Position numbers and translations under genes: made by a program
IMG/VR virus record: IMGVR_UViG_3300044712_001933
Span: 5,606-69,605 of that record
Length of the DNA: 64,000 bases
Reading direction: 5' to 3' (one strand)
From: a virus
Shown here: one piece after another, positions 1 to 64,000 of the stretch
How the letters are laid out: the number at the start of each line of letters is the position of its first letter
Numbering within the stretch: the stretch's first letter is position 1
The notes under the pieces: generated by a model
The model's database searches: none
Seen by the model: the letters and a program-made list of their open reading frames with translations, nothing else
What the model was told of the DNA's origin: nothing

Positions 1-378
1 GACCTTCTTGTCGATTCCGAGCTCTTTTCGGTACCAGAACTGCCACTTTTGTGGACTTACGAGGAGGGGCGGCTGGTGTCCCGTACAGAGGAATAGCGCA
101 CTCTGAGCCCACCCGGTCGACAAGCCGAATGAGAACATGGACACGACACCTTGGCCGGGCATGGCGTGGACGTCCTCGATAACCGCTTTAAAAGCCCCTG
201 TAGCGAGGGTTTTGATGGCTACCGCGATATCCCCCAGCTCCTTAAAGTCTCGCGTAACCATTAATCTGCCATCACCCAAACGGGCAACGGCACCAGACTT
301 GCCAGGATCGACTGCGATGATAGGAGGACCGTCAAGAACCCCAGAAAATGAAAACCCCATAGGGTTAACGTACCCCAT
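1..378 (-). CDS. ruvC: RuvC-like Holliday junction resolvase (3'-partial, runs off window)
   Basis: Not in the ORF track. Manual translation gives IIAVDPGKSGAVA...AVIEDVHAMPGQGVVSMFSFG...VSPQKWQ, typical phage RuvC motifs. Alternative start at 360. Confidence 0.85.
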   Translation of the reverse strand, partial: MGYVNPMGFSFSGVLDGPPIIAVDPGKSGAVARLGDGRLMVTRDFKELGDIAVAIKTLATGAFKAVIEDVHAMPGQGVVSMFSFGLSTGWAQSALFLCTGHQPPLLVSPQKWQFWYRKELGIDKKV

Positions 379-408
379 GGGGCTGAGTAGTACAAGTGCG
401 TAGGGAAA

Positions 409-753
409 CTAGCCGGTCCGGAACATCTCTGCCAGGCGCTCGATATCCCCCATGGTCAGCCCAGACGCTGCCAGGAATTGCTCCGGCGTCATCTGGTCTT
501 TTAGGGACGCCGTGGGCTTAGGCGTCTGGGCACGAGTGCCCGCCTGGGCCTGGACCTTGTTAGGATCCGGCGTGGCCCGGATGACATTAATGCCGTCGCT
601 GATGAACCCGGCCTCAACCTTATGGAACAGGTCGGAGGGCAGCGGCCCTGCGGGCGAGCTCTCCGGCGACCGTTGGGTCGGTGACGTATTGGTGCCCTTT
701 GGCGTATTCTTCTTGCCCGAAGACCCGGGTGTCGAAATAGGTTGTTTTGGCAT
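409..753 (-). CDS. Hypothetical protein overlapping the 3' end of the polyvalent protein gene
   Basis: 114-aa ORF filling the gap to ruvC; low-complexity N-terminus in the 134-nt overlap, helical C-terminus. Confidence 0.5.
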   Translation of the reverse strand: MPKQPISTPGSSGKKNTPKGTNTSPTQRSPESSPAGPLPSDLFHKVEAGFISDGINVIRATPDPNKVQAQAGTRAQTPKPTASLKDQMTPEQFLAASGLTMGDIERLAEMFRTG

Positions 754-3700
754 AGCTTATCTTATTCTTGTCGTCTGCGTCTAATAGTACTCTAGCTTTG
801 TCCACGTTGTCAAGCCATGCTTTTGCGTTCTCGGCATACTTGGCAGGATCCAAATGGACCGAATCGTAGCGCCCGGAGATTTCCGGGATATACTGCATGC
901 GGATGCCGAGAATCCGTCCATTTGTGTCTTTAGCAATGGTGAACCCGTCAATGCCGGCCCGCATAAACGCTTTAATGATCGGGGCTGTCTGGGCCCGGTT
1001 CAACGTCGATTTAAAGCCTACCTCCATCCCCGGCCGAGCGTTGGGGTGGTTCTGGTCGACCACGTAGGACGCGAACACGTCTTCCTGCTTCGCCCGCTGC
1101 CCAAGGTCAAAAATCTGCTTCTCGAAGTGCGGGAGAGCATCTGACCCGTGGAACGTGGCTTCAACGTCGAACGTCGGCTCGCGCTCGAACATGAACATGC
1201 CGTCTGAGGCATTCACACGAGACGCCATGAGGCCGGGCATCTTGCCAATGGCTCGGCGGAGGTCCTGGCGCTCCTTTTCAAACACGCCGATGTCTATCCC
1301 GCGCTGTTCTTTTCGCGCCCCGGGGTACTCCGGCGGCAGGAATTCTTTGCGCGCGGTGGTCACGCCCGCCTGGGCCCTGACGGAGCCGCTCAGATCCACG
1401 GCCCGGAAGTCGCCCTTCTTCTTGCCGGCGGCCTCGGTCCAGTCCTTTTTGTCCCAGAGATCCTTCTCGGCAAACCACAGGATCGCCTGCATGTCGTCAG
1501 GCTCCAGGCCGGCCTTCTCGGCAGCATATCGGAAGCCCTTTTGGGCCAGGACGAAGTCCCCACCGTACTCACCCTCTTTATTGCGGCCGTAGGACACCCC
1601 GTTTTCCTGCTGGGGCGTGATCCTCCACTGCGGCGTATCCTTGGAATAGAGCAGTCGGCGGACCATGCGGGCGGCCCAGACGTCGATCGTGGCCTCAAAG
1701 GTGCGTCCGGTCAGGTTGCCGGCAAAGTTGGGCGTCTTGGGCCCCTTGGTGCGCTCGAGCCAGTCCCCGTACAAGACGTCCAGGACTTTGGCGCTGTTCA
1801 TGCCGAAGAGCTGTCCGTCTTCCTTGGTCGGGAGCTGCCCCCAACTCGCGGGATCTCCGCCGGCTTCCCGGTGCTTGTCGTAGGAGTCCAACAAAGTGTC
1901 GAAATCTCCCCGGGAGTACATCCGCATCGCTTCCAGGGCGTAGTTCAGGTTGCTTTCGACGTCCGTGTTGGCAGACGTGGCGCCTAGCAGCTGTCCAAAC
2001 ATCTCCAGGGTGGCTCCAAAGGCTTTTTGGAACCGTTCCCGGACGTCCGCATACCAGCCCTTGCCGGCCACGATTGCCGGGATATCTTTGACCTTTAGGT
2101 ACTCCTTATACAGAAGCTTCCCTAAATGCTTCCCGCCCTTGTCTAATACTTCGGCGCTCTCCTGAGCTTTCAGGGCCTCCCGTTTGGCAATAAGCTTGTC
2201 CAGCTGTTCCTGAATCCTCGGCTTCTGGCTGACGTCGGCCTTTTTAAGGATCCTGCGCTGCGCTTCTACCTGTTTCTGGGCCGCCAAGTGCTTCGGGGCA
2301 TACTTCGCTTCAACATCCTCGGCAATTTTGACGATTGCCGGAGCGTTCATCATGCCGTAGGGGATCTTCTTATACATGAGCTTGCCCTTGTTGTCGGCTC
2401 GGATAGATCCGTCCTCAGCCAGCGCGAGCTCCAGGGGAATGGATTCTGGCCAATTTTTCTGCTCCTCTAAATTCCCAAGATGCCGGGCACGCAGCTCTTC
2501 CTGAGTGGGCGGCACGTTAGGGCTGAACCGCATGGAATACGCCCCATTGGCGTCGTAGACCATCCGGTCGTTGTAAACGAGCCGCAGCCCCTGAGCCGTT
2601 GCGGCATCCTCGAGGGCCGCGCGCTGCCCCCGGGGCAGGCTCTCAAAAGTGCTCCCGCGTCGGCCGGTAACATAGAGGGCCCCATCCTCTTTCTGAGCAC
2701 GCAGGAAATTACGGCCGGCCAGCTCGTCGTAGACGCCGGCGAGGCGATCCATGCTCTGGACCTTCAACGGCTCGCCATACACTTTTTGGTGCCAATCGGA
2801 GGCAGCAACTTCATGCCCTCCAGAGGCGTCCATCAAGGAGCCGTCGGGGCGGACCCAGAATTTGCCGGGCGTAGCGTTGGACGCTTCAGGCAGCACTTCA
2901 GAAATGAGGGACTTCGCCTCCTCGGGGGTGCTGGCGGATCCGATCTTGTAGAGCTTCCCGCCGGCAATCTTCTGCTGCAGCTCGTAGAGGCCGCCCCGCG
3001 GCACCACTTCGAACCTGTCGCCGCCGACTTCCGCGCGCCACCGGTCCGTGCCGACTTCCTGCCAGTCCAGATTCGGAGAGTAACGAGCGTCCGAGACCTC
3101 TGGGTTGAACCGCTCGGACAACGGGATGACGTTGCCCTGGTCGTCCTTCGTTACGGGGTCAAGAAGTTTGCCCGTGCCGTCGGTTTCGCCCTCTTTCAGG
3201 CCAAGCTTTGCCAGGTCAAGCCCACCCCCATCCCACGGCATCGTCTTTTGCCCCGCATCGGTCAGTATCTTGTTGACCTCGGCCTCGGACAAAATCTTGT
3301 TGACCTTCATGGATCCAGAAATGATCCACTCCCCGGTCATGTTGGGGTTCGTCTTGTACCGATACATGCCGTCGGCGGGCATCTGTTTGATGTCCGCCTT
3401 GACCGCACTGAATTTTCCGGTCTTCGGGTTGACCCCGTTCTGACGGGCCTGGGGCTGGTAGTCCTTGTCGGCCGCTACCTCGACTTCTCCCCAAACTTCG
3501 TTGGCGCGCCGGGCGTAGACGTTCCCATCCGGCCCCTTGACACCAATGTGTGTGGCCAGCGGCGTATCACCCGCGTGCCATCCCGGCCGGAAGGCTAAGT
3601 CGCCTAGCTTCGACTTCACCCCGCCGGTCTTACTCTCGGGACCCGGCAGTGCGTCGAGCCATACTCCCGTGGGAATCGCCTGGTTCGCCCCCACAAATAA

Positions 3701-6700
3701 GGGGAAGAGCTCCCCGGGCCGTTTGGGGTTCGTCGAAAAGAGCTTATACGCCTTGACCGTCTTCTGAGGGGGCGCCGTGCGCCGCACTCGGAACGCTGTC
3801 GAGCCGCTATCATCAACGATCGGCAGCCCAGACTCCTCGGCGGCCTTGTTGACCATCTGCTGGGCCTTCTCCATGTCGCCGGAATTCACGGCGTCCAGGT
3901 ATTCGGAATCGATGTCTGGGCTGAAGCGCGCGCCTTTCGGAGCTACGGCTTTCGTCCCGCCCTCGCCTTGGCCTAGCGGTGTCAGGGCGATCTTGGGAAA
4001 CGTCATCGCCACGGTCCGCTTGTCGTTCGTGTCAACAACGAGGCCGGCGTAGCCCGCGTCCCGCAGCATATCGTCGGCAGCTTCCCGATTGATCATGCTG
4101 AAATACCCCAGCGGGTCGGATTTGCCGGCGCGCAAGTCGTAAAAGCGGCTGCCGTCAACGACGGCGCCATACGCGTACTTGTTATTGAACAACGCCTCGT
4201 CCTGGCCAAAATCGGACCCTTCCAGGAACAGGTAGGACTTGTTCCCACCGCGCAGATCCCGCGGGTTCGCGGAGCCCTTGCCAAAATACTTAGGATCCAG
4301 CGTTTTGAGGTTCTGCCTCCCGCTGTAGTGAATCAGCCGGAGCGGAATGGGACCAACAGAGTAGGGCAGGGTCCCCTTACCTTTCAGCTGGATGTCGTCA
4401 GCCACAGCCGGGCTGGCCTGGATGGGTGAAGGATGAGCGGCCGGGTTGGAGCGCGCTTTTAAAGCGCTGTCCAAAACCTCGTCCGCCGTGGAATCGGGCG
4501 TGAGATTGAGCACCTTTTTCTGGTACTCGCCTCTAGCGAGCGGAGCGTCGCCAGGCTTCACCGTCTCCATGCGATCAAGCCTGAACGACCTGATAATGCC
4601 GACCCGGTCCTTGCCGGTAAGCGCTTCCCGGAGCGGGTTGGCCTTCATGTTGGCCACGTTACGGCCGATCACGACGGTGTTGATGAAATCGCGCTTTGCC
4701 TGACCGATACCGTCTTCGCCCGGGCGTCCCTCCGAGTGGTTTTTCAGGTAGGTCACGAAATCCTTGCGGAATTCTCCCTTGTCCCCGTTCCAAAGAGGAT
4801 CGAGCTTCCCGCCGGCCTGCAGCTCGGTTGCCCGTTTCTCAAACGTAGTCAGGTCGAGCATGACAAAAAGCACGTTCCCGCCCTTAGCTGCAGCCTTTCC
4901 CCCATCCAGGGACACGGTGCCTTTTTTAGTCACCACGATGGCTATCGGGATGCCCTCCCGCTCGGTGAAGGAGAGGTTGCCTAACGTCTTGCCGAGGTTC
5001 CGAGCCCATCCGCCAGGCATGCCGCCGGACGTCGAGATAGCGTGATAGATGAATTTGACGGGGGTGCCGCTGGCGATGGCTTCCTCCAACAATTTCGCGT
5101 ACCCCTTGTGGTCCTCACTATACTTTTGTAGGGCGGCAAACCACGCCGGCATCTTTGTGCCGGTGACAGCCACGCCTCCGCCGACCTGGGCCCGCGGCGC
5201 CACTTCGGGATTCGGATCCCCGATAGGCTTGACGGGCTGCTCGCCCATCGCCGCCTCTACTTCCTTGGCGCGCGCTTCCTCAGTTTTACGGACCTCCTTG
5301 GGAGTAAGCTCGCGGACCTTACCGTCAGCCGTTTGGACGACGAAGTCATTGCCGACGGTCCCATCAGCCTGTTTGTGCAGCGGTAGCGGGCCACCCTCTT
5401 TGCCCACCATCTCTTTAGTGACTGGGACAGCTTTCTCCTTAACCTCAGTGATGCCCGGCAAGCGGTTGTTAAGCTCTCGAATGTACCCATAAGTGAGTTT
5501 GCGCAGGGCAGGGGAGTCCAACACGTCGTCCAAATTCGTAAAGAGGGACTTATACCCGGGCCGGGTCTCGGTTCGAACACCGATGGCAGAAAGGATCTTA
5601 CGGCCAGCGCTGAGCGCCAGGTCGGTCAACCCCGGGGAGCGAATCACGTCGTTGTAAATGTGCTTGCCCTTTAAAGACCCAATCCCGGCGTCGGCGAAGA
5701 TTTCACCGTAGATCCAGGCATTAGAGTCACCGTAATCGACGGTCGACCGGTGCTGTTGCGACGCAAGCTCCGCGTCGATTGTGGCTTGATACTCAGGAGA
5801 AGCTTTCCATGCCTCGTACTGCTGGTACTTGCGTTCCTGGACGGCTCGCTCCGCGTCAGTTCGAGCGGAGGCGACCTGTTCAGGAGTGGCATCAGGCGTT
5901 AGCGGGGCGCTCTTCAGCTGAGCGTCTACCTCGGCGGCGTATTCCGGAGACTTCCTCCATTTTTTGAGCTCGGCATCTTTTCGGCCGACCACCAGGCGCT
6001 CCGAGTATTCGCGGGCAGCGGCCTGGAGGCGCGCAGGGTCACCAATGGCCGAGTCGATCACGGACCGGATGTGCGGGCTATTCGCCGCCTCAGACGCCAT
6101 AATGGCGTGGCTGACTTCGTGGTAAAACGTGTCGGCAAGATTCCGGCCGCCCTCCATGTTAACCAAAACGACGGGCTTATCCCCATCCCGGAAAAATCCA
6201 GCGGTGCCGTCGCCTCCGCCCTTCGCGGCATACTCGGCGCCGTTTACGAATCGGATGTCTAAACTCCTTCCAAAAGCCTTTTGGAGGCGCGCGGCCGCAA
6301 CCATGACGTCGTCGGTAATGGTGCGAGCCATCAGTTCCGGATCCGCCCCGTTGGCGAGCTGTCGCGCCACCATTTCGGTGACGTTTTGGGCGTCCGACTC
6401 CCAGACCTTGGCTTTCTTCTGCCAGGGGTGGGTGGCCAGGCGCATGCCGTAGCCGAGGGTCCCGCCCGAGCCGATGGATGCCCCGAGCTCTTCAGGATTC
6501 TCGGCGGTAAGGGCCCCGATTCCGGCACCGAACGCGGCACCGTGGGCGGTCGACTTAGCGACATCCTTGGCAAACCGGGCACCTTTTTCGACGCCGAGGC
6601 TGTCCAGAAAGGTCGCGGACACTTTCAGCCAGTCGGCAGCGTCCGGATTGGCTGCGACCTGTTTTAGCCGGGAGAACTGAGGATCAAAAGTGGTGGACAT

Positions 6701-7801
6701 GAGGTGCCGGCCGGCGTCAGCAGCACTCTGCAGACCCTGTCCAGCGACTTTCAGCCCTTTGGCCCCGGCGATCGTTGTACCGAGAGGGCCGAGGGCGCCC
6801 ACGACGCCGGCCCCGGCGCCCACGTTCGTGAGCGTTTGCGCAGCCTTCTCAGCATACGCAGGCCCCACCATTTTCTCGGCGGTCTTTTCAATGAGCTTCT
6901 CGGGGAGCTCCCCGACAAATTGAGCGGCCGCGCCGAGCTTATCAGTCGCAGCGACAGCCGTATTGGCGACCCGTTCCGCGGCTTTCCCAGGAAGCTGAGC
7001 AGCTTTTGCCGCCAGTGCCGTGAGCGTCGGGGCAGCCTCGGCGATCTTTGCGGGAAGCTGGGCAGCTTTGACGGCGGCCGCGGTCAGTGTAGGCGCAGCC
7101 TTGGCGATGGCACCCTGTACCCCATGAGTGGCCGCATGCTTGATGGCGGACTTGACAGCCGAGGACACCCCGAGAGACCCCACAAAACTGGGATCGAGGA
7201 CGTTCGAGGAAAACTCAGAAACCTGGTTGTAGGGGAGAGCCGGCAGCAGCCAGTCCGGTGTTAGATTTCCTTTACCGTCGAGCCCTTGTTCTCGTTGCTG
7301 TTGGGCGGCCTTATTCGCAATCAGCCGCTGGTAATAAGCTTGGAAATGCTCCTCGGGGGACAACTTGGTAAAATGGTCCCACGCCTTGTTAGACGCCATC
7401 CGGACCATGTTCCCCATGTCATAGAATCCGCGCGACAATCCCTCTATGGCAGAAGCCCCAAGACGGGGTGCCGTATTCCGGCCCAGGTCTGACCAAACCT
7501 CATAGGCACCCTCGCCCAAAGATTTGCCGACGCTGTTCACTCCTCCAGCAATTCCTTTCCCGAGATCGGACCAAAACCCCCCAGAGAAGAACCCCTTCGA
7601 TTGATCGTCCTCGTAAAGCTTTCGCGCCTGGGCTTCGTTAGGGATAAAAGTACTCCCCTCGGCGCCCGTCATCTGCTTGAGCTCGTCCACGGTCGGCTCC
7701 TGAGAACGGCCAGTAAACACCACCCCGTTCTCCCCTTTAGACTGTTGTGCAGAAGCTGGCTCGGCGTCCATTGTCCTGCCCGTATAGATTATGTCGTCCA
7801 T
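620..7801 (-). CDS. Large polyvalent internal virion/ejection protein (HExxH peptidase, ART-like, glycosylase-like, SAM-lyase-like domains)
   Basis: 2393 aa at the end of the ejection-gene block. Motifs FYHEVSH, IRSFRLDR, LIHYSG, YLDAVNSGD, RPGWH, DPVTKDDQGNVIPLSERF, GPKTPNF/TIDVW/QAILW. AAGGGG RBS. Confidence 0.8.
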   Translation of the reverse strand: MDDIIYTGRTMDAEPASAQQSKGENGVVFTGRSQEPTVDELKQMTGAEGSTFIPNEAQARKLYEDDQSKGFFSGGFWSDLGKGIAGGVNSVGKSLGEGAYEVWSDLGRNTAPRLGASAIEGLSRGFYDMGNMVRMASNKAWDHFTKLSPEEHFQAYYQRLIANKAAQQQREQGLDGKGNLTPDWLLPALPYNQVSEFSSNVLDPSFVGSLGVSSAVKSAIKHAATHGVQGAIAKAAPTLTAAAVKAAQLPAKIAEAAPTLTALAAKAAQLPGKAAERVANTAVAATDKLGAAAQFVGELPEKLIEKTAEKMVGPAYAEKAAQTLTNVGAGAGVVGALGPLGTTIAGAKGLKVAGQGLQSAADAGRHLMSTTFDPQFSRLKQVAANPDAADWLKVSATFLDSLGVEKGARFAKDVAKSTAHGAAFGAGIGALTAENPEELGASIGSGGTLGYGMRLATHPWQKKAKVWESDAQNVTEMVARQLANGADPELMARTITDDVMVAAARLQKAFGRSLDIRFVNGAEYAAKGGGDGTAGFFRDGDKPVVLVNMEGGRNLADTFYHEVSHAIMASEAANSPHIRSVIDSAIGDPARLQAAAREYSERLVVGRKDAELKKWRKSPEYAAEVDAQLKSAPLTPDATPEQVASARTDAERAVQERKYQQYEAWKASPEYQATIDAELASQQHRSTVDYGDSNAWIYGEIFADAGIGSLKGKHIYNDVIRSPGLTDLALSAGRKILSAIGVRTETRPGYKSLFTNLDDVLDSPALRKLTYGYIRELNNRLPGITEVKEKAVPVTKEMVGKEGGPLPLHKQADGTVGNDFVVQTADGKVRELTPKEVRKTEEARAKEVEAAMGEQPVKPIGDPNPEVAPRAQVGGGVAVTGTKMPAWFAALQKYSEDHKGYAKLLEEAIASGTPVKFIYHAISTSGGMPGGWARNLGKTLGNLSFTEREGIPIAIVVTKKGTVSLDGGKAAAKGGNVLFVMLDLTTFEKRATELQAGGKLDPLWNGDKGEFRKDFVTYLKNHSEGRPGEDGIGQAKRDFINTVVIGRNVANMKANPLREALTGKDRVGIIRSFRLDRMETVKPGDAPLARGEYQKKVLNLTPDSTADEVLDSALKARSNPAAHPSPIQASPAVADDIQLKGKGTLPYSVGPIPLRLIHYSGRQNLKTLDPKYFGKGSANPRDLRGGNKSYLFLEGSDFGQDEALFNNKYAYGAVVDGSRFYDLRAGKSDPLGYFSMINREAADDMLRDAGYAGLVVDTNDKRTVAMTFPKIALTPLGQGEGGTKAVAPKGARFSPDIDSEYLDAVNSGDMEKAQQMVNKAAEESGLPIVDDSGSTAFRVRRTAPPQKTVKAYKLFSTNPKRPGELFPLFVGANQAIPTGVWLDALPGPESKTGGVKSKLGDLAFRPGWHAGDTPLATHIGVKGPDGNVYARRANEVWGEVEVAADKDYQPQARQNGVNPKTGKFSAVKADIKQMPADGMYRYKTNPNMTGEWIISGSMKVNKILSEAEVNKILTDAGQKTMPWDGGGLDLAKLGLKEGETDGTGKLLDPVTKDDQGNVIPLSERFNPEVSDARYSPNLDWQEVGTDRWRAEVGGDRFEVVPRGGLYELQQKIAGGKLYKIGSASTPEEAKSLISEVLPEASNATPGKFWVRPDGSLMDASGGHEVAASDWHQKVYGEPLKVQSMDRLAGVYDELAGRNFLRAQKEDGALYVTGRRGSTFESLPRGQRAALEDAATAQGLRLVYNDRMVYDANGAYSMRFSPNVPPTQEELRARHLGNLEEQKNWPESIPLELALAEDGSIRADNKGKLMYKKIPYGMMNAPAIVKIAEDVEAKYAPKHLAAQKQVEAQRRILKKADVSQKPRIQEQLDKLIAKREALKAQESAEVLDKGGKHLGKLLYKEYLKVKDIPAIVAGKGWYADVRERFQKAFGATLEMFGQLLGATSANTDVESNLNYALEAMRMYSRGDFDTLLDSYDKHREAGGDPASWGQLPTKEDGQLFGMNSAKVLDVLYGDWLERTKGPKTPNFAGNLTGRTFEATIDVWAARMVRRLLYSKDTPQWRITPQQENGVSYGRNKEGEYGGDFVLAQKGFRYAAEKAGLEPDDMQAILWFAEKDLWDKKDWTEAAGKKKGDFRAVDLSGSVRAQAGVTTARKEFLPPEYPGARKEQRGIDIGVFEKERQDLRRAIGKMPGLMASRVNASDGMFMFEREPTFDVEATFHGSDALPHFEKQIFDLGQRAKQEDVFASYVVDQNHPNARPGMEVGFKSTLNRAQTAPIIKAFMRAGIDGFTIAKDTNGRILGIRMQYIPEISGRYDSVHLDPAKYAENAKAWLDNVDKARVLLDADDKNKISYAKTTYFDTRVFGQEEYAKGHQYVTDPTVAGELARRAAALRPVP

Positions 7802-7808
7802 TTTCCCC

Positions 7809-7837
7809 TTGAAGGCCCCTAAGCAGAGCGCTAATTT
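7809..7837 (+). promoter_or_regulatory. Sigma70-like promoter for the small antisense membrane gene
   Basis: TTGAAG-17-TAATTT, 8 nt before ATG 7846. Confidence 0.45.
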
Positions 7838-7845
7838 ACCCTATT

Positions 7846-7947
7846 ATGAAAAAAGCCTGGCGTATCTATGCTGGAGTCGTTGTTGGCGGCATCCTTTTCT
7901 GGATTATCTTTTTTGTAGGAGCCAACATCCTAGGATATCGATTCTAG
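7846..7947 (+). CDS. 33-aa single-TM membrane peptide (moron-like)
   Basis: MKKAWRIYAGVVVGGILFWIIFFVGANILGYRF; fills the intergenic gap, and its stop overlaps the convergent stop at 7944. Confidence 0.6.
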   Translation: MKKAWRIYAGVVVGGILFWIIFFVGANILGYRF

Positions 7948-9263
7948 CTCTGTGGCTGATTAGCCTCGGGCTTTTTGACCTCCAGCCACTTGCCGGTCTT
8001 GGGATCAAGCACCCACCCCACCGAAGCGTTCGAGGCGCGGAATTCCGCCTCAGACGTGAACTTGGGAGCCTCCTGTCCCTCTTGTGCCGGCTGACCTTGT
8101 CCGGGCGGCATCAAAGTGACACGCGGCTTGATGCCCGGTGTCTGATCCTCCCCAACGGACGCCGCTTGCCCCGGCTCCTGGAAATTAGAGACACTCCGGC
8201 CGGCGTTCTTTAACGTCTCCAAAAGCCGAGCCCGCGATTCAGTGAGACGAGTACGTAGCGCTTTCAACTTCTTCACGGTGACGATCTGACTATCCGTCAA
8301 CCTGGGGAATTGCTTTTTATACTCCTCGCGGTCCGAGTCCGTGAGCACCCCGACTTCACCAAACACGCCACGGGCGAGATTCGGAGTCGCGGCACCTACA
8401 GCCTGATCATAAAGGGCCCCCTCGTAGTTGCCGGGCCAGTACTGTTTATAGAGTCCCGTGACCAGGGCCTTGCCTGCCTCAAAAATACCTCCGGCGTTCT
8501 CGCCGACAGGCTTCCCTCCCATGACCATTTTTTCGATGGCGTCCAAATCAGATTCGGCCTGCATGATCGACCCCAGCCGGGTTATCTCGCCCGCCTGAAG
8601 ATTCTGCCTGTCGTTCTTCTTATCGGCCCAAGGGTGGGTAGTGCTGCCGTCCTTGACAAACTTGAGCGTCTCGCCAGTTTCTGGATCTGTCGCAGTGACC
8701 ACTTGCAGCGGCTGAACTTTAGGGGTGAGCTTGAGGGCCTCGCCTCCCTTTCCGTCCCGCGTCAACTCGCTGATCTGCATACCCTCGGGAAGCTTGAGCG
8801 GAGGCTGAATCGGACCGTATCTCGCAGTCTGTGCCCGGTCGAATTCTTGCGCAATCTCAGGAACGGACAACTGGATGGGCGTGCCTGCCCGGAAGTTGTC
8901 GATGACCGTCTGCTGGGTGTCTGGATCCAGCATGGAGAACGATTTATCCTTGAAAAAGGAACCGGGCTGAAACGCGTTGCTGGCATCAGTAAGCGCCTTC
9001 TTGCGAGCTTCGGCATCCAGGGCCTGCTGGAACGTGCTTTGGGCCGACTGAAGGGCCAGCTTGCCCTGGTTGATATTTAACTCGTCCAGCGGCTTCTGAC
9101 GGTTCTGTTCAGCCTGCCAGCGAGTCTGCTCCTGCCCCATCCGCTGTTGTTCGAGGTCCCGGGCTTTTCTCGCGTTGCGGATCTGCATCGCGTTAGCAAT
9201 CCCTTGACCGAGCAGCTCAAACGGCTTGAAAAATCCCGACTGATCCAATCCCACGTATGCCAT
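7944..9263 (-). CDS. Internal virion (ejection) protein
   Basis: 439 aa, Gln/Ala-rich helical, positioned before the giant protein; AAGGGG RBS. Confidence 0.6.
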   Translation of the reverse strand: MAYVGLDQSGFFKPFELLGQGIANAMQIRNARKARDLEQQRMGQEQTRWQAEQNRQKPLDELNINQGKLALQSAQSTFQQALDAEARKKALTDASNAFQPGSFFKDKSFSMLDPDTQQTVIDNFRAGTPIQLSVPEIAQEFDRAQTARYGPIQPPLKLPEGMQISELTRDGKGGEALKLTPKVQPLQVVTATDPETGETLKFVKDGSTTHPWADKKNDRQNLQAGEITRLGSIMQAESDLDAIEKMVMGGKPVGENAGGIFEAGKALVTGLYKQYWPGNYEGALYDQAVGAATPNLARGVFGEVGVLTDSDREEYKKQFPRLTDSQIVTVKKLKALRTRLTESRARLLETLKNAGRSVSNFQEPGQAASVGEDQTPGIKPRVTLMPPGQGQPAQEGQEAPKFTSEAEFRASNASVGWVLDPKTGKWLEVKKPEANQPQS

Positions 9264-9272
9264 AAATCCCCC

Positions 9273-10076
9273 TTATCCCAGTAATCCGCCAAGCGGGCTC
9301 AGAGCACCCAAGAATCCCATCGTATAATCCAATGCGCCAGGTTGTTTGACCACATCCTGAGTAGGCGTCGCGATCTGGCCTTGGCCAGCCAACGCGCGCA
9401 CGATCGAAGCCGCTTGCGCCGCAGGTTCCATGCCGTATACCTGCGCCTGCGAAATCTTGCTCAGATAGTCGAGCGGGGCCGCGGTCGACACCGCTAAATT
9501 TTTGAGGGCGTTGTCCTGGTTCGCACGCTCCTGCATATAGTTCTGCATGAGGGCGGAGTTTTCGCTGTTGGCCAAATTGGCATACGCCTGGGCTTCCAAC
9601 TCATTCTGGCGCGCGTTGGCGGCGCCGAGGTTCGCCTGGCTTGCCTGCTGATAAGCAGTAGAAAAAGGCATGCCAGCTTGAGAAAACTGAGACCGAAGTA
9701 AGGCGTCATTATTAGCTGCAGAGGCCATAGTAGCGTTCCTCATACCCCCCAGCGCCTTGTCCGTGGCGGCCCGGGTAGATTTCAGCGCATTCGTGACCTG
9801 GGGGGCGGGATTCAGATAGTCCCCAGCCATTTCCCGACGGGCTAGGCCGGCAGCCTGACCCCAGCCGGGATCGGAAGCAGCAGAATTCGCCGCCCCTACG
9901 ACGCGATTGGTCGCGCCCGATAGATCGGGTGTATTCGCGGACAGCCAGTCGAAAATCCGCTTTCTCGCCTCTGGACCCCCTGTAGGCGCACTCGTACTCC
10001 CTTGGGCATTCGGGCCCAAAGGATCGAAGTATCGCGGCTCCTGCACATACTGTTTATCTGAACTCCCACATCCCAT
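9273..10076 (-). CDS. Internal virion/DNA pilot-like protein
   Basis: Ala/Gln/Gly-rich with hydrophobic C-terminus (GFLGALSPLGGLLG); follows the GNAT gene as in podoviruses. Confidence 0.6.
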   Translation of the reverse strand: MGCGSSDKQYVQEPRYFDPLGPNAQGSTSAPTGGPEARKRIFDWLSANTPDLSGATNRVVGAANSAASDPGWGQAAGLARREMAGDYLNPAPQVTNALKSTRAATDKALGGMRNATMASAANNDALLRSQFSQAGMPFSTAYQQASQANLGAANARQNELEAQAYANLANSENSALMQNYMQERANQDNALKNLAVSTAAPLDYLSKISQAQVYGMEPAAQAASIVRALAGQGQIATPTQDVVKQPGALDYTMGFLGALSPLGGLLG

Positions 10077-10097
10077 AAATTAACCCCCTTTTCTAAT

Positions 10098-10126
10098 ACT
10101 ATACGCCCGATCAGCACCTTGGTCAA
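10098..10126 (-). promoter_or_regulatory. Sigma70-like promoter for ejection genes
   Basis: TTGACC-17-TATAGT. Confidence 0.6.
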
Positions 10127-10132
10127 AGACCT

Positions 10133-10495
10133 CTATTGGCCGTGGAACACCTTGCCGAACAGGGTCGTGTCGATAATTGGCGAGTAGCCCTGGCGCTCCA
10201 TCAACGGGTAGAACGGCGAGGTGTTGGCACACGGCAAAATGACACTGCCATACCCCTTAGTTTTAACGATCTGCTCACCCCGCTTCCAGAGCATGAGACT
10301 GTCGCGAGGACTTATCCGCCGGCTGTCGAGCCAGACGTGCAGGATCGGCGTATTACAAATGGAGGCGTAGCCGGCGACAGTCCCGTCTTTTTCAACTACA
10401 TGGGTGGGAAAAAGGACGGTATGGTTGTCGGCCTGGGCGGCCTTCCACAAAACGTCCATGTCTGCCGGCAAGTATGGGCGCAATGTCGCTCTCAT
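10133..10495 (-). CDS. GNAT-fold virion-assembly protein
   Basis: Start MRATLRP makes an ATGA overlap with the upstream stop; VVEKDGTVAGY...LMERQGY pattern; position typical. Confidence 0.6.
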   Translation of the reverse strand: MRATLRPYLPADMDVLWKAAQADNHTVLFPTHVVEKDGTVAGYASICNTPILHVWLDSRRISPRDSLMLWKRGEQIVKTKGYGSVILPCANTSPFYPLMERQGYSPIIDTTLFGKVFHGQ

Positions 10496-11619
10496 CGCGC
10501 AAGCCATAGATCGGTTTCGACGGGGCGTTCCTGGTACCACCCACGGTCCCAAATATCATAGAGGCTGTCGAAGTAGAGCTGATAGAGTTTGCCGGCGCGC
10601 TCCATCGAGAAATTATGATCCGCGTAGCCGCGTATGACGTAAGGATCCAGGTCCGGAGCCCGTTTAGCAGCCTCGAGGAATTCCGCGAAGGTCCGGCATC
10701 GAAAGCCATTCACGCCTTGCATGACGGTCTCGCTAAACACTCCCCAGTCAGTAGTGATGACGGGAGTGTGGCAGAAATTCGCCTCCGCGTGGACACCTTC
10801 AAAGGGCCCGATATACCACGTTGGCGTGAACAGCGCGAGGGCGCCGCCCATCAATTCGTTGCGCTGTTTCGGGTCTACCGTGCCAATGTGCTCGACGTTC
10901 TTGTACGTCGACAGATCCATGCCGTCGACGTTGCTGAGATCGCCCTGGCCGGCCACGATGAGCTTTTTACCGAGCTTCGCCGTTACCTCGCAGGCGACCG
11001 ACAGCCCCTTGCGGGAAATGAGCCGGCCGACGAACAGATAGTAGTCGCCCTTCTTGGCGGGAGCTACGGGAAACTCTTCCGGGGCATAGGAATTGGGGAT
11101 GACCGTGTCGTACCATGCCCCGTCCTCGACTCCCATACGGCCGTACAGGTAGTGCATCCACGCATAGGACTCAAAGACTTTGTGCTTGGCAAACACCCCA
11201 GAGTAACCGATCCCGGACTCGACGGTGAACCGCAGATTCGTGCCCTGGGAGACCGGCAAGTGGTAGTTGCCCATGGTCACGAGGAGGAAATCCCGTTCGT
11301 CTTTTATGGCGTTGATTTCCGCCACTGCCCGGGCGTTGAAATTCTCATGGACTTTGTCCTTCGGCTCATGCTTAAAGAACTCCTTGCGCCAATTATACTC
11401 GCCATAAGCCGCGACCCGCTCCTCTTTAGTGCCGACCGTGAAAAGTCGGTCGCACGGGACGTCACTTCCCTCAGTGCCGTAAAAAAATACAGTATGGCCC
11501 CGGTCTTTGAGCATGCGCGCAAGCCGGATAATTTTTTGAGAATACGCGCAACTGCAAAATTCAGGTGCAGTAGGTACGTGGGCAAGGCCCAAGAGATGAA
11601 AGCGGTATTTTTGACCCAT
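10492..11619 (-). CDS. Glycosyltransferase family 4 (GT-B)
   Basis: LKDRGHTV, VIPN, YLFVGRLISRKG, LIVAG, PTWYIGPFEGVHAEA...TPVITTDWG. Confidence 0.9.
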   Translation of the reverse strand: MGQKYRFHLLGLAHVPTAPEFCSCAYSQKIIRLARMLKDRGHTVFFYGTEGSDVPCDRLFTVGTKEERVAAYGEYNWRKEFFKHEPKDKVHENFNARAVAEINAIKDERDFLLVTMGNYHLPVSQGTNLRFTVESGIGYSGVFAKHKVFESYAWMHYLYGRMGVEDGAWYDTVIPNSYAPEEFPVAPAKKGDYYLFVGRLISRKGLSVACEVTAKLGKKLIVAGQGDLSNVDGMDLSTYKNVEHIGTVDPKQRNELMGGALALFTPTWYIGPFEGVHAEANFCHTPVITTDWGVFSETVMQGVNGFRCRTFAEFLEAAKRAPDLDPYVIRGYADHNFSMERAGKLYQLYFDSLYDIWDRGWYQERPVETDLWLAR

Positions 11620-11632
11620 AGAACAACCCCAG

Positions 11633-11678
11633 AAAAAAAAAAAGAAAATACAGAGACCCGGTATGGGTCCCTGTATTT
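11633..11678 (-). terminator. Rho-independent terminator after the collagen gene
   Basis: AAATACAGGGACCC/GGGTCTCTGTATTT stem followed by a T11 tract. Confidence 0.75.
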
Positions 11679-11707
11679 ACAGTAGTACCGCTTCAGCAGC
11701 CCGTCAA

Positions 11708-14700
11708 CTACTCACAGATCGGTATATACCGCTGCGCTCCGCCAATGATGATCCCCAAGAATCCAACCACTTTGCGGCTATCCACGTAGGCGTAGCCGCT
11801 GGCAGTTACACTACCCGCCGCGCCCACCTGAACGACACACTCATTTCCGCCAAAATTGTTCCTAAAGCTAAGGCTACCACTGGAGCTGCTAAGAGTGACG
11901 TTGCCCGGGAACGTGTAGTTGCCCGATCCAAACGTCCCCTGCGTGATGGTGCTCGCAGACTGGGTATGACTGCTGGAGCTGCCCCCATCCACACTAATAG
12001 ACCACCAAGTGTTTTGGTTATCACAGATTCTAAGCTGTTGCAGGGCCTGATCCCACAACAACTTGCCCTCCTCGGTGTTGCCGTACTCACCATCGTCCTC
12101 CCGAACGGGAGCAATGAAATCAGCTCCCCTGCAAGCAATGCGACCAGAGAACAAGACGTCGCCACTGCCAATGGTAACGGATGCGTCAGTATACCCTGGT
12201 TTTGCTGTTAATAAAGAGATCTGGCGAGCAGAAATCTGTAGCCCACTATTGTCGTCTGTGATCAGGTCGAGATCGATTAATCCTTCTGCGTTTTGTCCCC
12301 CCGGCCGACTGAAATCGTAATGCAGATGCGTGTCTTGGAGTTCACCATCCGATGGACAGTACGGGATATACGGGCGGTGTACCATAAGCCCATCAGTGCT
12401 CCCCGGGGGGCCAGGAACCCCGCTCGGGCCCGTGGCACCCGTTGAACCCGCTGCGCCGGCACTTCCAGGAGTGCCCTGCGCGCCGGCAGGCCCGGCCTCT
12501 CCAGGCTTCCCGACCCCGTAAGAAAAAGGAATGTTGGTGTCAGCAGGATGACAAACCTGAAATTGCCAGCAGTCCACATAGGCAGTGCCGGTGGATCCCG
12601 GATCCCAATACATCAGAAGCCTGATCGATTTGGTAGTCTGGGTGATAGCGAGAGCCGCGCCGGTTCCGACGCCCCCGACGGTGGTCGCGTAACGAGTCCA
12701 CCCACCGTTGCTTGCGGAGATCATCGCAACCGTTGAGTAGGCGATAATGGACGACCCGTTGACATCAGAGTAGGTCGCGAGGACCAGGGAAAAAGTTCCA
12801 GAGACGACCATGACCTTGGCCATGGCGGCCAAAAGGTAGGGGATGGCAGGATTGACGAGAATTGGAACGCTTCTGCCTAGCACCTCGCTCGTGGAAGCCA
12901 CTAACTTGCCAGAATATGACCCCTCGTATTTATCGTCGGAGGACCGCACAACAGCGCCATCCCACCCATTAGAAATATTGGTGTCCTCAAAAGATGGATT
13001 TATGACGAGATTAGCACCAACGCCACGAGGTCCGGAGGGGCCTTGTGCGCCTGCACTTCCGGGGATGCCTTGAAGCCCGCTCGGCCCGGTTGCCCCACTT
13101 GGGCCTTGTGCTCCGGGACTGCCAGGAGTGCCAGGACTTCCAGGGACCCCGCTCGGCCCGGTTGCCCCACTTGGGCCTTGGGCGCCCGGGCTGCCTGGAC
13201 TGCCTGGGCTGCCGGGAACCCCCGAAACCCCTGTTGCCCCGGTTGGTCCTTGTGCGCCAGGACTGCCGGGAGTGCCAGGGGTCCCGGGAACTCCTGAAAC
13301 CCCTGTTGGCCCAGTTGGTCCTTGTGCCCCGGGACTGCCGGGAGTGCCAGGACTTCCAGGAACCCCCGAAACCCCCGTTGGGCCTGTTGGTCCTTGTGCC
13401 CCGGGACTGCCGGGGGTGCCAGGACTTCCAGGAACCCCCGAAACCCCAGTTGGCCCAGTTGGTCCTTGTGCCCCAGGACTTCCAGGACTGCCGGGGGTGC
13501 CCGGAACCCCCGAAACCCCAGTTGGCCCAGTTGGTCCTTGTGCCCCAGGACTTCCAGGACTGCCGGGGGTCCCAGGAACCCCTGAAACCCCTGTTGGCCC
13601 GGTCGCCCCAGTATTTCCAAGTGGTCCTGTACTTCCGACCGGGCCTGTACTTCCGACCGGGCCTGTACTTCCGACCGGTCCTGTACTTCCGACCGGCCCA
13701 GTTGGTCCGGTACTGCCGACTCCGCTAGGGCCGGTTCCACCAACTACCCCGCTCGCCCCGGTAAAACCGCGCGGCCCGGTTGCCCCGGTCTCGCCCTTGC
13801 CCGGCGGCCCGGTCCAACCTTGCGGCCCAGTTGCCCCAGTATTTCCAAGTTCGCCTCGAGGCCCGGTCGCCCCGGTCTCACCGCGCGGGCCGGACTCGCC
13901 AACCCCTTGGGGCCCGGTCCAACCTTGGGGCCCGGTCGCCCCAGTATTTCCAAGTTCGCCTCGAGGCCCGGTTGGCCCGGGATCACCCTGCGGGCCGGTT
14001 TCACCGACCCCCCGAGGCCCGGTTGGCCCGGTATTTCCAAGTCCACCGACGGGCCCGGTCGCGCCTGTATTTCCAAGCTCCCCTTGAGGCCCGACCGGTC
14101 CTGTACTTCCGACCGGTCCTGTACTTCCGACCGGTCCTGTATTTCCGACCGGTCCCGTCCCGCCAACAGGGCCAGTACTCCCAGTGGCGCCTTGGGTCGC
14201 CGCAGGCCCAGGGGGACCTTCCGGCCCGGTTGCCCCAGTACTTCCAGCGGGTCCAGGGGGCCCGGATTCGCCTTGTGGGCCAGTTTCGCCCTTGCCCGGC
14301 GGCCCAGTCCAACCTTGACTTCCTGTGGGTCCAGTGCTACCGACAGGGCCGGGCGGCCCCGGGCTTCCAACATCTCCGGGAACCCCGCTCGGCCCGGTTG
14401 GGCCAGGAACCCCAGGGACTCCGCTCGGCCCGGTCCCACCACCAACCCCAGGAACCCCGCTCGGGCCAGTACTCCCCGTATTTCCAGGCGGGCCAGGAAC
14501 CCCGCTCGGGCCAGCCGGGCCCGTACTTCCAACACTCCCAGGCACGCCGCTCGGACCAGTGCTGCCCGTATTTCCAGGCGGGCCGGGGTCACCAACGGCG
14601 CCAGTAAATCCGCGAGGCCCCTGATCCCCACTTGGGCCGGTAAAACCGCGAGGCCCGCTCGCACCGGTATTTCCAGGGAGACCAGGGTCCCCGCTAGGGC

Positions 14701-14845
14701 CGGCCGGGCCAGTACTTCCGACACTCCCAGGAACCCCGCTCGGGCCAGTACTACCCGTGGCGCCCTGCGTCGCCGCCGGCCCAGGAGCGCCTTGAGGCCC
14801 GGTTGCGCCCGACGCTCCAACATTGTATAGAGAAACTAATGGCAT
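11708..14845 (-). CDS. Collagen-like tail fibre with CBM4/9-like carbohydrate-binding domain
   Basis: About 200 Gly-X-Y triplets, then an NLVINPSFE-initiated beta-sandwich, a short second collagen run and a C-terminal domain. Confidence 0.85.
13044..13607 (-). repeat. 72-bp tandem repeat, about 7-8 copies ([24 protein letters not shown])
   Basis: GGTCCTTGTGCC recurs at 72-nt spacing (13317, 13389, 13461, 13533); 18-bp GSTGPV repeats lie near 13622-13700 and 14094-14155. Confidence 0.9.
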
Positions 14846-14848
14846 AAA

Positions 14849-15151
14849 TTAGTACCAAGCAACGACTTCGACGACACCTGGAGTAGGGGACTGAAAATAA
14901 ATCTTGAGGTCTTTCGACAGCAGACCGTCCTCCCAGTAAGCAGCGTACGCAGGAACAGTGATATAGGTGGTCCCCGACTCGTTGGCATCGAAGGCCACTT
15001 TCAGAACGGCCGACGAGTCCCGGTGCTTGATCATAAACTTCTTGGCGCGGCCGGGAAGTGTCACCGAATTCTCCGTGTCGGCCAAAATCGTCACGTTGAA
15101 GACCTCTCTTGACCGAGCCCCGACCTTTACCGTAAGTGCGCCTTGGCTCAT
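14849..15151 (-). CDS. Small beta-rich virion protein
   Basis: Start MSQGAL makes a TAATG overlap with the upstream stop; tail-gene context. Confidence 0.6.
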   Translation of the reverse strand: MSQGALTVKVGARSREVFNVTILADTENSVTLPGRAKKFMIKHRDSSAVLKVAFDANESGTTYITVPAYAAYWEDGLLSKDLKIYFQSPTPGVVEVVAWY

Positions 15152-15483
15152 TAAGAAACCTCCTGACCAAATAAAGAAAAACTCAGCGTGCCGGTGCTCG
15201 AATAACAACGCACGACATCCCCCTGCCCGAGCGTCACGCCGAGCGACGCGACAAAAGTATCCTGGGCATCGAGCGGAACGTCGCAGTACAGATACTGGGC
15301 CTCAGCATCTTCGGTTCCTCCGATCGCTACGGAGACCCTGAATTCCGCATCAGTGGTCCGGCTTCGGTTGCAAACGACGATACTGGACACGATTGCAGTG
15401 CGATCTTCCGGCACGCGGTAAACCGCGGCGAGGACCCTGCTGGGGGGCGAAATCTGCCCCAAAACTTTCATTACGGCGCTCAT
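15151..15483 (-). CDS. Small virion/tail-associated protein
   Basis: KVLGQ...YRVP...IVVCNR...LGVTL..GDVV...SFSLFG.E pattern common in environmental phage tail modules. Confidence 0.7.
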   Translation of the reverse strand: MSAVMKVLGQISPPSRVLAAVYRVPEDRTAIVSSIVVCNRSRTTDAEFRVSVAIGGTEDAEAQYLYCDVPLDAQDTFVASLGVTLGQGDVVRCYSSTGTLSFSLFGQEVS

Positions 15484-15743
15484 ATTCCGGACAAAAGCAT
15501 TTGCTGCGTGTAGGACGACTCAGCCGCCGGCTCTTTCTTGGAGGCTGCGCTAAGGGCCGCCTGCAACGCCGTGACGAGGGACTGGAGCTCGATCGCCGCC
15601 GACTGAAGCGTCGTCACCACGTCCTGGACTTCTCGCGCCCAGCGTTCGACAGACTCCCACCGTGCCCGTTCCTCCGGGGTCATTTTGGCCCCCGGCGAAA
15701 ACCGAGGAGCCGGAGACAGCTTCAAATTTGTTACAGCAACCAT
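15480..15743 (-). CDS. Hypothetical coiled-coil tail protein
   Basis: 87 aa, coupled to both neighbours. Confidence 0.6.
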   Translation of the reverse strand: MVAVTNLKLSPAPRFSPGAKMTPEERARWESVERWAREVQDVVTTLQSAAIELQSLVTALQAALSAASKKEPAAESSYTQQMLLSGI

Positions 15744-15745
15744 AT

Positions 15746-17896
15746 TTAACTAGTTCCTCCCAAGCGGGCTTCGAAATAGTAGCCGGCGATACGCCACTCA
15801 GCGTCCTCTTCCGCGCTGAAAAACCGAAGCCGCATATACCGTCCCGACGCTTTGATGTTCACGGCCGTTAAGTTATTCCCACCCCCAGAGACTTCAGCCG
15901 ATTTAATCTCGGACCACTTAATAGGGCTGCTGGAAGACTCGCGCGTGCCCACCTGGACGCACACGTACATCGGCTTCTCTCGCTTCGACGGAACGTGGAT
16001 GTCCAACCAGATGGTGTTGACGTACTTATACCGGGTTCGATCACCGAAATCGAAATCCGGGGTCTCGGCCGCGCAGAGGTAGGGGTTGGGCACGCAATCG
16101 TTGCTGCTTGCCCGTGAAAACTGCCGGCCGTGGAGCAGTAAGCGCGGAACGCTATCTACCCCAATTTCACCATACGCCGGATTCGGTGAATCGCTACTAA
16201 TTCCAATAATCGTGTGCCTCTGGGCACCCTCGTCGACGTATTCTCTCCACTTCTTGGTCTCATCCTCCCACACTTGGGTGGTGGGCAAATCGGCCCAAGT
16301 CGTAGAGACCTCCCAATCGATGCCTCCCAACGCGGTGACGTCGCCAATCCCCTGGTCGTAAACGTCGATCGTGACCGAGCCCTCCCGCATGTCATAGACC
16401 AGCACCTCAGGCACGGACGATCCCAGCACCGGATAGACCACCCAGAGCTCGTGATCCCTCTCGTGGTGGTACATCACAATCTCATCCCGGCGCGACTTAT
16501 CAAAGCGCTCAAAGAGCTCGCGCGTGTGCATGTCGCCGATCGACGTGATTGCCTGCCCGCCGTTGTAAATATAGATGTTGTCGCTGCCCCAGAAGGCGAT
16601 CCCAGAAACCGACTCATCCTTGTAAATCCGGCACCAGGCATGGCGGGCCGCGGGACCCTGGTTGGGGACCTCCAGCCGGGCCAAAAACGTGCCGTTGGCT
16701 TTTCCCACGGACTGGAGACTTTGGATTGACCTCTCCTTGAGGATATACCCCAACTCCCCGATCGCTACGATGGCAAAAATCTCCCCGTTAACGTCGGATC
16801 CAATGTTTTGGAACTCGCCGGCGTCGTTCGCATCCACCGACCGGACCACCGCGCCGGCAGGAATGGACTTTCCGACCTCAATTCCGCCTGTATACCCCAG
16901 CGCCCTGAGCTTTACAGCCCCCTGGTGAGCCAATTCGGACCCGGGGGCTATGGTGACAGGGTCCGAGGCGGAAACCTCGACCCAGGGCTGTACAGTGACC
17001 ACGGCGCCCATCGGTACGATGTATCCCTCACCGTGCCGGTTCGTGCCCACGTTGAGACGTTTTAGCCCGAGGGAGGTCCCGACCCGGATGATCTCGAACA
17101 GATCCCGGCCGACTCCCCCGGTAGAATCGAGGGAAACGACATCCCCGACCTTCAGAGTGGACGGCAGGCCAGAAACGGGCAGGTAAAAGACGTCATTCGT
17201 GGGCGGCACGACGTTGGGAACGGCCACAGTGACATTCGTAGCCACGTCCCGGGAAGCGTTCGTCACCGTCAAGCCATGGGACTTCCCATCCACCAAAACC
17301 ATACCCCCGACGGTCCACTTGGCGTAAGCGGTCGTGAAAATCTTGGCAGTTCCCGAGATCTCTTGGGCAACCCCAATCGAGTCGCCCTTGGCGCTGTCGG
17401 CGGACAAGACCTCCTCAACCAGATAAAAGTTGTAAGTGGCTTTCGACAAATACTCCTCATCCAGGTCGATGCGGACATACTGGCCCGTGGAGAAAACCGC
17501 TCCAGAATCGTCTAAATAAACCCATTCCGTGGCGGACCCTCGTTCCGGCTGGGCGAAAGGCCGCGAGAGGGTTCTCCGGGCGGTAACGGCCGTCTGACCG
17601 ACCGGGATCCACATCGAAAAATCCGACGGATCGCTGTATTTGACAGTCGTGTCCCGCCACAGCAATAGCCTGCCGTTCAAAGACTCAACCCCAGACCACG
17701 GCGTGCTGTCAGGAAGACCAGGTAACGGCCGAGCCCGGCCTTCCCCAGGCCAATATAAGGGCGCGACCGACGGCTGGGCGAAAATGACCTTGTTCTGATA
17801 GTTGCACATCGACCATCGGGCAGAAGGCCCCGCCGCGGCCCCTTCGAAAATAGGGCTCAGGGTCGCTACAAACTGACCTGCATAAGGTGTTATCAT
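15746..17896 (-). CDS. Tail nozzle/stabilisation protein (P22 gp10/T7 gp12-like), C-terminal portion
   Basis: Beta-propeller-like segments (ELWVVYP, VLVYD) and ending ETPDFDFG...GRYMRLRF typical of podovirus nozzles. Confidence 0.7.
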   Translation of the reverse strand: MITPYAGQFVATLSPIFEGAAAGPSARWSMCNYQNKVIFAQPSVAPLYWPGEGRARPLPGLPDSTPWSGVESLNGRLLLWRDTTVKYSDPSDFSMWIPVGQTAVTARRTLSRPFAQPERGSATEWVYLDDSGAVFSTGQYVRIDLDEEYLSKATYNFYLVEEVLSADSAKGDSIGVAQEISGTAKIFTTAYAKWTVGGMVLVDGKSHGLTVTNASRDVATNVTVAVPNVVPPTNDVFYLPVSGLPSTLKVGDVVSLDSTGGVGRDLFEIIRVGTSLGLKRLNVGTNRHGEGYIVPMGAVVTVQPWVEVSASDPVTIAPGSELAHQGAVKLRALGYTGGIEVGKSIPAGAVVRSVDANDAGEFQNIGSDVNGEIFAIVAIGELGYILKERSIQSLQSVGKANGTFLARLEVPNQGPAARHAWCRIYKDESVSGIAFWGSDNIYIYNGGQAITSIGDMHTRELFERFDKSRRDEIVMYHHERDHELWVVYPVLGSSVPEVLVYDMREGSVTIDVYDQGIGDVTALGGIDWEVSTTWADLPTTQVWEDETKKWREYVDEGAQRHTIIGISSDSPNPAYGEIGVDSVPRLLLHGRQFSRASSNDCVPNPYLCAAETPDFDFGDRTRYKYVNTIWLDIHVPSKREKPMYVCVQVGTRESSSSPIKWSEIKSAEVSGGGNNLTAVNIKASGRYMRLRFFSAEEDAEWRIAGYYFEARLGGTS

Positions 17897-17900
17897 GTAA

Positions 17901-20447
17901 TTAGCCTGGGAGATCTGGCAGTGCCGTTATCGGAGGGCCGGAATATTCCACGTAAGTAAATACCTCAATGACCCCATTGAACTCGTCCTGAACTTGCCCC
18001 TCGAGCGGGTCGGGACCGTCGTCATGCAACCAGAGCTTGAGCTGGGCGGAGAACTGGTACTGCCGGGCCCCGTTGGTAGTCCAGAAGAACGAGTACTCCG
18101 GATCTCCAGGATTGGTCCCTCCAATAGGATAGTAACGAACCAATGACCGGCCTTGAAAATCGGGGTCGTGGGCGAACTTGTCGACGACTTCGTTCTGCAA
18201 AAGAGTCCTGTGGAATTCCATCCACCCCTCCAGGGGGGCGTACTTCCCGGTGTTGTAGTCGAACGTGAGCGGCCAGAAAAACTTCGAGATGATGCATCGT
18301 GTTTGGGCGTTTTCCGGAGGATTCTGCCCAGTCCACTCGTCGACAACAGTGGTCGTGGTCGGCGGAGGAGTGGCGCCCGAACAAATGAGATTGGGAAGAC
18401 TGGCGGCCTTCAAAACGAAGTCGTCAGCAGTCTTAAAATTGAAGTACTTGTTGGTCGACGCCACCGCGGTCCATTGAGACTCATACGCCGCGGGAATGTT
18501 GTAGCCGAGAACGTAGACCGCTATGCCGTCATCCTTCAGAGCGTCAGCCCGAAGAACGGCGTCCTCGACGGCTGCGGCAATTGCCGCTTCCCCGTCCGAG
18601 ATGTCCCCACCGATCTTGACGTTCATAGGCCCGCCGTCGGTGAGCACAACCACAACTTTCTGAGCGCCGGCCCTCGTCATGGTGCCTGCGACTTCGCGCT
18701 GAGCCGCAAGCAGCGCTCCAGAGACTCCCGTGTCCCCACCCGAGCGCAAGTCGTCGAGCTTTCGCTTCACGAGAGCGATATCGCCCGTCTTGCCCTGATT
18801 CACCGTGACATCTTCGAGCTGGTTCGCGTAATCCCCGGCGAACGACACGAGCGCCGCTTGATCGCCGGCCGCCAGAGAGTCCAAGAGGACGCTCGAGGCG
18901 AGCTTAATCTGATCGAGCCACGTTCCGGGCCATTTGGAAGACCGGGTAGAATCAGACCGATCAGCAACGATAACCAGGTCCAAAGGGGCGTCGAGGCAAA
19001 CCGCTTTGACAGTGAAAGAGGCCGCCGCCGTCAGAGAGCCAAAAGTAGCAATGATCGAAGCGGTACCGAGACCCAGGCCGACAGCTTTGCCAGCAGCAAC
19101 AGACGCCCGGGCCGTGCTAGACGAAGACCACGAACACGTCGAGGTAACGTCCTCCCGAGACCCGTCCACATAGGACACCTCCGCCCGGAACTGCCAGGTC
19201 TTGCCGACCTCGACAGTGGCGGCCGCCGGCAAAACAGCCAGCGACTTAGGAGTCTTGGAAACGGGTGGCACGTAAATGTTGTCCCCATCACCGGGATCCT
19301 CCGTGGTAGTGTCGTGGGTGACCTCATCGATAGAGTGCCATTTCAACGACAAATGCTCGGTGCTGGCCTCGATAAGGCAGCAGCCGTAGTCGGAGTTGTA
19401 ATGGTAGGAGCTGCCCGTGACAGGAGACCCAAAAGCACCCGGTGACCACTGTCCCCCGAGACCGTTGACTGCATAGATGATACCATCCCGCGAAATCTCC
19501 TCGTAGGTGGGAGAGGCGGATGAAAGGACCAGCTTAACTCCCCAGGTGGCAAAGGGCCATCGAAGACCAGAATACCCATGGTCGACCATGTTGCCGGACG
19601 TGTAGGGGCAGTTATATAAAACGACGATCGGCCAGGGGCAGTCCGAATTCTCGGCCACGGAACGAGCCCAGGCATACTGCGGCGAGGTCGTGGGATCCTG
19701 ATGACTGAGGATCTCCTCGCCGTCCAACATGATAAAGTGGCAAGGGCCATACTTGAAATCGTAATAGCCGAGGTTCCCATTAAAACCGTAGAATTCGCGC
19801 CACGCGTCAATGTCAGCAGCGTTGGCTTCCCCGTAACCACGGGCAGGGAAGAAAAGCTTCTGACCAGGACCGCGGCCGTAGGGGCCGACATATTGGCCGA
19901 TATAGGGCCAATACCAGCGGCCGACCAGTTCGTCATAGACCGAGTATTTACTGGTCTGTCCAGCATTTTCAGCAATGGCGTTGCCCGAGTGAACAACGAA
20001 CATCGGATCCAGCTTCTGGACAAGATCCGAGACAAGATCAGAAGGCTGGCTGATGCCGGCAGTATTGCCCACCCAAGCAAATCGGATGAACCCAAGAGTT
20101 TGATTCCCAACTCGACCCCCACAGATGAGTGGGCGAGACCGGCGGAGGATGGTATAAAGCCGGCCTCCGGTGCCGATGATCGGCGTCGTGCGGGCTTCCA
20201 GATCGTTGTTTAAAATGTTGGCCTGCCGGATCAAGCACGGGGCACTGTCCAGGCTGTCCTCGCTCAAGACCACCCGCTCATACCCGGGGGCGTTGCGAAG
20301 GGTGCCGCGGGAAACGCGCACGTTACGCGCGACGGTGATGGCGCGCTTGTACTGACTTTGCTGACGGCCGGTCAAAGACGATGGCGCGGCCGTGACCAAT
20401 CCGATGGTAGGGGCGTCGACAGTGACTCGTTGGAGGTTGGGCTTCAT
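17901..20447 (-). CDS. Nozzle N-terminal segment fused to inactive metallophosphoesterase, Ig-like (Big_2) and vWA domains
   Basis: Start MKPNLQ 1 nt after the upstream stop. NVRVSRGTLRNAPGY; phosphoesterase scaffold; SLAVLP..VEVGKTWQF..WSSS; DLVIVADRSDS/LTDG MIDAS. Confidence 0.75.
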   Translation of the reverse strand: MKPNLQRVTVDAPTIGLVTAAPSSLTGRQQSQYKRAITVARNVRVSRGTLRNAPGYERVVLSEDSLDSAPCLIRQANILNNDLEARTTPIIGTGGRLYTILRRSRPLICGGRVGNQTLGFIRFAWVGNTAGISQPSDLVSDLVQKLDPMFVVHSGNAIAENAGQTSKYSVYDELVGRWYWPYIGQYVGPYGRGPGQKLFFPARGYGEANAADIDAWREFYGFNGNLGYYDFKYGPCHFIMLDGEEILSHQDPTTSPQYAWARSVAENSDCPWPIVVLYNCPYTSGNMVDHGYSGLRWPFATWGVKLVLSSASPTYEEISRDGIIYAVNGLGGQWSPGAFGSPVTGSSYHYNSDYGCCLIEASTEHLSLKWHSIDEVTHDTTTEDPGDGDNIYVPPVSKTPKSLAVLPAAATVEVGKTWQFRAEVSYVDGSREDVTSTCSWSSSSTARASVAAGKAVGLGLGTASIIATFGSLTAAASFTVKAVCLDAPLDLVIVADRSDSTRSSKWPGTWLDQIKLASSVLLDSLAAGDQAALVSFAGDYANQLEDVTVNQGKTGDIALVKRKLDDLRSGGDTGVSGALLAAQREVAGTMTRAGAQKVVVVLTDGGPMNVKIGGDISDGEAAIAAAVEDAVLRADALKDDGIAVYVLGYNIPAAYESQWTAVASTNKYFNFKTADDFVLKAASLPNLICSGATPPPTTTTVVDEWTGQNPPENAQTRCIISKFFWPLTFDYNTGKYAPLEGWMEFHRTLLQNEVVDKFAHDPDFQGRSLVRYYPIGGTNPGDPEYSFFWTTNGARQYQFSAQLKLWLHDDGPDPLEGQVQDEFNGVIEVFTYVEYSGPPITALPDLPG

Positions 20448-20448
20448 T

Positions 20449-21408
20449 CTAGTACCAGTATTCGACATAGACGTAACCCGAGGAGCCCGCAGATCCGTTG
20501 GCGCTGACCTTAGCGGAGCCGCCGGCGCCCGGGCAGATAAGAGCAACCCCACCATCGCCAGGCCGGCCACCGAGGCCGCCTACACCAGTTGCGAGCTGGG
20601 TAGCTGTGCCGCCCTCTCGCTTCAGTCCACAGATACCGTGTTGAGGGTCCGAAAACGTATACGAAGCGAGGGCTCCGCCGGACCCGGGGGCTATGTTATT
20701 GCCGGACAACCCCCCGGGAGCTTTAACCCAGCGGTTTTCCGAAATCTTAACCTGCGTGAGGCCCCCATCGGTCGCCTCCGTGCTGTTCGTTTGTCCAACA
20801 CCGCCCAGCCCCACCCAAATAGTCAGAAGATCTCCAGGAGAAACGGCCATGTTGACGTCGAAGTAGGCACCCCCGCCACCACCCCATGCGGTTGCTCCAG
20901 TAGCCCCACCACCACCAGGGCCCTGCCCCCGAATCCTCAAACGCGTCACGCCAGACTTATTGTTTTCTTCGTCGGCAGCGGGCACTGTAAACGTGTACTG
21001 TGCGACAGCCTGGCCCTCAACAAGGGTACGAGTAGCGTTAGCGTTGGTGATCTGATCCGTTGCGTGGTCCCAAATAGCGCTCGCGTCGGCTTCGAACCAC
21101 GCCGCGTACAGCTGAGTCCCGATCGGAGGATCCACTTGATGCACGGACGTCACCAGGCCCTTGGAATTGACCGTGACCCGGTTGCCGGTCATCGTCCCGC
21201 TCGAGGCGCCCGGAGAAGGCTCAAGGCTCTTAAGGGCGCTGGGAGGAATGACGTTCGTCTGCCAATCCCCCGTCTCAGGCACCCAATACCGGCTTACGAA
21301 ATTGACCAGGTGCGCTTTAAGCTGGCAAATCCAATACGCCCCGCGCTTAACCTGATCGTCGTTACTAGGCTGACCAATTTTGAAATCTTCCCCGAAATAT
21401 CCTGGCAT
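20449..21408 (-). CDS. Tail fibre/spike protein with glycine-rich C-terminal domain
   Basis: VTVNSKGLVT, GPGGGG..GGGGGAY, VSPGDLLTIWVGLGG, GSSGYVYVEY. Confidence 0.7.
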   Translation of the reverse strand: MPGYFGEDFKIGQPSNDDQVKRGAYWICQLKAHLVNFVSRYWVPETGDWQTNVIPPSALKSLEPSPGASSGTMTGNRVTVNSKGLVTSVHQVDPPIGTQLYAAWFEADASAIWDHATDQITNANATRTLVEGQAVAQYTFTVPAADEENNKSGVTRLRIRGQGPGGGGATGATAWGGGGGAYFDVNMAVSPGDLLTIWVGLGGVGQTNSTEATDGGLTQVKISENRWVKAPGGLSGNNIAPGSGGALASYTFSDPQHGICGLKREGGTATQLATGVGGLGGRPGDGGVALICPGAGGSAKVSANGSAGSSGYVYVEYWY

Positions 21409-21414
21409 AGTCTG

Positions 21415-22047
21415 TTAACCCCCCATTCTATTTAATCTACTCGATAATTTGCGTTTTTCATCATCCCCGGCCGCTTCCCGAAACCTCCGCGCGTAAACGG
21501 TCTCCCAGTCGACAGACAGCGGATCGTTGAGCTCCTCAAAAGCCACCGCTTTCACCTTGGCTTTCAGCATTTCTGGGTAATTCGTCAACAGAGAATTCGT
21601 GCTGGCTTCGAACTCGAGGTCGGGCAGAAACCGATAATAAGAAAACGTGAACACCAGATTGTCCGAAGGCTGCCCAAGGACGTTCAGAGTCTTTTCGACT
21701 CCGTCCTCGTCGTTGTCCAGATAAACCGGGAAATTGCTGCGAGACAGCCCGAACCGGGCCACGTTATCGCGATCGACGACATCACACGGAACACCAAAGC
21801 GGGTGCCGTCCGAGAGCCACACGGCCGGCTTCGTAGGCGTGAACTCCTTGAAGTCGGCCGGCAGTGCCGCCGACGAATTCCCAGAAAGGATCGTGACGGT
21901 GCCGGTGTGCTTCATGCAATACCAGGAGCGGTCCCGGCAAATGGCCCGGAGCGCGGTGTTAATCCAGACCGGGTACATGTCGGCCAGGTCCGGCCGGCAG
22001 ACGCCGATCTCCAATGTGCGAGTGAGATCTCTACGGGTTACAATCAT
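21415..22047 (-). CDS. Head-tail adaptor (tail tubular protein A-like)
   Basis: WINTALRAI..W, LPADF, YY..LPDL..NSLLTNYP motifs; follows the capsid gene. Confidence 0.75.
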   Translation of the reverse strand: MIVTRRDLTRTLEIGVCRPDLADMYPVWINTALRAICRDRSWYCMKHTGTVTILSGNSSAALPADFKEFTPTKPAVWLSDGTRFGVPCDVVDRDNVARFGLSRSNFPVYLDNDEDGVEKTLNVLGQPSDNLVFTFSYYRFLPDLEFEASTNSLLTNYPEMLKAKVKAVAFEELNDPLSVDWETVYARRFREAAGDDEKRKLSSRLNRMGG

Positions 22048-22060
22048 AATTAGTACAATG

Positions 22061-22108
22061 AAAAAGCCGCCGAGGGTCAGAAAGACCCAGGGCGGCTTGA
22101 CCCCCTTT
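22061..22108 (-). terminator. Terminator after the capsid operon
   Basis: AAGCCGCC..GGGTC/GACCC..GGCGGCTT plus T tract. Confidence 0.7.
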
Positions 22109-22150
22109 GAGGCTAAACGCCTCCCCTACCGACACTACACGTACCAAACA

Positions 22151-22306
22151 CTAGTTTCCGACACTGTCGGGAGCATCTTTGGGCATATTCTGCCGGTCAA
22201 TCTCGTCGACAGATTTCTTCGGAGGAATACCCCCAAGAATCTTGGTATACTCGGGCGTTTCGACGCCACTTTTGACACTAGAACTCGCTTTTTTAGAATC
22301 GGCCAT
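22151..22306 (-). CDS. 51-aa hypothetical protein
   Basis: MADSKKASSS...; GGAG RBS; below the ORF-track cutoff. Confidence 0.55.
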   Translation of the reverse strand: MADSKKASSSVKSGVETPEYTKILGGIPPKKSVDEIDRQNMPKDAPDSVGN

Positions 22307-22307
22307 A

Positions 22308-22598
22308 CTACTTTATCTCCTTGACGTTAAACTGCTTGTTGTCTGCGCACCTCCGCAAATTCTCGGCCAGTTTCGGATCATCCGTAACCATAGACGAGAT
22401 CGGGAGATATCCACCAAACGCTGAGCGGAGCAGCGGAAACGTGTAACTCGTACCGTCCGCAAACTTGATCTGCCCGCCCACTCCAGAGAGCTGCTCAAAC
22501 TTCCAGGTAGGCTTTTTTTCCTCTGGAGGAGTGACAGGCCCGGGCGATTTATCGACCAGGGCCTTGGTTGGTTGCACAACTTTTTTAGGGTCAGCCAT
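22308..22598 (-). CDS. Hypothetical head-associated protein
   Basis: 96 aa directly after the capsid gene. Confidence 0.6.
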   Translation of the reverse strand: MADPKKVVQPTKALVDKSPGPVTPPEEKKPTWKFEQLSGVGGQIKFADGTSYTFPLLRSAFGGYLPISSMVTDDPKLAENLRRCADNKQFNVKEIK

Positions 22599-22641
22599 AA
22601 TGTGTCAGTAGGGTGAAACCGTAAATTAGGTCAGACGACTA

Positions 22642-23961
22642 CTAAGTCGCGCTGATGGCGCCGAGGCCCTTGGCATAGCCGAAGGCGTTGGCAAACTTGA
22701 GCTTGAGGCCCAGCTTAGCCCGGAACTGTTCCTCGTACTTATCAGTACCAGGCAGTTGGATGTTGGGCTCGAGGAACAGAGGCTCCATCGATTTTTGGAC
22801 GACCATGGCCAGGTCGACCACGAACATCCAGGTGACGAAGCTGGGAATTTCCTGCAGCAACGGATGGAACGCCAGATCAAGAACACCGAAAGGCGTGTTG
22901 ATCGTGGTGATGTTCATGCCCCAGACCGTCTCCTGGTTCATAATCCGGAACCCATTCGTGGCGCTATTCGCGAAAGTGGAAATCGCGGCATACGCCGAAG
23001 GGCCGGCCAGCGCCAACTTAGCATCCGATCCGTAAACCATGAAGCTTCGCAGCCACTCGTTGAACGCAGCGAGCGTCACTGTGCCGGTGCCGAGAAGCGC
23101 ATTGGCGGACAGGCCAGCGGCCTCGATGGCGCCCTTGATGCCGCCCGTGTAATATTCGTAACCGTTAGACCCAGCCTTGCGGACTTTAGTCCCCAACAGA
23201 TAGGCCAATTCGATATCCTTGGCGATGGACTCGAGCGCCTGCAGCCGACGCTGACGGAGCGGGCCGGCCTGGTCGGTGCGCAGTTTTTGGCCTTTGAAAG
23301 CGTTGGTCAGGTTCACCGCGCTGTTGAAAGTCTGGATGTAGTTGGTCAACAGGTCGGGCTCCTCAAACTTTGCGCGGACGGGACCGGTGCCTTCGTCCTT
23401 ACCCAACGTGACAATCACCAAAGGATCGCCGGCCAACAGAACATAGGTGCTCGCACCAGTGCCCGGGGTCGCACCCGTACCAATCTGCGCGTCCGTATAA
23501 TTCATCCGGCGATACGTCTTAACCGTATCAGTCGTGGGCGTATCTCGAACCTGGATGTATTCACCCGTGGTCATGTTGTACAACACGGTACCTTTGTCGA
23601 GGTACTTCCAAGCCTCAGTGCCGGTGCCATCCGCAGTAGTGGACATCACGATCACGTCGCTGGTATCACCGCGATCGATAGTACTCGACGCACCATCACT
23701 GGTGACATACGCAGGGTTGGCGGTCTTTACATACAGCGTTCGGCGGAGCGGATCCCTTTCGAACCAGCTAAATTCAGTATTCTCGGCATTCTCGGTCTTG
23801 AGGCGACTCATCAAACCGAAAAGGGTGGTGCCGACGTTCATCCCTTTCGCATTTCGGATCAAAATCGTCCGTTGATACTCGCCCACCAAATCAGCATTAC
23901 GGCTAAGATCAACCTGATTACCCGAATTAGTAGCCAACAGCCCTGCAACAGCACTTCCCAT
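22642..23961 (-). CDS. Major capsid protein (SU10/DUF5309-like, HK97 fold)
   Basis: FSWFE, NYIQTF, KDIELAYLLG, TGGI, INTPFGVL, LGLKLK; follows the scaffold; AAGGGG RBS. Confidence 0.9.
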   Translation of the reverse strand: MGSAVAGLLATNSGNQVDLSRNADLVGEYQRTILIRNAKGMNVGTTLFGLMSRLKTENAENTEFSWFERDPLRRTLYVKTANPAYVTSDGASSTIDRGDTSDVIVMSTTADGTGTEAWKYLDKGTVLYNMTTGEYIQVRDTPTTDTVKTYRRMNYTDAQIGTGATPGTGASTYVLLAGDPLVIVTLGKDEGTGPVRAKFEEPDLLTNYIQTFNSAVNLTNAFKGQKLRTDQAGPLRQRRLQALESIAKDIELAYLLGTKVRKAGSNGYEYYTGGIKGAIEAAGLSANALLGTGTVTLAAFNEWLRSFMVYGSDAKLALAGPSAYAAISTFANSATNGFRIMNQETVWGMNITTINTPFGVLDLAFHPLLQEIPSFVTWMFVVDLAMVVQKSMEPLFLEPNIQLPGTDKYEEQFRAKLGLKLKFANAFGYAKGLGAISAT

Positions 23962-24104
23962 ATTTTCCCCTTGTTAATTTCCCTTGTTGTTCTAGAAGCC
24001 CTTAAGAGCCCCATTAATCCCTCTACTGTTACAATAAAAGACCCGAGCCGCTACAGCAACTCGGGTTTGATTGTTTTAATCAGAAATCAAAGAAGGGCTT
24101 GACT

Positions 24105-25322
24105 CTAATCGAGCAACGTAGCAGCAACATTCTTGTGAAAATCAGGCAGCGCGCCGCTAGGGGCAACTGCAGAAGGTGAATTTGCTGTCGGGGGCTTTAT
24201 CGGAGGAGCTCCAGAGACGCCAGGCGCGCCAGAAGCAGCCGCGGCCGGTCCGGACGCCGCAGGAGGGGGAGTCACCGGAGTTTGTGCCGGGGCCTTGCGG
24301 GCCTTCACAGCATCCTTCCAGGTGTTTGTGGCCGTCGGGTTCCACGCCTTGTACTGCTGCTGCAAAATGGCGTTGGTCTGGCGGTCCACCTCAGCCATAA
24401 ACTGTTTGCCGGACATGCGGGCGACCTCGTTCGGGTATTGCCGGGCGAGCTCCTCAGCCACGTTTCGAGTGAGCTCGATATGCTCCGCGTACTCTGGGTA
24501 AGTCGTCAAAAACGCCTGTTCGGTCGCAACTCGATCCAACTGCTCCTGCTGAGAAACGACATTGTTGAGCCGCTGAATATGGGGCGAGAGTTGTTCAAAG
24601 ATCCCCTTGCGGGCCAGCAAGACCGACTGTGCCACGATCCGGGCGTTGTAGTCGCCCAGGGCCTTGAGGGCGTCCTCGCCGCCGGCCAAAATGGTTTCGA
24701 GCTCCTCGGGCTTGATCGCCACCCGGTCCGTGATGGCGGCCGAGAGCTCTTTAACAAAAGCCGCTTCCCTCTCCGCGATTTCCTTCTTCTGCCGCTCGAT
24801 TTCCTCCGGCGACGGAGGAGCCGGCGGAGCCTTCGGCTCGGGCTTCAATTGCGGAGCCTCCTGGGCCTTCAAAATGGTGGCCAGCTGCTCTCGCGTGTAT
24901 TTCTTGCCGTCGATCTCGATGTCGTCCGCCGGCGGAGGCCCTGACGGACCGCCTTGAGGCTTAGACGGCGGCAACGTGGAGGCTCCAGAGACGCCCGGAC
25001 CGGAATGACCCGGCGCCGACGCTCCAGTGGGCCCTGTTGGGCCGAGTCCGGGCGGAGGGGTCACGGACGGACCGGAAACACCGGGAGGACCAGACGCCCC
25101 AGAGGTAGCGCCCGAGGATCCAGAGGCGCCGGAAGCGCCACGCTGGGCAAACTCCGGGATGTTAGTGGACGCGCGAAGGCGGCCTTCCTCGGCGTTAATG
25201 AAAGCCATTCCGCCCTCATCGCCGTCGGGCAGGGCGTCGATCGCCGAAATCGGGGCGAACGGGGTTTCTGTTGAAGTGTCGGCCGCGAGGGCCGGTTTGT
25301 CAGTCGAGTTTTCCAGAGGCAT
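24105..25322 (-). CDS. Capsid scaffolding protein
   Basis: Acidic/Pro-rich N-terminus, IEIDGKKYT, long helices; lies between portal and capsid. Confidence 0.75.
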   Translation of the reverse strand: MPLENSTDKPALAADTSTETPFAPISAIDALPDGDEGGMAFINAEEGRLRASTNIPEFAQRGASGASGSSGATSGASGPPGVSGPSVTPPPGLGPTGPTGASAPGHSGPGVSGASTLPPSKPQGGPSGPPPADDIEIDGKKYTREQLATILKAQEAPQLKPEPKAPPAPPSPEEIERQKKEIAEREAAFVKELSAAITDRVAIKPEELETILAGGEDALKALGDYNARIVAQSVLLARKGIFEQLSPHIQRLNNVVSQQEQLDRVATEQAFLTTYPEYAEHIELTRNVAEELARQYPNEVARMSGKQFMAEVDRQTNAILQQQYKAWNPTATNTWKDAVKARKAPAQTPVTPPPAASGPAAAASGAPGVSGAPPIKPPTANSPSAVAPSGALPDFHKNVAATLLD

Positions 25323-25563
25323 ACAGTTCCTTTATATGTGGAGTGTCTTTTTTATGTAAAATATCCAGTGCTTGCCGTAAACCGGCGATCTGGCCCTGCA
25401 GTTTGTGGAGCTCTTCAGGAGCCACGGTCTCCAGGCGCTTCACGCACTTGGTCACTTCCGCGACCAACGCGTTGTGCAGCATCCGCTGCGCAAAACTTAG
25501 AGGAAATCTGTCCCAGGTTTTACGCTCATCGTCCGGATGAATGGGGGCCGAAACCAATTCCAC
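25300..25563 (-). CDS. Small helical protein after the portal
   Basis: LHKLQGQIAGL motif; conserved podovirus position. Confidence 0.6.
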   Translation of the reverse strand: MELVSAPIHPDDERKTWDRFPLSFAQRMLHNALVAEVTKCVKRLETVAPEELHKLQGQIAGLRQALDILHKKDTPHIKELYASGKLD

Positions 25564-25576
25564 AAAATATGCAATT

Positions 25577-27664
25577 TTAGAGCCCTAATCCGCCTGGCCG
25601 AGGCTGGCTCGGACCGAGCGCGGGCAGTTTTATCTGAGGCAACGCAGGAGCGGCCGGGTTTTCCGGCGCAGGCCCAGGCGGCTGACCAGGTCCAGCAGGC
25701 GAAGGCATGCCGGGAGGTCCAGCAGGCGCCACCGGAGGCCCTGCGGCCCCTCCAGGCTGATAAGGAGCCGGCAAGCTCGCAGCAGGATACTGGAAATTGT
25801 CCAAATCGATGCCGGAGGCTTTGGCGGCGCCAAAAACGAGCTTCCGAGGATCCAAATTCCCAGGCGCCGGCGCAAAGATCTGCGGGAAGGCCCCGACGGT
25901 CTCGAGAATTCGAGTGATCGCCGCGACTTTTTTTCCGTCCGTACCAGGCAGGGTTCCGTCGTGCGCGACAAAATCAAAACTCCCCTGAATCGTGTCCCGG
26001 GAAATAGCCAACGAAGCAACTCCCTGCAGCGCGGCCGGCGTGTCCAGATTAGGCTGGAAGCGCAGGATCTGCGGAACGTCTAAAAATTGCTGAAAGTTAC
26101 TGACGAATTGCTGAGTCTGGCCGACGAGGGCCTGGGTGCTCAGCAACCTGGCAACCGAGCTCATGCGCCCGGCAGACATTTGCTGGGTGCCGGCGAATTG
26201 CGTCGCAGAATCCGCGTCAGAGCTCATCGATCCCTGCATCGAGCTGTTCGCCCCGGTCACGCTTTCGCTAAACATCAGGAATTGCATCATCTCTTCCTGG
26301 AAGTTTTCAGTGAGGTCTTTGATCGGGACCTGTTGGATCGCTTCGCTGATCTTCATCCCGGTCGCGTTGGGCTTTAGGACGATCAGCATGCCCTCTTTTT
26401 CGGGATCCAGGAAGTCCTCGATCTCGACATACTCCGGGTTCGCGATGAACACGTTGCCGACGGTGCGCGCGATGGCTTCTTGGTGCCGATTTTTTAAATA
26501 ATCGACATGGTCCTGAAGCCCCTTCAGAAGGGTGATCCAGGAAGGCGAAAATTGGTAGTGCGCAAACGGCCGGCCCTCGGCGACAGAATAGGGGAAAACC
26601 CCGTGGGCGTAGGTGGATTCGTTGACAGCCAGCAAAACGTCCTCGCCGGCGATTAAAAATTGGAAAACAGACGACTCCTCACCGTCGTGGATCTCGTGAT
26701 CCACCGGCACCAGCTTGACCCACAGCTCCCAAACGTCGAAAATCCCAGGGTCTTTTTGGTTGCCCGTCTCAGGAAGCCCCAGGTCGCTGGTGGATCGGGT
26801 ACGCTCGTACTCCGTACGGCTGACCTCGCTCGTGGAAGACGTCGGCGAACCGCTGCCCGAGACCATGGCTTCGATCGAGGGCGTCTTGGCGGCGGCCTTT
26901 TTCTCCTTCAGCTCGGCTACTGCGCTTGGTAAAACATACGACGGATGGTCGATGGGCAGTTTAGACCGGCGCTCGAGGTCGTGGTAAGCGATCCGAGTCT
27001 TATGCCCGCAGAAACGCATGTCGTTCAGGCGCCACAAGGGCAGGGCAGGGTCAGCCACCCAGTCATAGGGGCTTACCAGCTCGGCACGATTGTACCCGCC
27101 GATCACTTTGGTCTTGCGGACCGGCCGAAAATACGTGGAAGGGACGCCCGTCTCGGGGTCGACCTCCTCCGGATCCATCACCGACTCCTGGACTACTTCA
27201 CTCCCGTACAGGGGCGCCCAAGAGTTGTAAAAAATGCCACGGTTGGCGACAAGGCAGTCCTGCACCCAGAGATACCCCAACGTGTAAAACGGCTGGCGCT
27301 CCGCGTTCCATTTGAGCAGTCGATTGACGTGCTCCGCCGGAATTTCATCCTCTGGGCCACGGGGCTCCACTTTGTGCGGGGTGTCCTGGCCAAACAGCAC
27401 CTGGGCGATGTAGGTCGCCATGGTGGTTATCTGGGTTGCCGACATCGGCAGCACATACCTGCGCGGGTGCCCTTTCGCGAGCTTGACGTAGTCGTCCCGC
27501 GTCAGGGGCGCGTAGCACATAAGCGCATCATAAGCAACATCAAAGTCGCCGGTCCAATATTCGACCGCACCACGACCAAGCCGCAGGTAGTCCTTAGCGA
27601 CTTTGGTGATGTCCTCGCGGAATTTTTTCTCCCGCTCGATGCGCCGGGCCAGAAGCCTGTCCAT
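25577..27664 (-). CDS. Portal protein
   Basis: 695 aa; VEPRGPED, VSPYDWVADP, VWELW, FPYS, SVTG...SAT; Pro-rich tail. Confidence 0.9.
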   Translation of the reverse strand: MDRLLARRIEREKKFREDITKVAKDYLRLGRGAVEYWTGDFDVAYDALMCYAPLTRDDYVKLAKGHPRRYVLPMSATQITTMATYIAQVLFGQDTPHKVEPRGPEDEIPAEHVNRLLKWNAERQPFYTLGYLWVQDCLVANRGIFYNSWAPLYGSEVVQESVMDPEEVDPETGVPSTYFRPVRKTKVIGGYNRAELVSPYDWVADPALPLWRLNDMRFCGHKTRIAYHDLERRSKLPIDHPSYVLPSAVAELKEKKAAAKTPSIEAMVSGSGSPTSSTSEVSRTEYERTRSTSDLGLPETGNQKDPGIFDVWELWVKLVPVDHEIHDGEESSVFQFLIAGEDVLLAVNESTYAHGVFPYSVAEGRPFAHYQFSPSWITLLKGLQDHVDYLKNRHQEAIARTVGNVFIANPEYVEIEDFLDPEKEGMLIVLKPNATGMKISEAIQQVPIKDLTENFQEEMMQFLMFSESVTGANSSMQGSMSSDADSATQFAGTQQMSAGRMSSVARLLSTQALVGQTQQFVSNFQQFLDVPQILRFQPNLDTPAALQGVASLAISRDTIQGSFDFVAHDGTLPGTDGKKVAAITRILETVGAFPQIFAPAPGNLDPRKLVFGAAKASGIDLDNFQYPAASLPAPYQPGGAAGPPVAPAGPPGMPSPAGPGQPPGPAPENPAAPALPQIKLPALGPSQPRPGGLGL

Positions 27665-27667
27665 TAA

Positions 27668-27964
27668 TTAAACTTGTCCCTCTCGGGGCTTTATCGGATT
27701 AATTATTTTAACGGCAGGACCCAGACTCCCGTCCGCATTTTTTATGTGCAGAAGAATCGAGCCGTCCTGTTGCGTCACGGCCTGGTACTCAGGTGAGGCG
27801 TTGCCGGCCAATCCAGGCGGCATAAGGCCCGGCAAAGACGGTACGGGTGCTGTCGCACGCACGTCATCCATCATGGGGCTCAAAGGGCGCCCGGAGCCGG
27901 GGACCGCCGCGGGCATCGTTTGCCCACCCCCGGTCCCGGAGCCTAAATAGTCGAGGAGTGCCAT
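27668..27964 (-). CDS. Hypothetical protein
   Basis: 98 aa between terL and portal. Confidence 0.6.
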   Translation of the reverse strand: MALLDYLGSGTGGGQTMPAAVPGSGRPLSPMMDDVRATAPVPSLPGLMPPGLAGNASPEYQAVTQQDGSILLHIKNADGSLGPAVKIINPIKPREGQV

Positions 27965-27969
27965 AGTGA

Positions 27970-28371
27970 TTAGTCCTCCAGGTCAGACGCAGACACGGGT
28001 GGCGCGGGCTTGGAGGGCTTTTTCGGCCGCTTGAACCCGAGCATGGCTTCCTCCGCGGCGTCGTCCTCCGACCCCTCGGCAGCCACGTCAGTGACAGAAA
28101 CGGGGGTCAGCTGGGGCACGCCGTCGAGGTCCCCCACGGTAAAAGTGACTTTGGCGGTGAACGTGGAGCCGGGAGTAAACTCAGTGCCCTCAAACATTCC
28201 GCCAGGAATTGTCAAGCCCGGACCTGCGGTGTCCGCTGGAGCTTGTTCTGGTGCCGGTTCCCTGGTGTCGCCCATAGGAGGAATGACCGGCTTGTCCTCG
28301 GCGTCAGTGCTGACAGGTTCCGCGCCGCCCATACCCTCTTTTTTCCCGAATCCCATATTGCCAAATCCCAT
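27970..28371 (-). CDS. Hypothetical acidic protein
   Basis: 133 aa; AAGGGG RBS. Confidence 0.6.
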   Translation of the reverse strand: MGFGNMGFGKKEGMGGAEPVSTDAEDKPVIPPMGDTREPAPEQAPADTAGPGLTIPGGMFEGTEFTPGSTFTAKVTFTVGDLDGVPQLTPVSVTDVAAEGSEDDAAEEAMLGFKRPKKPSKPAPPVSASDLED

Positions 28372-28416
28372 AAATGAAAACCCCTTTTTATTAAGGTACT
28401 CCCAGTGCCGACGTTG

Positions 28417-29988
28417 TCAACGATACCGACGCGGACGGTTGACTTTCACGGTCCTGGCCAGCGGACCCACGAGCCCCTTGGAGCCTTCCACTTTGGTCTT
28501 GGTGATCCTCAGGCAGTTTATTTTGGCGTACCTGGCGGCGTCGCTGACGTGGTCGACCTCACCACAGAGAGGGCCCTTGAGGGGCTCATCAGATCCGTAG
28601 CCAGGCTGTCCAGGTTCCGGGTAACGGTAGGCGCCGCAGAGAGCGGCATACAGGGTCGGACAAGCACTCTTGTCGATCCGATAGACCAAATTGCCGAAGC
28701 GGTCCTTCTCTTCGAACAACCGGTTCACGATCGTGAAGCTGTCCTGGAGCCCTGAGCGGCAATAGCCTGGGAAGATTTGGTAAGAGTGGAGCGTGTCGAT
28801 GCTGCGCCCCTTGTCCGTCCGGGCACTTCCAGCAATGTCGCAAAAGTCTTTTACGCCCCGGCAGATATTCCGATCGTTCCAGAAAGGGAAAACGGAATTG
28901 GTGATGTCGACCGCGCGCCGGCATTGGCGTTCCACGTCGGACTGAGAAGCCACGGATTCGTAGAGGTCCCACCAATATTCGTCGATGCCGTCCTCCCAAT
29001 ACGCCGCCCAGACGATGGCGTTGTGCGTGCCGAAGTCCCACCCGCGGATCAAATAGGCCCCCTCGGGCCAGTCCAGGTGGTCAAAAGAGTGTTCCTGGGA
29101 GAAGGAGAAAAAGACCGGGTTCCCCTCGAACACGTCGCTGTATTGGCCCAGTAACATTTTCTGGAACAGGGCCGGATTTTTCGCATACGCTCGCTCGAGG
29201 GTTTCGACGTAGCCGGTGGGGAGATTGTGACGATTCTCGTGGGTGGGAATATGCCAGTAGTGAGTGTCCGACCAGCCCTCTTTTTTCCACTCGTCTTCCA
29301 ACTTGGCGATCCAGTGCGACGGGCTCGGCGGGTTCGAGTCGATGATGATTCCAGAGTCGACGATGTAGCCCTTTTCGTCGCAGGTGAACGGGTCGGCGCC
29401 CTTCCACCGGAGGCACGCCAGGGCCATGTCATAGTCGGATTTCATCAGCTGGTCGGCCTCGACGAAGATCAGGCGAGAACATTCGAAACCACGAAACCGT
29501 GAAGCCTGGTAGTTTTCGCTGGGCACGCCGGCGAAACACAGCCAGGAGCAGTACTGATTCCCGACGGAGTCCAGCCATTGGATCGTCTGCGATTTGGAGG
29601 CGCCCGGATTCTTATGCTTGAAGTCGTTAAACAGCTCGATGGCTTTGCGGCTCGGTAGTCTGAAGGTCCGGCCGCCGTCCATCTTTTTAAACAGAGAGAC
29701 TCCGGTATCCTGATACCCGGTGCCGCATCGGGCAAAGACCAGCTCGAACGTCTCGAGCGTGGTGTCCTCGTTGGAGTCCTGGGTCTTGCGGAGAATGTAG
29801 GACTTCGCGCCGGCATTGTGGAAGCTGTGGTCGATCACGTCCACGGCGATCGCAGTTGTTTTTCCGGATCCACGCCCGCCGATCAAGAAGCGTTTCCTCG
29901 CCGGCGACTTGTGGAACTCTTCGATGGACCGGCCGGGCTTATACCACCCGACCTCCGTCGTGTCATTTCTTGGGATTATTGTGGACAT
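28417..29988 (-). CDS. terL: Terminase large subunit
   Basis: Walker A GGRGSGKT, DSNP coupling motif, RNase H GWDFG, C-terminal DH..DAARY. Confidence 0.95.
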   Translation of the reverse strand: MSTIIPRNDTTEVGWYKPGRSIEEFHKSPARKRFLIGGRGSGKTTAIAVDVIDHSFHNAGAKSYILRKTQDSNEDTTLETFELVFARCGTGYQDTGVSLFKKMDGGRTFRLPSRKAIELFNDFKHKNPGASKSQTIQWLDSVGNQYCSWLCFAGVPSENYQASRFRGFECSRLIFVEADQLMKSDYDMALACLRWKGADPFTCDEKGYIVDSGIIIDSNPPSPSHWIAKLEDEWKKEGWSDTHYWHIPTHENRHNLPTGYVETLERAYAKNPALFQKMLLGQYSDVFEGNPVFFSFSQEHSFDHLDWPEGAYLIRGWDFGTHNAIVWAAYWEDGIDEYWWDLYESVASQSDVERQCRRAVDITNSVFPFWNDRNICRGVKDFCDIAGSARTDKGRSIDTLHSYQIFPGYCRSGLQDSFTIVNRLFEEKDRFGNLVYRIDKSACPTLYAALCGAYRYPEPGQPGYGSDEPLKGPLCGEVDHVSDAARYAKINCLRITKTKVEGSKGLVGPLARTVKVNRPRRYR

Positions 29989-29995
29989 CTACGAA

Positions 29996-30652
29996 CTAAG
30001 GAGTCTGGATTGCCTTGTCAAACGGCCAGAGGAGCCGGAAAAGTCGCACCCATACACGGTTATACTTACGCCCCCACAGCGCGCACCATTCAGCTAGGCA
30101 CCGACGCTCGCCGCGGAACTCGAAGACGAGATTACGCATGCTCAAACGGTTTGGATGCTGCTTGATTGCCCGAACCGGGGTGGTGAGCATTCGTTCGGGC
30201 GACCAGCCGCGCTTGTACCGGAGTGACAACACCGCCGCAGGGATACCAGTGATACGAGACCACTCAGCCAACGACTTTTTCATGCCCGCATACTCGACAA
30301 AAACAGTCGTCGACCGGTTTAGGTTCTGGGTGCGTCTGTCCGCATAGCGGATGTTCTCGATAACGTAGTTGCCGTCGTTGTCTCGACGGTCGATAGAAAA
30401 ACCGTCCGGGACCTCCCCATAGGCATCCAGAAGAGCTTGGGCGAGTTCACAGGGATGGTCGAACTTAGGGTCGACGACGATTCCGCGGCCGCCGTACCGG
30501 TAATACAGCGGGTCTTTGGGATTGTAGCAACGGCTCCACGCTTTATACGCAGCTTGGTATAGTTTAGTACCGCACAGCCCGTGTTCGCGGCGTTCGATAG
30601 GCCAGCGCTGTTTAGAGCCCGCGCTGGAGGCTATTTCATTGGTATTTTCCAT
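29996..30652 (-). CDS. HNH homing endonuclease with two C-terminal DNA-binding repeats
   Basis: RCYNP..YYRYGGRGI, SIDRRDNDGNY..EN, two LAEW repeats; GGAGGTGAT RBS. Confidence 0.9.
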   Translation of the reverse strand: MENTNEIASSAGSKQRWPIERREHGLCGTKLYQAAYKAWSRCYNPKDPLYYRYGGRGIVVDPKFDHPCELAQALLDAYGEVPDGFSIDRRDNDGNYVIENIRYADRRTQNLNRSTTVFVEYAGMKKSLAEWSRITGIPAAVLSLRYKRGWSPERMLTTPVRAIKQHPNRLSMRNLVFEFRGERRCLAEWCALWGRKYNRVWVRLFRLLWPFDKAIQTP

Positions 30653-30691
30653 ACAATCACCTCCGTGGGATCTCCCACCCCCAGAAACGCC

Positions 30692-30793
30692 TTAGTGCGT
30701 CAGAAGAATCGCCAGGCAAGAAGCGGCCGCAGCGAGCGCCATGGAAACGACGACGAATTTTAAAACAGGAATTTCAATGAGTTTTCGTTGCAT
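30692..30793 (-). CDS. 33-aa membrane peptide
   Basis: MQRKLIEIPVLKFVVVSMALAAAASCLAILLTH, preceded by hairpin+GATTATG. Confidence 0.5.
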   Translation of the reverse strand: MQRKLIEIPVLKFVVVSMALAAAASCLAILLTH

Positions 30794-30889
30794 AATCTGC
30801 CTCGGCAAACCCCAGGAACCCCAGCCGAGGCAATGTTTCCCAGGCCCCTATACCCCTGCCCGGGAATAATAATCTTACAGAAGAAGCGC

Positions 30890-30963
30890 GGGCTACGTGT
30901 GGGTCTGGATACCCACATTTGTCCCCTGAGCGGGGCTGTCCTGCAACTTAGACGAACGCAGCC
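30890..30963 (-). pseudogene. Degenerate tRNA-Glu-like cloverleaf
   Basis: GGCTGCGT/ACGTAGCC acceptor, TC-GTCT..GGAC-A D arm as in tRNA-Glu, CCCC-GCTCA-GGGG, GTGGG/CCCAC with non-canonical T loop; no CCA. Confidence 0.5.
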
Positions 30964-30972
30964 TATGTCCTA

Positions 30973-31042
30973 AGGTGTCGTTAAGAGGCGGCCATCACAA
31001 CCACCCCCACCAAGGAGAGTTTTTCAGGCTCCCCCGACACCT
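30973..31042 (-). ncRNA. Three-way-junction small RNA candidate
   Basis: AGGTGTCG/CGACACCT closing two hairpins. Confidence 0.4.
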
Positions 31043-31051
31043 AAAAATACG

Positions 31052-31152
31052 AGCCGATTGGGGGACTCTCACCCGCTACTGTCTGGGTCGGCCGAGCAAA
31101 GCGGATATCATTTAACCCGGGTTCACGAACCCTTCAGCCCTACTGGATCGGC
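31052..31152 (-). ncRNA. T-loop-terminated structured RNA candidate
   Basis: GCCGAT/ATCGGC closing stem, GGG-TGAGAGT-CCC T-loop, internal GGCTGA/TCGGCC and GGGTTC/GAACCC stems. Confidence 0.45.
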
Positions 31153-31160
31153 ATAAAAAT

Positions 31161-31236
31161 TGGTTGCGGGAGAGGGATTCGCACCCCCGACCTCGTGGTT
31201 ATGAGCCACGCGCGCTGGCTTCTGCGCTATCCCGCA
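31161..31236 (-). tRNA. tRNA-Met(CAT), atypical, with initiator-like acceptor stem
   Basis: TGCGGGA/TCCCGCA-ACCA, GCGC D stem, CGTGG-CTCATAA-CCACG, GGGGG-TGCGAAT-CCCTC; encoded CCA. Confidence 0.85.
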
Positions 31237-31351
31237 CCTCAAAATCAAGCCGCCGAATCAGCCGGCACCTACTAACTGTCACGCATTCGGGCCCTTAAGC
31301 TATCAGCGGCTTCTAAGAAAGAGGAGAAAGTCCTCTTAAAAGCGTACTCCA

Positions 31352-31380
31352 ATTATTTCAGATCTATTCCACGGAGTCAA
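31352..31380 (-). promoter_or_regulatory. Promoter for the RNA array
   Basis: TTGACT-17-AATAAT with TG extension. Confidence 0.55.
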
Positions 31381-31409
31381 TACTAAAAATCAATTTCAGA
31401 GAAATTATT

Positions 31410-32492
31410 TTACGTGGTCACGGTCACAGACACGCCGCGCTCGATGAGAGTGGTGACGTCCGTGGCTCCCTGCCCGGTGGGCGCGGCATTAGTGCCGCCG
31501 TTCAAAGTGACAGTGCCGGTAACAAAAGCGGTGTTTGCCACGCAACGCGCCAGGATCGCGTTTACAGAAGCGGCAGTCAGCGCGCAGCCAGAAGCGTCGA
31601 TCGTGCAGCCGTTCGTCGGCAGATAGGCCGGCAGCGAGACAGTCGTCAGGGCGGTGTTGCCCGAGGCCACAAAGTTCCCGGTGACGGTAGCAAGAGCCGG
31701 CAGGCTCAGGGTGACCAAGGACGTGTTGCCGGTAAGAGTCAGGTTGCCAGTCACCGTCGCGAGCTTAGGCGCCGAGAACGCAGTGAGCGCAGTCGCACCC
31801 GTGAGCGAGAAATTGGCAGAGCAGGAAAGCAGGTTCGGCCAGGAGGCGGACGTCAATCCAGTGATGCCGGCCAGGCTGAAGCCCCCGACGGAGCCAGTCC
31901 CCAGAAAAGTCAGGGTGGTCACGCTCGACAAATTCGCCGCGGTAGCGAACCCCAACAGGTTCCCCAAAGCGATGTTGGCGGGAGTCCAGGTGACGCCCAG
32001 GTCTTGGACGTCCGACTTCACTCCGCTGACAGGGATCACGCGCGCGGTGAGGGAAACCTTGGCCGTCGAATTGCCCAGGGCGTCCAGGTCGTACCAGTAG
32101 TACAGATACCGGCCGGTGATCGTGCCGAGGTCAAATACGAGGCGTTTGGTCGTCACCGCATTAGGCAGCGTAACGACATAGGAGCTCGCCACGTCGGCCA
32201 GATAGGAAGGCGCGTTCGCGGTAGAAATGGTGCCGTCGGACCAATAGGCCAGCTTAATGGTCAGTTTCTTGCCATCACCAGGCGTATTGACGGTGGTCGT
32301 GGCAAGAATCTCGAGCAAGATCTTCGCGCCATACCCGTCCACGATAGTCGACAGGTCGAGCACGCCGGCCCCGCCGACGATGCGAGACGAAATCGAGCCC
32401 ACCGGCCCGGTGGCGCCGCTCGCGCCGATAGTAATTAAATTCGACGGCGTGGCAAACGCCGGTCCGTATAAGTTTGTCGAAAGTCCTTGCAT
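31410..32492 (-). CDS. Probable virion/surface protein with LRR-like beta-solenoid repeats
   Basis: Repeats like LTLTGNTSLVTLSLPALATVTGN; AAGGGG RBS before MQGL. Confidence 0.65.
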   Translation of the reverse strand: MQGLSTNLYGPAFATPSNLITIGASGATGPVGSISSRIVGGAGVLDLSTIVDGYGAKILLEILATTTVNTPGDGKKLTIKLAYWSDGTISTANAPSYLADVASSYVVTLPNAVTTKRLVFDLGTITGRYLYYWYDLDALGNSTAKVSLTARVIPVSGVKSDVQDLGVTWTPANIALGNLLGFATAANLSSVTTLTFLGTGSVGGFSLAGITGLTSASWPNLLSCSANFSLTGATALTAFSAPKLATVTGNLTLTGNTSLVTLSLPALATVTGNFVASGNTALTTVSLPAYLPTNGCTIDASGCALTAASVNAILARCVANTAFVTGTVTLNGGTNAAPTGQGATDVTTLIERGVSVTVTT

Positions 32493-32532
32493 ATTCCCCT
32501 TTCTACCACTGTACACGCACTAAAAACATAAG

Positions 32533-33096
32533 TCAAAACCGGATTGTAGGAATACTGGTAGAGATTACAGGGCTGGACGGGAGAACGCCCTTCTGAGGGT
32601 CGAACCAAACGACGGCGGGGCCCTGCGGGCCGGCCGCTACAAAGAGGCACACGGCGTGACCTCGGCCAGGCCCGGTAGCGAACCAGACTTCAGCAACGGG
32701 CAGGGCCGCACCGTCGATTCGCTTGGACGTGCGGTAGTGCAGGACGTGGGCAAAAGCCCGGGCCAAGCTCGCGGCCTTGTCGCAGTCGTTGGCGCCTTTC
32801 TCGTAGAAGTAGACCCCGAGCTTGCGCCGAAACTTCTCGAACTCGAACGGGAACGTGCGGGAGGCCCAGTAGACAGAAGGCAGCTCGTAGTCCTGGTCCC
32901 CGAAGTCGGTGCTGGAGACGTCCACGCCGGCGGTCCGCAGGACAGACGTCACTGCAGCCCGGTCATACCGCGCGCCGGACAGGTCGACCGGCAAAGCAGA
33001 GAAGGGCTGCGGCCGGAGAAGCCAGACCGCGATGAAAAGGATTGCGACGATGCCGGCGGCTATGCCGCCGATTTTTACTTTTTCTTGGTATTCCAT
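32533..33096 (-). CDS. Membrane-anchored papain/transglutaminase-like cysteine peptidase
   Basis: N-terminal TM, DCDK, GHA, FDPQ catalytic-triad pattern. Confidence 0.7.
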   Translation of the reverse strand: MEYQEKVKIGGIAAGIVAILFIAVWLLRPQPFSALPVDLSGARYDRAAVTSVLRTAGVDVSSTDFGDQDYELPSVYWASRTFPFEFEKFRRKLGVYFYEKGANDCDKAASLARAFAHVLHYRTSKRIDGAALPVAEVWFATGPGRGHAVCLFVAAGPQGPAVVWFDPQKGVLPSSPVISTSIPTIRF

Positions 33097-33102
33097 AAAA
33101 CT

Positions 33103-33273
33103 TTAGTCGTCCTTGCGGTAGCAGTAGAAATATCCGGCAAGGAGGAACCCGGTCACTGCGCCAATGTTGAACACGACGGTGGGAGTCTCTCCCAAGGCGT
33201 ACCCAACTATCCGGCCGAGCACGACCAGGAACGTGACGAAGAGGTAATGCTTAAAAGTTTCAAGGTATTTCAT
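33103..33273 (-). CDS. 56-aa two-TM protein (holin-like)
   Basis: MKYLETFKHYLFVTFLVVLG...; GATTATG start; charged C-terminus. Confidence 0.55.
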   Translation of the reverse strand: MKYLETFKHYLFVTFLVVLGRIVGYALGETPTVVFNIGAVTGFLLAGYFYCYRKDD

Positions 33274-33275
33274 AA

Positions 33276-33374
33276 TCACCACCTCATGCCACTGAGTATT
33301 TTGTAAATTACCCAGCCCAGGCCCACGAAGGCCACGAGAACTCCCACGATAAAGCCGATCAGAAAGGCCCCCAT
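33276..33374 (-). CDS. 32-aa single-TM peptide
   Basis: MGAFLIGFIVGVLVAFVGLGWVIYKILSGMRW with GAGGTGA RBS. Confidence 0.55.
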   Translation of the reverse strand: MGAFLIGFIVGVLVAFVGLGWVIYKILSGMRW

Positions 33375-33377
33375 ACA

Positions 33378-33758
33378 TCACCTCGCCAATGGTATAAACA
33401 CTTTGGAGGAGTCGGGGTTCACCTGGCTGGCCAGAGAGGGCGTATACCAGTGATTCGGGTCGGGGGGCTCGATCCGTTCCCAGAGAGCCGGGTATCGCGT
33501 GTGGAACTTCAAATGCTGGCGCGCCGGCTGGACGAGCTTGTATTTGTAGCCTTGGATGTCGACAGCGGTGATAGGCGCCGGGGCAGGCTTCGAAGAGCAT
33601 CCAAGCAAAAGTACGAGCATTACGAGTACTGGTACGAGTAACCGGATGAGCTTGCTGCGGATCCACCGGGCTCCGTCGACGACCAGAAGCGCGCCAGAGA
33701 TTCCGGCCAGCATCACGTAGTACAGGACGGCGACGAAGAAAGAGACAGCGTGTTTCAT
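33378..33758 (-). CDS. Membrane/lipoprotein-like protein
   Basis: Two hydrophobic segments, the second ending in lipobox LLGC. Confidence 0.55.
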   Translation of the reverse strand: MKHAVSFFVAVLYYVMLAGISGALLVVDGARWIRSKLIRLLVPVLVMLVLLLGCSSKPAPAPITAVDIQGYKYKLVQPARQHLKFHTRYPALWERIEPPDPNHWYTPSLASQVNPDSSKVFIPLAR

Positions 33759-33792
33759 AATCAGAAGAGGGGCTTATGAGCCCCTTGCGGCC

Positions 33793-34323
33793 CTAGTCGA
33801 TGTTCGACTGCCCGGGGATGGGATCGTCCAAGTAACCGAAGGACACCCCCCGCACCTTGGCCGACTTAAAGCGGGTAGCACCACGGAGCTGGGGATACAG
33901 CGCCACAGAGTCGACCCCGATTGCAGAAGCGAAGTCGGACACCGTGGTGAAGATTTCGCCCACTCGTATTGTGGAGGCGATCCTGCGGTCTCCCCTGGGT
34001 ATTTTGTAGTCGTCGTAGACATTGTCATCGATGGCGTGGACGATAACCGGCCGCCCCCGCATCCGCCGGCCGTCGGCGGACCTGTCGTTCGGATCCCAAA
34101 AGCGTTCGCTTGCCGGAGACCTGGGGATCGGGATACAGCAGTCCTCTACGAGGGACTTGTTTAGATTGAAGCAGTTGACGAGCCACTGCTTGAGGATGCT
34201 GGCGTCGGATTCAGAAAACCGAGACGGGATGGAAAGCGCGACGGCCTCACCGACCGGCGTGTTCGTGGTAGTTTCACCGGAAGTTTCCTCCCGGACCAGC
34301 TGAAGATTTAGTTTGTAAGGCAT
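33793..34323 (-). CDS. Hypothetical protein with C-terminal HTH-like (NUMOD1-like) segment
   Basis: GEIFTTVSDFASAIGV; has its own promoter and a GATTATG leader. Confidence 0.6.
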   Translation of the reverse strand: MPYKLNLQLVREETSGETTTNTPVGEAVALSIPSRFSESDASILKQWLVNCFNLNKSLVEDCCIPIPRSPASERFWDPNDRSADGRRMRGRPVIVHAIDDNVYDDYKIPRGDRRIASTIRVGEIFTTVSDFASAIGVDSVALYPQLRGATRFKSAKVRGVSFGYLDDPIPGQSNID

Positions 34324-34363
34324 AATCAGCCCCTGTGAGCTCTCTCACCCCCGTTATAGTTCA

Positions 34364-34391
34364 AGAGTAGCAGGGCCAATGGGAGAGTCAA
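34364..34391 (-). promoter_or_regulatory. Sigma70-like promoter
   Basis: TTGACT-16-TACTCT with TG extension. Confidence 0.55.
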
Positions 34392-34888
34392 GCAGTAAAT
34401 GCCACTTTTCAAAGAGGGCCCGGGGTTAAAAAAAAATCCCAACACAGAGTTCAGAGAAAATTTTTTATTCTACAATTAACCTATATGTTATACTTATATA
34501 TTGATAGATTATATATTATGGTAGAGAAGTTAAAGTCTTCCCATACGTTTTTTTTAGGGGGTAGGGGGGTCCCTGTTCCAAAAAATTTTTCCGCCCCGGC
34601 CGTTTTTGACCCTCGCGTGCGTCTGAGTCCCCAGCCGCGTGCTGGAGTCCCGATGGGACCCATAAAACCAAAATGAGATCGAGAGGCCTTAGAAGGGGTC
34701 GCGCTTGGCCAGGCGCCCGCGGAGAGCTCCGTTTCCGCCCCGACCCTTGTCTTGACCCTCGCCGGCGCCTGCGATCGCTCCTAGGGCTCCTATTGCCCCA
34801 GGCTGTTCACCAGACTACTGTAAGAGCTGCCAGTAACGTGATCGATAACGTACAGTAGTCTTAATCGCTGCAACCCGGATAGTAATAG

Positions 34889-34901
34889 CAACCCATTGAT
34901 A
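34889..34901 (-). promoter_or_regulatory. IHF consensus site
   Basis: TATCAATGGGTTG matches WATCAANNNNTTR exactly. Confidence 0.5.
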
Positions 34902-34986
34902 TCAGGGGCTTTACGACTGAAATGCTATTAAAGCTAAGGGAGATTGTGCGAAACACTCGTGATTTTGCGAGCGCTACGCACCTATG

Positions 34987-35634
34987 TCAACCTGTTTTGT
35001 TGGGCACCGTCTCCACCTCGATTGCCGGCCCTTCTTTGGCCTCATCAGTGCCCCTTTCTGACCGCGGCCGGCTGATCAGCCCAGGCAACACGATCGTAAT
35101 CGGGGGCGGGGTGGGGGAGGATGAGGCGGCAGGCCCGTCGTCCTTAGCGCCCATTCCGGCGGCTCTATCGCCCAAAGCGGCATAGGTTAAATCGCAAACC
35201 GTCCGGGCATAATTCGCCAGGTTGAGCCTATCGCCAATGCCCAGGTCGACCTCAGCGCGCACGACCATGCCTTTGTGACACCACTGTTTTTCCAGCTTCA
35301 GCTCCCCGCGGCGCAGCTTGTCTACTACTTCCACCAGGTCATCGCGAAGCTTGCAGGCGACGTCGAAATTCTTCTTGCGATTCTCTGCCATCAGCTCCAT
35401 GCGGGCTTTCAGCTTGGCCTCGTCCATTGAGGTCGTCTGGAGCGCAGCCCCGCCGGCATTGAGCTTGGCGGCGATCGAGGTCCACCTCTCCGAATCCATC
35501 CGGGACAGCAAGAGATTCTCTGGAATCGCGTGGATCATCGCCACCTCGCTGCTGGGAAGTCCTTGACAGTAGGAAGCGAACGCGGCGGCCCAATTGTAAC
35601 CGCCTGCAAGTTTCTTATCTCCAATCATATACAT
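34987..35634 (-). CDS. terS: Putative terminase small subunit
   Basis: N-terminal HTH-like pattern, helical core, C-terminal ITIVLP strand; first gene of the late strand. Confidence 0.55.
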   Translation of the reverse strand: MYMIGDKKLAGGYNWAAAFASYCQGLPSSEVAMIHAIPENLLLSRMDSERWTSIAAKLNAGGAALQTTSMDEAKLKARMELMAENRKKNFDVACKLRDDLVEVVDKLRRGELKLEKQWCHKGMVVRAEVDLGIGDRLNLANYARTVCDLTYAALGDRAAGMGAKDDGPAASSSPTPPPITIVLPGLISRPRSERGTDEAKEGPAIEVETVPNKTG

Positions 35635-35636
35635 TT

Positions 35637-35702
35637 AAGGTAGTTTAGCTGCGAAAAAATGTCAAAATCACGACTTGACTTTGATTTTTAATCTGCTACG
35701 CT
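35637..35702. promoter_or_regulatory. Back-to-back divergent promoters
   Basis: Minus strand TTGACA-17-TACCTT (35637-35665); plus strand TTGACT-16-TACGCT (35675-35702). Confidence 0.6.
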
Positions 35703-35735
35703 GGAGAGTGTAGTATCAAAGTGTCGGGCTAGATT

Positions 35736-36137
35736 ATGGATAGCCCAACAACGAAAGTTTTACGAAGTCCCGACACTATCTCAGACGACGCCATCACCGA
35801 CGGAGTCCCTCTTGTTTTACCAGGCGACGGAGTCCCTCTTGTTTTACCCGGCGACGGAGTCCCTCAAGCTCCGCACGTTTACGCCGAAACCACCACGAAA
35901 GCGTGGGACTCGGCCGGGGTTCCTTTAGTGACGCCTCCAGAGTGCGAAGTGGTGCACGGCTACTGTGAGATGTGCGGCACGCCTTTGGGCTCAGAGGCCC
36001 ATAAGTATCTCTGTGAGACCCGCGAAGCCCACATTTACAAGGGCGTCATTTACCCCTCCGTGGAGGCCGTGAAAGCCGCCATGGCCCAAGAATGGACGCC
36101 CACGTATGTCGCCGGAGTTCCTCTGATACCTCAATAA
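35736..36137 (+). CDS. Hypothetical protein with GVPL repeats and Cys/His cluster
   Basis: 27-bp tandem repeat (DGVPLVLPG); CEMC..H..C. Confidence 0.6.
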   Translation: MDSPTTKVLRSPDTISDDAITDGVPLVLPGDGVPLVLPGDGVPQAPHVYAETTTKAWDSAGVPLVTPPECEVVHGYCEMCGTPLGSEAHKYLCETREAHIYKGVIYPSVEAVKAAMAQEWTPTYVAGVPLIPQ

Positions 36138-36161
36138 CCTATACTAATATAATACAATCTT

Positions 36162-36545
36162 ATGACTACACCCCCACTCCCTAAACTACCCGCTGGCGTC
36201 TGCACCTTATGTGGCCAGATGTGGAACACCTGTAATCACGGCCCTGAGTATCTGCAAGGCCCCGCTCGCCCCTATGCTGATGTTCAGCCGGCCTTGTGCG
36301 CCCCTTCGGTTACGACCGCGGCGCCGGCCTGGCAGAAACCTTCTGTAATCGACCCGGTGGCGGCCGCCCCCGCGCCCGACTACACGCAAACGCTAGAGGA
36401 ACGCCGGCTTGAGCTCATCGAAAAGTTCGCGCTGGCGTTGGCTACTAACCCAGGGGCTTTTGAATGCTCCCCTGCGGACGTCATGGTTGCCGCTGCTCGC
36501 ATGTCGGACGCTCTCATTGCTGTCTGCCGAAAGGAGGAGAAATGA
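36162..36545 (+). CDS. Hypothetical protein, N-terminal CxxC..CxH
   Basis: 127-aa ORF, ATGA-coupled to the next gene. Confidence 0.6.
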   Translation: MTTPPLPKLPAGVCTLCGQMWNTCNHGPEYLQGPARPYADVQPALCAPSVTTAAPAWQKPSVIDPVAAAPAPDYTQTLEERRLELIEKFALALATNPGAFECSPADVMVAAARMSDALIAVCRKEEK

Positions 36546-36949
36546 CAAAGAAAGCCGAAAAGGCCCTGCGTAAGTCGATCGAGCACTGGAAGCGGATGCG
36601 CGGGAACATGGGCTGTGGTGATCGGCCCCTCTCTTCCGACTGCGCTTTGTGCCGGGAGTTCGCGGATAAGACCGAATATCGCGACACCGACTGGGGCACC
36701 ATTGAAGTGGGGTGCGTTGGTTGCCCTATAGCCGCCAGGGTCGGACGCTCGGGGTGCGTCGATACTCCCTATGCCAGAGCTCACCGTGCCTGGAGCATTG
36801 CCCGGATGTTCCGTATGACCTACGGGGAATCTAATCCGGACACCCGGACGAGTGTCGTAGAATGGAATCGCGCCGCAGAAGATATGATCGCCTTTCTGGA
36901 ATCGCTTTTGCCTCCTTCTGAGGAGCCGAAAGCGCCTAAGCCTGAGTAA
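36542..36949 (+). CDS. Cys-rich phage hypothetical protein
   Basis: Start MTKK with AGGAG RBS; SIEHW, CALC, CVGCP, C..TPY. Confidence 0.65.
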   Translation: MTKKAEKALRKSIEHWKRMRGNMGCGDRPLSSDCALCREFADKTEYRDTDWGTIEVGCVGCPIAARVGRSGCVDTPYARAHRAWSIARMFRMTYGESNPDTRTSVVEWNRAAEDMIAFLESLLPPSEEPKAPKPE

Positions 36950-37009
36950 CTTCGTACAGGGCCTTCGGGCCCCATTAGACTATACGACCCCTTTAGGGGT
37001 CCTGATTTT

Positions 37010-37321
37010 ATGAACATCACCATCAAAGACAGTACTAAGCAACCTGAATCGGTCAAAACCTTGACCTTCGACGAAATAAAACAACGAGAGGGCGTTTTTC
37101 GTTGCGTCTCCGGTGCTTACGAGCATTCCCGCATCGTTGTTATTCCTCACTCGGCCGACAGTTCTAGGGCCCCGGTCGTCATGTATGTCAACTTAAAGCA
37201 TAATGTGGTGGAACCCGCTACAGATGCTTGGGAGGGCCGCAAGTTTGTCAAAACCGACGAGGTGTTCACGATGGAGTTTCTGAACGCCCCATCCCTGCCC
37301 GCGCCAGTCCAGGAGGCTTAA
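37010..37321 (+). CDS. Hypothetical protein
   Basis: 103-aa ORF after a hairpin leader. Confidence 0.6.
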   Translation: MNITIKDSTKQPESVKTLTFDEIKQREGVFRCVSGAYEHSRIVVIPHSADSSRAPVVMYVNLKHNVVEPATDAWEGRKFVKTDEVFTMEFLNAPSLPAPVQEA

Positions 37322-37446
37322 ACACATGGGCGCCTCGCGCGCCCCTTTAGATTCTGCGCAAACTTAATCGAACCATGAAAGCAATGAATCGGGTGTGCCT
37401 GACGGCACACGCTTAAAACTCAAGGGCCGCAAGGCCCCCTTCGATT

Positions 37447-38790
37447 ATGCTAAAAATCTTTTCTGCCACACGGGGCGCTGACGGCGCCATAACAGCGTTT
37501 CAATGCGAGCCTCTTCCGGGAGAGTCTAAGCCCGACAAAGACAGCGAATACGGCCGGTGGTTCTACGGCCCGCGCGAGCACGGCGACGTCTACGTTGCGC
37601 CCAACATGGAACGGATGCTGGCCGTCGACACGGACCACTGGGACGGGAGCCCACCTACCTTTGAATACTCCCCGGTCGGCTGGCGTGAGAGCATGCTGAA
37701 GCGCCTGCAAAGTGATATCCATGCCCAGGCCGCCGAGATCGCGAAGCTGAAGAGCGACCTGGCGTATGTGAAGGAGCAAAAGAATCGCGCCGAGACCGCC
37801 ATCGAGAACTTGAACAGCGAGCTCGCGCAGGCGGCTGAGAACCTGAAGCGGCGCAACATCGAACTCGAAAACATGTGCGAGGACAAGGAGGTCCTGAAAG
37901 GCAAGCTCGCGGCCGCCATAAGCTCCCTTAACGAAGAGCGCGGGGTCGTGTCCCGCATGAATGCAGAAGTCGTTAAACTGTACAAGAACCCAGTGGCTGA
38001 CCGCGTCAACGCGAACGTCCTGGTAGAGGTCCGAGATATCCTGAAGTGCCCGGCCGGTGAGGCGCTCACGGACCACGCGCGCGACGTCATGCAGAGTCTT
38101 TCGGTTGCGGCTGCTAACTATGAGGCTGCCTCGCGGGAGAATGAGGAGCTCGGCAAGAGCCTGGTTGAGCAGGAGAAGTTTCGCAGTGAGGTCGCCAGGC
38201 TCCACTCAATCAATCGCAACCTCTGCTCAGAGAATGCGGGTTATCGCCAGGACAACGACCGGCTGATGGAGGAGGTCAACGCCCGGCAGCGCAACCTCGA
38301 CGAGACCGAGACTGTCCTGATGAACACGCGCAATCAGGCGGCAGATGCCGCCACAAAGTGGAAGACTGAAATCAAAGACCTGCGGGAACGGGTGGACTTC
38401 TTTGACAAGAACACGGTCCGGCTTGCGGACAAAGCCACCCGTCTCGAACTCGAGGTTCAGCAGCTGCAGGAAGTCATCGCCGGCGTCCGCTCGGCCCTCC
38501 ACGCGCCCGCAGGGGCCAGCATCTGTGCGTATGCTGACAGCGTCATGGATGACCTGGCGACCCGACAAAAAGAAGCGAATGAGCTGCGCGACCGTCGCCT
38601 GCTCTTTATCTCCGCCTTAAAGAAGCTGCTCGCCCAGTGGGACAAGAATGCCCGCATGGTGCAGGAGGCGTATGAACACTCCCAGGAAGGTTCTCCTGCA
38701 GCGAGTTACTGGTATGGACAAATGAGGGGGCAGATGGATGATGCCAAGGAGCTGAAGTCCCTAGCGTCCGCCCACGGCCTGCTCTCGTAA
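37447..38790 (+). CDS. Long coiled-coil protein
   Basis: Heptad-rich 447 aa with an internal duplication (VR..L..PAG....A..VM). Confidence 0.7.
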   Translation: MLKIFSATRGADGAITAFQCEPLPGESKPDKDSEYGRWFYGPREHGDVYVAPNMERMLAVDTDHWDGSPPTFEYSPVGWRESMLKRLQSDIHAQAAEIAKLKSDLAYVKEQKNRAETAIENLNSELAQAAENLKRRNIELENMCEDKEVLKGKLAAAISSLNEERGVVSRMNAEVVKLYKNPVADRVNANVLVEVRDILKCPAGEALTDHARDVMQSLSVAAANYEAASRENEELGKSLVEQEKFRSEVARLHSINRNLCSENAGYRQDNDRLMEEVNARQRNLDETETVLMNTRNQAADAATKWKTEIKDLRERVDFFDKNTVRLADKATRLELEVQQLQEVIAGVRSALHAPAGASICAYADSVMDDLATRQKEANELRDRRLLFISALKKLLAQWDKNARMVQEAYEHSQEGSPAASYWYGQMRGQMDDAKELKSLASAHGLLS

Positions 38791-38824
38791 ACTTGCACAC
38801 TGTCCGGGGTCGTGTTAGAAAGTA

Positions 38825-39007
38825 ATGAACATGACCCCGGACAAAAAAGATAAATTAGAGATGGCCAAAATGATTTCGAAAGCTGCTTCCGCCCTCGGAC
38901 GTCTAGCTCGTGGAGTACCAAAGACTTACACCGACGAAGAGCGCGAGCGCCGGCGCAAAAGGCTCGCCGAATTGCGAAAAAAGCGCTGGGTGCCAAAGAA
39001 AAAATAG
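38825..39007 (+). CDS. Small basic nucleic-acid-binding protein
   Basis: AASALGR...ERRRKR...RW pattern. Confidence 0.6.
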   Translation: MNMTPDKKDKLEMAKMISKAASALGRLARGVPKTYTDEERERRRKRLAELRKKRWVPKKK

Positions 39008-39020
39008 AAAATATTTTCGT

Positions 39021-39111
39021 CATATAACCGCTTAACTGATAGGTAGTTACACAAATTCTTCATTCGGGCTTCGTTTTTTATTTTGACATACAAGCGGTTA
39101 TATGTGACACT
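39021..39111 (+). promoter_or_regulatory. Early promoter with palindromic operator and an upstream inverted partial site
   Basis: TTGACA-17-GACACT (TGn); CATACAAGCGGTTATATG in the spacer; CATATAACCGCTT at 39021. Confidence 0.7.
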
Positions 39112-39120
39112 GTAGCCACG

Positions 39121-39396
39121 ATGAACACGACAACAGCAACTACGACGGCGACTAAGCCGACCTATTACGAGACCTACCTCCGGCTGATAAAGCAGGTCCG
39201 GGGCGACAAGCGGATCGACAGGATTTTTTGCAGCGCTGAGGAGAATGCAGCGGACTCGGCTCGTGAAGATGGGTTCAAGCCATACAGCGAGGAGTATTAT
39301 TCGACCCTGCTGGGCAGCCTATCCTCGGCCGCGGAAGCATACGAGGATGTCGCCTACGCCAGCAAATGGTTTGCTCGTCGCGGATATCGCATTTAG
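39121..39396 (+). CDS. Hypothetical early protein
   Basis: First ORF after the promoter; ends at the ribozyme. Confidence 0.65.
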   Translation: MNTTTATTTATKPTYYETYLRLIKQVRGDKRIDRIFCSAEENAADSAREDGFKPYSEEYYSTLLGSLSSAAEAYEDVAYASKWFARRGYRI

Positions 39397-39456
39397 TCGA
39401 AACGGTCTTCGGACCGTCTGATCCGGCTGGCCTCGGATCACTGATGAGACAGGCCA
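39396..39456 (+). ncRNA. Hammerhead ribozyme, type II with pseudoknot
   Basis: GTC-GAAA-CGGTC(TTCG)GACCG-TC-TGATCCG(loop)CGGATCA-CTGATGA-GAC; loop TGGCCT pairs with 3' AGGCCA. Confidence 0.92.
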
Positions 39457-39477
39457 AAATGTTTACAAACAAGATTT

Positions 39478-39816
39478 ATGAATACCATCGAGCGCACGTT
39501 TACGATCAACCTGTTCCGCGCCCCGCGTGAGCTGACGGCGAGAGCTGTTCGAACGAATGAGGGTCCGTCCAAGACTCGGTTTTTCGTCCCTAATGTGATC
39601 GCCATCGCCTACCTGACCGGCCGGAAGATCCACATCGCCGATATCCAGATCGAGACGGATCCCGCCGAGGTGGAGCATCTGGTCCGGACCCAGGACTGGC
39701 GCCAGGGCGACGGGTTCGCCTTCTACATCGACTGCATCCGCAAGCATGGCCGGTCCTACTCGAGACTGTGTCCGGTCGGTTGGCTCGATCAGTTTCCCCG
39801 GGAGGACTGGGCGTAG
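39478..39816 (+). CDS. Hypothetical early protein
   Basis: 112 aa downstream of the ribozyme. Confidence 0.6.
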   Translation: MNTIERTFTINLFRAPRELTARAVRTNEGPSKTRFFVPNVIAIAYLTGRKIHIADIQIETDPAEVEHLVRTQDWRQGDGFAFYIDCIRKHGRSYSRLCPVGWLDQFPREDWA

Positions 39817-39890
39817 GGCATGGGGAGGCAGGTCCTTCCCGTTTAGGGATCCCTAAAAGGGCCGGAAGTGCGACACCGGTTCAGAACCTC

Positions 39891-39935
39891 GAACGCCGGA
39901 GAGCCATGGCGTGACAGCCTCGGAGAGACGGCACT
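39891..39935 (+). ncRNA. Two-hairpin RNA motif, copy 1
   Basis: GAACGCC-N10-GGCGTGACAG..CGGAGAGACG.CACT, shared with 48119-48161. Confidence 0.65.
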
Positions 39936-39966
39936 CTGTTTACAATCGTCTACATTTTTGTTTACT

Positions 39967-40161
39967 ATGACGGCCATACTTTATTTTTCAAAGGAAGACC
40001 TGGGCGCGCGCAATACGTCGCCCGTCTTCTCGAAAACCGGCGCCTTTGTCGGTTTTGTCCGTGCGGAATTAGTCGAGGAGCCCGACCTGAGCGAAGCTCT
40101 CGACCTTGCCAAACCCCGCCGCGGTGAAGTCGTTTTAAACAGCGTGGAGGCTGCGGTATGA
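39967..40161 (+). CDS. Hypothetical protein
   Basis: Start MTAILYF; ATGA-coupled downstream. Confidence 0.55.
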   Translation: MTAILYFSKEDLGARNTSPVFSKTGAFVGFVRAELVEEPDLSEALDLAKPRRGEVVLNSVEAAV

Positions 40162-40400
40162 GCGCTATAGCCATCCCCGCCCTTAACGTCGTGGCGCGGA
40201 AAGTTCCGTCCCCGACTCCGATCCGTGGCCCAGTGGATCTCACGCCCGCCATCATCGCGTATGAGGCCGGCGAATTGGACGAATACGACACGGTCGAGCT
40301 ATTTAAGCAGCTCGTCGCGACAGGGCTCGCGTGGCGCCTCCAGGGCCACTACGGGCGAACGGCTGCAGCGCTCATCAACGCGGGCATCATCAGCTTATGA
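40158..40400 (+). CDS. Conserved small phage protein
   Basis: IIAYEAGEL...LFKQLVATGLAWRLQGHYGRTA pattern common in phage early regions. Confidence 0.7.
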   Translation: MSAIAIPALNVVARKVPSPTPIRGPVDLTPAIIAYEAGELDEYDTVELFKQLVATGLAWRLQGHYGRTAAALINAGIISL

Positions 40401-40807
40401 CAATCACAAACTCAACCGACTTCCCTCTGCCGTTCCTGCGCCGGCTCATCGCCTACATCGCGAAAGAGCTGGGAATGAAGCAGTCACTGATCCGGCGGGC
40501 CGAGTTCAGGAAGTCTCGGTCGGCCTGGGGCGGCAGGGCATACTTACACCAGGCCCGGATCGGTGTCCGGGTAGGGGACAAGTCATGGTTTCCTGCACCA
40601 TGCCGGGGCGGGTTCACTATCCAAGACCGGCTGGATGCCTTGGTCATGGTGACCGCGCACGAGATGGCGCACCACATGCAGTATCACGAAGGATCGCGCA
40701 CCCGTCTTCGCGGCGGACACGGAGGGTCCGAGCGGCACACGGATCATCTGACCTATCAGGTGGTCAACCAGTTCAGAAAGGATAAGGAATCCTTGTTGGC
40801 ACAATAA
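40397..40807 (+). CDS. SprT-like/zincin metallopeptidase
   Basis: AHEMAHHMQ HExxH motif with a downstream E. Confidence 0.65.
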   Translation: MTITNSTDFPLPFLRRLIAYIAKELGMKQSLIRRAEFRKSRSAWGGRAYLHQARIGVRVGDKSWFPAPCRGGFTIQDRLDALVMVTAHEMAHHMQYHEGSRTRLRGGHGGSERHTDHLTYQVVNQFRKDKESLLAQ

Positions 40808-40823
40808 CTATCACCTCTTTACC

Positions 40824-41270
40824 ATGAAAACTCGAAACACTCTTTTGCAGATCTCACGGCCGTTCCACGAGGACGGTCCGGGGTATGTAGCCAGCTTTAA
40901 GTGCCTGGACTGCAAGTCGACATTCTGCCGTCCGGTCGAGGAGGGCCGGCAGCTCTGGTTTTTCTGCCCGGTCTGTGGCCTGGACGTTTACGACAAGCTC
41001 CAGGACATCGAGGATCGCAAGTATCGCGACGTTGGAAAGTATCACACTGCTCAGGGATGGGTGAGGGACACTCGCCCCACCTTTACCTTTGTCGAGGAGT
41101 ATTACGACATGTTCGATGAGCCGGAAGGTTGGAAGGTTGCAGATGCCTCGGATGGGTATCTTTCTCCACACCACCACGTCGTCAATCGGTATGTGTTTCT
41201 CCGCAAAGGGAAGACCTGGACCCCGCGCCGGATGCGTATTGCGCCGAGCAAACCCCTTCCTTTGCCCTAA
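40824..41270 (+). CDS. Zinc-ribbon protein
   Basis: CLDC...CPVC. Confidence 0.6.
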   Translation: MKTRNTLLQISRPFHEDGPGYVASFKCLDCKSTFCRPVEEGRQLWFFCPVCGLDVYDKLQDIEDRKYRDVGKYHTAQGWVRDTRPTFTFVEEYYDMFDEPEGWKVADASDGYLSPHHHVVNRYVFLRKGKTWTPRRMRIAPSKPLPLP

Positions 41271-41301
41271 CACCATGGGCGCTTCGGCGCCCTCCTTGAT
41301 T

Positions 41302-41994
41302 ATGCTACAAATCTTTGAATCCATGATGAAGTTCCAGTCCTTAAAGGACCAGTGCGGCCAGGCAGTTTTCTGTCCCTGGTGTCAACGAATCCTAGACTGC
41401 AATGACGCAGTCTCGTGGGATGTAACGTCTAACGACAAGCTCCTCAAGACGTTTGTCTGTTGCGGGACTTGTTCCGACAAGAAGACCGCGGCGCAGCTGC
41501 TGGAGGCTCTCAACGGCAACCCGAAGCTCCGCGAGGTATATGGTGACTCTCTACGCGTCGAGCAGTTCGACGGCCGGGAGTATGACTCGGACGGGCACCC
41601 GCTCGAGGTCCCCGCGGTAGGCGCCCCGATCTCTATCCCGCGCGCCGGCGGCACCTACGGGGGCATCCTGCGCCAGGAAGTGATGGGGAACGCAGTGGCC
41701 TTTCCCGGCTTTGAGAAATTCAAGTTCGGGGTCTACAAGTGGCTGGACGCCGAGGAGTGGTCAGTAGTGGAGATGTCCACCGGGCTGTCGATCGGCGCCC
41801 CGCAGCCCACCCAGCGGGCGGCGCTCATCAAGGCGTCGCTCTATCTTAGCAAAGTGGGCAAACGGCGCTTCGCTGCGGGCGTCCGCCGTGCCCTCGAGGC
41901 CGAGAAAGCGCAACAGGCTTTACGGGCCCAGGCCGAAGCAGCCCTGAAGGCCCAAAATAGCGGGCTCTTGACCGAGGTCCAAAAAGCGGCCTAA
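41302..41994 (+). CDS. Hypothetical protein with N-terminal zinc finger
   Basis: Start after hairpin+GATTATG; CPWC...CGTC. Confidence 0.6.
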   Translation: MLQIFESMMKFQSLKDQCGQAVFCPWCQRILDCNDAVSWDVTSNDKLLKTFVCCGTCSDKKTAAQLLEALNGNPKLREVYGDSLRVEQFDGREYDSDGHPLEVPAVGAPISIPRAGGTYGGILRQEVMGNAVAFPGFEKFKFGVYKWLDAEEWSVVEMSTGLSIGAPQPTQRAALIKASLYLSKVGKRRFAAGVRRALEAEKAQQALRAQAEAALKAQNSGLLTEVQKAA

Positions 41995-42003
41995 AATACC
42001 CCC

Positions 42004-42222
42004 ATGAACGAGCACTTTGTAATCCATCGCCCGGCGCCCCACCGGTTCTTATCAGAGGACGGCTGGGTGATGGATTACACTGATGCCTCACCATTTAAGT
42101 CCCTGCAGGATGCTATCTTCGCAGCGATCGTGGCCGGCAAGCCTGGCGACGTAATCCTTAAAATAAGCCGAGATGGCCCAGGGCCTCCGCTGTGGACGAT
42201 GGCAGATCCACGCGATGCTTAA
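42004..42222 (+). CDS. Hypothetical protein
   Basis: 72-aa ORF in the operon. Confidence 0.55.
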   Translation: MNEHFVIHRPAPHRFLSEDGWVMDYTDASPFKSLQDAIFAAIVAGKPGDVILKISRDGPGPPLWTMADPRDA

Positions 42223-42258
42223 AGTTTCAGATTATTGTGTGCAGCTCTCAGATTATGG

Positions 42259-42287
42259 TTGACTTTGATACGGGGTTCCTTTAAGAT
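42259..42287 (+). promoter_or_regulatory. Sigma70-like promoter
   Basis: TTGACT-17-TAAGAT, preceded by two TCAGATTAT direct repeats. Confidence 0.65.
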
Positions 42288-42335
42288 TGATCTCCGTAAT
42301 ATAGGGAGTGGCTGAAATCGCCACAGGGGTTGATT

Positions 42336-43037
42336 ATGTTTGGCAAATTAAATCCTAAAAACTGGACCGTGGGGACTAAGTCCCTGCTGTTTGGCGTTCA
42401 TCAGTTCCTCCTTCACCCTCTCCTCGTCACCCTGGCCTGGCACCACTTGTATAAGTCTTGGCCGGGCTGGCGCGAGCTTTTCTGCATCTTCGTCCACGAC
42501 CTGGGCTACTGGGGAGTCAAAGACATGGACGGCTTCGACGGCCGCTGCCACCCCTTCCTGGGCGCCAAGATCGCCCGCCGACTCTTCGGCCAAGAATACT
42601 ACAATTTCTGCATCGGGCACAGCCGCAGCTTGTGCCGCCAGGTAGGCGTCAGATACTCTAAACTTTGCTGGGCCGACAAGTGCTCAGTGAGCCTGGAGTC
42701 GGACTGGTTTTACCTGCTACGCGCGCGTTTGACCGGCGAGCTGGGCCAATACCTCACCCTCGCTCAAAAGGCCGGCTACGAGTTCCCTGATGCCCGCGCG
42801 TGGCTGGCCTGGTATAAGTCCAAATCGGTCCAGGATGCAGTTTCTAACCTGAGCACCTACGCCGGCGAGGCGGCCGAAAAGGCTGAGTCCGCTGTTCGCT
42901 CAGGTTTGGTCAACCAATGTTGGGAGGAGGCGCTCGCAGCTGAGTCGGCGGAAGTGTGTCGGGCCCGCAAGGCTCGCCGCCGGCAATCTTCACCGTCACG
43001 TAAGCTTCGCGTGACGTCTCTTAATGCTCATCGTTGA
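42336..43037 (+). CDS. HD-domain phosphohydrolase-like protein
   Basis: H...VHDLG...HP..GAKIA...HS...ADK arrangement. Confidence 0.7.
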   Translation: MFGKLNPKNWTVGTKSLLFGVHQFLLHPLLVTLAWHHLYKSWPGWRELFCIFVHDLGYWGVKDMDGFDGRCHPFLGAKIARRLFGQEYYNFCIGHSRSLCRQVGVRYSKLCWADKCSVSLESDWFYLLRARLTGELGQYLTLAQKAGYEFPDARAWLAWYKSKSVQDAVSNLSTYAGEAAEKAESAVRSGLVNQCWEEALAAESAEVCRARKARRRQSSPSRKLRVTSLNAHR

Positions 43038-43103
43038 GCCCTCCGCTAATACCACGGAGGAGCGGACTGACTCCCGCGCCGCTCCTCCCTTCTCCTTCCT
43101 TTT

Positions 43104-43270
43104 GATTATGCTCCCCGTAAGGGGTTCGATTATGACGTGCCCACAGGGCGCCTGATTATCCTCGAGGCGGCTTCGCCAAAAGTGGCCGTCGGGACGGCAA
43201 GCGCATGAGTGCCGAATAACCTGCGCCGGGCGTGTATGAGTATAAAATTCGCTCAGGACATGCCCCTGTG
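43104..43270 (+). ncRNA. Structured intergenic RNA candidate with three GATTAT motifs
   Basis: GATTAT at 43104, 43128 and 43154; CACAGGG/CCCTGTG and CCTGA/TCAGG closing stems with internal hairpins. Confidence 0.45.
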
Positions 43271-43308
43271 ATTGTCAGTTTAAACCATAAACTCTAAATC
43301 AAATATCT

Positions 43309-44136
43309 ATGAAAAAAGACACGAAAAACACCGCCCCCACCACCACTCCGTCGACCCCTTCCACCGTCCACCTGCACGCGGACGGCACCGGGAACCTGCA
43401 CATCGACGTGGTGCCCCGCGGGGAGAAAGAGGGGATCTACGTCCGCTACTCTCGCCCGGAGGAACGCCTCCAGGGCCCCCGTTTCACGGATGGCAACCCG
43501 GAGAGCTCGCTGCTCCGCCTCACCACGGCCAAACCTAACTCCGTGGACAACCTCATCTTTGCGCTGCTCTACTACCGGGCGCACAAGTTCCCGGACGCTG
43601 TCCCTTCCCGTTACGCCCCGGACCAGCTGCGTGACGATGTCCTGGCCGCCGCCGGGCAAGTAGTCGACACGTTCAACGGACTGGACCCTCGGAAGTCGGT
43701 TGGCCCTCAGTCAGACAGCCTCTACGACCGTCTGAGCACGTTAGTCGACGCGGTCGAAGCGCGCCGCGAAGAGGCTGCTGAAATCCGCGAGAAACTCGAG
43801 GAGCAGGAAGCCGCCGAGCTCTTTGAAAAGGCTGAAGAGACGCCGGCCGAAGACCCCACCAAGAAAGACAAATCCAGCGACTGCGAAACTTGCAGCGCGG
43901 TGGAGTTTTGCTCGAACCCCTCGGCCCAGGCTGTTGTAGCCGCTCGTAAGGGAAAGCCTGAAGTTCAAAAGACCAGCGGTAAGCCTGGCAAGAGCTACCA
44001 GCTTAGTCGTCTCGGGCTCTTGGCTGCCTTGGCCACGCTTCCGGAGTTGTCTAAAGATGCCCCCTACACCTCCGAAGCGCTTCGAAAAATCCTCGAGGCG
44101 CCTTACAAATCGTCGGAACAAGCTCAAACTGAGTAG
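43309..44136 (+). CDS. Hypothetical protein
   Basis: 275 aa with an acidic coil and CETC...C. Confidence 0.65.
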   Translation: MKKDTKNTAPTTTPSTPSTVHLHADGTGNLHIDVVPRGEKEGIYVRYSRPEERLQGPRFTDGNPESSLLRLTTAKPNSVDNLIFALLYYRAHKFPDAVPSRYAPDQLRDDVLAAAGQVVDTFNGLDPRKSVGPQSDSLYDRLSTLVDAVEARREEAAEIREKLEEQEAAELFEKAEETPAEDPTKKDKSSDCETCSAVEFCSNPSAQAVVAARKGKPEVQKTSGKPGKSYQLSRLGLLAALATLPELSKDAPYTSEALRKILEAPYKSSEQAQTE

Positions 44137-44167
44137 TTTACGGACGTGAAAAAAAGTTGAAAAAATC

Positions 44168-44200
44168 TAGAGGGTAGGACCGTATTTGTCCTACCCTCTA
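44168..44200. promoter_or_regulatory. Perfect 13-bp inverted repeat upstream of xis
   Basis: TAGAGGGTAGGAC-7-GTCCTACCCTCTA, followed by TGGTATAGT. Confidence 0.55.
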
Positions 44201-44471
44201 TGGTATAGTCGATTTTACAGAATGAAATCGTGCCCTGAAATAGTTGGAGACAGTGTAGGGAGATCCCCTACAAAAATTGGGCTTGCGCGAGGGCAGGGGG
44301 GGGCATGCTACCAGGGAAATCCCGAGTGGATTATTAGTACTTCTTCCTTGTCGCATGTACCAAACTAAAATAATTAAAAAGTTGAAAAATGTCCCAAAAA
44401 TGTGTTGCCATGTCCCAAAAGTGTATGGTATTTTTGGCGCAAGATTTCGGACTGAATAGGCGAACAGTGTT

Positions 44472-44834
44472 ATGAACAACAACGTCACCAAATCAGAATC
44501 AGACACTAAACTCCTTAATTTAAAGGAGTTAGCGCGAGAGCTCGGAGTCCCTTATCGCTTCACCATGCAAGCGGCGAAAGATGGTCTTCCGCTGTATCGG
44601 GGTCGGACATCGGTTGTCTGGGCTCGGGAGTGGATGAAGAAGCAGGCGGAGTCCCTCCAGACTTTTGGGGGGCTGACGGTGCAGGTGTCGGCAGATGGAT
44701 CTTCTCCAGGGCCGGACGGAGATCTTCCTCTACGCGTAAGCGCTGGTAAATCCGGTGGATTGAGGTCGAAGCGTGGCCGACCAGCCGGCGCATGTAAGAC
44801 TCCGGGACTCCCGACTGAGCCCCCCGTGAAATAA
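44472..44834 (+). CDS. xis: Excisionase-like HTH protein
   Basis: LLNLKELARELGV...GLP...AREW; convergent with the integrase. Confidence 0.7.
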   Translation: MNNNVTKSESDTKLLNLKELARELGVPYRFTMQAAKDGLPLYRGRTSVVWAREWMKKQAESLQTFGGLTVQVSADGSSPGPDGDLPLRVSAGKSGGLRSKRGRPAGACKTPGLPTEPPVK

Positions 44835-54028: not shown

Positions 54029-54064
54029 CGGGCCTTTGTGTCATCGGCCCGATTTGGATGACAC
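54029..54064 (+). promoter_or_regulatory. H-type RNA pseudoknot in the primase leader
   Basis: CGGGCC/GGCCCG and GTGTCATC/GATGACAC, both perfect and crossing. Confidence 0.7.
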
Positions 54065-54093
54065 CGGGGGCCGCCAGGCCCCTGTGATTATAT

Positions 54094-56241
54094 ATGCTCC
54101 AATTTTTCACTGCTCCCAATCTTAGCGTCACTGCCGTCACCGAGAGTTCCCCTTGGGACTTTAACCCGGACCCGAAGGTCCTGCAGAATCTGCGGACTAT
54201 CCCGAAGAAGCAGCGGCGCGAACTCATACAGACTAAGACTATGGACTGGCAGGTATACTCTGCCATCCGCGGCCTTGGCCGGAATATCCGCATCTCGCGG
54301 GACAACCCCCCGATCGGGCTGCGCGGGCTGGTGGTCGACTACGACGCGGAGACGCCGGTGGAGCAAGTGATGGAGCTGTTGCGCAAGAGCCTCAACGAGT
54401 CTTTTTATCCCAACTTTTTGGAAATTTCCCTGGGCGGGAAATGCCGCTTGGTCTGGGTGTTCGAGCGCGAGATACTGGTGCCGAGCACCGAGTTTTGCTA
54501 CAGCCTTATCGCTGCGTTTTTCCGCAAGTTCAACGTGCCGATCCTCCTGGCCGGATACGATGCCAATTCGGAGAAGCCGAGCGAAATGTGGACGAACGGG
54601 GGCCAGTGGTATCAGTTCAAAGACGCCCCGCTGTCCTGGGAAATCTGTTTTGGCGTGGTTTGCGACGTGTCCAAAAAGTCCAGCCTGTTCACGCGTGGGG
54701 AAGTCCCCCTCGATACCATCGCGGAAGAGGTCCAGAAGCGCTTTCCCGGCCGCTGGAAGGGGGACTTTAAAGAAGGCGCCCTGGGTATCCGTTTCTGGGA
54801 CGAGACGGCGGACAACTCCACCGGCTGCCAGGTCAAGCCCGACGGTATGCTGTGCTTTACGGGCACGGTGCCCTTCATGTATTGGAAGGACATCTTCGGG
54901 TCGCAGTGGGTCGAAGAGAAGCGGATGCTTAACCTCGGCCGGGCCGCCGGCGACGTTTATTTCGACGGCCGGGAGTATTGGGAGCAGCTCGGAGACAGGT
55001 GGGTGGAATTCAGCCGGTCCGACGCCATCCTGGCCCTGAAAGACAAAGGTATCTCGGACAAGGTCCCCAAGGGTCAGGTCATTTCTGACGCCGAGCGGGT
55101 GCTGCGGCATATCCAAACCGTAAACCGTGTCGACGGTGTCGCCCCGTTAGTAAACTATCCGCCGGGCATCGTGATGATGCGTGGGGAACGCTTGCTGAAC
55201 ATCGGCGCGGTCACGGCCCTCCAGCCCATCAAAGGGCCGACTGGAGACCCCGCGCAAGACTTCCCCTTGATATGGAACTTTTTAAATGGGCTGTTCGCCC
55301 ACCCCGAGCTGTTCCCGCTCGACCACTTTCTGTCGTGGCTCAAACGGTCCTACATCTTGGCCAAGGATCGGAAGCGGCTGATGGGCCAGGCCATCTTTCT
55401 GTGCGGGCCCCGGAATAACGGCAAAACGCTCCTGTGCAATCGCATCATCTGCCCCATGTTGGGCAATCGGATGGCCAACCCCTACGACGTGCTCATGGGC
55501 GAATCCTCGTTTACAGACGATCTGTTTAGCAACATCCTGCTGGCGATCAATGACGAAGACGCGCCCACGTCGGAAGCCGACCGTCAGCACCTTACGACCA
55601 AAGTGAAATCGTTGGTCGTCAACCCGATCCAGACTTACCACGCCAAATTCAAGTCCAAGCAGCAGATCGACTGGTATGGCCGGCTCTTTGTCACGTTGAA
55701 CGAAGACCCGGGCTCGGTGGGAATCCTGCCTGAGGTGAACGCCAACACTGAGGACAAAATGATGTATTTCGCCTCTCAGGAATACAAAGGAGTCTGGCCG
55801 CAGTCCGAGGTGCTGGAAAAAACCATCGCCACGGAACTGCCCTACTTCGCCCACTGGCTGCTCTACGACTATAAAGAAAATCCAGAGGTGCTTTCGAATG
55901 ACCGTTTCGGGGTGAAGAGCTATTTCGATCCCAGCATCCTGAACCACGCCAAGCAACAGCTGCGTGCGCACGACTTGAGCGAGCTCTTGGCTGTCTGGTT
56001 TCGTCTGCAAGAAGACACCACCCAGACACCCTCTTTGGAATGGGTCGGCACGCCCACCCAGTTGTTGGCGGAACTCTCTACCCACGACACACTCCAGTCT
56101 GTGGTGCGCGAATGGACCGTCTATAAAGTTTCTCACGCTCTCACCCACCTGGCCCGCCAGGCAAACAGCGGAATCACCTATGACAAAGAGTCGTCGGTGC
56201 GCCAGTTCCGAATCCTCCGGTCGGCCGTCTGCAAAAGTTAA
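54094..56241 (+). CDS. Primase-helicase (prim-pol N-terminus plus SF3/DUF5906 NTPase)
   Basis: VVDYD, SLGGK.RLVW; GPRNNGKT, INDE, TLN. Confidence 0.85.
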   Translation: MLQFFTAPNLSVTAVTESSPWDFNPDPKVLQNLRTIPKKQRRELIQTKTMDWQVYSAIRGLGRNIRISRDNPPIGLRGLVVDYDAETPVEQVMELLRKSLNESFYPNFLEISLGGKCRLVWVFEREILVPSTEFCYSLIAAFFRKFNVPILLAGYDANSEKPSEMWTNGGQWYQFKDAPLSWEICFGVVCDVSKKSSLFTRGEVPLDTIAEEVQKRFPGRWKGDFKEGALGIRFWDETADNSTGCQVKPDGMLCFTGTVPFMYWKDIFGSQWVEEKRMLNLGRAAGDVYFDGREYWEQLGDRWVEFSRSDAILALKDKGISDKVPKGQVISDAERVLRHIQTVNRVDGVAPLVNYPPGIVMMRGERLLNIGAVTALQPIKGPTGDPAQDFPLIWNFLNGLFAHPELFPLDHFLSWLKRSYILAKDRKRLMGQAIFLCGPRNNGKTLLCNRIICPMLGNRMANPYDVLMGESSFTDDLFSNILLAINDEDAPTSEADRQHLTTKVKSLVVNPIQTYHAKFKSKQQIDWYGRLFVTLNEDPGSVGILPEVNANTEDKMMYFASQEYKGVWPQSEVLEKTIATELPYFAHWLLYDYKENPEVLSNDRFGVKSYFDPSILNHAKQQLRAHDLSELLAVWFRLQEDTTQTPSLEWVGTPTQLLAELSTHDTLQSVVREWTVYKVSHALTHLARQANSGITYDKESSVRQFRILRSAVCKS

Positions 56242-56281
56242 TAACTGTCGGTAGTTTTACACCCCCTCCCCCTAAAACCCT

Positions 56282-58051
56282 ATGATACCTGTTGTTGTAG
56301 ACTTCGAGTCGTATTACGACAAGAAGCTGTCCGTCAAAAATCTCGGCAACCCCAACTACGCGAAGGACACCTACGCGTATCTAATCGCGATCCTGGGAGA
56401 CGGGATCGAAGTCCTGGGAGACCCTCGGCAGCAAGACGCCCGGGAAATAATGGCCCAGTTGGCGCAGGATCCCGAGCTGGAGTTCTGGGCTGCCAATTCA
56501 AACTTCGACCAAACCTTGTGGGAGAAATATGCCCCTAGGACGGTCCACCCCTGGAAGTGCGTTTTGGACCTGGGCGCCTTTCATCAGTTTCCACGCAACG
56601 TGGCCGACCTGGCCCGCGTCGTGCTCGGCCGGAAGGTCGACAAGTCGGTCCGCGACGACATGGAAGGGCAGGACTTCGACACGCTACTCGATGAGGACAA
56701 AAAACGGGTGACCGACTACGGCTGGAACGACGTAGTCCAGGAAATGGACCTGTTGAAAGCGATGCGCCCCATGTCAGCAATCGAGGAACAAATCGCGGCC
56801 CATACCCGTATGATAAATCGCCGCGGGATCCACATCGACCTCGAGATGGTCGCCCGCGACAAGACCGCCCTCGAACAGATGCGCTTCGACGCCCTTCGCG
56901 CCATCCCGTGGCACGGCCACTCGGCTCCGCTGTCGTATGAGGCCCTGAAGGTCTACTGCAACTCCAAAGGGGTCCCGGTGCCCGTCAGCACCTCTAAAAC
57001 GGACGAGGAATGCGCGGACCTGGTGTCTGCCCATCCGGTCCTGGCCGACGTCCTGGGGAGCATGCGGAAGTTCAGGAAGGCGAACACGATGCTCAAGAAG
57101 GCTGATAGCCTTCTGATGCGCGTGACCGACGACGGGGTGCTTCCGCTAGACCTCATGTATTGCGGGGCGCCGCATACGCGCCGCTGGAGCAGCCGCGGCT
57201 TCAACGTGCAGAATCTCGACAAGGAGCCAATCGTGGTCCGCCCGGACCTGAAAGTCTGGACGCGCCACTGGCTCATTCCGCCGGCCGGCAAGACCTTCTA
57301 TATCGCAGACTTCGCCCAAATCGAGCCCCGGGTGCTGCACTGGCTGGCGAATGACGTGGCCATGCTCGAACTCTGCCGGCAGGGGTTTTCGGTCTACGAG
57401 GCTGCGGCGCGCGCCTGCAAGCTGTGGACCGGGGATGTCCCTCTCAAAAAGGGCAATCCGGACCTATACAAATGTGTGAAGGCCCAGGAATTAGGGCTGG
57501 GCTACGGCATGGGTGGGAAGACGTATTCTTCTAACAACCCGAGCATCTCTGAGGAAGCCGCGGAGCGGGAAGTGCAAGAATGGCGCCGGCGCAATCCGAA
57601 AATCACCCACTTTTGGAGGCGGATGGAAGCCCTCATCAAGCAGGCTTCGATGGACAAGGACAAGCACCTCGTCGTGGATATGCCGTCCGGGGACCTCTTG
57701 CAGCACTTCCACATCCGGTCCGACAAACGGTCCTGCCAATCGTTCACCATCAAGGGAGACTTCGGGCATCAGTCGCTACAGCCGCGCTTGTGGGGCGGCA
57801 CCCTTACAGAAAACGTCGTCCAGCGGACCGCCCGGGACCTCCTGGCCGACGCGGTAATCCGCCTGGAGAATGCCGGCCTTCCCGTGCTCTTCCACGCTCA
57901 CGACGAAGTCATCGTCGCCGTGGACGACACCGAAAAGGGCCGGGCAGAAGCTAAAGAAGCGGTGGACCGCATCATGGCGACTCCTCCGGAATGGGCAGCG
58001 GACCTTCCGCTCGCGTCCGAGGGGATCTTCTCGTCCCGTTACATAAAATAA
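56282..58051 (+). CDS. polA: DNA polymerase family A with 3'-5' exonuclease
   Basis: DFE, NFD, Y...D; TRRWSS, NVQN, DFAQIEPR, K...LGLGYG, ENVVQ, HDE. Confidence 0.95.
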   Translation: MIPVVVDFESYYDKKLSVKNLGNPNYAKDTYAYLIAILGDGIEVLGDPRQQDAREIMAQLAQDPELEFWAANSNFDQTLWEKYAPRTVHPWKCVLDLGAFHQFPRNVADLARVVLGRKVDKSVRDDMEGQDFDTLLDEDKKRVTDYGWNDVVQEMDLLKAMRPMSAIEEQIAAHTRMINRRGIHIDLEMVARDKTALEQMRFDALRAIPWHGHSAPLSYEALKVYCNSKGVPVPVSTSKTDEECADLVSAHPVLADVLGSMRKFRKANTMLKKADSLLMRVTDDGVLPLDLMYCGAPHTRRWSSRGFNVQNLDKEPIVVRPDLKVWTRHWLIPPAGKTFYIADFAQIEPRVLHWLANDVAMLELCRQGFSVYEAAARACKLWTGDVPLKKGNPDLYKCVKAQELGLGYGMGGKTYSSNNPSISEEAAEREVQEWRRRNPKITHFWRRMEALIKQASMDKDKHLVVDMPSGDLLQHFHIRSDKRSCQSFTIKGDFGHQSLQPRLWGGTLTENVVQRTARDLLADAVIRLENAGLPVLFHAHDEVIVAVDDTEKGRAEAKEAVDRIMATPPEWAADLPLASEGIFSSRYIK

Positions 58052-58064
58052 GCTGGAGTAATAC

Positions 58065-59249
58065 ATGTCTACAAAAATCGAAAAAGTCAAATCGTTGTTA
58101 ACGGCCGATCCACGGATGGGCCGAACCAAACTCGCCCGCGAGCTCGGGATCTCTGACGGTGAAGCCCGCCGGCTAATCACCATCGTTAAAAAAGGCCCGG
58201 TGATGGACGTCGACGACGGCCAGCCGGCGCCCGAGGTGAAAATCGAGGACCTCATCCCGACGGCGATGAAAATCTTGAAAAAGAACCCCATCACGCCGGC
58301 CAACTTGGCGGCCGCGCTGGGGCTGCCCGTAGACCGGGTGCCGGAGCTCCTGGATGAGCTAACCAAACTTCACTCGGTTGATGTCCAGGGCCACTTCCTG
58401 GTGCAGGAAACGCCCCCGTTTGGCCGGATCCCGGTGGAGGTGTTAAACCCACCCGGAGGGCGCATCCGGTGCGGCCTCGTGGCCGACACCCACCTGGCCT
58501 GCCGGGAGGAGCGCCTAGACGCCCTGCACGCCGTCTACGACCTCTACGAGCGCGAGGGAATCACCCAGGTCTACCACGCCGGAAACATCGTGGATGGGTA
58601 TGTCGCGCGCATCAACGGGGCCTCTGTGTGGTGCTCAACCCCGGATGACCAGGCTTACTACGTCCTGGACAACTACCCGGCCAGAGACGGCATCACGACG
58701 TACTTCGTGACAGGCGACGACCACGAAGGGTGGTGGATCAAGGAGGGCCTCAATTGGGGTGCCTACCTGACCATGCTGGCGGAGAAAGAGGGCCGGACAG
58801 ACCTCCAATACATCGGCCACGTTGAGGCAGACATCGAGTTTAAGGGGCCGGAGGGCAGCACCATAATGAAAGTCCAGCACCCCGGCGGAGGCAGCTGCTA
58901 CGCCCGTTCCTACGCCCCGCAGAAGACCATCGAGAGCCTCACCGGCGGGGAGAAGCCGGCCATCCTCGTGCAGGGCCACTACCACGTCAGCAACTACATG
59001 TTCGAGCGCAACGTGCACGTGGTCAACCTGCCCGGTTTTCAGGACCAAACGGTGTTCGGACGTAAGAAGCGGCTGCGCTTTGAGGTCGGCGGCGCCATCG
59101 TGTCGTTCACCCAGACCGACGGCGGCTCCGTGAGCCGTTTTAGCTGCGAGTTCCTGCCCTTCTTTGACCGGGGCTACTACAAGAAGTTTTTGCGGTCAGA
59201 CACCAAACTCGTGAAAGGACATCTCACTCATGGACGCTCAAAAAACTAG
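58065..59249 (+). CDS. Calcineurin-like metallophosphoesterase with N-terminal HTH
   Basis: ADTH, GNIVDG, GDDHE, HPGGG, GHYH. Confidence 0.9.
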   Translation: MSTKIEKVKSLLTADPRMGRTKLARELGISDGEARRLITIVKKGPVMDVDDGQPAPEVKIEDLIPTAMKILKKNPITPANLAAALGLPVDRVPELLDELTKLHSVDVQGHFLVQETPPFGRIPVEVLNPPGGRIRCGLVADTHLACREERLDALHAVYDLYEREGITQVYHAGNIVDGYVARINGASVWCSTPDDQAYYVLDNYPARDGITTYFVTGDDHEGWWIKEGLNWGAYLTMLAEKEGRTDLQYIGHVEADIEFKGPEGSTIMKVQHPGGGSCYARSYAPQKTIESLTGGEKPAILVQGHYHVSNYMFERNVHVVNLPGFQDQTVFGRKKRLRFEVGGAIVSFTQTDGGSVSRFSCEFLPFFDRGYYKKFLRSDTKLVKGHLTHGRSKN

Positions 59250-59553
59250 CCTAACGGCTGACGAGGCCAGAGCTAAAATCGTTGAACTGTGCGAGCGGAC
59301 GGCGCCGTTGCGCTTGCAGTATCTGGAACAGGCCCGGGTCGTGCAGGCGCTGTCTCTGCACTACCACAAGGAACGGCTAAAAGAGGCTTTCCCGGGGGCC
59401 GTGTTTGAAGAGCGCCCGCTCATCGTCGAACTGGACGCCAGAGAGACCCCGAAATCGCTGGACGTGAAGCTGGAGCAGCTCAAGCAGAACGGCGCCACTC
59501 CCAAGCACATAATCTTCGACTACCAGACCTACAAATACTTTGTATTTCTATGA
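59230..59553 (+). CDS. Hypothetical protein
   Basis: Coupled ORF, 107 aa. Confidence 0.6.
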   Translation: MDAQKTSLTADEARAKIVELCERTAPLRLQYLEQARVVQALSLHYHKERLKEAFPGAVFEERPLIVELDARETPKSLDVKLEQLKQNGATPKHIIFDYQTYKYFVFL

Positions 59554-60092
59554 TAATAGGACTCATCGGAAAGAAAAAGAGCGGCAAAGACACCCTTTTC
59601 GAACTGCTGCGCGGAAGAGCAGTATCTGAAGGTTTCCCTATCACCCGGTGCGCCTTCGCGGACCCCCTGAAACAGGAGGTGGCGCGCGCGTGCGGGGTCG
59701 ACCTTGCGACCATCGAAAAAGACAAAGACCGGTGGCGGACGATACTCCAGTGGTGGGGAACCGAGTTTCGCCGGCACTACAACGGCGAAGGGTATTGGCT
59801 GGCAAAAATGAGGGAGACCCTGGAAGCTGCTCGGCATAATTCGGTCATCCAGGTCATCACCGACACCCGTTTCCCGAATGAAGCAAAACTAATAGAGGAC
59901 ATGGGCGGCATCTTGGTCCGGATCGAGCGCGGCATCTGTAACGTGGGAGATCCTCACCCGTCGGAGACCGCCCTCGACGGATACCCTGTGACCATGAAGG
60001 TTTACAACAATGGGACGCTTGAGGTTTTGAAGATCCAAGCCGACCAAATCCTGCAGACTTACGTGTTCGCCCCCGGATCGAAAGCGGCTTGA
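59550..60092 (+). CDS. Deoxynucleoside monophosphate kinase
   Basis: IIGLIGKKKSGKDT, FADPLK, LQWWGTE, DTRFPNE, HPSE. Confidence 0.95.
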   Translation: MIIGLIGKKKSGKDTLFELLRGRAVSEGFPITRCAFADPLKQEVARACGVDLATIEKDKDRWRTILQWWGTEFRRHYNGEGYWLAKMRETLEAARHNSVIQVITDTRFPNEAKLIEDMGGILVRIERGICNVGDPHPSETALDGYPVTMKVYNNGTLEVLKIQADQILQTYVFAPGSKAA

Positions 60093-60117
60093 CCAGCTAG
60101 TAGGCGTGTACTACCTT
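60089..60117 (+). promoter_or_regulatory. Promoter for the second structural cluster
   Basis: TTGACC-17-TACCTT, the same -10 as the terS promoter. Confidence 0.6.
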
Positions 60118-60143
60118 AATAAGAAGGGGTAAAGGGGTAAAAT

Positions 60144-60698
60144 ATGGCAATTCAAAGTTCTGACATTCTGTTTAAACTGTCGACCACTGCGGGGTCCGCT
60201 GGCAACTCGGGCGCGCAGGCCGACATCAACGCTTCGCTGGGTAAGTACATCAGTACGACCCAGATTGCAGGCACGTTGCACAACCTTTTCGATAGGGTGA
60301 CCGGCGACGAAAACGCCGCCAACGGGACCGGGGTTGGGATCGAGTACCGGTGCATCTTCATCCACAACGCACACGCTTCGCTGCCGCTTCAATTGCCGGT
60401 GATCTGGATCTACTCCGAGGTCTCCGGGGGCTGCAACATCCGTATCGGGCTCGATACGACCGCTCAGTCGTTGATTGGCTCGGCATCCGCTCAAGCGCTG
60501 ACCATTGCCGACGTCAACACGGCCCCGGCAGGGGTTTCCTTCACCGCCCCCACTACCAAAGGCACCGGCATCAGCCTGGGGGCTACTTTGGACGCCGGCA
60601 AATGTATCGCCGTCTGGGTGGAGAGAAAGACCACCAACAGTGCCGCGAAAGATGCCGACGGCGTGACGTTGAAGGTCGAGGGCGATTCGGCCGAGTAA
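60144..60698 (+). CDS. Probable virion structural protein
   Basis: SLGKYIS, NLFD.V...E, EYRCIFIHN, AVWVER; AAGGGG RBS. Confidence 0.7.
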   Translation: MAIQSSDILFKLSTTAGSAGNSGAQADINASLGKYISTTQIAGTLHNLFDRVTGDENAANGTGVGIEYRCIFIHNAHASLPLQLPVIWIYSEVSGGCNIRIGLDTTAQSLIGSASAQALTIADVNTAPAGVSFTAPTTKGTGISLGATLDAGKCIAVWVERKTTNSAAKDADGVTLKVEGDSAE

Positions 60699-60718
60699 CC
60701 CACAAATTTCACCTTAGC

Positions 60719-60753
60719 GGGGCACTGTGCCGACTCGGCGGGTGCCCCTTTTT
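60719..60753 (+). terminator. Rho-independent terminator
   Basis: GGGGCAC..GTGCCCC plus T5. Confidence 0.7.
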
Positions 60754-60756
60754 AGT

Positions 60757-61260
60757 ATGGACTATACCGCTCTAAAAACCGAAATCGAAACCGACCCAGC
60801 CGGCCTGGGATATTGTGTCGATGGCGTTCGCAAGCCTGACCCTGAGATTCTCGCTTTGATCAATGCCGTGGATACTCGGTGGACCTACCGACCAGAGGCC
60901 GGCAAGATCCCGCTCACCAATCTGCTCGGGTATCTGACGCGGACCGGTATCATGGCGCGCCTCAGGCGCCTGGAGAATGCCATCTTCCCTGCTCACCTCG
61001 CAGACGCCCCGCAAGAGACAAAGGATATCCTGCAATCGTGTGGAATTGCGGTGCCTTTGCTCTTTACGACTTCCGGCATTGGCAATATCGACATCGACAA
61101 TTCGGACACCCAGGCGATCGCCGGCGCTCTTCTGCAGGCTGGCATCATCAACCAAACTGAGTACGACGGGATCCTGGCGCTATCTGATCTTCCGACCAGT
61201 AGGGCGATCTATCTTTTTGGTGACGCCGTCACCGAGGACAACGTCGAAAGGAGCCATTAA
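60757..61260 (+). CDS. Hypothetical protein (possible fibre chaperone)
   Basis: Start MDYTALKTEIETDP; TAATG-coupled downstream. Confidence 0.6.
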   Translation: MDYTALKTEIETDPAGLGYCVDGVRKPDPEILALINAVDTRWTYRPEAGKIPLTNLLGYLTRTGIMARLRRLENAIFPAHLADAPQETKDILQSCGIAVPLLFTTSGIGNIDIDNSDTQAIAGALLQAGIINQTEYDGILALSDLPTSRAIYLFGDAVTEDNVERSH

Positions 61261-61910
61261 TGGGAACCACCTACTCTGAGACATGGACCGATAACGTGGC
61301 CGTAGTGGCTCCTGCGGTCCTCGCTCGCGGCTCTAGCACTTCGGGAACCATCGACCTCCGCGCTAAGATCGGCGCCATGGTTACGATCAAAGTGGGTCGC
61401 GGCGGCACCGCTGCATTGACCAACGGAGTAGCCATCCTTCTGCGACCGATCATTAACAATGGCACCGCCACCACCGGGGGACGGGAAGCGGCTGGCATTG
61501 CACTTCAGTCAGGCACCACGGCTGCTGACCTTTCCACCACCGTCAACGTCACTGTTAATTCAGGGCAAAAGGAGGTGAAAACGGCCTCCATAACTGGATT
61601 TGCCGTGGGAGACTGGCTGTGCATTCAGGACTCGGGTGGCGGTGTCACAAGGCTGGAGTTTGGTCGCATAGCCAAGCTCTCCGTAGCGTCGGGAACAGGC
61701 GTCACGCTGGACAGGAACCTCGCCTACCAGCACACATCGGCCCAGGCTGATACCGTCAGGAACAAGTCGGACGTATTTGTGGAACAATGGCTTTACGGTG
61801 GGGCTTTGTGGGAAGTCGTATTCGATTATGCGGATGACGCTGCCGGTGATTCGGTAACCGTTGTTGCTCGTGCACGCACACTCGACTGCATAACCCAAAC
61901 CGTAGTGTAG
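61260..61910 (+). CDS. Probable structural protein, paralog 1
   Basis: Thr/Gly-rich beta protein similar to the next gene. Confidence 0.65.
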   Translation: MGTTYSETWTDNVAVVAPAVLARGSSTSGTIDLRAKIGAMVTIKVGRGGTAALTNGVAILLRPIINNGTATTGGREAAGIALQSGTTAADLSTTVNVTVNSGQKEVKTASITGFAVGDWLCIQDSGGGVTRLEFGRIAKLSVASGTGVTLDRNLAYQHTSAQADTVRNKSDVFVEQWLYGGALWEVVFDYADDAAGDSVTVVARARTLDCITQTVV

Positions 61911-61911
61911 A

Positions 61912-62553
61912 ATGGCCCTAACCTTCACGGAGAGTTGGACCGACAATGTGGAAGTCCTGGCGTATCAAATAGTGCAAGGATATTACGGGAACCCTGTAGG
62001 CACGCTCGATTTGACGGGAAAACTTGGGGCAATGGTCACAATCAAGATTGGACGACAATCTACCTCCTACGATTTAACTCCGTACACCACCTTCATAAAA
62101 ATCCGTAAAGTGAAGTCTGACACAGACGGTGACATCAGTGCAGACGGTTTTTATTACGGGATAGTGCAGGCCGCGCCTTTGGTGATGAATACGGTTTATG
62201 GAGGGGCCAGCGCCGGTGCATATGAAGTGCCCACATCTACAGTTTCTGGATTCGCGGCTGGAGAATGGGTAAGCATCTCCCAGGCGTACACGGTAAATCG
62301 TCTCGAATTCGCACGGATCGCCAAACTCACCGTAACCAGCGGAACCGGAATCACCCTGGACCGGCCCTTAATGTACTCACATCCCGGCGGAGAGGAAATT
62401 AATGGCAAGGCAATCGTGTTTGGTGAGTTATGGCTGGATGGTGGGTCTGCTTATGAGTTCTCGGCAAACATGCTGGCAGAGAATTCGATGAGAACCTTAC
62501 AAATAGGAGCAAAGGCAAGGACGCTCGATGCGATTATTCCCGTGATCGTTTAA
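61912..62553 (+). CDS. Probable structural protein, paralog 2
   Basis: Shares WTDNV, GAMVTIK.GR, RLEF.RIAKL.V.SGTG.TLDR and ARTLD with paralog 1. Confidence 0.65.
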   Translation: MALTFTESWTDNVEVLAYQIVQGYYGNPVGTLDLTGKLGAMVTIKIGRQSTSYDLTPYTTFIKIRKVKSDTDGDISADGFYYGIVQAAPLVMNTVYGGASAGAYEVPTSTVSGFAAGEWVSISQAYTVNRLEFARIAKLTVTSGTGITLDRPLMYSHPGGEEINGKAIVFGELWLDGGSAYEFSANMLAENSMRTLQIGAKARTLDAIIPVIV

Positions 62554-62556
62554 CAC

Positions 62557-64000: not shown

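Follow-up and report, generated by a model that had tools for sequence, protein, structure and literature searches.

The locus examined here raises the question of what the C-terminal end of a giant phage protein does and whether it contains a SAM lyase that enters the host with the phage DNA. The window (the whole stretch of DNA that was analyzed, 64,000 nucleotides) belongs to a phage genome of 69.6 kb. The giant protein, P0001, is encoded by an open reading frame (ORF) that closes the virion-gene operon; genes for terminase, portal, major head protein, structural proteins, and tail fiber lie upstream on the same strand. A database copy of the protein, P0002, starts at Met11 and comprises 2383 amino acids (aa). 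Gene position and homologues suggest that P0001 is a virion protein that is ejected and injected into the host. An initial annotation had placed a SAM lyase-like domain at window positions 1060-1382, near the C-terminus of such a protein, and had quoted five peptide fragments in support. All five are encoded in frame by the minus strand within the P0001 ORF, and the C-terminal placement was accurate, since they fall within aa 2145-2243 of 2393. The interval itself closely matches the first ferredoxin-like half (D1) of the predicted structure described below. The ORF and four of the fragments are as follows (the fifth, GMF, is listed with the conserved residues).

620-7801, minus strand: P0001 ORF, 2393 aa, the final large gene in the late (virion) operon.
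1349-1369, minus strand: AGVTTAR, aa 2145-2151.
1220-1261, minus strand: LRRAIGKMPGLMAS, aa 2181-2194.
aa 2207-2213, minus strand: REPTFDV.
1073-1114, minus strand: IFDLGQRAKQEDVF, aa 2230-2243.

Profile searches with P0001 matched only DUF7178, phrog_30118, and phrog_3842, both PHROGs being of unknown function, and a literature search for DUF7178 found nothing. A HEVSH motif also occurs in P0001, without a profile match. A phmmer comparison of the whole protein with PDB sequences returned no matches at an E value of ≤1. PF00940 (T7-like RNA polymerase) was absent from the phage genome and from five related complete phage genomes, an absence that carries little weight because control genomes were equally without signal. 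The C-terminal part of P0001 was resolved into the following segments.

1469-2074, minus strand: DUF7178 (PF23802), aa 1910-2111 (43.5 bits, curated cut-off 27, E value of 4.4e-11; phrog_3842).
1403-1441, minus strand: junction W-T...G...[SD]-F, aa 2121-2133, which joins DUF7178 to D1.
1058-1384, minus strand: D1, aa 2140-2248, with elements b1 a1 b2 b3 a2 b4 in the predicted models.
704-1039, minus strand: D2, aa 2255-2366, the predicted second ferredoxin-like half, which holds the strongest motifs.
635-670, minus strand: C-terminal helix GELARR..., conserved in closer homologues.

The C-terminal 274 aa of P0001 are predicted to fold compactly into a module in which two ferredoxin-like halves, D1 and D2, follow one another. 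The model of the full module (pLDDT 86.8, pTM 0.84) contained two b-a-b-b-a-b halves, and a model of D1 only (pLDDT 82.6) had the same order of elements (in model numbering, E21-29, H52-67, E72-84, E87-99, H104-117, and E122-129). DUF7178 lies directly N-terminal of this module in P0001 and in its homologues, and the junction between DUF7178 and D1 is conserved (W in 115 of 128 sequences, T in 111 of 129, G in 108 of 130, and F in 111 of 134) and has no variable linker. Internal duplication was undetectable when D1 and D2 were compared by hhalign (P 0.058, 18 columns). Foldseek comparisons of the full module with solved tandem-ferredoxin proteins gave TM scores of 0.2-0.5 and rmsd values of 7-17 Å; given the low TM scores to all of these, the predicted placement of the halves relative to each other has no solved precedent. 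An ESM Atlas search with the module gave no usable match. Neither Pfam nor PHROGs has a family that covers D1-D2, and the only matches obtained were isolated ones at chance level. The best of these, phrog_4181 on D2 (E value of 0.03), was dropped because it is not a PHROG of SAM lyases: T3-like proteins do not match it, and only one of 23 module members does.

Next, residue conservation was examined in the family alignment. The following conserved features were located in D1 and D2.

1193-1201, minus strand: G2201-M-F2203 at the end of beta2 (G in 139 of 141 sequences; aromatic in 141 of 142, namely Y in 113, F in 27, and W in 1).
1160-1180, minus strand: acidic strip E2208-P-T-F-D2212-V-E2214 in beta3 (E2208 in 142 of 144, D2212 in 134 of 144, and E2214 in 140 of 144).
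1085-1087, minus strand: Q2239 in the alpha2-beta4 loop, near-invariant (146 of 147).
1022-1042, minus strand: NARPGxE, D2 motif.
926-955, minus strand: GIDGFTxxxD, D2 motif.
881-907, minus strand: GxRxQYxPE, D2 motif.
728-730, minus strand: DT (T2358), D2 motif.

About 23 residues of the module are near-invariant. They include four arginines (R2142, R2195, R2256, and R2301), six acidic residues (E2208, D2212, E2214, E2260, D2292, and E2307), and Q2239, Q2303, N2254, S2245, T2288, T2358, and the G-x-Tyr/Phe motif. Along the predicted strands these residues alternate with hydrophobic positions, which would put them on the side of each sheet that carries no helices. Strand parity further suggests that these conserved sides of D1 and D2 may meet in one cleft, and we therefore read the module as a putative catalytic or ligand-binding cleft between the two halves. 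In our estimate, the chances are about even that the module is an undescribed, probably enzymatic effector that is delivered by the virion and targets a small polar molecule of the host. P0001 itself carries no recognized polyvalent-protein enzyme domain, an observation that speaks against this reading. The Arg and acidic pattern led us to consider the folds of CYTH triphosphate tunnels, class III cyclases (DGFT-like), and primase-polymerases (DxE); none appeared in the top 50 ranks of either PDB Foldseek search, and we take the likenesses of the module to CYTH, DxE, and DGFT-like proteins to be analogies and not findings.

The module is widespread. Its family comprises at least 243 representative clusters at an E value of ≤1e-3 (clusters at 50% identity; the count is a lower bound) and 116 at ≤1e-10. 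Among the 149 non-self proteins listed, 110 have at least 1000 aa and 60 have at least 2000 aa. A stand-alone module was not found in these searches; the sole two matches of 150-480 aa are on contigs of 1.3-1.6 kb. A scan of viral contigs with the module family alignment gave 17 loci, and the same kind of scan of genome contigs gave one relative among 23 pattern matches, on the contig of an archaeal MAG; both scans reach only as far as the peptide patterns behind them and are no census.

This distribution bears on whether the module is an enzyme at all. Alternatively, it could have a role in structure, assembly, or ejection and be needed to package or release the giant protein, for example, as a plug that binds a DNA end or the portal, or as an RRM- or ACT-like domain that binds nucleic acid or a small ligand. 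The module occurs only inside giant proteins, which take up ∼6 kb (∼15%) of the complete 38- to 42-kb genomes of related phages, and it often lies at the extreme C-terminus (within 60 aa of it in 54 of the 149 proteins listed). Known enzyme families did not match the module, and ferredoxin-like tandems such as ACT pairs were among the Foldseek matches; some tandems of this fold only sense ligands (ACT, PII) or bind RNA. However, more than 300 aa follow the module in 63 of the 110 homologues of at least 1000 aa, and this mid-protein position argues against a function that needs a free C-terminus. The charged and polar positions that are near-invariant across several strands are, in both number and type, also typical of an active site rather than of a scaffold. 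We thus consider a nonenzymatic role possible but doubtful.

The domain partners of the module place it in a known class of phage proteins. DUF7178 was found upstream of the module in all seven large homologues scanned, in five of them above the curated cut-off, and in 17 of the 20 non-self homologues with precomputed Pfam domains. ART-PolyVal was present in three of the seven scanned homologues and in four of the 20 with precomputed domains; LPD38 occurs in homologues P0063, P0064, and P0215, and SLT occurs in P0215. Some module-bearing proteins are thus polyvalent-type proteins. Like the polyvalent proteins described by Iyer et al. (2017, PMC5512222), P0001 is a giant protein encoded among the virion genes of a portal-terminase phage, and some of its module-bearing homologues are multidomain proteins with ART-PolyVal, LPD38, or SLT. 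Unlike those proteins (PMC5512222), D1-D2 of P0001 matches none of the polyvalent-protein domains in Pfam, and P0001 itself differs from multidomain polyvalent proteins in showing DUF7178 as its only Pfam domain. The main text of PMC5512222 has no occurrences of "SAMase," "S-adenosylmethionine," or "ferredoxin." DUF7178-D1-D2 is a recurrent three-part cassette of giant polyvalent-type phage proteins.

We then asked whether the module can be linked to SAM lyases, which convert SAM to MTA and homoserine lactone. The T3 motifs that the initial annotation had listed (VSAFR, LRAAPGLYGS, GCY, EEKT, and LA....QDCVL) were all present in T3 gp0.3 in the order given (NC_003298, 901-1359). As a control, T3 gp0.3 matched PF23780 (S-AdoMet_lyase) at an E value of 5.7e-42 and phrog_2226, the PHROG of T3 SAMase, at 6.4e-54. 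None of 23 module members matched PF23780 at an E value of ≤10, nor did the module of P0001 or any part of the phage genome, and phrog_2226 was matched neither by any of the 23 nor by the module of P0001. BLASTP of the module against a SAM lyase was nonsignificant (E value of 12). When the module family (150 sequences) was aligned by hhalign with 46 T3-like sequences, P was 0.26 for the whole module and 0.11 for D2; for D1, P values of 0.058 (a local match to alpha1 only), 0.094, and 0.45 were obtained. Module family profiles found no SAM lyase among PDB sequences. A homologue search with T3 gp0.3 gave 45 proteins, all T3-like (41-92% identity), and a viral-contig scan with the SAM lyase alignment gave 22 loci, again all T3-like (39-45% identity). 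Because these searches returned only T3-like relatives, the SAM lyase profile is narrow (Neff 2.8) and leaves out Svi3-3-type sequences.

A residue pattern common to T3 and P0001, G.[YFW].{10}E.{24,26}Q[DE], was absent from a background of 228,911 residues, made up of the 149 homologues after masking of the module; since it was composed after both sequences were known, this zero count overstates its significance. A loose version occurred 80 times in the background (0.35 per 1000 aa).

To compare D1 with SAM lyases at the level of structure, its predicted fold and conserved residues were set beside those described for Svi3-3. SAM lyases have a ferredoxin-like fold, and PMC7877911 names only Gly56, Glu69, and Gln104 as strictly conserved, with Tyr58 also noted; in Svi3-3 these residues, among them the catalytic Glu, lie at the ligand site. 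The predicted fold class of D1 is the same rather than a different one, and D1 has an invariant G-x-aromatic motif at the end of beta2, acidic residues in beta3, and a Gln before beta4, with T3-like spacing. Forced or low-threshold hhalign alignments, which were nonsignificant, paired G2201 with T3 G55, F2203 with Y57, D2212 with E68, and Q2239 with Q94. In the model, the b2-b3 turn comes immediately after F2203, whereas the hairpin tip of Svi3-3 (residues 64-65) is described as lying ∼6 residues after Tyr58 (PMC7877911); the register of the acidic residue is therefore uncertain.

In Foldseek searches with D1 alone, 6zm9 ranked 4th of 1400 (E value of 1.8e-3), behind MoaC and PII, and ∼50 unrelated ferredoxin-like chains scored between 1e-3 and 8e-3. 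With the full module, 8bb1_E ranked 19th (probability 0.99, TM 0.51 on the target) and 6znb ranked 30th; 7ock_K was also among the matches. In BFVD, ranks 1-17 were pieces of giant proteins of uncultured phages, and below them came many small proteins (104-147 aa), three of which, at ranks 32, 39, and 47, are named SAM hydrolase. Svi3-3 and T3 SAM lyase were thus among the structural neighbors, but MoaC, PII, ABM, and HPPK folds scored equally or better, several with higher TM. Since the ferredoxin-like sandwich is very common, the fold match of D1 is weak evidence of membership in the SAM lyase family.

MoaC and PII each consist of one ferredoxin-like domain and bind nucleotides where the subunits of the oligomer meet. 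They gave the top Foldseek matches for D1 alone (1eks and 4pyd, both at 9e-4 and with 18-21% identity; 2gw8 at 1.7e-3 with TM 0.50/0.58), but these E values are marginal and on par with those of dozens of ferredoxin-like folds, and a sequence-level match is absent. For the whole module, the best Foldseek E values (2e-5 to 6e-4) came from tandem ferredoxin-like proteins (duplicated ABM monooxygenase-like 3mcs and 3f44, chlorite dismutase-like 3dtz, and ACT pairs), which likewise have two consecutive b-a-b-b-a-b halves. Unlike these duplicated proteins, the module does not reproduce the arrangement of the halves (TM 0.2-0.34, rmsd 15-17 Å), and it shares 7-15% identity with them and no common motifs.

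On these comparisons, D1, or D1 with D2 standing in for the neighboring subunit of a PII-type trimer, could be a very divergent SAM or SAM-AMP lyase carried in the virion. Such an enzyme would cleave SAM (or a SAM-AMP signal) on entry, before phage gene expression, and would blunt type I restriction-modification, BREX, or CorA-type CRISPR defense. The module and the SAM lyases (T3 gp0.3 and Svi3-3; PF23780; PII/GlnB-like superfamily) share a phage origin, the ferredoxin-like alpha-beta sandwich predicted for D1 and described for Svi3-3 (PMC7877911), and mutual Foldseek matches at E values of 2e-3 to 3e-2. They also share, in the same order, residue types that are conserved in the lyases: a Gly-x-aromatic motif on the strand before a long hairpin (G2201 and aromatic residue 2203), acidic residues on the next strand (2208, 2212, and 2214), and a Gln that precedes the final core strand (Q2239). 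PMC12255297 documents a phage SAM-AMP lyase that is fused with a further domain.

The module differs from the SAM lyases in several respects. SAM lyases are free proteins of ∼125-150 aa that form trimers with intersubunit sites and are the first to be made after infection (PMC7877911, PMC8406200), whereas the module is a fused double domain in a late protein of 2393 aa and has a second, more conserved half with many extra invariant Arg and acidic residues. It is most strongly conserved in D2 and at Arg and acidic positions outside those described as conserved in SAM lyases; the four invariant arginines and most of the acidic residues are absent from the conserved or ligand-contacting lyase residues in the accessible descriptions. 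The D2 motifs NARPGxE, DGFT, and GxRxQYxPE have no established SAM lyase counterpart, the b2-b3 hairpin differs in length from that of Svi3-3, and all sequence and profile tests were nonsignificant. Weighing both sides, we regard a virion-carried SAM or SAM-AMP lyase as improbable. Equally improbable, in our view, is that DUF7178-D1-D2 is an extremely divergent branch of the PII-like SAM lyase superfamily in which a fused second lobe replaces the neighboring subunit of the trimer. Of the domain first proposed, a conserved domain with a predicted fold of the ferredoxin-like class and T3-like residue spacing has held up, but a link by sequence or profile has not. The module is SAM lyase-like in fold class and in the G-x-aromatic/acidic/Gln layout of D1, and membership in the family is not demonstrable.

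In the reading that we favor, that of a probable enzyme in a D1-D2 cleft, the giant protein would be delivered into the host together with the phage DNA, and early in infection the cleft would act on a small polar host molecule, probably one with a nucleotide, adenosyl, or phosphate group. Giant polyvalent proteins are regarded as the earliest phage weapons to enter the cytoplasm of the host, and to our knowledge no function has been assigned to most of their domains. The literature search for SAM lyase and polyvalent proteins gave a co-mention in a reference list only, and no packaged SAM lyase was found in the accessible parts of the literature searched. Should the module be a SAM or SAM-AMP lyase, it would be, within the searches made, the first prepackaged cofactor- or signal-destroying enzyme of that family. 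The family would then reach far past what sequence searches detect at present, and many uncultured phages would inject a ready-made lyase that disarms SAM-dependent defenses before transcription. If the module is something else, then a ferredoxin-like fold and three or four common residues are insufficient for SAM lyase assignment. The module is highly conserved across its many clusters, and its chemistry, once defined, would add a new activity to the arsenal that phages bring to bear early in infection.

The interval 1060-1382, which the initial annotation had assigned to a SAM-lyase-like domain of an ejected virion protein, lies within the ORF at 620 to 7801 (minus strand), which encodes P0001, a giant protein of 2393 aa. 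All five quoted peptide fragments were located between aa 2145 and 2243 of P0001 (window 1073-1369, minus strand). The window comprises bases 5606 to 69605 of a virus record that consists of one contig (69,605 bp), and the genes around P0001 were as follows.

Genes near P0001 (upstream assignments from PHROGs).
28417-29988, same strand, upstream: large terminase
25577-27664, same strand, upstream: portal
22642-23961, same strand, upstream: major head protein
Same strand, upstream: several virion structural proteins
11708-14845, minus strand, upstream: collagen-like tail fiber, 1045 aa
10492-11619, minus strand, upstream: glycosyltransferase (phrog_3408, E 8.6e-89)
Same strand, upstream: two unassigned ORFs
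1-378, downstream: RuvC-like resolvase

With virion genes upstream and a RuvC-like resolvase downstream, P0001 is the final large gene of the late operon; its position and its homologues suggest packaging in the virion followed by ejection. The tail fiber matched 26 PHROG families via repeated stretches, and the glycosyltransferase gene is embedded among the virion genes, between the tail fiber and the giant gene. The database copy, P0002 (2383 aa), begins at Met11, the second Met of the ORF, so either Met may be the true start (window 7771-7801, minus strand). At the 3' end, a Pro-, Ser-, and Thr-rich ORF of 114 aa (409-753, minus strand) would, counted from its first ATG, share 134 nt with the giant gene; because the conserved C-terminal helix of P0001 extends to window 635, this ORF probably begins at a later Met.

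The last 274 aa of P0001 (window 623-1444, minus strand), referred to here as the module and numbered q1 from aa 2120, were compared with 1.84 billion representatives, and the number of matching clusters was 243 with E≤1e-3 as the threshold and fell to 116 and 42 with thresholds of 1e-10 and 1e-30. Among the 149 non-self matches listed, 110 were at least 1000 aa and 60 at least 2000 aa long, the module lay within 60 aa of the C terminus in 54, and 63 of the 110 proteins of at least 1000 aa continued for more than 300 aa beyond it. A search limited to proteins of 150 to 480 aa found no free-standing module; its only two matches came from contigs of 1.3 to 1.6 kb and are thus fragments. Scans limited by peptide pattern revealed at least 17 relatives on IMG/VR contigs, five of these contigs being rated 100% complete (38.8 to 41.9 kb; three with terminal repeats), and a single relative among prokaryote genomes (one per species, 185,579 species). 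The latter (L024, 2001-2312; 31% identity over q113-188) comes from an archaeal MAG, where its 34-kb contig may be viral and have been binned along with the archaeal sequences.

Regions of P0001 (minus strand); percentages are conservation in a 150-sequence slice alignment.
aa 1347-1523, window 3233-3763: phrog_30118, unknown function (PHROGs, E 5.7e-57)
aa 1910-2111: DUF7178 (Pfam, 43.5 bits), a region also covered by phrog_3842 (PHROGs)
q21-129, window 1058-1384: D1 (AlphaFold2 model); R23 96%, G27 98%, R76 88%, G82 99%, aromatic 84 141/142, E89 99%, D93 93%, E95 97%, Q120 99%, S126 92%
q136-243: D2 (AlphaFold2 model); N135 96%, R137 97%, P138 99%, E141 95%, G167 99%, T169 97%, D173 88%, G180 98%, R182 96%, Q184 97%, P187 99%, E188 100%, T239 93%

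DUF7178, the only Pfam family found in P0001, lay directly upstream of the module in seven of seven large homologues scanned, above the curated cutoff in five and below it in P0038 (E 2.3e-4) and P0060 (E 1e-5), and was in the precomputed Pfam lists of 17 of 20 non-self homologues. The junction is conserved (W-T...G...S-F), so DUF7178, D1, and D2 look like a single unit. Some homologues also carry domains described as typical of polyvalent proteins by Iyer et al. 2017 (PMC5512222): ART-PolyVal (3/7 homologues scanned; 4/20 by precomputed lists), LPD38 (P0063, P0064, and P0215), and a lytic transglycosylase domain (P0215, the weakest match). Elsewhere in P0001, the phrog_30118 region is the only part common to a deposited phage, Roseobacter phage CRP-212, the sole tblastn match in INPHARED (aa 1305-1522, 37% identity). 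Two tandem 21-residue Ala-rich repeats (APTLTA...AAQLP...; aa 236-277, window 6971-7096, minus strand) precede a Gly/Ala-rich hydrophobic stretch (aa 327-347), and this region could be a membrane-active or coiled ejection-protein segment. A zincin-type HEVSH (HExxH; aa 561-565, window 6107-6121, minus strand), in a region with no Pfam or PHROG match, could mark a divergent polyvalent-protein metallopeptidase.

From a 23-sequence alignment (including 22 short homologues picked by length out of 150 listed), AlphaFold2 confidently modeled the module as two successive beta-alpha-beta-beta-alpha-beta halves (pLDDT 86.8, pTM 0.84), and a D1-only model was concordant (pLDDT 82.6). D1 coincides closely with the interval flagged initially, and there is a genuine, highly conserved domain at that position. 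Conserved polar residues alternate with conserved hydrophobic residues in the predicted strands, which would place the polar residues, in each sheet, on the face that no helix covers. A non-catalytic role for the module, structural or binding, ranks second among our readings and seems rather unlikely.

The SAM-lyase assignment itself is partly supported: fold class and residue pattern agreed, but family membership was not recovered by any test run. The T3 SAMase motifs cited in the initial annotation are present, in the order given, in T3 gp0.3 (NC_003298, 901-1359), and this protein matched PF23780 at 5.7e-42 and phrog_2226 at 6.4e-54. Neither family matched the module alone or any of 23 family members at E≤10, and a PF23780 scan of the entire phage genome, translated in all six frames, was likewise empty at that threshold. 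BLASTP of the module against T3 gave an E of 12, and module family profiles found no SAM lyase among PDB sequences. With hhalign, the module family set against 46 T3-like sequences gave P values of 0.26 (whole module), 0.11 (D2), and, for D1, 0.45, 0.094, and 0.058, the last covering just 22 columns in helix 1; the SAM-lyase profile stayed narrow, with T3-like sequences only, so a very remote relationship may exist.

Structural comparison was ambiguous: Foldseek against the PDB retrieved both Svi3-3 and the T3 SAM lyase, but MoaC, PII, ABM, and HPPK proteins scored as well or better. For the full module, the best E-values (2e-5 to 1e-3) belonged to duplicated ABM-type, chlorite-dismutase-like, and ACT-pair proteins, with TM scores of only 0.2 to 0.34; T3 SAM lyase 8bb1_E was at rank 19 (E 5.5e-3, probability 0.99, target TM 0.51, 183 columns), Svi3-3 6znb at rank 30, and 7ock_K at rank 36. 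D1 alone gave 1400 matches at E≤10, of which the two at E≤1e-3 were both MoaC, followed by PII 2gw8 (rank 3) and Svi3-3 6zm9 (rank 4; 1.8e-3, TM 0.43/0.40); about 45 further ABM, PII, CutA, and HPPK chains fell in the same E-value decade, several with higher TM. In BFVD, ranks 1 to 17 were pieces of giant uncultured-phage proteins, and many small proteins of 104 to 147 aa followed, among which ranks 32, 39, and 47 bear the name SAM hydrolase.

According to Guo et al. (PMC7877911), strict conservation in active SAMases is limited to Gly56, Glu69, and Gln104, Tyr58 packs on the ligand, and the site lies at the trimer interface beside the beta5-beta6 hairpin. In T3-like proteins, G55, Y/F57, E68, and Q94 are invariant or almost so. 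D1 carries residues of these kinds in the same order: an invariant G82-x-aromatic84 ends beta2, an acidic strip (E89/D93/E95) is on beta3, and Q120 is in the alpha2-beta4 loop. A non-significant global hhalign alignment paired G82, F84, D93, and Q120 with T3 G55, Y57, E68, and Q94, and the strict pattern common to both proteins, defined after the fact, occurred 0 times in 228,911 background residues. However, the module model turns directly after residue 84, whereas the hairpin tip of Svi3-3 is described about 6 residues past Tyr58, and the additional invariant residues (four Arg, several acidic residues, and most of D2) do not figure in the available descriptions of SAM lyases. That the module is a true, very divergent SAM or SAM-AMP lyase is improbable, and we rank this putative activity third, the rest of the probability being given to no particular reading.

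The module is a genuine, undescribed, and highly conserved part of giant phage proteins. The reading ranked first, to which we give an even chance, is that the two predicted ferredoxin-like lobes would form a putative enzymatic or ligand-binding cleft between them, acting with DUF7178.
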